IMG/VR virus record: IMGVR_UViG_3300033830_000020
Coordinates: 1 to 10,582 of that record
DNA: 10,582 nucleotides
Direction: 5' to 3' (one strand)
Part shown: one piece after another, positions 1-10,582 of the stretch
Layout of the letters: each line of letters starts with the position of its first letter
Numbering within the stretch: the first letter of the stretch is position 1
The notes under the pieces: generated by a model
Seen by the model: only the letters and a program-made list of their open reading frames with translations
Told to the model about the DNA's origin: nothing
The model's database searches: none
Translations under genes and position numbers: made by a program

Positions 1-239
1 TTGCCAATAGTTATAGATTTTGTATTTCCAAAAGTTGAAAACCATATTTTAAATTTTATCATTTTATTAGCAATTTTAATATATCCAGTTATCGAATTAT
101 CAGATTTTGTATATAATATCAATTCTGCTTTTCTATTGAAAACAAAAGCATTTTCTAGAAGTTTTAGTATTTGATTGTCATCCATTTCTTCAATTTGTTT
201 TTTTATTTCTTCTTTTTTTGCTTCATATTTATTTAACAT
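1..239 (-). CDS. Hypothetical rudiviral protein, partial (runs off the left edge; MLNKYEAKKEEIKKQIEEMDDNQILKLLENAFVFNRKAELILYTKSDNSITGYIKIANKMIKFKIWFSTFGNTKSITIG...)
   Basis: Manually translated open frame from ATG at 239 to the window edge (79 codons, no stop). Preceded by the TATA+TGTCAT promoter motif at 264-283. Not in the ORF track. Confidence 0.75.
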   Translation of the reverse strand, partial: MLNKYEAKKEEIKKQIEEMDDNQILKLLENAFVFNRKAELILYTKSDNSITGYIKIANKMIKFKIWFSTFGNTKSITIG

Positions 240-263
240 GTTTTCACAATTGATATTGTACGT

Positions 264-283
264 TATGACAAATAAAAATATTT
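264..283 (-). promoter_or_regulatory. TATA+TGTCAT rudiviral promoter motif (AAATATTTTTATTTGTCATA on minus strand)
   Basis: 20-bp exact copy of 2673-2692. Lies about 25 nt upstream of ATG 239. GTC immediately downstream of the TATA box is a described feature of SIRV promoters. Confidence 0.75.
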
Positions 284-291
284 TTATTTTT

Positions 292-906
292 TCAAAATAA
301 GGAACCATAACATTTTGCTCTAAATTCACAGGCTTTGCATAGATAATTATTCGCTCCAGGTATAGTTTTATAATCTTGTAATTTCATAAATTCTTTAAAT
401 TTCTTAATCCAATCAATTGTTTTTTTCATATACTCGTCTAATACTTTTTTATTTATTTGGAATTGCTTAACTTCTTTATTTATTCTATTTAAATATATGA
501 TATAGACATTATCAATTTTATAGTTTTGCTGTTGTAATAAATAATAGTAAATTGAAACTTGATAAAGATGATACTCCTTTATATTAAAGTAATTACTTGT
601 AATGGTTTTTAGTTCTATAAGATCATTATTGCAAATTAAGTCAATCCTTCCAGAGATCTTAATTCCTTCAATTTCGCCTTTCACTTCAACTTCACTTTTA
701 CAGCCTAGTTTTTCGACAAAGTAATTTTCTATTCTCTCATGATGTTGTTCTCCTAAATCAAGACTAATTTCATTGATCCCTCGTTCAAATTCAAATTTTC
801 TACTCAGATAACTTTTTCTGAAACATATTCCAATTTCACTAGGAAATATTGTATCTTCTGGATATTTCATTTTAAAGCTTTGCTTTACAAATTCTTCATA
901 ATTCAT
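292..906 (-). CDS. cas4: Cas4-like (PD-(D/E)XK, RecB-family) ssDNA nuclease, SIRV2 gp19 (P207)-like
   Basis: N-terminal PSEIGIC Cys, GEQHH, GRIDL and IELKT nuclease motifs, QVSIY motif and C-terminal CxxCxxxxxC (four Cys for an Fe-S cluster). Last gene of the SSB-ATPase-nuclease operon. Confidence 0.93.
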
Positions 907-910
907 AATT

Positions 911-2218
911 TCACTCTCCTAAATTAAAAAATCTCATTAAATTTATTATTTTATTACAAACTTCTTCATTTTGTACTTTTCCAATTTGTAAATCAACATC
1001 TAATGCTTGCAATAAAATTTGGATATCAATACTTTGCTCTTGTCTTCTTGATTCTAAATTTTCACAATTTACATAATTATTGATACTATTTATCTTCTGC
1101 TGAATTAATTCAATTAAAGCTTTCAAAATTGAAGGATATAATACTTGAGCATTTATAATTTTATCATAAGTTTTTTTAATTGCAATTTGAATAATATGAA
1201 TTCTATCTAAAATTGCAGAAGTGAAAATTTCGTAATTTTGTAAATAATCTTCAACATCTGGAGCCGATAATCTACTAATTGTATAAGCGTAAGGATTGCC
1301 CGCGTAAATTATTGGAATACATTTTTGAATAGTAGCAGATTTTGACTCTGTTCCAGCTCCTCTAGTCCAAATACAATTTTCAATTCCAGTGCTTAGAGTT
1401 GAATTTATAGTATTTAATTCTTTTGCTGAAAATCCATTTTTCCAAGTTTGAATTTCATCAAAAATTAAGCCATTTGATAAAAATACAGCTCCATACATAT
1501 TATTTCTGGCATCATAGACTAAATTGGCATAAGTTGGAGGCTCAGTATAATAACGAAAATTGAAAACTTCTTGTAAAATCATAAAAGTTGTAGTTTTTCC
1601 AGTTCCTCTATTTGAAATTTCAATATAATTAATTTGGCGTTTAGTAATTGGAGATTTAAAAAGTGGAAATAGTCTCGGCAAAAATAAAAATATGTCAGTT
1701 GTATCCATTTTTGTTACATCATATCCAAAACTTTGAAGTAGAAGGGCATATGTTAGATGTTCCTGATTTGCTAAGTCAAATAATTCTTTTGCAATTTCAT
1801 AATTATTCGGCGGTTCAATTGAATAAATATCAGCTATATGCCAACCATTAATTCCTTTTCTAATTTTTACAAACATATAAGAAGTTATTAAGTTATAGAA
1901 ATCTTCAGGATTATCAGCTATAAGATGTGGGTCAAATTCACCAGTAAATCCATTTTGAAATTTTGCTATTACTGAATCATCTTTTACTTTGAAACTTGTA
2001 ATTTTCGAAATAAATTTTACTTCATCATTAAATAATAAATAGCTTTGAAAATATTGTTGATCAATTCCGCGTTTATAAGCTTTTAAAATTTCGATTTTTT
2101 TCCTTTCTTCAATCTGTTTTCCAGATAAAATAATGTTTAAAACTCTTTCTGTATCTCTCGGATTGTAAAAAAAAGAATGAGATTTGACTTTATCCAAAAA
2201 CTGAAAATCACTACTCAT
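911..2218 (-). CDS. AAA+ ATPase / ssDNA-annealing protein, SIRV2 gp18 (P436)-like
   Basis: Walker A variant SNRGTGKTT, Walker B LIFDE, sensor-like YAGN, arginine finger AILDR. 435 aa, between SSB and Cas4 as in rudiviruses. Confidence 0.9.
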
Positions 2219-2235
2219 AAAAAAAATGATAACTT

Positions 2236-2249
2236 ATGACGTTTTAAAA
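2236..2249 (-). promoter_or_regulatory. Internal TATA+GTCAT promoter (TTTTAAAACGTCAT) upstream of the ATPase gene
   Basis: Motif overlaps the SSB stop codon and sits about 18 nt upstream of ATG 2218, spacing typical of leaderless archaeal transcripts. Confidence 0.55.
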
Positions 2250-2645
2250 TTCATCTTCAACATTCTTTTTCTGTGCTTTTTTCTGTGTTTTTTGTTCTTT
2301 TTGTTTCTCTTCTTCTTCACTTAATTCCAATTCTTCAATCTGTGGAGCTGTATTATTTCTTCCAGTAAACTTTACATATTCATTTAGAATGTCAGCATAT
2401 TTTGTTAAAAACTCTGAGATTAATTTTAAATCTTCTGCATCATTAGCAGTTATTCCTAATTGCTTTCTGAAATTATTTTGACTATGAATGGTCATAGAAT
2501 ATCTTACTTTTCCATCCTGAGGCACAGCATTTAGTTGTATTACTAGTCTTTTTAATCCTTTTATTTTTAAAATTCTTGAAGTTATCTTATTTTGTTCTTT
2601 CGCTGTTTTACCTAATTCATCTATTATTTCTTTCAAACTTGCCAT
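2244..2645 (-). CDS. Single-stranded DNA-binding protein, SIRV2 gp17 (P131b)-like
   Basis: 133 aa, basic N-terminal domain (MASLKEIIDELGK...HSQNNFRKQLGIT) plus charged, low-complexity tail ending in acidic-aromatic VEDEF. First gene of the conserved operon. Confidence 0.85.
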   Translation of the reverse strand: MASLKEIIDELGKTAKEQNKITSRILKIKGLKRLVIQLNAVPQDGKVRYSMTIHSQNNFRKQLGITANDAEDLKLISEFLTKYADILNEYVKFTGRNNTAPQIEELELSEEEEKQKEQKTQKKAQKKNVEDEF

Positions 2646-2672
2646 TTTTGCTCCCGAATTAAAAGTTTGAGA

Positions 2673-2692
2673 TATGACAAATAAAAATATTT
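2673..2692 (-). promoter_or_regulatory. TATA+TGTCAT promoter of the SSB operon
   Basis: TATGACAAATAAAAATATTT on the + strand, identical to 264-283; about 28 nt upstream of ATG 2645. Confidence 0.75.
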
Positions 2693-2714
2693 GAGAATTT
2701 AATAGCTTAATATA

Positions 2715-2842
2715 TTCGGCACTGTGAGGTCAAACTCGAAACTTTTTAATTCGAAATTAAGGCCGAACGAGTGCAAATTCAAAATTGTAAGTTTGAAAGA
2801 TATAAAAATAGTTTCAAATTACAAATTTGAAATTAAGCACAT
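2715..2842 (-). ncRNA. Candidate structured non-coding RNA (or ssDNA structural element): two tandem related hairpins
   Basis: Inverted repeats TTCGGC 2715-20 / GCCGAA 2762-67 and GTGC 2771-74 / GCAC 2837-40 close two hairpins. Inner arms are duplicated (2731-43 ~ 2774-86; 2748-61 ~ 2824-37) with a compensatory G-C/A-T swap and G:U-compatible changes on the minus strand. TTTAAA at 2866-71 could be its TATA box. Confidence 0.45.
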
Positions 2843-2866
2843 AGGAAAAAAGAAATAAAAAAAGAT

Positions 2867-3139
2867 TTAAATTAACTTGAAGAATATAGATCTTATGATT
2901 TTTGAGATTTTGAGATTATATTTTTTTGCCAATTCTTCAAGTTTTTGATAGTATAGCTCATCAATTGTGAAAAAAACACGCTCATCATAGTTATCTGTAC
3001 TTTCTATTGGCTTAAATTCATCTTGATGGTTTAGAATTTTGTCAATTTCTTGTTTTATTAACTCTCTTTTTTCGTAAAAAAGAGATTTGTATCTTGAAGG
3101 AATTCTTAATTCGATATATTTGTTCTTTTGGCGCTTCAT
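2867..3139 (-). CDS. Ribbon-helix-helix DNA-binding protein with an extra N-terminal strand-helix unit (possibly AvtR-like architecture)
   Basis: C-terminal RHH pattern RVFFTIDELYYQKLEELAKKYNLKISKIIRSIF; N-terminal YIELRIPSRYK strand-helix. Divergent from rep with a shared promoter element. Confidence 0.65.
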   Translation of the reverse strand: MKRQKNKYIELRIPSRYKSLFYEKRELIKQEIDKILNHQDEFKPIESTDNYDERVFFTIDELYYQKLEELAKKYNLKISKIIRSIFFKLI

Positions 3140-3171
3140 ATATTTCTTTATTTTTATAAAATATATAAACG

Positions 3172-3193
3172 TGACATATACATTTAAATGTCA
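3172..3193. promoter_or_regulatory. Back-to-back bidirectional promoter TGACA-N12-TGTCA for the 90-aa RHH gene and rep
   Basis: TGACATATACATTTAAATGTCA reads TTTAAA+TGTCA on + (towards rep) and TGTATA+TGTCA on - (towards the RHH gene). Confidence 0.6.
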
Positions 3194-3210
3194 GATTTTT
3201 ACTTTTAGAT

Positions 3211-3555
3211 GTGATCTGTGAAAAAGTTTTCATTTATCATTTTCTTTATACTTACACGTATTTTGTTACTATTGCTACAAATTATCGCTATAACTCAACA
3301 ACAAAAATCTATAAAAAATTTCGGCAATATATCTATAATCATGATAAAAATTCTCATATATTTAGCGTAAAAGAGTATACAACTAAAATGCATGGACTTC
3401 ATTATCATGTTTTAGTTTTTACGAATAAAAGACTTAACTATTCCAGAGTTCATAAACGAATGCCAAAACATAGTGATATTAGAATAGAATTAGTTCCAAA
3501 AACAAAAAAAGATATAAAAAAAGTTTTAACTTATATGTTAAAAAATCAAAAATAA
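3211..3555 (+). CDS. rep: HUH-superfamily rolling-circle-type replication initiator, SIRV1 ORF119 / SIRV2 gp16-like
   Basis: Motif 1 FVTIAT, motif 2 GLHYHVL (HUH), motif 3 YMLK (catalytic Tyr). GTG start about 18 nt after the TGTCA motif; exact start uncertain. Confidence 0.92.
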   Translation: MICEKVFIYHFLYTYTYFVTIATNYRYNSTTKIYKKFRQYIYNHDKNSHIFSVKEYTTKMHGLHYHVLVFTNKRLNYSRVHKRMPKHSDIRIELVPKTKKDIKKVLTYMLKNQK

Positions 3556-3556
3556 A

Positions 3557-3856
3557 TTATTTACTTTGTTGTTGTTGTTGAGAGTTTTGGTTTTGTTCAG
3601 CTTTTTTCTGTGCTAATGCATTTACATCTCTTAATGTATCCATATTTAACAATGAATTAATTCCAAGAGTTGTAGTATCTTTAATACTTTCAACTGCTGA
3701 GATTGTAGATTTTGTCATTTGATCAATAGCTAATTGGAATGATTCATTTGTTTGTTTTTGATTGTAAAGATGTACAATTTCCCCAACTACATATGAACCT
3801 ATCAATACGCCCATTAGTACTAGAAATCCTTCTACTGCATATTGTATTGTTGACAT
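3557..3856 (-). CDS. pvap: Virus-associated pyramid protein (PVAP), SIRV2 P98 / STIV C92 family, virion egress
   Basis: N-terminal transmembrane helix followed by the family-typical GEIVHLYNQKQ...AIDQMTKST...IKDTT...LLNMDTLRDVN sequence. Confidence 0.92.
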   Translation of the reverse strand: MSTIQYAVEGFLVLMGVLIGSYVVGEIVHLYNQKQTNESFQLAIDQMTKSTISAVESIKDTTTLGINSLLNMDTLRDVNALAQKKAEQNQNSQQQQQSK

Positions 3857-3907
3857 TTCAATTCTGTTGTTTACAAATTACTTAATAATAAAGTTTGTGC
3901 AAAAATT

Positions 3908-3945
3908 CGAAATATATAAATTTGTCATAATGTATGTTTATAAAC
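3908..3945 (+). promoter_or_regulatory. Promoter of the svtR operon (BRE CGAAA, TATATAAA, TGTCAT) with GTTTATAAAC palindrome near the expected start site
   Basis: CGAAATATATAAATTTGTCAT at 3908-3928; perfect 10-bp palindrome at 3936-3945; RBS-like GAGGAG at 3947-3952. Confidence 0.65.
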
Positions 3946-3954
3946 TGAGGAGAA

Positions 3955-4116
3955 ATGGAGAAGACAGAAAAGAAAGAAAGAATTACTTTTGGTATACATA
4001 TAGATAAAGAGTTAAAGAAAAGACTAAAGATTTATTGTGTAAACAACAATATAACCATGACTGAAGCTATAGAGGAGGCATTAGAGGAATATTTACAAAA
4101 GAGGCAATCAAAATGA
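3955..4116 (+). CDS. svtR: SvtR-like ribbon-helix-helix repressor (53 aa: MEKTEKKERITFGIHIDKELKKRLKIYCVNNNITMTEAIEEALEEYLQKRQSK)
   Basis: Manual translation (below the ORF-track cutoff). FGIxxDKxLKxRLKxYCxxNNxxxTxAIEEAxxEYLQKR matches SIRV1 ORF56b/SvtR as I recall it. Has its own RBS and promoter. Confidence 0.88.
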   Translation: MEKTEKKERITFGIHIDKELKKRLKIYCVNNNITMTEAIEEALEEYLQKRQSK

Positions 4117-4289
4117 GAGTAATAAGTATAAAAATTCCAGAAAAACTCCTTGATGAACTCGATAATTATGCTATGAATCATAGATTTCATAGATCTGAAG
4201 TTGTTAGACTGGCAATTATAGAATTTCTAGATAATCATGCAAGAAACAAAGAAAATAATGAAGTTAGGGTTGAAAAAATTACGTTTTAA
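4113..4289 (+). CDS. CopG/MetJ-type RHH protein (58 aa: MRVISIKIPEKLLDELDNYAMNHRFHRSEVVRLAIIEFLDNHARNKENNEVRVEKITF), probably SIRV2 P59b-like
   Basis: Manual translation; ISIKIP strand and RSEVVRLAIIEFL helix; ATGA overlap with the svtR stop (translational coupling). Confidence 0.85.
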   Translation: MRVISIKIPEKLLDELDNYAMNHRFHRSEVVRLAIIEFLDNHARNKENNEVRVEKITF

Positions 4290-4326
4290 TAAAAAAAGTT
4301 ATCTTAAGTTATTAATTTTTTTTCTT

Positions 4327-4881
4327 TTAACTTTCATACATTGCTTTTACATTTTTTTCTTTTTGAGTTTCAAATTTTGGCAAAGTTACATTATTTTGTT
4401 TTTGATATTTTCCATGATATGGATTCTCAACAGGAGTCAAAGTTCTGGCAAAAATTAGATGTAAAAATCTTTGACCGCTTTGTAATTTTATTGGAAATTC
4501 CGAGCCTATTACTTCAATTGTAAGTTCTCCTTTGAATCCGGCATCTACAATAGTTGGCGGAATTGAAAGTCCTAATCTTGCGAAAGTTGATCTCAAATTC
4601 ACAAATGCCATTACATCATTTGGCAATTCTATATATTCCATAGTTGTCATCAAAAGATGTTCATGTGGATATATTATAATTTCGTTAGAGTTTATAATTT
4701 CATAAAAATCTTCTATTTTTTCTCCTGGTTCAAATATTCTTTGAGTTTTCTTCAATTTAGCAAATTGTGAGTCAATTCTCAAATCTATTCCATTTTCTCT
4801 TACTATTTCTTCCGAATATGGAACTATTTTTATCCATTCTTTTTCTAGATAGTATTTTAAATCACGGTCACTTAAGATCAT
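4327..4881 (-). CDS. dut: Trimeric dUTPase / dCTP deaminase-family enzyme
   Basis: MILSDRD start, [30 protein letters not shown] and PYHGKYQ motifs of the archaeal dCTP deaminase/dUTPase family; rudiviruses carry this gene near the capsid gene. Confidence 0.9.
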
Positions 4882-4899
4882 ATTTGTTCAAATCAAAAA

Positions 4900-4923
4900 G
4901 TCATGATATGACAAATATATTTT
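4900..4923 (-). promoter_or_regulatory. TATA+TGTCAT promoter of the dUTPase gene, with GTCAT-N3-ATGAC inverted repeat
   Basis: GTCATGATATGACAAATATATTTT on +; ATGAC at 4908-12 is about 27 nt upstream of ATG 4881. Confidence 0.65.
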
Positions 4924-4926
4924 TAT

Positions 4927-5169
4927 TTATCTCTTCTTTTTTAATCTTTCAATTTCTTGTTTAAGTTCATCAATTTCATCATAAATATCTACAAAGATAT
5001 CATAAATTGCTACATATATAATTGCAAAAATTCCAGATGCAAAAAATGTTGATATTATAACTATTGGCATATTTTTTACAAGAATTCCTAATGACATGAC
5101 TATTAAAGCTAAAGACATTAAAGCTAAAAAAATTAAGAAAACTATTATTTCACGAAATTCTCTTTCCAT
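4927..5169 (-). CDS. Small membrane protein (two hydrophobic helices plus C-terminal coiled coil)
   Basis: Hydrophobic residues about 8-56, then DEIDELKQEIERLKK heptads. TATA+TGTCA motif at 5197-5210, about 28 nt upstream. Confidence 0.75.
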   Translation of the reverse strand: MEREFREIIVFLIFLALMSLALIVMSLGILVKNMPIVIISTFFASGIFAIIYVAIYDIFVDIYDEIDELKQEIERLKKKR

Positions 5170-5181
5170 TTTTTCTCATCT

Positions 5182-5499
5182 TTATTTTTCGTTTTCTGAC
5201 AAATATATATCATCATTTTTTCTGCCACAAATTATTGTCAAATCAAAGAAATTTTTTACATATCTATAATTTACTCTTATATATTGCGGATATCTAAAAG
5301 TTTTTGTAATATAACTTACAATTCCGTTCAATCTTTTTATATAAAAATTATGTGGTACTGTTAATCTTATTTTTACCATTAATTCGTTACCATTATCTAT
5401 AACATTATAATAGTAAATACTTGTCGAATAAAAAGCGTTTAACCAATTCAAGACTTGATCTTTAAACTTTCTACATTCATATAATACAAACTGTTCCAT
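5182..5499 (-). CDS. Hypothetical protein (about 105 aa, MEQFVLYEC...)
   Basis: ORF track gives a non-ATG start at 5523. The ATG at 5499 lies 19 nt downstream of the TATTTAATTGTCA motif (5518-5530) and is the more likely start. Confidence 0.7.
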   Translation of the reverse strand: MEQFVLYECRKFKDQVLNWLNAFYSTSIYYYNVIDNGNELMVKIRLTVPHNFYIKRLNGIVSYITKTFRYPQYIRVNYRYVKNFFDLTIICGRKNDDIYLSENEK

Positions 5500-5616
5500 A
5501 ATTTTAATATAAATGACTGACAATTAAATAGCTTTTTAAAAAATTGAAGATAGTATATTAGATAGTTAGTAATTCCCAGAATTATCCCAATTTTTCAACT
5601 TACATTATAATCAGCT

Positions 5617-5639
5617 CATATACAAAATATTATGTATAT
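5617..5639. repeat. 23-bp near-palindrome CATATACAAAATATTATGTATAT, copy 1 (upstream of the capsid gene)
   Basis: Identical to 9024-9046; dyad symmetry about a central AATATT. Confidence 0.8.
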
Positions 5640-5700
5640 AGCTTTTGTCTTGAATTTTACGCCAATTTCAACAATTATTATTCATCATATTACATATACG

Positions 5701-5716
5701 GCGTGAAAATTTATAT
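5701..5716 (+). promoter_or_regulatory. Major capsid protein promoter (BRE GTGAAAA + TTTATAT)
   Basis: Canonical archaeal BRE/TATA about 32 nt upstream of ATG 5748; lacks the TGTCA element. Confidence 0.6.
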
Positions 5717-5747
5717 TGTAGAAATTAAAATTTTTAATTGACCAAAA

Positions 5748-6152
5748 ATGGCGAAAGGTCACACACCAAGATCATTTTCGCAAAGATACGCAAAGTGGCA
5801 AGCTAAGTTCACTTCATTTAGTAATCCAACAGTTTCTTCAACAATTTTAACTAATGTATCTCCAGTTGCACAACAAAATTTCCAAACTAATGTACCTAAA
5901 TTCACTTCAGTAAATGAACAAGTTTCAGCGGTTTTAACTCAATATGGAATTACTGGGCCTCAAAGAGCAATTTATCAAGGTTTCGGATTAAAAATTGCTA
6001 GAGCTTTAAATAGAATTGGATCAGGCCCGGCTTTAGTAAATATGATAAACGGTTTAAAAGCTTATTACATAAATGCCTTTAATGCAAATCCTACAGTATT
6101 AGACGCTGTAACTAATATAATCACCGGTTCACCAACTGGATACGTGAGCTAA
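5748..6152 (+). CDS. mcp: Rudivirus major capsid protein (SIRV2 P134/gp26 family)
   Basis: 134 aa, MAKGHTPRSFSQRYAKWQAKF...NIITGSPTGYVS, nearly identical to the SIRV coat protein as I recall it. Confidence 0.97.
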   Translation: MAKGHTPRSFSQRYAKWQAKFTSFSNPTVSSTILTNVSPVAQQNFQTNVPKFTSVNEQVSAVLTQYGITGPQRAIYQGFGLKIARALNRIGSGPALVNMINGLKAYYINAFNANPTVLDAVTNIITGSPTGYVS

Positions 6153-6171
6153 AAAGTTTAAAGCTATTCTA

Positions 6172-6192
6172 TTTTTTTATTTTTTCTATTTT
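6172..6192 (+). terminator. Oligo-T archaeal terminator after the capsid gene
   Basis: Consecutive T runs shortly after the stop codon, between convergent genes. Confidence 0.5.
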
Positions 6193-6227
6193 AGGATTTA
6201 AAATTTTAAAAAAATTACTTTTAACTT

Positions 6228-6398
6228 TTAGTCATCATCTTCAACTTTTGTTTCAATATATTCGTAAGTTTTTTTACTAATCCTTTTACAATCGCTTAAT
6301 TTTAAATTTTTATTATGTCTTTTTATATGGTTAATCATGCTATTTCTGTTTCTGCTTATGAATCCGCAAACTGGACATTCGTATAAAAACATTCCCAT
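6228..6398 (-). CDS. Small C2H2 zinc-finger protein (about 56 aa), SIRV2 P55-like
   Basis: YECPVCGF...MINHIKRH finger. The ATG at 6416 in the track lies within the promoter motif, so ATG 6398 (or 6392) is preferred. Position between capsid and glycosyltransferase matches SIRV order. Confidence 0.8.
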   Translation of the reverse strand: MGMFLYECPVCGFISRNRNSMINHIKRHNKNLKLSDCKRISKKTYEYIETKVEDDD

Positions 6399-6402
6399 AT
6401 GA

Positions 6403-6432
6403 TTTTTTAGTGTCATGACAAATAAAAAAGTT
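6403..6432. promoter_or_regulatory. Overlapping divergent promoters centred on the perfect palindrome TGTCATGACA (6411-6420)
   Basis: Minus strand reads TTTTTTATTTGTCAT 18 nt before ATG 6398; plus strand reads TTTTTTAGTGTCAT about 20 nt before ATG 6435. Confidence 0.6.
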
Positions 6433-6434
6433 GT

Positions 6435-7442
6435 ATGAAAACCGTAATTTTAACCATGAATTATTCATCTATACGAAATGTAGCAGAGGATATAGCTTAC
6501 GTTTTAAGAAATCATGGAGAAATTGTAACAATTTCAACAAATCCATATTTAATTCCACAATCTGATAAATTAATTGTTTTTATTCCATTTCATCCACCAT
6601 CTTTAAATCCATATCTTTACACATTTCATGAATTTCGCGGAATTAAGTATTTTTATACAACTTGTGATGGTCAGCCTAATTTAAATATAGTAAATCAATA
6701 TCTATTAAAAGACATAAAATTCATTCCAAATTCAAAATTTACAGCTCAGAATTTACAAGATGTAGGTCTAGATGTAGATTTGCCAGTTTTTCATGGCATT
6801 AATTTTGAAATTGTAGAAAAAGCTGAAAAATTAGCTATTCAATTAAAGCAAAAATTGGATAAAGATTTTCCAAATACTGTGAAATTTGGGATTGTTAGTG
6901 GTTTAACTAAGAGAAAAAATATGGATTTAATGCTTAAAGTTTTCCAAGAGATAAATACTAAAATTCCAGAATTAGCTAAAAAAGTTCACTTCTTTGTTAT
7001 CTCTCATAAACAATTTAAAGATTTTGAAGTTCCTGAAAATGTACATTTTGTTTCAGAATTTGGGTTAAATCCTAGAGAATATATATTTGCATTTTATAAA
7101 GTTATGGATTTTACAATTGTTCCTAGCGGTACTGAAGGTTTCGGGATGCCAGTTCTAGAATCTATGGCCATGGGAACTCCAGTAATTCACCAATTAATGC
7201 CTCCATTTGATGAATTTACAAGTTGGCAGTGGAATTTATTAATTAAATCTTCTGAAGTTGAGGAATATTACGATAAAGATCATGGACAAAAATGGAGAAT
7301 TCACAAATTTGACATTCAAGACATGGTAAGTGCAATATTAATAGCTAGTGAGTTACAAGATAGAGATGAGAGAAGTAAGAATTTGAGAGAATTAGCTAAG
7401 AGATATGATATTAATAATTTATATGTTAGATTCTTAGAATAG
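6435..7442 (+). CDS. GT-B fold (GT4/group 1) glycosyltransferase, SIRV2 P335-like
   Basis: 335 aa; VFHGI, KRKN and PSGTEGFGMPVLESMAMGTPVI (E-x7-E) motifs. Confidence 0.92.
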   Translation: MKTVILTMNYSSIRNVAEDIAYVLRNHGEIVTISTNPYLIPQSDKLIVFIPFHPPSLNPYLYTFHEFRGIKYFYTTCDGQPNLNIVNQYLLKDIKFIPNSKFTAQNLQDVGLDVDLPVFHGINFEIVEKAEKLAIQLKQKLDKDFPNTVKFGIVSGLTKRKNMDLMLKVFQEINTKIPELAKKVHFFVISHKQFKDFEVPENVHFVSEFGLNPREYIFAFYKVMDFTIVPSGTEGFGMPVLESMAMGTPVIHQLMPPFDEFTSWQWNLLIKSSEVEEYYDKDHGQKWRIHKFDIQDMVSAILIASELQDRDERSKNLRELAKRYDINNLYVRFLE

Positions 7443-7448
7443 AAAAAT

Positions 7449-7469
7449 CGAAAAATTTATGAATGTCAT
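7449..7469 (+). promoter_or_regulatory. BRE-TATA-TGTCAT promoter (CGAAAAATTTATGAATGTCAT)
   Basis: Same architecture as the svtR promoter; 25 nt upstream of ATG 7494. Confidence 0.6.
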
Positions 7470-7493
7470 AATATATATAATTATCGTGATAAC

Positions 7494-7622
7494 ATGAGTG
7501 AGATAGTGATAGAATGTGAAAATTTAGGAAAGTTTCATGTAAATAAGGAAAATGGTTTATTAATTAAAAATATAATAAAAATGTGTAATGATTATGGTCT
7601 AACGGTCAAAGTGGTGGAATAA
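7494..7622 (+). CDS. Small hypothetical protein (42 aa: MSEIVIECENLGKFHVNKENGLLIKNIIKMCNDYGLTVKVVE)
   Basis: Manual translation; own promoter and GTGA RBS-like element; TAA directly abuts the ATG of the next gene (TAAATG). Confidence 0.65.
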   Translation: MSEIVIECENLGKFHVNKENGLLIKNIIKMCNDYGLTVKVVE

Positions 7623-7922
7623 ATGCCGAAAAAGTATTATTGCTATTTATGTAAAACAAAACTTGTTGGAAAAAAGGAATTTAAAAAACATGCTGTAAAA
7701 CATTTTGATGGACTAAGGTGTCCATATTGTAATATGAGAACTATGAATTTATTTATACACTTATCATTTTATCACATCAAATTCAAGAAAAAAATGCTAT
7801 TTCATAGAGATTTAGCGATACTAGTAAAGGAAGCAAACAGTTTAAGTATTTTAGATGACCCAGAATTAAAATTAAGTAGATTTGAAAAATATCATATAAA
7901 AAGAATGATGAATAAGTTATAA
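7623..7922 (+). CDS. Double C2H2 zinc-finger protein
   Basis: CYLC...HAVKH and CPYC...HLSFYH fingers; very basic. Confidence 0.8.
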   Translation: MPKKYYCYLCKTKLVGKKEFKKHAVKHFDGLRCPYCNMRTMNLFIHLSFYHIKFKKKMLFHRDLAILVKEANSLSILDDPELKLSRFEKYHIKRMMNKL

Positions 7923-7946
7923 TTCTTTTTTCTTGTTATATTTTTT

Positions 7947-8144
7947 TCATTTTTTGTTTTCTGAATTTTTGCTTAATAAAACAGATATATCTTTGCTAAT
8001 TTCTTCAGATATATTTTTTATCATTTCTAAAGCTTCTAATATTTCATCTTCTTTAAGATCTTCATTTTCATTAATTTCATTAATTAATCCAAGTTGTAAT
8101 TCAAGTAAAACCTCAAATTTTATTAAATCTATCTTTTTTACCAT
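7947..8144 (-). CDS. 65-aa acidic helical protein, tandem paralog B
   Basis: Ungapped alignment to 8151-8348 with 26/65 identities (manual count). Confidence 0.8.
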   Translation of the reverse strand: MVKKIDLIKFEVLLELQLGLINEINENEDLKEDEILEALEMIKNISEEISKDISVLLSKNSENKK

Positions 8145-8150
8145 AGTTCA

Positions 8151-8348
8151 TCACTTTTTATTTTGTGAATTTTCTTTTACTATAAGTACTATTTCTTTAT
8201 CAATATCAGACATTATGCCTTTGGCACTCATTAGCAATTCTATTATATCTTCATCACTTAGAGCTTTATTATTTGCAATTTCTTCAATTATATCATAAAG
8301 CCATTTTGTCAATATTTTAATTTTTACTAAGTCTATATCTTTAACCAT
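8151..8348 (-). CDS. 65-aa helical protein, tandem paralog A
   Basis: Paralog of 7947-8144; TGTCAT promoter motif at 8376-8388, 28 nt upstream; GTGAG RBS-like element. Confidence 0.8.
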   Translation of the reverse strand: MVKDIDLVKIKILTKWLYDIIEEIANNKALSDEDIIELLMSAKGIMSDIDKEIVLIVKENSQNKK

Positions 8349-8385
8349 TTTCTCACGTAAATAGAAATTTAAAATATGACAAATA

Positions 8386-8613
8386 TCAAGTTTTACCTAG
8401 TCTTATTTTTATTTCTTCAATTTGTTTTTTTAATTCATTTTGATTTATCTTTAGTTCTTCAATTTCTGTTTTCAAATTTTGCAATTCTGAGTTTACAATT
8501 TCTTTTACTGCATCTTTTAGAGCTTGTTTTATTTTCAAATAAAGTTGAACAATTGCGAATAATGTAGTTAGAAATGTAGAAATTGTAGTCAGAATAAGAG
8601 TTATTTCACTCAT
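8386..8613 (-). CDS. Membrane-anchored coiled-coil protein (about 75 aa)
   Basis: N-terminal TM helix (ITLILTTISTFLTTLFAIVQLY) and heptad-rich C-terminus. GGTGA RBS at 8622-26 favours ATG 8613 over GTG 8625. Overlaps the stop of the 122-aa gene. Confidence 0.75.
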   Translation of the reverse strand: MSEITLILTTISTFLTTLFAIVQLYLKIKQALKDAVKEIVNSELQNLKTEIEELKINQNELKKQIEEIKIRLGKT

Positions 8614-8974
8614 CTTCATGCTCACCTATTTCTTCTTCTAAATTATCTAAATTTAAATCTTTATCTTCTTTGAATTTTTGATATACTGAATCTACTTGTT
8701 TAGCGTAAGGCTGAGGATAGACTACTCGAAAATCTGAAATGCCAATTCTATTAGTTTCGGGATCTTTAGCTATTAAAAATTGGAAATAGAAAGTAAATCC
8801 AGGAATATATAAATCTACAACCATAGGTAATTCTGCATTTTTTAAAACTATAATTGAATGAGGTAAATATTTTGATAAACCATAAATTTGTCCTTGTAAT
8901 TCTAATTCTCGAATTTTATCTATCGCGATTCTTACGGGACCGAAAATATTCGCAAACTCATCTTTAACTTGCAT
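8606..8974 (-). CDS. Hypothetical protein (122 aa), probably a conserved rudiviral core gene
   Basis: Clean ORF with globular-looking sequence and acidic tail; TTTATTTA TATA-like box about 25 nt upstream; coupled to the downstream membrane protein. Confidence 0.75.
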   Translation of the reverse strand: MQVKDEFANIFGPVRIAIDKIRELELQGQIYGLSKYLPHSIIVLKNAELPMVVDLYIPGFTFYFQFLIAKDPETNRIGISDFRVVYPQPYAKQVDSVYQKFKEDKDLNLDNLEEEIGEHEDE

Positions 8975-9023
8975 AATTATTTATTTCACAAAACAAGAAT
9001 AAATAAACTCAAAGCCAATTTGC

Positions 9024-9047
9024 CATATACAAAATATTATGTATATG
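9024..9047. repeat. Near-perfect 24-bp palindrome CATATACAAAATATTATGTATATG, copy 2
   Basis: First 23 bp identical to 5617-5639; only one mismatched pair in the dyad. Confidence 0.8.
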
Positions 9048-9071
9048 AGTTTGTCTGTTTATGCGTAAAAA

Positions 9072-9092
9072 GTGATGAACAAAGTTCATCAC
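9072..9092. repeat. Perfect 9-bp inverted repeat GTGATGAAC-AAA-GTTCATCAC
   Basis: Directly visible; lies just upstream of the BRE at 9099. Confidence 0.75.
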
Positions 9093-9098
9093 AGCATG

Positions 9099-9140
9099 AG
9101 CGAAAGATTTATATATTTAGATTTCGAAATGTATAATGGG
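9099..9140 (+). promoter_or_regulatory. Strong BRE-TATA promoter, duplicated class (AGCGAAAGATTTATATATTT...TGGG), copy 1
   Basis: 34/42 ungapped identity to 9579-9620; the ATGs at 9148 and 9628 align at the same offset. Confidence 0.75.
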
Positions 9141-9147
9141 GTTAAAT

Positions 9148-9501
9148 ATGACAAATAAAAAAGTTCAAACCAAATCTCAAGTTAAATCTTATTTTTGTAA
9201 ATTATGCGATTTTATTGCAAATGATGAAAGTGAGTTAGAGTTTCATTACAAAATGGCACATGAAGAAGATAGTGATATTTCTGAAGAATTTCAAGTTGTC
9301 TATTTAAGGAAAAAAGAATATGAAGAATACATGAAAAATGAATATGAAAGAATTTGCAAAAGCGGAAGTTGTAAAATACGCCGTGAAATTAACATAGAAA
9401 ATGATAAAAGTGAAGTAAGAAGATTATACAAAGAATATTGCTCAACATGTGAATTGAAAAAATTTTTGGTTGACGAATTAAAGCAAAATGGAAAAATGTA
9501 A
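9148..9501 (+). CDS. Zinc-binding protein (about 117 aa): C2H2 finger plus a second Cys4-like site
   Basis: CKLC...HYKMAH finger; CKSGSC...CSTC. Start moved from 9136 to 9148 by alignment with the sister promoter; 9136 remains possible as a leaderless start. Confidence 0.78.
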   Translation: MTNKKVQTKSQVKSYFCKLCDFIANDESELEFHYKMAHEEDSDISEEFQVVYLRKKEYEEYMKNEYERICKSGSCKIRREINIENDKSEVRRLYKEYCSTCELKKFLVDELKQNGKM

Positions 9502-9578
9502 ATTTATTCTTTCTTTATTTTTTTATCTCTAATTTTTTTCATCTTTGTAATAATATTTCTAGTTTTTGATATAAATGA

Positions 9579-9620
9579 AGCGAAAGATTTTTATATTTCG
9601 ATTCCTAATATTATATTGGG
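9579..9620 (+). promoter_or_regulatory. Strong BRE-TATA promoter, duplicated class, copy 2
   Basis: AGCGAAAGATTTTTATATTTCGATT...TGGG; homologous to 9099-9140. Confidence 0.75.
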
Positions 9621-9627
9621 AAAAGAA

Positions 9628-9849
9628 ATGTCACTAAAAGAAGTTGAAGAAAAAGTTATTAAGTTAGCACATGAATTTGCTCAAAAATATGAAAAAGAAA
9701 TCTTAGAGTTAAATGAATATGAATTAATAGCATATATAAATTCAAAATTAGATTATGAATCTTGGAAATATTTTAATTTTTATCAACCAAAATTGTTAGC
9801 TTTATTTATAAAAACCGTGAAAGAAGACCTAGAATCTCAAAATAAATAA
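9628..9849 (+). CDS. Small acidic helical hypothetical protein (73 aa, MSLKEVEEKVIKLAHEFAQKY...)
   Basis: ATG 9628 preferred over TTG 9616; stand-alone unit with its own promoter and a T-rich terminator after 9849. Confidence 0.75.
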   Translation: MSLKEVEEKVIKLAHEFAQKYEKEILELNEYELIAYINSKLDYESWKYFNFYQPKLLALFIKTVKEDLESQNK

Positions 9850-9908
9850 CTTTTTTAAAATCTTCTTTTTTTATGTTCTATTTTTCTCATTTTTGTAACT
9901 TAAATTGT

Positions 9909-10022
9909 TTAACTAGTTAATATTTCTAAAATTTTCTTTTTGTCAATTTTATATGGTATATAAAATTTTCCATTATAAGTGTTTGGATCAAAATTCCAAC
10001 CTTTTTTCTTTTTAATTATCAT
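9909..10022 (-). CDS. Possible small basic protein (37 aa: MIIKKKKGWNFDPNTYNGKFYIPYKIDKKKILEILTS)
   Basis: Manual translation; ATG 13 nt downstream of the upstream gene's stop with a TGAGAG RBS-like element. Short, so it may be spurious. Confidence 0.4.
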   Translation of the reverse strand: MIIKKKKGWNFDPNTYNGKFYIPYKIDKKKILEILTS

Positions 10023-10035
10023 GCTCTCAAACTTA

Positions 10036-10582
10036 TTATCTCTGAGCTATATTTTTAAAGTTTTTGTAGTAGAAAATTGGCTTATATTGTTTAGCTTTTG
10101 CAGACTTTTGAGCTAATTTTATCGAATTTTCAATTTTTGTCTGTCCTTGTAATTGTTCACCAAATTGTTGAGCAAATTGTAAATCTGAATCTGAAACTCC
10201 GTAGAATTTCCATTTTGTTCTCCAATAATTCAAAAAGTCAGAATATGATAATGTTCTTTTTCCTGAATTATAACTATAATTTTGTTGATATGGATATCTA
10301 GCAATTTCTAAAATTGCTGAAGCTATCATTTTTGCATACCAAATATTCGGATATCTTTGATTTACAATTCTTTGAACTTGTAGAAATTGCTCATATGAAA
10401 CTGCATAATTTTCAATTTCAGAGCTATAAGTTATATTTATTCCTCCAGGAGATGGATCATAAAGATGAGCTTTAAATAATAAGCCGAATATTGAAATTAC
10501 AGTTTTATCAGCTGTTAAGATAGAAACTAAATCTAATTGTGTGATATTGTTTGGATTGAATTCTGGAATTAAAACGGCTAAA
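10036..10582 (-). CDS. 3' part of a large protein, probably a minor virion structural protein (SIRV2 P488-like by position)
   Basis: The frame of the 97-aa track ORF stays open to the window edge (...LAVLIPEFNPNNITQLDLVSILTADKTVISIFGLLFKAHLYDPSPGGINITY...YAKMIASAILE...). Identity is inferred from synteny only. Confidence 0.6.
   Translation of the reverse strand, partial: LAVLIPEFNPNNITQLDLVSILTADKTVISIFGLLFKAHLYDPSPGGINITYSSEIENYAVSYEQFLQVQRIVNQRYPNIWYAKMIASAILEIARYPYQQNYSYNSGKRTLSYSDFLNYWRTKWKFYGVSDSDLQFAQQFGEQLQGQTKIENSIKLAQKSAKAKQYKPIFYYKNFKNIAQR

What the first reader, a model, noticed from the sequence alone, without database searches (positions are those of the whole stretch)
2715..2842. 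Twin-hairpin element with internal covariation inside the replication cluster: candidate undescribed viral ncRNA or origin
Seen: the intergenic gap between the RHH and SSB genes is partly GC-richer than its surroundings and folds, on the minus strand, into two adjacent hairpins. Hairpin A: GUGC-UUAAU-UUCAAA-U-UUGUAA-UUUGAAA-loop-UUUCAAA-C-UUACAA-U-UUUGAA-UUU-GCAC (2840 to 2771). Hairpin B: UUCGGC-CUUAAU-UUCGAA-UUAAAAAGU-UUCGAG-UUUG-ACCUCACAGU-GCCGAA (2767 to 2715). Both carry the module CUUAAU-UUCRAA-UU...RU-UUYGAR-UUUG. Differences within the module preserve pairing: one double compensatory change (A-U vs G-C) and two U-A to U-G changes that pair only on the minus strand. ACTCG 2735-39 / CGAGT 2768-72 offers an alternative or pseudoknot pairing. 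TTTAAA at 2866-71 is about 24 nt upstream of 2842, and the element ends just before the SSB promoter. Inference: selection acts on single-stranded structure with a duplicated protein-binding motif. It could be an RNA of about 130-140 nt (decoy, guide-like or anti-defence), a structured leader/3' element, or an ssDNA hairpin used by Rep/SSB as an internal origin.
Basis: partly seen in the sequence, partly recalled or inferred. Interest (0 to 1): 0.8.

Follow-up and report, generated by a model that had tools for sequence, protein, structure and literature searches.

The report
Dispersed two-hairpin repeat of rudiviruses
The twin hairpin is real, but it is one inserted copy of a roughly 120-base structured repeat that is scattered at changing places through the genomes of Yellowstone-type rod-shaped archaeal viruses, not a built-in part of this virus's replication gene cluster.

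Summary
The window is a piece of a Sulfolobus rod-shaped virus (Usarudivirus, about 82% identical to SIRV4-11). The two hairpins at 2715-2842 exist and fold far better than shuffled sequence, on both strands about equally. Every relative lacks them at this place. The RHH-SSB spacer is 100 nt in relatives and 221 nt here, and an 84%-identical contig shows a clean empty site, so window 2718-2840 is an insertion.

Homologous copies (70-86% identical) lie at other gene boundaries. There are 2-4 per usarudivirus genome and at least 69 copies at 24 or more sites in genomes and hot-spring metagenomes, in both orientations, present or absent between close relatives. None was found in SIRV2, ARV2, SMRV1, plasmids, Rfam or cellular genomes.

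Forty-four copies share a two-hairpin fold backed by strong compensatory change.

It is best read as a previously undescribed interspersed palindromic repeat of the MITE/REP/RPE kind, without long terminal inverted repeats, regular target duplications or a transposase. It probably spreads by recombination at Shine-Dalgarno-like GTGAGG motifs. Here it is a passenger between a terminator and a promoter. What the fold does is unresolved.

The parts
2718..2840 (+). The inserted repeat copy as a whole. The right edge is uncertain by about 2-5 nt. Orientation is given as that of the family consensus (GTGAGG ... AAGCAC).
   Evidence: An empty site in an 84%-identical relative, L063:185/193, and in SIRV7/8/11/V3. 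The covariance model scores it 134.7 bits, E = 4e-22.
2718..2723 (+). GGCACT, extra bases at the left edge of the insert. They resemble the end of a preceding unit (..GCAC plus 1 nt), like a head-to-tail junction.
   Evidence: Compared with tandem junctions AAGCAC-NNN-GTGARG in L078 and L053. The empty site lacks these bases.
2724..2729 (+). GTGAGG, the conserved 5' motif. TGA is invariant in 44 of 44 copies. It looks like a Shine-Dalgarno site, and at operon junctions its TGA serves as the stop codon of the upstream gene.
   Evidence: Invariant columns 11-13 of alignment A3. Context table and junctions.
2728..2764 (+). Left hairpin (module B). The family-conserved stem is 2728-2731 with 2761-2764. 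The inner stem is 2736-2740 with 2750-2754. G.A/A.G juxtapositions lie at 2726-2727 with 2765-2766.
   Evidence: Helix 1 is 97% paired, with types CG16/UA15/AU6 at the third pair. Helix 2 is 86% paired. G12.A52 and A13.G51 occur in 42 of 44 copies.
2754..2774 (+). The most conserved block of the family (GAAATTAAG-GCCGAAC-GAG-TGC), which bridges the two hairpins. It is the target of a host CRISPR spacer found in metagenome arrays.
   Evidence: Alignment A3. Spacer in L050/L075.
2771..2840 (+). Right hairpin (module A). Stems are 2771-2774 with 2837-2840, 2778-2783 with 2826-2831, 2786-2790 with 2819-2823, and 2792-2797 with 2813-2818. The A-rich apical loop is 2798-2812.
   Evidence: Helices 3 and 4 are 95% and 83% paired. 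Compensatory changes include GC28/CG11/AU2, GC26/AU14 and AU17/GC15.
2724..2858 (+). A 44-codon open frame (GTG start) that runs through the element. Probably not a gene.
   Evidence: Listed. The same frame is open in 20 of 44 copies and broken in 24 of 44, with an in-frame TAG at codon 16 in about 10 copies. No homologue shares words with it among 5.8 billion proteins.
2843..2866 (-). T-rich tract directly downstream of the RHH stop codon (native flank). Inferred to be the archaeal-type terminator of the RHH gene.
   Evidence: Sequence. Conserved in relatives without the element. The terminator role is inferred from general knowledge of archaeal oligo-T termination.
2646..2717 (-). Native spacer upstream of the SSB gene. 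It holds a conserved A/T block (about 2673-2695) inferred to be the SSB promoter. The insertion lies upstream of it.
   Evidence: Invariant columns shared with relatives that lack the element. The promoter role is inferred.

Best explanation
Window 2718-2840 is one copy of a family of 105-130-nt interspersed repeats carried by Yellowstone-type rudiviruses (genus Usarudivirus).

**Anatomy of a unit**
- It starts with a Shine-Dalgarno-like GTGAGG.
- It folds into a short left hairpin and a long right hairpin, joined by the conserved block AATTAAG-NCCGAAC-NAG.
- It ends in AAGCAC. The first and last three bases, GTG...CAC, are the only terminal inverted repeat.

**How it behaves**
- The family is non-autonomous. 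No transposase is linked to it, and it shows no regular target duplication.
- Copies are gained and lost at gene boundaries on the timescale of genome divergence.
- My inferred route of spread is recombination or copy-choice (template switching) between the element's GTGAGG and similar Shine-Dalgarno motifs elsewhere, during a replication mode that exposes much single-stranded DNA. Occasional illegitimate insertions happen at other sites, such as this one.

**Status of the steps**
- Shown: the fold itself is kept by compensatory substitutions, so a folded single strand (DNA or RNA) matters either for spreading or for being tolerated or useful where it lands.
- Inferred: at this locus the copy sits antisense to its neighbours, between the RHH terminator and the SSB promoter. 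It is most likely a passenger, not a working part of the replication cluster.
For: - **Insertion at this site only.** The spacer is 100 nt in SIRV4-11/V3/V60 and 221 nt here. A clean empty site exists in L063. The site is a singleton among 24 site clusters.
- **Dispersed homologous copies.** BLAST finds copies at other coordinates of other usarudiviruses. nhmmer and the covariance model find 2-4 copies in each of 9 genomes. About 70 copies occur in 44 metagenome or IMG/VR contigs, nearly all of them usarudivirus-like.
- **Filled versus empty sites.** Nine sites show whole-element gain or loss.
- **Structure.** 87.3% of pair cells are paired against 77.6 in shuffles (0 of 500 reach it). There are 143 double-change cells against 45.6. 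Slid controls give 20-47%. RNAalifold finds 10 of 15 pairs with compensatory changes.
- **Compensation within orthologous sites.** 47 double compensations, against 9 or fewer in slid controls.
- **GTGAGG homology.** At operon junctions the empty site already holds TGGTGAGG, and the filled site has it on both sides. In 16 of 44 copies GTGA lies within 7 nt after the 3' end, and L087b and L076a carry 9-10-nt direct repeats CAGTGAGGC.
- **Not from the host.** No copy was found among cellular species representatives or plasmids.
- **Not in Rfam**.
Against: - No near-identical copies exist at different sites (maximum 86%). No recent movement is documented, and gain cannot always be told from loss.
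- At four sites that are not Shine-Dalgarno sites (this window, L051, L078a, SIRV11a) the empty allele has no GTGAGG. Microhomology therefore cannot explain every insertion.
- An old family that still keeps its fold, with compensations inside orthologous sites, fits a function in place as well as, or better than, pure selfishness.
- About two thirds of the copies with a known context point the same way as the flanking genes, often exactly between a stop codon and the next start. That would suit a role in mRNA.
- Host genomes were checked only by one exact pattern against one genome per species.
Confidence: 0.6

Rival explanations
1. A cis-acting RNA module in viral mRNAs. When it is transcribed in the plus sense between two cistrons, the two hairpins would stabilise or process the upstream message, as bacterial REP/BIME elements do. 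The module would also carry a ribosome-binding site, and perhaps a BRE/TATA-like promoter in the loop of hairpin A, for the downstream gene. Copies would be kept because they tune the expression of neighbours.
For: At least four independent sites share one exact architecture. The upstream stop codon lies in the element's TGA, and the next start codon lies 10-14 nt after its end, behind GGTGA. U.G and U.A alternate freely at two pairs (23/21 and 17/23), as is usual in RNA. The plus strand is more stable in 31 of 44 copies (Wilcoxon p = 0.0012). Compensation occurs within orthologous sites.
Against: Seven copies with both flanks known, including the window's, are antisense to both neighbours. 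Relatives with empty sites keep the same genes. The strand asymmetry is small: 87.3% against 85.4% paired, G.T 91 against A.C 67, p = 0.067. No transcript data exist. The promoter reading rests on resemblance only.
Confidence: 0.2
2. A single-stranded DNA signal used in replication. The hairpins would form on displaced strands and act as entry sites for priming, or as secondary nick or loading sites for Rep, SSB and the ATPase (an internal origin).
For: Rudiviruses replicate mainly by strand displacement, which produces long single strands (PMC5062984). The window copy also folds well with DNA parameters (-20.0 kcal/mol, z = -4.99). The genome encodes Rep (3211-3555), SSB, an ATPase and a Cas4-like nuclease nearby.
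Against: The number and position of copies vary freely between close relatives. The window has a single copy, and it is at a site that is empty in all relatives. SIRV2, ARV2 and SMRV1 have none yet use the same replication genes. Orientation follows local genes rather than genome halves.
Confidence: 0.08
3. A trans-acting small RNA gene (decoy, guide-like or anti-defence RNA) present in several copies.
For: The fold is covariation-supported and its junction block is highly conserved. Hosts carry a CRISPR spacer against that block.
Against: No conserved promoter or terminator travels with the element, because the flanks differ at every site. It resembles the one Sulfolobales CRISPR repeat tested no more than shuffled sequence does (16 of 25 against up to 18 of 25). 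Rfam gives no match. Many copies are truncated to one hairpin.
Confidence: 0.06
4. A tiny mobile protein-coding gene of about 27-66 aa that begins after the GTGAGG ribosome-binding site.
For: The plus-strand frame 0 is unusually open: 0.84 stops per copy against 2.7-5.3 in the other plus frames. It is intact in 20 of 44 copies. ATG or TTG stands 6-7 nt after TGAGG in about half of the copies. The 48-nt insert in SIRV9/10 is in frame.
Against: 24 of 44 copies carry in-frame stops, and codon 16 takes all four first bases including TAG. The covarying positions fall on non-synonymous sites. The window copy has no ATG or TTG at the usual place. No homologue was found among 5.8 billion predicted proteins.
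Confidence: 0.04
5. Double-stranded operator sites bound by the adjacent RHH protein or another viral regulator.
For: GAATTAAG is repeated, TTCAAA/TTTGAA half-sites are present, and an RHH gene lies next door.
Against: Relatives with the same RHH gene lack the element in this spacer. The arms change while keeping complementarity, not sequence, which is not what a sequence-reading dimer needs. Copies lie at the 3' ends of genes and between cistrons as often as near promoters.
Confidence: 0.02

Closest known systems
Bacterial REP/BIME elements (repetitive extragenic palindromes, mobilised by RAYT transposases)
   Same: Short imperfect palindromes outside genes, often inside operons between a stop codon and the next gene. 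Many dispersed copies, found in clusters or in inverted and tandem arrangements. No long terminal repeats.
   Different: REPs are 20-40 nt single hairpins in cellular chromosomes and are tied to a RAYT (IS200-like TnpA) gene. Here the unit has two hairpins and is about 120 nt long, it lives in a viral genome, and no RAYT is present. The only HUH-like enzyme at hand is the viral Rep, whose role is untested.
Rickettsia palindromic elements (RPE)
   Same: Size of 100-150 nt. Palindromic fold. No recognisable transposase. Copies tend to stay open in one reading frame and touch the ends of genes.
   Different: RPEs are typically inserted in frame inside genes of a bacterium. Here the copies sit between genes, and the open frame is broken in more than half of them.
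MITEs, including the Sulfolobus SM1-SM4 families
   Same: Small, non-coding, multi-copy, and polymorphic for insertion.
   Different: No terminal inverted repeats beyond 3 bp. No regular target-site duplication. No parent insertion sequence. No copies seen in cellular genomes.
Pneumococcal BOX elements
   Same: Modular build: units occur as a left module alone, a right module alone, both together, or with a nested extra module. They fold into stable hairpins and lie in intergenic DNA.
   Different: Different sequence and host. BOX modules are boxA, boxB and boxC in a bacterial chromosome.
IS200/IS605-derived palindrome-associated elements, and integron attC sites
   Same: No inverted terminal repeats and no target duplication. 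They work as folded single strands, and structure is conserved more than sequence.
   Different: No conserved target tetranucleotide lies at the left flank. No TnpA or integrase gene is present. The attC core sites are absent.

Membership tests
MITE | Short, non-coding, many copies, insertion polymorphism | tested here: met
   Units of 105-130 nt. At least 69 copies at 24 or more sites. Filled and empty alleles at 9 sites. The open frame is not conserved.
MITE | Terminal inverted repeats that match those of an autonomous insertion sequence | tested here: not met
   The ends are GTGAGG... and ...AAGCAC, so only GTG/CAC (3 bp) is inverted. No parent element was found in viral, cellular or plasmid collections.
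MITE | Target-site duplication of fixed length | tested here: not met
   Nine junction pairs show no constant duplication. There are 0-9 nt of filler. Duplicated GTGA(GG) is seen only at Shine-Dalgarno-type sites.
REP/BIME | Extragenic imperfect palindromes, dispersed and clustered | tested here: met
   Intergenic in all cases examined. Tandem and nested arrangements occur in L087, L078, L053 and SIRV9/10.
REP/BIME | A cognate RAYT (IS200-like Y1 transposase) in the same genome | tested here: not met
   Pfam and PHROG scans of ten window proteins show no TnpA. They find only a rudiviral Rep (PF21578/PF23343) at 3211-3555. The other genomes' annotations list none.
Rickettsia palindromic elements | In-frame insertion inside protein-coding genes, adding a peptide segment | tested here: inconclusive
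   Upstream genes often end in the element's TGA. A frame is open in 20 of 44 copies. No copy was seen in the middle of a conserved gene.
IS200/IS605-derived elements | Conserved target tetra- or pentanucleotide directly 5' of the left end | tested here: not met
   Columns 1-9 of A3 and the 5' flanks are not conserved. GTGAGG itself arrives with the element at four sites that are not Shine-Dalgarno sites.
IS200/IS605-derived elements | Subterminal hairpins, no inverted terminal repeats, no target duplication | tested here: met
   Hairpins near both ends. No TIR or TSD.
Integron attC | Linked tyrosine integrase and R''/R' core sites | tested here: not met
   No integrase among the window proteins. 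The ends do not match the attC cores as I know them (motif comparison by eye).
Any Rfam RNA family | Covariance-model match | tested here: not met
   No match overlaps 2700-2860 at E up to 10.
Viral solitary CRISPR repeat / mini-array | Sequence identity to a host CRISPR repeat | tested here: not met
   The best ungapped match to the 25-nt repeat of L050 is 16 of 25. Shuffled copies reach 18 of 25. Only this one repeat type was tested.
Rolling-circle or Rep origin (double- or single-strand origin) | A Rep nick site and Rep-dependent initiation | not testable with these tools
   The paper that defines the SIRV1 Rep nick site (PMC3019997) is not held. The terminal repeats of V3 and V60 share only low-complexity A/T words with the element.

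The most novel reading that the evidence does not exclude
The family could be a hairpin element that the virus itself mobilises or uses as folded single-stranded DNA. One version is cutting and joining by the rudiviral HUH-like Rep, an archaeal-virus counterpart of REP/RAYT or IS200/IS605 elements. Another is use as priming signals on displaced strands. It would then be the first structured mobile repeat system described in archaeal viruses, and a driver of the gene shuffling seen in their variable regions.
Probability: 0.15. Interest if true: 0.85.

Novelty: new variant of a known kind. Interest (0 to 1): 0.62.

Why it matters
- Rudiviruses are the best-studied model for archaeal virus replication, and for their arms race with CRISPR.
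- A structured repeat that comes and goes at gene boundaries had not been noted in the papers that describe these genomes, nor in the literature I could search.
- If the family is mobile, it offers a handle on how these linear genomes gain, lose and reshuffle genes.
- If the fold works in RNA, it is a portable expression module.
- Because its junction block is nearly invariant and multi-copy, it is also a natural broad-range CRISPR target, and hosts do carry a spacer against it.
- For annotation, it warns against reading this hairpin pair as an origin or a dedicated RNA gene of the replication cluster.

Tried and rejected
- **Rfam.** A permissive scan of the whole window found nothing at the element.
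- **Protein search.** The 44-aa frame has no homologue.
- **Host-derived MITE.** An exact-pattern scan of one genome per species of bacteria and archaea gave 14 hits. None is in Sulfolobales, and 12 get no profile hit at all. The two weak nhmmer matches (L038 Parachlamydiaceae E 2e-4, L046 Vagococcus E 7e-4) are short partial matches that contain the search pattern itself, and I treat them as chance. No Sulfolobus plasmid hit was found. This is a limited test: one pattern and one genome per species.
- **Wider rudiviral distribution.** The covariance model found nothing in SIRV2, ARV2 or SMRV1. BLAST hits in the phage collection beyond chance were to usarudiviruses only.
- **CRISPR-repeat mimic.** Rejected for the one repeat tested.
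- **IS608-like target rule.** Two empty sites share TTTACGAG, but the other flanks do not.
- **Kink-turn.** The G.A/A.G juxtaposition next to the left stem is conserved, but no conserved canonical helix lies on the other side. I left it as an observation.
- **Similarity to the terminal repeats or a Rep site.** Only low-complexity A/T words are shared. The paper with the nick site was not available.
- **Strong plus-strand claim.** RNAalifold suggested it (-4.42 against -0.04), but it shrank with the full 29-pair structure (87.3% against 85.4%).
- **Orientation against genome half.** No pattern was seen.

Full report
**What the window is.** The 10.6-kb window is a rudivirus fragment. It is about 82% identical over most of its length to Sulfolobus islandicus rod-shaped viruses 4-11 and to isolates V3, V60 and V65 from Yellowstone, genus Usarudivirus. 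It is itself the IMG/VR contig UViG_3300033830_000020. The genes around the finding are as follows:

| Coordinates | Strand | Product |
|---|---|---|
| 292-906 | minus | Cas4-like nuclease |
| 911-2218 | minus | ATPase |
| 2244-2645 | minus | PHA01746 protein (homologue of the SIRV2 gp17 single-strand-binding protein) |
| 2867-3139 | minus | 90-aa ribbon-helix-helix (RHH) protein |
| 3211-3555 | plus | rudiviral Rep |

**The observation.**
- The 221-nt spacer between the RHH and SSB genes does hold two adjacent hairpins.
- As RNA, the minus strand folds to -33 kcal/mol (z = -5.18) and the plus strand to -35 kcal/mol (z = -4.94). No shuffle of 200 does as well on either strand.
- With DNA parameters the plus strand gives -20.0 kcal/mol (z = -4.99) and the minus strand -16.5 kcal/mol (z = -3.63).
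- The structure is therefore real and non-random, but in this one copy it is a property of a DNA palindrome, not of one strand.
- Rfam has nothing there.

**The turning point.**
- In every sequenced relative the same spacer is only 100 nt long, and the twin hairpin is missing.
- L063, a metagenomic relative 84% identical to the window, has identical left flanking sequence up to window 2717. It resumes at about 2841-2846.
- Window 2718-2840 is therefore an insertion.
- The TTTAAA at 2866-2871 overlaps the RHH stop codon and is conserved in genomes that lack the element.
- The insert lies just downstream of the T-rich tract that follows the RHH gene, and upstream of the conserved A/T block in front of the SSB gene. 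By inference it sits between a terminator and a promoter and disturbs neither.

**A dispersed family.**
- The element alone finds homologous stretches (76-86% identical) at quite different coordinates of other usarudiviruses, on either strand.
- A profile built from four copies finds 2-4 copies in each of nine genomes.
- A pattern taken from the most conserved block retrieves 50 metagenome contigs. Together with the three IMG/VR contigs, that gives 53 loci, and 44 of them hold true copies, up to five each. Nearly all of these contigs align to usarudivirus genomes.
- The 69 copies fall into at least 24 site clusters. The window's site is a singleton.
- The same pattern finds no Sulfolobales sequence in one genome per species of bacteria and archaea, and BLAST finds nothing in plasmids.
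- A covariance model built from 44 copies finds nothing in SIRV2, ARV2 or SMRV1.
- The two papers that describe these genomes do not mention such repeats, and neither do my literature searches.

**Anatomy.** Alignment A3 of 44 distinct near-full copies shows these parts, with column numbers of A3:
- a 5' GTGAGG with an invariant TGA;
- a short stem GGNC/GNCC (columns 14-17 with 47-50), flanked by G.A and A.G juxtapositions in 42 of 44 copies;
- an inner hairpin whose sequence and register vary;
- the nearly invariant block AATTAAG-NCCGAAC-NAG;
- a long hairpin closed by GTGC/GCAC;
- the 3' end AAGCAC.

Units also occur as the left module alone, as the right module alone, in head-to-tail tandem with a 3-nt linker, and, in SIRV9/10, with a nested inverted left module of 48 nt. 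Two 12-nt deletions recur, one in each hairpin tip. They recall the 12-bp indels known as a hallmark of rudiviruses (PMC4390879).

**Covariation.**
- RNAalifold on the plus strand predicts 15 pairs, 10 of them with compensatory double changes.
- For a 29-pair structure, 87.3% of cells are paired against 77.6% in column shuffles (0 of 500 reach it). There are 143 double-change cells against 45.6 expected. Sliding the partners by 1-3 columns drops pairing to 20-47%.
- Examples of pair types are CG16/UA15/AU6, GC28/CG11/AU2, GC26/AU14 and AU17/GC15.
- The conserved left stem is 2728-2731 with 2761-2764, not TTCGGC with GCCGAA.
- The strand is not the minus strand. RNAalifold gives -4.42 for plus and -0.04 for minus.
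- With the full structure the difference is small. Pairing is 87.3% against 85.4%, and G.T against A.C is 91 against 67 (p = 0.067). The plus strand is more stable in 31 of 44 copies (p = 0.0012).
- I treat the strand as weakly plus and unresolved.

**Is it a gene?**
- A 44-codon frame (2724-2858) runs through the window copy.
- The same frame is unusually free of stops across the family and is intact in 20 of 44 copies. About half of the copies have ATG or TTG 6-7 nt after TGAGG.
- However, 24 of 44 copies are broken, and codon 16 takes all four first bases including TAG.
- The covarying columns fall on non-synonymous positions.
- No homologue sharing words with the window peptide exists among 5.8 billion predicted proteins.
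- I consider a protein product unlikely, though not excluded for some copies.

**How copies sit and how they may spread.**
- Where both neighbours are known, 15 copies point the same way as both genes and 7 point against both. These copies are not independent sites.
- At four or more independent operon junctions the geometry is exact. The upstream gene stops in the element's TGA, and the next gene starts 10-14 nt after the element, behind GGTGA.
- Empty alleles of such junctions already carry TGGTGAGG, and filled alleles carry it on both sides.
- Sixteen of 44 copies have GTGA within 7 nt of the 3' end, and two have 9-10-nt direct repeats CAGTGAGGC.
- At four sites that are not Shine-Dalgarno sites, including the window, the empty allele has no GTGAGG. 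The motif arrives with the element, with 0-9 nt of filler. In the window the filler is GGCACT, which looks like the tail of a preceding unit.
- There are no long terminal inverted repeats, no constant target duplication and no transposase.
- My inference is spread by recombination or template switching at GTGAGG-like microhomology, plus occasional illegitimate insertion. Rudiviral replication produces abundant single-stranded DNA (PMC5062984), and the genome encodes annealing, nuclease and resolvase functions (known for this virus family, not tested here), so this setting is plausible.
- True transposition by an unidentified enzyme is not excluded.

**Age and selection.**
- The most similar copies at different sites are only 86% identical, the window against V3. 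No recent jump is documented.
- Within orthologous sites, 47 pairwise double compensations are seen against 9 or fewer in slid controls. There are also 155 pair-breaking differences, and paired columns are no more conserved than unpaired ones.
- The fold therefore seems to be maintained to some degree where the copies reside. That keeps the cis-RNA reading alive.

**Verdict.**
- It is not a dedicated element of the replication cluster. It is one copy, apparently an innocuous one, of a previously undescribed interspersed two-hairpin repeat family of usarudiviruses.
- Its nearest analogues are REP/BIME, RPE, BOX and MITE elements, but it fails the defining tests of each.
- What the fold is for remains open: spreading as a single strand, an effect on mRNA, or a replication signal.

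Noticed in passing
L050:2300-2900 and L075:60-160: These are CRISPR arrays on non-viral contigs (GC 0.40), with at least 9 repeats of about 25 nt ending ...GGAATTGAAAG in the transcribed sense. One 37-nt spacer matches the element's conserved junction block, 35 of 37 to the L051/L088 type. The spacer has the sense of the element's plus strand.
   Followed up: partly
window 6190-6197 (empty site); L093:2813-2915 and L098:1020-1127 (filled): Relatives up to 92% identical to the window carry a short-form copy of the same repeat just after the T-rich tract downstream of the major capsid protein gene. The window has none there.
   Followed up: partly
alignment A3, columns 29-40 and 81-92 (window 2743-2754 and 2795-2806): Recurrent deletions of exactly 12 nt remove the tip of each hairpin in many copies. 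This fits the 12-bp indels reported as typical of rudiviruses and lipothrixviruses.
   Followed up: partly
L026:23594-23641 (SIRV9) and the same place in SIRV10: A 48-nt inverted copy of the left module is nested inside the left module of a full element. The family is thus modular and can insert into itself.
   Followed up: partly
L023:24715-24897 (V3), and the same place in V60 and V65: At one site the element comes together with an extra 60-aa cysteine-rich ORF that is missing in SIRV7/8/9. Contig L061 seems to have the ORF without the element, judging from a flank match to the ORF's 3' part only. Repeat copies therefore sit at borders of variable gene cassettes.
   Followed up: partly
L051, L053, L068, L078, L085, L071, L077, L095: Many copies, up to five per contig, lie in contigs whose best match is to the terminal, variable parts of SIRV genomes (within about 0.2-3 kb of an end). 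This suggests enrichment in the regions of highest gene turnover.
   Followed up: no
window 2726-2727 with 2765-2766: G.A and A.G juxtapositions at the foot of the conserved left stem are kept in 42 of 44 copies. This resembles the core of a kink-turn, but no conserved second helix was found.
   Followed up: partly
window 2798-2810: The A-rich loop of the long hairpin (..GAAAG-ATATAAAAAT..) resembles an archaeal BRE/TATA promoter. If it is active on the plus strand here, it would give an RNA antisense to the RHH gene. This rests on resemblance only.
   Followed up: no
window 835-912, 9060-9097, 9547-9591: Weak matches to C/D-box snoRNA models (E = 2-3, far below the gathering scores). They are probably chance hits in A/T-rich sequence.
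   Followed up: no
L100:9373-9867 (SIRV2): In SIRV2 the Rep gene (ORF119c) and the SSB gene (ORF131b) are separated by a 495-nt gap, and no RHH gene is annotated between them. The 90-aa RHH gene is therefore a feature of the usarudivirus arrangement.
   Followed up: no

What the first reader, a model, noticed from the sequence alone, without database searches (positions are those of the whole stretch)
5613..9057. Identical 23-bp palindrome in two long divergent intergenic regions, 3.4 kb apart
Seen: CATATACAAAATATTATGTATAT occurs at 5617-5639 and 9024-9046, including the same asymmetric centre. Both copies are followed within a few nt by TTTGTCT, and both regions also contain GCCAATTT (5661, 9014) and GCGTRAAA (5701, 9063). 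Extra CATATAC half-sites lie directly upstream of the capsid BRE (5693-99) and in the rep promoter (3175). The nearby capsid and 122-aa promoters lack the TGTCA element. Inference: an upstream activating site for a late (structural) gene regulator, or alternatively a packaging/nucleation or replication signal.
Basis: partly seen in the sequence, partly recalled or inferred. Interest (0 to 1): 0.65.

Follow-up and report, generated by a model that had tools for sequence, protein, structure and literature searches.

The report
Conserved palindromic operator of rudivirus promoters
The repeated 23-base palindrome is real. It belongs to a 22-24 base operator-like site that rod-shaped archaeal viruses from three regions keep just upstream of the promoters of their capsid gene and a few other genes, so it is most likely the docking site of a still unidentified regulator of virion-gene transcription.

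Summary
The window is a 10.6-kb fragment of a Sulfolobus rudivirus, 81-85% identical to Yellowstone SIRV4-7. The exact 23-mer occurs at 5617-5639 and 9024-9046; about 0.01 matches are expected by chance. It is not a private duplication. It belongs to a 22-24 bp palindrome family, roughly C-ATATACAT-W-ATAT-W-ATGTATAT-G. Icelandic, North American and Italian rudiviruses keep 3-7 copies per genome. All strong copies in the two genomes mapped in detail are intergenic. They lie at fixed distances just upstream of the BRE/TATA of the capsid gene, the ORF110 operon, the P564 and P488 structural genes, ORF269 and ORF399. Copy 1 is the distal of two capsid-promoter sites 60 bp apart; the proximal one, 5678-5699, is degenerate here. 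Copy 2 is the ORF110-homologue promoter site, at the same 50-nt distance as in SIRV2 and SIRV4. The site was not found as an exact match in 47 Sulfolobaceae genomes. It does not match the published SvtR, gp21/aCcr1 or Sta1 motifs. I found no description of it in the searchable literature. Best reading: the operator of a dimeric, probably virus-encoded, regulator of a virion-gene regulon. Activation and 'late' timing are inferred, not shown. Packaging or replication roles are unsupported.

The parts
5617..5640 (.). Palindrome copy 1: the distal site of the capsid promoter. The 22-mer core is 5618-5639, 27.9 bits. It lies 108 nt upstream of the capsid ATG and exactly 60 bp upstream of the proximal site.
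   Evidence: The same column is occupied in most North American relatives and in ARV3.
5661..5672 (+). CAAT-type companion box (GCCAATTTCAAC) between the distal and proximal sites.
   Evidence: Its CAAT core is 0.9 or more identical across 31 distinct capsid upstream regions. Similar boxes sit 5' of sites in the Italian viruses.
5678..5699 (.). Degenerate proximal capsid-promoter site, 11.5 bits. It abuts the BRE. In most relatives this is the best conserved copy.
5701..5717 (+). BRE (5701-5709) and TATA box (5710-5717) of the capsid promoter. No GTC element follows.
   Evidence: Conserved block. Column identity is 0.81. Promoter table.
5748..6152 (+). Major capsid protein gene, 134 aa, 90% identical to SIRV2 ORF134.
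9024..9047 (.). Palindrome copy 2: the promoter-proximal site of the ORF110-homologue operon. It lies 50 nt upstream of the ATG at 8974 on the minus strand.
   Evidence: The position is fixed at -72..-51 in all Usa- and Icerudivirus contigs.
9014..9023 (.). GCCAATTTGC box between the palindrome and the ORF110 TATA box. In relatives it is a perfect 10-bp palindrome, GCAAATTTGC.
8998..9007 (-). TATA box of the ORF110-homologue promoter, read on the minus strand. No GTC element follows.
7947..8974 (-). The gene string served by copy 2: the 122-aa ORF110 homologue (8606-8974), the ORF84c homologue (8386-8625), and two 65-aa paralogues (8151-8348 and 7947-8144). All are of unknown function.

Best explanation
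The two 23-mers are two operators of one transcription regulon. A sequence-specific protein binds the 22-24 bp palindrome with twofold symmetry, as a dimer or as two dimers. The palindrome lies immediately upstream of the BRE/TATA of a defined set of rudiviral promoters: the capsid gene, the ORF110 operon, and elsewhere in the genome the P564, P488/ORF154, ORF269/ORF176 and ORF399 homologues. From about -61 to -40 relative to the RNA start, the bound protein most likely helps TBP/TFB or RNA polymerase to load. It would thereby co-ordinate the very strong expression of virion-module genes. Paired sites 58-60 bp apart, such as the distal and proximal capsid sites, suggest co-operative binding.

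The factor is more likely virus-encoded than host-encoded. The best unassigned candidate is a ribbon-helix-helix protein, in particular the 90-aa RHH-like ORF at 2867-3139.

Shown here: the motif family, its promoter-locked positions, its regulon, its conservation across genera, and that it was not found as an exact match in the host-family genomes searched. Inferred: that a protein binds it, the sign of regulation, and the identity of the factor.
For: 1. Excess over chance. PWM hits of 10 bits or more number 10 in SIRV2, 6 in SIRV4 and 3 in the window, against 0.34, 0.16 and 0.08 in order-2 Markov nulls.
2. Position. In the window, SIRV4 and SIRV2, every hit of 10 bits or more lies between real genes. 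Apart from one weak pair in the SIRV2 terminal repeats, each lies 25-50 nt from the start codon of the gene it faces, or is a second site further upstream in the same interval. The distances are 48 for the capsid gene, 50 for ORF110 in window, SIRV4 and SIRV2, 41 for ORF399, 50 for ORF269, and 26-41 for P564 homologues.
3. Phylogenetic footprint. In 31 distinct capsid upstream regions the proximal site is 0.84 identical per column and its left half 0.89. That equals the BRE/TATA at 0.81, against 0.65 for the spacer and 0.51 further upstream.
4. Breadth. The family is present in Icerudivirus SIRV1-3, Usarudivirus, and the Italian hoswirudiviruses. SSRV1 and MRV1 carry the identical 22-mer upstream of their capsid genes.
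5. Symmetric variants such as ATATTCAT..ATGAATAT and TATACCT..AGGTATA keep the dyad.
6. Paired sites recur at 60 bp (capsid, Usarudivirus and ARV3) and 58 bp (P564, Icerudivirus).
7. RNA contigs from SIRV2-infected cells begin 5-9 nt before the capsid ATG, and none covers the palindrome. That places it at about -61..-40, with the TATA centre near -25.
8. Virus specificity. There were 0 exact matches to the degenerate 20-mer in 47 Sulfolobaceae genomes (about 106 Mb). With one mismatch there were 10 sites against 5 for a reversed control. Viral genomes of about 35 kb hold 1-4 exact and 3-6 one-mismatch sites, with 0 for the control. In IMG/VR, all but one of the contigs with several sites are rudiviral.
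9. In SIRV1, the capsid promoter fragment that carries the site was activated in vitro by a DNA-binding protein. One of its two footprints lies about 30 nt upstream of the core promoter, which is at or next to the palindrome (PMC1635249).
Against: No binding experiment addresses the palindrome itself. The sign of regulation is unknown. A site abutting the BRE could equally serve a repressor.

The distance from site to TATA varies: about 10 nt at SIRV capsid promoters, 16-17 at ORF110, and 17-19 in hoswirudiviruses. The geometry is therefore not rigid.

The promoter-proximal half is often degenerate, and in this window the capsid-proximal site is poor.

No viral DNA-binding protein co-varies cleanly with half-site variants.

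The published motifs of the three characterised regulators do not fit: SvtR, gp21/aCcr1 and host Sta1.

ARV1 and SMRV1 lack the site, and SBRV1 and SRV have only weak matches, so it is not universal in the family.

Two older papers that might describe it could not be read: Kessler 2004 and Guilliere 2009.
Confidence: 0.6

Rival explanations
1. The palindrome is the high-affinity site of the host protein Sta1, a winged-helix Lrs14-type dimer. The virus borrows Sta1 to boost its capsid promoter and related promoters.
For: Sta1 was pulled down by SIRV1 promoter fragments 134 and 399, both of which contain the palindrome, and by fragment 56. It activated promoters 134 (most strongly) and 56 in vitro. 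It binds as a dimer. It gave two footprints of about 20 bp on promoter 134, one on the core promoter and one about 30 nt upstream (PMC1635249). The core-promoter oligonucleotide Reg2 maps to SIRV1 11102-11131, and the palindrome lies at 11072-11093. The loose published consensus ATNT-N8-WNAT matches 11072-11087, the left part of the palindrome, but also 11060-11075. Lrs14-type proteins occur across Sulfolobales, which would fit sites in viruses of Saccharolobus, Metallosphaera and Acidianus.
Against: On a host promoter, Sta1 needs TTATT-CANGNA-TTATT, which the palindrome lacks (PMC2175319). Its affinity for the viral oligonucleotide tested was about 10 micromolar. It also bound and activated promoter 56, which has no full palindrome. 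No palindrome was found as an exact match in 47 host-family genomes. The conservation of all 22 positions goes far beyond the published consensus. The figure showing the footprint could not be seen.
Confidence: 0.2
2. The palindrome is a repressor operator. An early viral or host repressor sits next to the BRE and holds the virion genes back until it is titrated or displaced.
For: Most characterised archaeal-virus regulators are repressors, many of the RHH type (PMC5569661). The site directly abuts the BRE at capsid promoters. Paired sites 58-60 bp apart would allow looping or spreading, as has been proposed for SvtR and AvtR.
Against: The site lies upstream of the BRE/TATA and does not overlap it. 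The half nearest the promoter is the less conserved one. The capsid gene that carries it is the most heavily represented viral transcript in infected-cell RNA contigs, although those depths are not quantitative. The only experimental effect reported on a fragment containing it is activation.
Confidence: 0.15
3. The palindrome acts on DNA rather than on transcription. It could be a capsid nucleation or packaging signal, a replication or resolution site (a cruciform for the viral Holliday-junction resolvase), or a short conserved block that promotes recombination between gene modules.
For: It is a palindrome in a linear dsDNA virus that encodes a resolvase. Copies lie at borders between gene modules. 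Identical 22-mers occur in distant viruses.
Against: There are 3-7 copies per genome, each tied to a promoter at a fixed distance from a start codon. None of the strong copies is at a terminus. The hairpin is weak, -4.6 to -5.2 kcal/mol at 37 C, so it is implausible at about 78 C. The degenerate copies keep one half and the centre rather than pairing potential.
Confidence: 0.04

Closest known systems
Sta1 binding sites on SIRV1 promoter 134 (Kessler et al. 2006, PMC1635249)
   Same: The same promoter in a sister virus. A dimeric protein leaves an upstream footprint about 30 nt from the core promoter, at or next to the palindrome. Transcription is activated in vitro.
   Different: The published consensus is only ATNT-N8-WNAT. 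Sta1 also binds the core promoter and a promoter without the palindrome. The motifs it needs on a host promoter are not in the palindrome. The family-wide 22-24 bp palindrome and its regulon were not described there.
SvtR (SIRV1 gp08) and AvtR operators of archaeal viruses (review PMC5569661)
   Same: A small viral regulator, imperfect inverted repeats near viral structural-gene promoters, and possible multi-site co-operative binding.
   Different: The SvtR consensus, ATnnTTCAAnAnnnnnAAAATG, does not occur at the palindromes. SvtR represses ORF1070 and its own gene, and neither carries a palindrome in the interval directly upstream of it. SvtR was not detectable in the hoswirudiviruses that keep the palindrome.
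aCcr1-box (AGTATTA / TGTATTAT) bound by SIRV2 gp21 and host aCcr1 (PMC9976892)
   Same: gp21 is a core rudiviral RHH protein and is present in every motif-bearing virus. Its box shares TGTAT with the palindrome arm.
   Different: The box is not a palindrome. No GTATTA lies in or next to the window's sites. The viral promoters that gp21 binds, gp17 and gp20, belong to the TATA+GTC class and lack the palindrome. Its binding to capsid-type promoters was not reported.
Aca8-controlled early (anti-defence gene) promoter block of rudiviruses (Xie et al. 2024, PMC11065993)
   Same: A virus-specific conserved regulatory sequence that defines a temporal class of rudiviral promoters.
   Different: It surrounds the core promoter of early terminal genes. 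The palindrome class is a different set, made of core and virion genes. That paper leaves the non-early promoters as 'data not shown'.
Upstream activator sites of archaeal and phage regulators: Ptr2 of Methanocaldococcus (as cited in PMC1635249), and Mor/C-type late activators of phage Mu (from my own knowledge)
   Same: Dyad-symmetric sites directly upstream of the core promoter, sometimes in pairs, which recruit the basal machinery to a gene class.
   Different: Functional analogy only. No protein homologue was identified here and no binding was tested.

Membership tests
Sta1 (Lrs14-type) binding site | Matches the published viral consensus ATNT-N8-(A/T)NAT | tested here: met
   The window core begins ATAT-N8-TTAT. 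SIRV1 11072-11087 also matches. The consensus is so loose that the match carries little weight: several other matches lie in the same fragments.
Sta1 (Lrs14-type) binding site | Carries the motifs essential for Sta1 binding on the host sso0777 promoter (TTATT, CANGNA, TTATT) | tested here: not met
   There is no TTATT in the 22-24 bp palindrome (sequence; requirement from PMC2175319).
Sta1 (Lrs14-type) binding site | Lies inside a DNase I footprint of Sta1 | tested here: inconclusive
   The core-promoter footprint oligonucleotide maps to SIRV1 11102-11131. The second footprint is given only as 'about 30 nt upstream'. The palindrome at 11072-11093 fits, but the figure is not available.
SvtR operator | Matches the consensus ATnnTTCAAnAnnnnnAAAATG | tested here: not met
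   With up to 2 mismatches there are 3 matches in the window, at chance level, and none is near 5617 or 9024.
aCcr1-box (gp21 / SiL_0190) | Contains AGTATTA or (T)GTATTA(T) | tested here: not met
   GTATTA occurs 8 times in the window, never within 5600-5720 or 9000-9070. Only the P564-proximal site of SIRV1-3 contains TGTATTA.
Archaeal promoter-proximal transcription-factor operator (generic) | Dyad symmetry, over-representation, intergenic location, and fixed position relative to BRE/TATA in several co-regulated promoters conserved between species | tested here: met
Archaeal promoter-proximal transcription-factor operator (generic) | Demonstrated binding by a protein, with an effect on transcription | not testable with these tools
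   Needs EMSA or footprinting and in vitro or in vivo transcription assays.
Rudiviral GTC promoter element (Kessler 2004, as cited in PMC5569661) | A GTC trinucleotide shortly downstream of the TATA box | tested here: not met
   The element is absent from the capsid and ORF110 promoters of the window and present in about ten other promoters. The palindrome is therefore a separate element. In relatives the two can co-occur.

The most novel reading that the evidence does not exclude
A single, so far unrecognised, virus-encoded regulator reads this 24-bp operator and switches on a virion-gene regulon that is conserved across three of the rudivirus genera examined. The best candidate is the conserved 90-aa RHH-like protein, which is unannotated in the SIRV1 and SIRV2 RefSeq records. 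It would be the first dedicated structural-gene activator known for an archaeal virus. Its paired sites 58-60 bp apart would act co-operatively.
Probability: 0.3. Interest if true: 0.75.

Novelty: new member of a known kind. Interest (0 to 1): 0.6.

Why it matters
How archaeal viruses time and scale the expression of their virion genes is largely unknown. The few regulators studied are mostly repressors of single genes. For rudiviruses only the early (Aca8) promoter class has been defined. A sharply defined operator shared by the capsid gene and about five other promoters gives three things: a concrete regulon, an affinity bait for finding the regulator, and precise targets for SIRV2 genome editing. 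It also offers a compact, strong and probably switchable promoter module for Sulfolobales genetics. Finally, it may explain why the SIRV1 capsid promoter responded best in the original Sta1 experiments.

Tried and rejected
2. A sample of 400 genomes from the phylum of G001, a Nitrososphaeraceae MAG, gave no match. Handles carry no taxonomy, so this says little. I then identified Sulfolobales genomes by their Sul7d gene and scanned that family.
3. I looked for co-variation between half-site variants and the beta-strand residues of the three viral RHH proteins. No clean pattern emerged.
4. Hairpin or cruciform role: the fold is weak.
5. The SvtR and aCcr1 motifs do not fit.
6. Literature. No held paper prints the motif together with SIRV. 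Word searches for a rudiviral late-gene activator or palindrome found nothing relevant. Kessler 2004 and Guilliere 2009 are not held, so prior description there cannot be excluded.
7. RNA contigs at the ORF110 site: long contigs run across it in 3 of 4 runs. This could be read-through from ORF488 or DNA carry-over, so it gives no information on that promoter.
8. PDB sequence searches with the ORF110 homologue and the 90-aa ORF gave no hit.
9. An early note of mine said that Sta1 activated promoter 399. The paper shows activation for promoters 56 and 134 only.
Full report
What the window is. The 10,582-base window is a whole IMG/VR record, estimated at 34% of a genome. It is a rudivirus fragment, 81-85% identical in DNA to the Yellowstone viruses SIRV4-7 and isolates V3, V60 and V65. 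Its genes map one to one onto SIRV2:
- ORF207 nuclease, ORF436 ATPase and ORF131b
- a 90-aa RHH-like ORF
- the ORF119c Rep
- the ORF98 pyramid protein
- SvtR (3955-4116) and gp21/aCcr1 (4113-4289)
- dUTPase and ORF103c
- the 134-aa major capsid protein (5748-6152, 90% identical)
- the ORF55 zinc finger and ORF335 glycosyltransferase
- ORF84c and ORF110 (8606-8974, minus strand)
- the C-terminal part of ORF488

The observation. The 23-mer is present exactly at 5617-5639 and 9024-9046, where 0.01 matches are expected by chance. The two copies lie in the longest and fourth-longest intergenic regions of the window, and both regions are divergent. Copy 2 is a 24-bp palindrome with one mismatched central pair. 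Copy 1 lacks the outermost pair.

It is a family, not a private repeat. I scanned relatives with the 23-mer and then with a symmetrised 22-position weight matrix. This showed a palindrome family, roughly C-ATATACAT-W-ATAT-W-ATGTATAT-G.
- Hits of 10 bits or more number 10 in SIRV2, 6 in SIRV4 and 3 in the window. Order-2 Markov nulls give 0.34, 0.16 and 0.08.
- In the window, SIRV4 and SIRV2, every hit of 10 bits or more lies between real genes. One falls inside SIRV2 'ORF76', an annotation that overlaps the capsid promoter.
- Apart from one weak pair in the SIRV2 terminal repeats, each lies at a short, reproducible distance from the start codon of the gene it faces, or is a second site further upstream in the same interval. 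The distances are 48 nt for the capsid gene, 50 nt for ORF110 in window, SIRV4 and SIRV2 alike, 41 nt for ORF399, 50 nt for ORF269, 26-41 nt for the P564 homologues, and 25 nt for the SIRV4 P488 homologue.
- The same set of promoters carries the site in SIRV1, SIRV2 and SIRV3 from Iceland and in the Yellowstone viruses.
- The Italian hoswirudiviruses SSRV1 and MRV1 carry the identical 22-mer upstream of their capsid genes, with the same off-symmetry centre. ARV3 has a symmetric variant there, plus a second site 60 bp upstream.
- ARV1 and SMRV1 lack it. SBRV1 and SRV have only weak matches, and the ARV2 copy is degenerate.
- In IMG/VR, all but one of the contigs that hold several copies are rudiviral. 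The exception is a giant-virus MAG, and the other hits are single ones in AT-rich giant-virus and phage contigs.

Anatomy at the two loci. In 43 capsid upstream regions the layout is in register with the ATG. A proximal site at -71..-50 abuts a conserved BRE/TATA block. In many North American viruses a distal site lies exactly 60 bp further up. Per-column identity over 31 distinct sequences is as follows:
- proximal site 0.84, with its left half at 0.89
- BRE/TATA 0.81
- distal site 0.74
- spacer 0.65
- region further upstream 0.51

The window's copy 1 is the distal site.

Copy 2 is the ORF110-operon site, which occupies -72..-51 in every Usa- and Icerudivirus contig. Where the 121-aa gene on the other side is absent, as in SIRV4, the site stays with the ORF110 homologue. 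It therefore belongs to that promoter.

In the close relative L014 the two homologous sites differ from each other. The letter-for-letter identity of the two copies here is therefore incidental variation within the family, or a local conversion, and not a conserved property.

Other sequence details. A CAAT-type box accompanies the site and is conserved: GCCAATTT in the window. TTTGTCT occurs at chance frequency and out of register. GCGTAAAA at 9063 is not conserved. The lone CATATAC at 3175 lies between the two opposed GTC elements of the rep / 90-aa ORF promoters. The capsid and ORF110 promoters of the window lack the GTC element found after the TATA box of about ten other promoters here. In relatives, however, the P564 and ORF269 homologue promoters have both elements, so the two are not mutually exclusive.

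Position relative to the transcript. I laid RNA-seq contigs from SIRV2-infected cells (two studies, four runs) on the SIRV2 capsid region. In two runs of one study the contigs begin 5-9 nt before the capsid ATG. In all four runs nothing lies on the 240 nt upstream, which includes the palindrome. That puts the TATA centre near -25 and the palindrome at about -61..-40. Contigs are poor evidence for RNA ends, so this is supportive only. At the ORF110 site long contigs run through, so nothing can be said there.

What reads it. The symmetry, the conservation of all 22 positions including the central ATAT, the symmetric variants, and the recurring 58-60 bp pairs all point to a protein with twofold symmetry. 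A structural role of the DNA itself is unlikely, because the hairpin is worth only about -5 kcal/mol at 37 C.

Published motifs do not fit:
- the SvtR consensus
- the gp21/aCcr1 box, together with the palindrome-free promoters that gp21 binds
- the motifs that host Sta1 needs on sso0777

Sta1 still has a claim. It was pulled down by SIRV1 fragments 134 and 399, which both contain the palindrome, and by fragment 56. It activated promoter 134 best. One of its two footprints on promoter 134 lies about 30 nt upstream of the core-promoter footprint. That core footprint I could place at SIRV1 11102-11131, and the palindrome is at 11072-11093. I could not see the figure, and the published consensus is too loose to decide.

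Against a host factor with a host regulon: 47 genomes of the Sul7d-bearing family, about 106 Mb, have no exact match to the degenerate 20-mer. With one mismatch they have 10 sites against 5 for a reversed control. Viral genomes of about 35 kb have 1-4 exact and 3-6 one-mismatch sites against 0. That is a density difference of about 1500-fold.

Among the window's DNA-binding ORFs, only gp21 and the 90-aa RHH-like ORF are detectable in all three motif-bearing genera. The 90-aa ORF matches Pfam RHH_3 below the cut-off. It is not detected in SMRV1, which has no motif. I found no clean co-variation between half-site variants and RHH beta-strands, so the factor remains unidentified.

Verdict. The element is best read as the operator of a virion-gene regulon shared by three rudivirus genera. 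I rate that reading at about 0.6. Within it, activation is more likely than repression, and a viral factor is somewhat more likely than host Sta1. Packaging or replication roles have no support.

I found no description of the palindrome family or its regulon in the searchable literature. The 2024 study of rudiviral promoters defines only the early class and leaves the others as data not shown. Two older subscription papers could not be checked. I file it as a new member of a known kind, a promoter-proximal dyad operator, with an unknown reader.

Noticed in passing
window 9088-9125 and 9578-9610: Two near-identical promoter blocks, AGCGAAAGATTT(T)TATAT followed by a TTCGA-type tail. They precede the 121-aa C2H2 zinc-finger ORF (9136) and the 77-aa ORF (9616). 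They look like the strong early / anti-defence-gene promoter class described for rudiviruses (PMC11065993), so these two accessory ORFs may be early anti-defence genes.
   Followed up: partly
window 2867-3139 (-): A 90-aa ORF with a C-terminal ribbon-helix-helix-like motif (Pfam RHH_3, E 0.001, below the cut-off). It is conserved in Usa-, Ice- and hoswirudiviruses; SSRV1 ORF05-93 is annotated 'putative transcriptional regulator'. It lies in an unannotated gap of the SIRV1 and SIRV2 RefSeq records (SIRV2 9480-9722). It is a third RHH protein of the virus, with no known target.
   Followed up: partly
window, about ten promoters (for example 266, 2675, 3923, 4909, 5197, 5518, 6416, 7464, 8377): Most promoters share TATA followed by TTTGTCA(T), the rudiviral GTC element. 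The window therefore shows three promoter classes: GTC, palindrome, and early-like.
   Followed up: partly
window 3170-3193: The divergent rep / 90-aa ORF promoters place their two GTC elements as an inverted repeat, TGACAT..N10..ATGTCA, around the lone CATATAC half-site.
   Followed up: no
window 7947-8144 and 8151-8348 (-): Two tandem 65-aa paralogues of one PHROG family (phrog_10862) sit downstream in the ORF110 gene string. No SIRV2 homologue was detected.
   Followed up: no
window 5735-5747, and the same columns in L012-L053: The capsid leader TTGACCAAAA directly before the ATG is as conserved as the promoter itself (0.90 column identity) in most rudiviruses. It may be a translation or RNA-stability element.
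   Followed up: no
L056 (SSRV1) 22781-22802; also 2304, 10944, 17830: In hoswirudiviruses a variant of the palindrome (ATATTCATAATATT...) also precedes the virus's own TFB-like gene, the ATPase operon, the pyramid-protein/P564-type genes and a methyltransferase gene. The regulon seems wider there and may be linked to the viral TFB.
   Followed up: no
L010 (SIRV1) 5203 and 5317; L011 (SIRV2) 8623 and 8737; 23679 and 23737: Second sites recur at fixed spacings: 114 bp upstream of ORF399 and 58 bp upstream of ORF562/564 in all three Icelandic viruses. This parallels the 60-bp pair at North American capsid promoters.
   Followed up: partly

What the first reader, a model, noticed from the sequence alone, without database searches (positions are those of the whole stretch)
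9099..9849. Two small genes with a shared 42-bp extended promoter: candidate early anti-defence genes
Seen: 9099-9140 and 9579-9620 are 34/42 identical without gaps (AGCGAAAGATTTWTATATTTMGATTYC...TATAWTGGG), and both ATGs lie 49 nt from the motif start. The downstream proteins (117-aa Zn-binding; 73-aa acidic, aromatic-rich) are unrelated, monocistronic, followed by T-rich terminators, and oppose the flanking minus-strand genes. Established: rudiviral anti-CRISPR and anti-defence genes tend to be small, early and preceded by a shared strong promoter. Inference: these are accessory cassettes expressed on entry and good candidates for new Acr or anti-defence proteins. I do not recognise either as AcrID1, AcrIIIB1 or AcrIII-1.
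Basis: partly seen in the sequence, partly recalled or inferred. Interest (0 to 1): 0.65.

Follow-up and report, generated by a model that had tools for sequence, protein, structure and literature searches.

The report
Twin-promoter accessory gene cassettes in rudivirus
Two small dispensable genes of a Yellowstone Sulfolobus rod-shaped virus each carry their own copy of a strong promoter of the type that drives the known early anti-CRISPR genes; one of them is already a published low-probability anti-defence candidate, and neither has been tested.

Summary
9099-9140 and 9579-9620 are 34/42 identical, and this is the best 42-mer pair in the window (simulated windows reach 29-31). Each copy starts 49 nt before an ATG.

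The window is a 10.6-kb fragment of a Usarudivirus, about 82% identical to SIRV4-11. Each repeat holds a purine-rich BRE (GCGAAAG), a TATA box (ATTTWTATA), a spacer of about 20 nt and a GGGG/GGTGA-like block about 10 nt before the ATG.

The BRE/TATA core and its distance to the ATG match the terminal early (acr/aca8) promoters of rudiviruses. The flanking blocks of that early consensus are missing, and the genes lie internally among core genes.

The two genes are dispensable cassettes at a hot spot. Relatives show A+B, B alone, A alone, a variant A, or neither. SIRV4 and SIRV11 keep a solo promoter remnant.

Gene A encodes a C2H2 zinc finger plus a family-specific four-cysteine helical domain. 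Its orthologues are listed by Bhoobalan-Chitty et al. 2024 as low-probability members of ADG.04. Gene B encodes a 73-aa helical protein with no recognisable fold and is not in that list.

Early timing and anti-defence activity could not be tested. The finding is an ordinary, partly published kind of candidate.

The parts
9099..9140 (+). Promoter and leader of gene A. BRE GCGAAAG at 9100-9106, TATA box ATTTATATA at 9107-9115, 10-bp palindrome ATTTCGAAAT at 9121-9130, GGGG (SD-like, probable start region of the mRNA) at 9138-9141. An in-frame alternative ATG lies at 9136.
   Evidence: Sequence. Conserved 46/49 against SIRV5 and SIRV7 while third codon positions of the gene are only 61-64% identical. 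Alignment of 15 related promoters. The assignment of BRE and TATA rests on established archaeal promoter architecture and on the description in PMC11065993. The transcription start is inferred, not mapped.
9148..9501 (+). Gene A, 117 aa. It has a Lys-rich N-terminal tail, a classical C2H2 zinc finger (C17, C20, H33, H38), an acidic linker, and a four-helix C-terminal domain with four invariant Cys (C70, C75, C98, C101).
   Evidence: phrog_18124, E = 2.9e-51; 17 homologues with all eight ligand residues invariant. AlphaFold2 pLDDT 69, beta-beta-alpha fold plus helices. dN/dS is 0.2-0.45. Orthologues are listed as ADG.04 in the low-probability sheet of PMC11065993.
9502..9567 (+). T-rich 3' region of gene A (T7 at 9518-9524, T7 at 9533-9539, T5 at 9563-9567), a probable oligo-T terminator.
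   Evidence: Termination of archaeal RNA polymerase at oligo-T tracts is established knowledge and was not tested here.
9579..9620 (+). Promoter and leader of gene B. BRE GCGAAAG at 9580-9586, TATA box ATTTTTATA at 9587-9595, proximal TTTCGATTCC, GGG at 9618-9620.
   Evidence: The first 20 nt are 18-19/20 conserved against SIRV5, SIRV7 and SIRV8.
9628..9849 (+). Gene B, 73 aa, all-helical, mildly acidic (pI 5.2), with 15% aromatic residues.
   Evidence: (phrog_21593, E = 2.2e-40). AlphaFold2 pLDDT 90, five helices; only 8 clusters at 50% identity among 1.84 billion representatives, all of about 73 aa. dN/dS is 0.06-0.46.
9850..9894 (+). T-rich 3' region of gene B (T6 at 9851-9856, T7 at 9866-9872, T5 at 9881-9885, T5 at 9890-9894), a probable terminator.

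Best explanation
The two 42-bp copies are paralogous core promoters with short leaders. Each drives an independent, monocistronic accessory gene cassette. The cassettes sit at a variable hot spot between the gp32-like minus-strand operon and the gp33-like gene of a Yellowstone Usarudivirus.

Shown:
- Each copy has a purine-rich BRE, a consensus TATA box, a spacer of about 20 nt, and a GGGG/GGTGA-like block about 10 nt before the ATG.
- The BRE/TATA core and its 44-51-nt distance to the ATG are those of the terminal early (acr/aca8) promoters. They differ from the TATA+GTCAT promoters of the neighbouring core genes.
- Both genes are real (purifying selection) and dispensable (repeated loss).
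- Promoter copies and coding regions have different histories among relatives.

Inferred:
- Host TBP and TFB load strongly on both promoters, so both genes are transcribed at a high level as separate short mRNAs that end at oligo-T tracts.
- The copies lack the blocks that flank the core in the terminal early regulon, which are the presumed Aca8 operator. They are therefore probably not under that regulon's shut-off, and their timing is open.
- The repeated promoter also serves as a homology patch through which cassettes are gained, lost and swapped.
- The products act on the host (counter-defence or takeover), not in replication or virion structure. A would be a zinc-finger adaptor with an exchangeable C-terminal domain, and B a small helical binder.

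My estimates: promoter-cassette anatomy about 0.9; strong expression about 0.6; anti-defence activity of at least one of the two about 0.35.
For: Repeat and promoter:
- The repeat is above chance.
- It is conserved at both orthologous genes.
- BRE+TATA is 17-20/20 identical between viruses, while third codon positions of A are 54-64% identical.
- The core GAAA[AG][AC]TTTA[TA]A[TA]A occurs outside the termini only at these two genes in five complete relatives. The distance to the ATG is like that of terminal genes.
- SIRV2 acrIIIB1 carries AGCGAAAGCTTTATATA.
- The other promoters in the window are of the TATA+GTCAT type.

Dispensability and cassette behaviour:
- SIRV4 and SIRV11 keep a solo promoter remnant fused to the DNA downstream of B.
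- SIRV10 has a different deletion junction.
- B is truncated in SIRV9.
- B stands alone in L013 and L015. In L015 it is driven by a promoter like window promoter A.
- L017 has an 84-aa protein with the same zinc finger but another C-terminus, and both of its promoters share lineage-specific changes.
- L019 has A without B, next to a homologue of a terminal early ADG.03-type gene.
- The locus is empty in SIRV2.

Gene properties:
- Gene A is 56-68% identical to its orthologues, against 87-92% for core proteins.
- dN/dS is below 1 for both genes.

Published precedent: ADG.04 in PMC11065993.
Against: - No expression data exist for this virus or its relatives, so strength and timing are inferred from sequence alone.
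- The flanks of the early regulon consensus are missing and the genes are internal. The authors of the screen rated such genes low-probability and unlikely to be immediate-early.
- The same strong core promoter also drives housekeeping host genes (PMC11065993 Discussion) and resembles the capsid-gene promoter in this window. It therefore signals strength, not function.
- Neither protein resembles any known Acr or anti-defence protein in sequence or fold.
- A C2H2 finger fits a DNA-binding regulator equally well (AFV1p06).
- Transcription starts and terminators are not mapped.
Confidence: 0.5

Rival explanations
1. Gene A is a sequence-specific DNA-binding transcription regulator that tunes viral or host promoters, as proposed for other archaeal-virus C2H2 proteins. 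Gene B would be an unrelated small regulator or cofactor. Neither would inhibit a defence system directly.
For: - Gene A has the classical CX2CX12HX4H pattern, a Lys-rich N-terminal tail and a predicted beta-beta-alpha fold.
- AFV1p06, a C2H2 protein of an archaeal virus, binds DNA.
- PMC11065993 notes that many predicted ADGs carry DNA-binding domains and may be regulators.
- The window encodes a second, core C2H2 protein at 6228-6416.
Against: - A regulator needed for the viral programme should not be lost in SIRV4, SIRV10, SIRV11, L013 and L015.
- The C-terminal domain is swapped in L017 while the finger is kept, which looks more like an adaptor with variable targets.
- No candidate operator specific to genomes that carry A was found.
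- The Pfam matches are all below their gathering scores.
Confidence: 0.2
2. The two genes are highly expressed middle or late accessory genes, for example assembly, egress or virion-associated factors. They would use a strong promoter like that of the capsid gene and have no role on entry.
For: - They lie in the central, structural and replication part of the genome.
- The capsid gene promoter in the window (GCGTGAAAATTTATATTG) is also of the BRE+TATA type without GTC.
- The pyramid-protein promoter shares TATATATTTCGA.
- The published screen rated such genes unlikely to be immediate-early.
Against: - They are dispensable and patchily distributed, even among viruses from one hot spring.
- Gene A evolves about three times faster at non-synonymous sites than the capsid protein.
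- The upstream palindrome shared with the capsid promoter belongs to the neighbouring minus-strand gene and predates the insertion.
Confidence: 0.12
3. The similarity is only what any two AT-rich archaeal promoters share by chance, with no common origin or common regulation.
For: The window is AT-rich. BRE and TATA elements are generic, and the repeat finder lists many low-identity AT-rich repeats.
Against: - It is the only 42-mer pair at 34/42 or better in the window, and simulations reach at most 31.
- The 20-nt head has 0.02 expected matches.
- The pairing is conserved in at least six relatives, with lineage-specific changes shared by both copies in L017.
Confidence: 0.02

Closest known systems
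Rudiviral early regulatory sequence and predicted anti-defence genes (Bhoobalan-Chitty et al. 2024, Nat Commun 15:3699, PMC11065993); cluster ADG.04
   Same: - The logic is the same: small single genes preceded by a purine-rich BRE plus a TTTAWATA box.
- The BRE/TATA core and its distance to the ATG are the same.
- Orthologues of gene A (SIRV5 gp29, SIRV6 gp28, SIRV7 gp27, SIRV8 gp35, SIRV9 gp33) are listed there as ADG.04.
- The N-terminal finger matches the high-confidence members SIRV3 gp06 and SMV3 gp47.
   Different: - They appear only in the low-probability sheet.
- They are internal, not terminal.
- The blocks flanking the core in the terminal consensus are absent.
- SIRV3 gp06 is a 48-aa finger alone, whereas gene A adds a family-specific four-cysteine helical domain.
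- Gene B was not found in that table under any of the six accessions or locus tags I tried.
Characterised archaeal anti-CRISPRs AcrID1, AcrIIIB1, AcrIIIB2, AcrIII-1 (DUF1874), AcrIA3
   Same: The genes are small, of rudiviral origin and monocistronic. The core promoter resembles that of acrIIIB1 and acrID1.
   Different: No sequence similarity was detected by Pfam, PHROGs or tblastn against phage records that include annotated Acr genes. No fold match was found. No activity is known.
AFV1p06, the C2H2 zinc-finger DNA-binding protein of Acidianus filamentous virus 1 (PDB 2LVH; PMC3541406)
   Same: It is a single eukaryote-like C2H2 finger in a small protein of a crenarchaeal virus, with disordered termini.
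   Different: No significant sequence match to any PDB chain, 2LVH included. Gene A keeps the fourth histidine and carries an extra 65-aa domain. DNA binding was not tested.
Canonical rudiviral TATA+GTC promoters (Kessler et al. 2004, as summarised in PMC5569661)
   Same: They are host TBP/TFB-dependent promoters in the same genome.
   Different: Promoters A and B lack the GTC triplet and have a strong purine BRE. Most other promoters in the window have TTTGTCAT and no such BRE. In V3 and L013, gene B is driven by a GTC-type promoter instead.

Membership tests
Early/ADG regulatory-sequence class of rudiviruses (PMC11065993) | Strong core promoter: purine-rich BRE directly upstream of a TTTAWATA-type TATA box | tested here: met
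   The copies read AGCGAAAG+ATTTATATA and AGCGAAAG+ATTTTTATA. The same core is found in terminal genes of SIRV5, SIRV7, SIRV8, SIRV9, V3, SIRV2 and SIRV3.
Early/ADG regulatory-sequence class of rudiviruses (PMC11065993) | Shares the virus-specific regulatory sequence around the promoter with other ADGs of the same genome (MEME/RSAT below 1e-8) | tested here: inconclusive
   The window lacks the termini, so the test was made on relatives. The copies match 26/48 and 25/48 consensus positions, mostly in the core, and the flanks TAAAAAGATAGA and AGTTTTTACATA are absent. MEME/RSAT statistics were not reproduced. The authors placed gene A's orthologues in the low-probability sheet.
Early/ADG regulatory-sequence class of rudiviruses (PMC11065993) | Single gene, not part of an operon | tested here: met
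   Each gene has its own promoter and T-tracts, and both flanks are on the opposite strand.
Early/ADG regulatory-sequence class of rudiviruses (PMC11065993) | Located near a genome terminus (the rule for rudiviruses) | tested here: not met
   Orthologues lie at 12.6-15.1 kb of 34-36-kb genomes, between core genes.
Early/ADG regulatory-sequence class of rudiviruses (PMC11065993) | Transcribed immediately after infection | not testable with these tools
   No RNA run holds the sequence, and no Usarudivirus transcriptome was found in the literature.
Anti-CRISPR / anti-defence protein | Inhibits a host defence system | not testable with these tools
   This requires infection or interference assays.
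Known archaeal Acr families (AcrID1, AcrIIIB1, AcrIII-1/DUF1874) | Detectable sequence or fold similarity | tested here: not met
   Pfam, PHROGs, tblastn, PDB sequence and fold searches gave no such match.
Classical C2H2 zinc finger (gene A, residues 15-38) | (F/Y)xCx2Cx3(F)x5Lx2Hx3-5H pattern with a beta-beta-alpha fold | tested here: met
   The sequence is YFCKLCDFIANDESELEFHYKMAH. C17, C20, H33 and H38 are invariant in 17 sequences. The model has E15-17, E22-24 and H27-37. Pfam hits are all C2H2 families but lie below their gathering scores (E = 0.003-0.11).
Classical C2H2 zinc finger (gene A) | Binds zinc and nucleic acid | not testable with these tools
The four C-terminal Cys could instead form disulfides, which are common in crenarchaeal viral proteins (own knowledge).
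ADG.04 cluster | Sequence similarity to SIRV3 gp06 and SMV3 gp47 | tested here: met
   tblastn gave E = 2e-4 for SIRV3 (residues 13-39) and 3e-6 for SMV3 (residues 2-52), so only the finger region matches.

The most novel reading that the evidence does not exclude
The duplicated strong promoter is a portable module. It lets a rudivirus shuffle small counter-defence cassettes between its termini and one internal hot spot by promoter-to-promoter recombination. Slot A would hold zinc-finger adaptors whose C-terminal domains are exchanged to hit different host targets. Gene B would be a new anti-defence fold expressed outside Aca8 control.
Probability: 0.2. Interest if true: 0.6.

Novelty: new member of a known kind. 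Interest (0 to 1): 0.35.

Why it matters
Few archaeal anti-defence proteins are characterised, and most rudiviral accessory genes have no known function. This locus offers two compact, dispensable genes that are probably highly expressed, in culturable relatives (SIRV5-9). One of them, gene B, is missing from the published candidate list.

The locus also gives a natural series of genomes with A+B, B only, A only, a variant A, or neither gene. These could be compared directly on defence-proficient hosts.

The mosaic pattern of the promoters suggests how such cassettes move. None of this changes current concepts. It extends a published prediction scheme.

Tried and rejected
- **Full 42-bp PWM.** Scanned over five complete Usarudivirus genomes, it hit nothing beyond the training sites at 12 bits or more. 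The motif as a whole is therefore not a regulon signal. Only the 14-17-nt core is shared.
- **Termini of this virus.** The record is only the 10.6-kb window, so its own termini cannot be scanned.
- **RNA evidence.** No RNA run holds the sequence. Read laying was not used, because DNA contigs cannot show timing.
- **Fold searches, gene B model (pLDDT 90).** There was no Foldseek hit at E <= 0.001 in PDB. In BFVD the only non-trivial hit was its own SIRV8 orthologue. VIA-align gave a best Z of 6.6, and ESM Atlas TM-scores stayed below 0.5.
- **eS17 rows for gene B.** The rows for ribosomal protein eS17 (Z 6.1-6.5) are below the noise level quoted for helical bundles, so I rejected them as evidence.
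- **Fold searches, gene A model (pLDDT 69).** Only the C2H2 finger is recognisable, and the C-terminal domain reached Z <= 4.
- **PDB profile searches.** Nothing significant for either protein.
- **ESM Atlas feature search.** No usable hit for B or for the C-terminal domain of A.
- **Word search with the C-terminal domain of A alone.** Only the same 117-aa family was found.
- **Rfam.** No RNA family in the window.
- **Upstream palindrome (9022-9049) as part of the cassette.** Rejected. It is present at the same junction in SIRV2 and SIRV4, which lack the cassette, so it belongs to the minus-strand gp32-like gene.
- **A and B as an obligate pair or toxin-antitoxin module.** Rejected, because each occurs without the other.
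- **Kessler et al. 2004 (PMC524901).** It could not be read. The GTC statement is cited through PMC5569661.

Full report
**Identity of the window**

The window is a whole IMG/VR record of 10,582 bases, estimated at 34% of a genome. It aligns over 66-94% of its length at about 82% identity with the Yellowstone Sulfolobus islandicus rod-shaped viruses SIRV4-11 and isolates V3, V60 and V65, genus Usarudivirus.

By synteny with SIRV7 it carries:
- the Cas4-like nuclease;
- the 435-aa ATPase;
- the pyramid protein;
- an RHH protein;
- a dUTPase;
- the major capsid protein (5748-6152);
- a glycosyltransferase;
- a string of small genes.

**The observation**

The pair is the only one in the window at that level, and 15 simulated windows reached at most 31/42. 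The 20-nt head has 0.02 expected matches.

Gene A (117 aa) and gene B (73 aa) are unrelated. Each is followed by T5-T7 runs, and both are flanked by minus-strand genes.

**What the repeat is**

Each copy begins with GCGAAAG followed by ATTTWTATA. This is the purine-rich BRE plus TATA box described for strong Sulfolobus promoters and for rudiviral early genes (PMC11065993). About 20 nt further on lies a G-rich block, roughly 10 nt before the ATG. It reads GGGG or GGG here, and GGTGA or GAGG in relatives.

From established promoter geometry (TATA centred about 26 nt before the start; my own knowledge), transcription should begin at or just before this block. That would give a leader of about 10 nt with a Shine-Dalgarno-like start. 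The start site is inferred, not mapped.

Most other promoters in the window are of the rudiviral TATA+GTCAT type without a purine BRE (GTC element as summarised in PMC5569661). Only A, B and the capsid gene have a BRE/TATA promoter without GTC.

**Relation to the early promoters**

I scanned five complete relatives.
- A PWM of the whole 42-mer finds only these two genes.
- The core GAAA[AG][AC]TTTA[TA]A[TA]A occurs at many terminal genes, and internally only at A and B. The distance from core to ATG is the same, 44-51 nt.

The terminal consensus is TAAAAAgaTAGAGAAAAnTTTAnATATnAGTTTnTACATA...TGgtGAnAAAAA-ATG. Promoters A and B match 26/48 and 25/48 of its defined positions, mostly in the core. 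They lack the upstream GATAGA block and the downstream AGTTTTTACATA block. SIRV2 acrIIIB1 has AGCGAAAGCTTTATATA.

However, these two genes do not carry the full regulatory sequence of the terminal early regulon, which the 2024 paper suggests is bound by Aca8. The same paper notes that this core promoter also drives constitutively expressed host genes. The core therefore argues for strength, not for timing.

**Constraint on the promoter**

The first 20 nt are 17-20/20 identical between the window and SIRV5, SIRV7, SIRV8 and V3. Third codon positions of gene A are only 54-64% identical.

Promoter and coding region also have different histories.

| Comparison | Promoter identity | Coding identity |
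|---|---|---|
| Window B vs SIRV8 B | 42/49 | 69% |
| Window B vs SIRV7 B | 37/49 | 88% |

An alignment of 15 promoters shows two proximal subtypes...TA(G/A)AT(T/A)TCGAAAT(G/A)TATAATGGGG and ...TTCGAWWWC.WATATTATATTGGG. These are distributed mosaically between the two gene slots and between genomes.

**A hot spot of dispensable cassettes**

| Genome or contig | Content of the locus |
|---|---|
| Window, SIRV5, SIRV6, SIRV7, SIRV8, V3, V60, V65 | A + B |
| SIRV9 | A + truncated B (45 aa) |
| SIRV4, SIRV11 | neither gene; remnant GCATGAGCGAAAAATTTTTATAAAT joined to the DNA that follows gene B elsewhere |
| SIRV10 | neither gene; a different deletion junction |
| SIRV2 | the two flanking genes are adjacent |
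| L013, L015/L016 (metagenomic) | B alone; in L015 behind a promoter like window promoter A |
| L017 (metagenomic) | 84-aa protein with the same finger but another C-terminus, plus B; both promoters share lineage-specific changes |
| L019 (metagenomic) | A without B, next to a wHTH gene 42% identical to the terminal SIRV7 ORF3 (ADG.03 family) |

The locus thus exchanges genes with the terminal pool. The repeated promoter is the obvious homology patch for this exchange, although that mechanism is an inference.

**The proteins**

Gene A belongs to phrog_18124. Seventeen homologues are all 117-121 aa. C17, C20, H33, H38 and C70, C75, C98, C101 are invariant, and the variable segments are mosaic.
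- AlphaFold2 (pLDDT 69) gives a disordered Lys-rich tail, a beta-beta-alpha finger, an acidic linker and four helices.
- Only the finger is recognisable.
- The C-terminal domain has no relatives outside the family and no fold match (Z <= 4).

Gene B belongs to phrog_21593.
- A profile search of 1.84 billion representatives found 8 clusters, all of about 73 aa.
- The model is confident (pLDDT 90, five helices) but matches nothing above noise.

Both genes are under purifying selection: dN/dS is 0.2-0.45 for A and 0.06-0.46 for B, against 0.07-0.10 for the capsid gene. Gene A is markedly more divergent than core proteins, at 56-68% against 87-92% identity.

**Comparison with what is published**

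Bhoobalan-Chitty et al. 2024 predicted anti-defence genes in archaeal viruses from exactly this kind of regulatory sequence. Their Supplementary Data 1 lists SIRV5 gp29, SIRV6 gp28, SIRV7 gp27, SIRV8 gp35 and SIRV9 gp33 as ADG.04, in the sheet "ADG_prediction(low-probability)". The Methods define that class as follows:
- the genes have an early-like BRE/TATA;
- they lie among core genes, or have the start site close to the start codon;

The high-confidence ADG.04 members are SIRV3 gp06, a 48-aa finger in the terminal acr cluster behind a full early promoter, and SMV3 gp47. Gene B's orthologues were not found in the table. No ADG.04 member has been tested experimentally, as far as the paper shows.

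**Verdict**

Points in favour of an anti-defence role:
- the core promoter;
- monocistronic organisation;
- dispensability;
- fast evolution of gene A;
- exchange with the terminal gene pool.

Points against, or neutral:
- the internal location;
- the absence of the regulon flanks;
- a DNA-binding-type domain in A;
- no similarity to any known inhibitor;
- no expression data.

I put the promoter-cassette anatomy at about 0.9 and an anti-defence function for at least one gene at about 0.35.

Noticed in passing
window 5615-5642 and 9022-9049: A 23-nt exact direct repeat, CATATACAAAATATTATGTATAT, is itself a near-perfect palindrome. One copy lies upstream of the capsid gene and the other upstream of the minus-strand 122-aa gene. 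Usarudivirus genomes carry 4-6 copies, and SIRV2 has syntenic copies before MCP gp26, at the gp32|gp33 junction, before gp39 and at gp42|gp43. This looks like a candidate operator of a regulon that includes structural genes. It fits the loose Sta1 consensus ATNT-N8-(A/T)NAT, and Sta1 footprints about 30 nt upstream of the SIRV1 capsid core promoter. This is a lead only.
   Followed up: partly
window 248-283, 2657-2692, 4890-4924, 8359-8394 and others: Most promoters in the window share TTT(A/T)TTTGTCATA, a TATA box plus the rudivirus-specific GTC element, about 25-30 nt before the start codon. They lack a purine BRE.
   Followed up: partly
window 9136-9138: An in-frame ATG lies 12 nt upstream of the conserved start of gene A, inside TATAATGGGG. 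It recurs in all promoters of this subtype (SIRV5 and SIRV7 A, V3 A, L017 slot A, L015 gene B) but not in SIRV8 A. It could be a leaderless alternative start.
   Followed up: partly
window 7947-8144 and 8151-8348 (minus strand): Two tandem 65-aa paralogues. The first is 93% identical to SIRV7 ORF24. The second matches the same SIRV7 region at only 37%. SIRV4 also has two copies.
   Followed up: no
window 6228-6416 (minus strand): A second small C2H2 zinc-finger protein of 62 aa lies next to the capsid gene. It is conserved in all relatives examined and in SIRV2 (gp27, ORF55, by position). It is only weakly similar to the finger of gene A.
   Followed up: partly
window 4327-4881 and 5182-5523: The gene content is mosaic. 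The dUTPase gene has no tblastn match in SIRV8, SIRV9 and V3. The 113-aa gene is 94% identical to V3 but only 47-48% identical to SIRV5, SIRV7, SIRV8 and SIRV9.
   Followed up: no
L019 324-548: A metagenomic rudivirus contig carries a 74-aa wHTH gene beside gene A at the same hot spot, behind a GTC-type promoter. The gene is 42% identical to SIRV7 ORF3 (ADG.03 family of PMC11065993). Gene B is absent.
   Followed up: partly
L005 35351-35404 (SIRV8 gp59 promoter; same in SIRV9 gp55): A terminal gene (SIRV9 gp55 is listed as ADG.21) has a promoter whose proximal part, TTTAAATATCTAAATATCGAAAGTATA, resembles the gene-A subtype rather than the terminal consensus.
   Followed up: no
window 3557-3856 promoter (about 3905-3930, minus strand): The pyramid-protein (P98) promoter shares TTTATATATTTCGA with promoters A and B but lacks their BRE. 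It sits 70 nt from its ATG.
   Followed up: no
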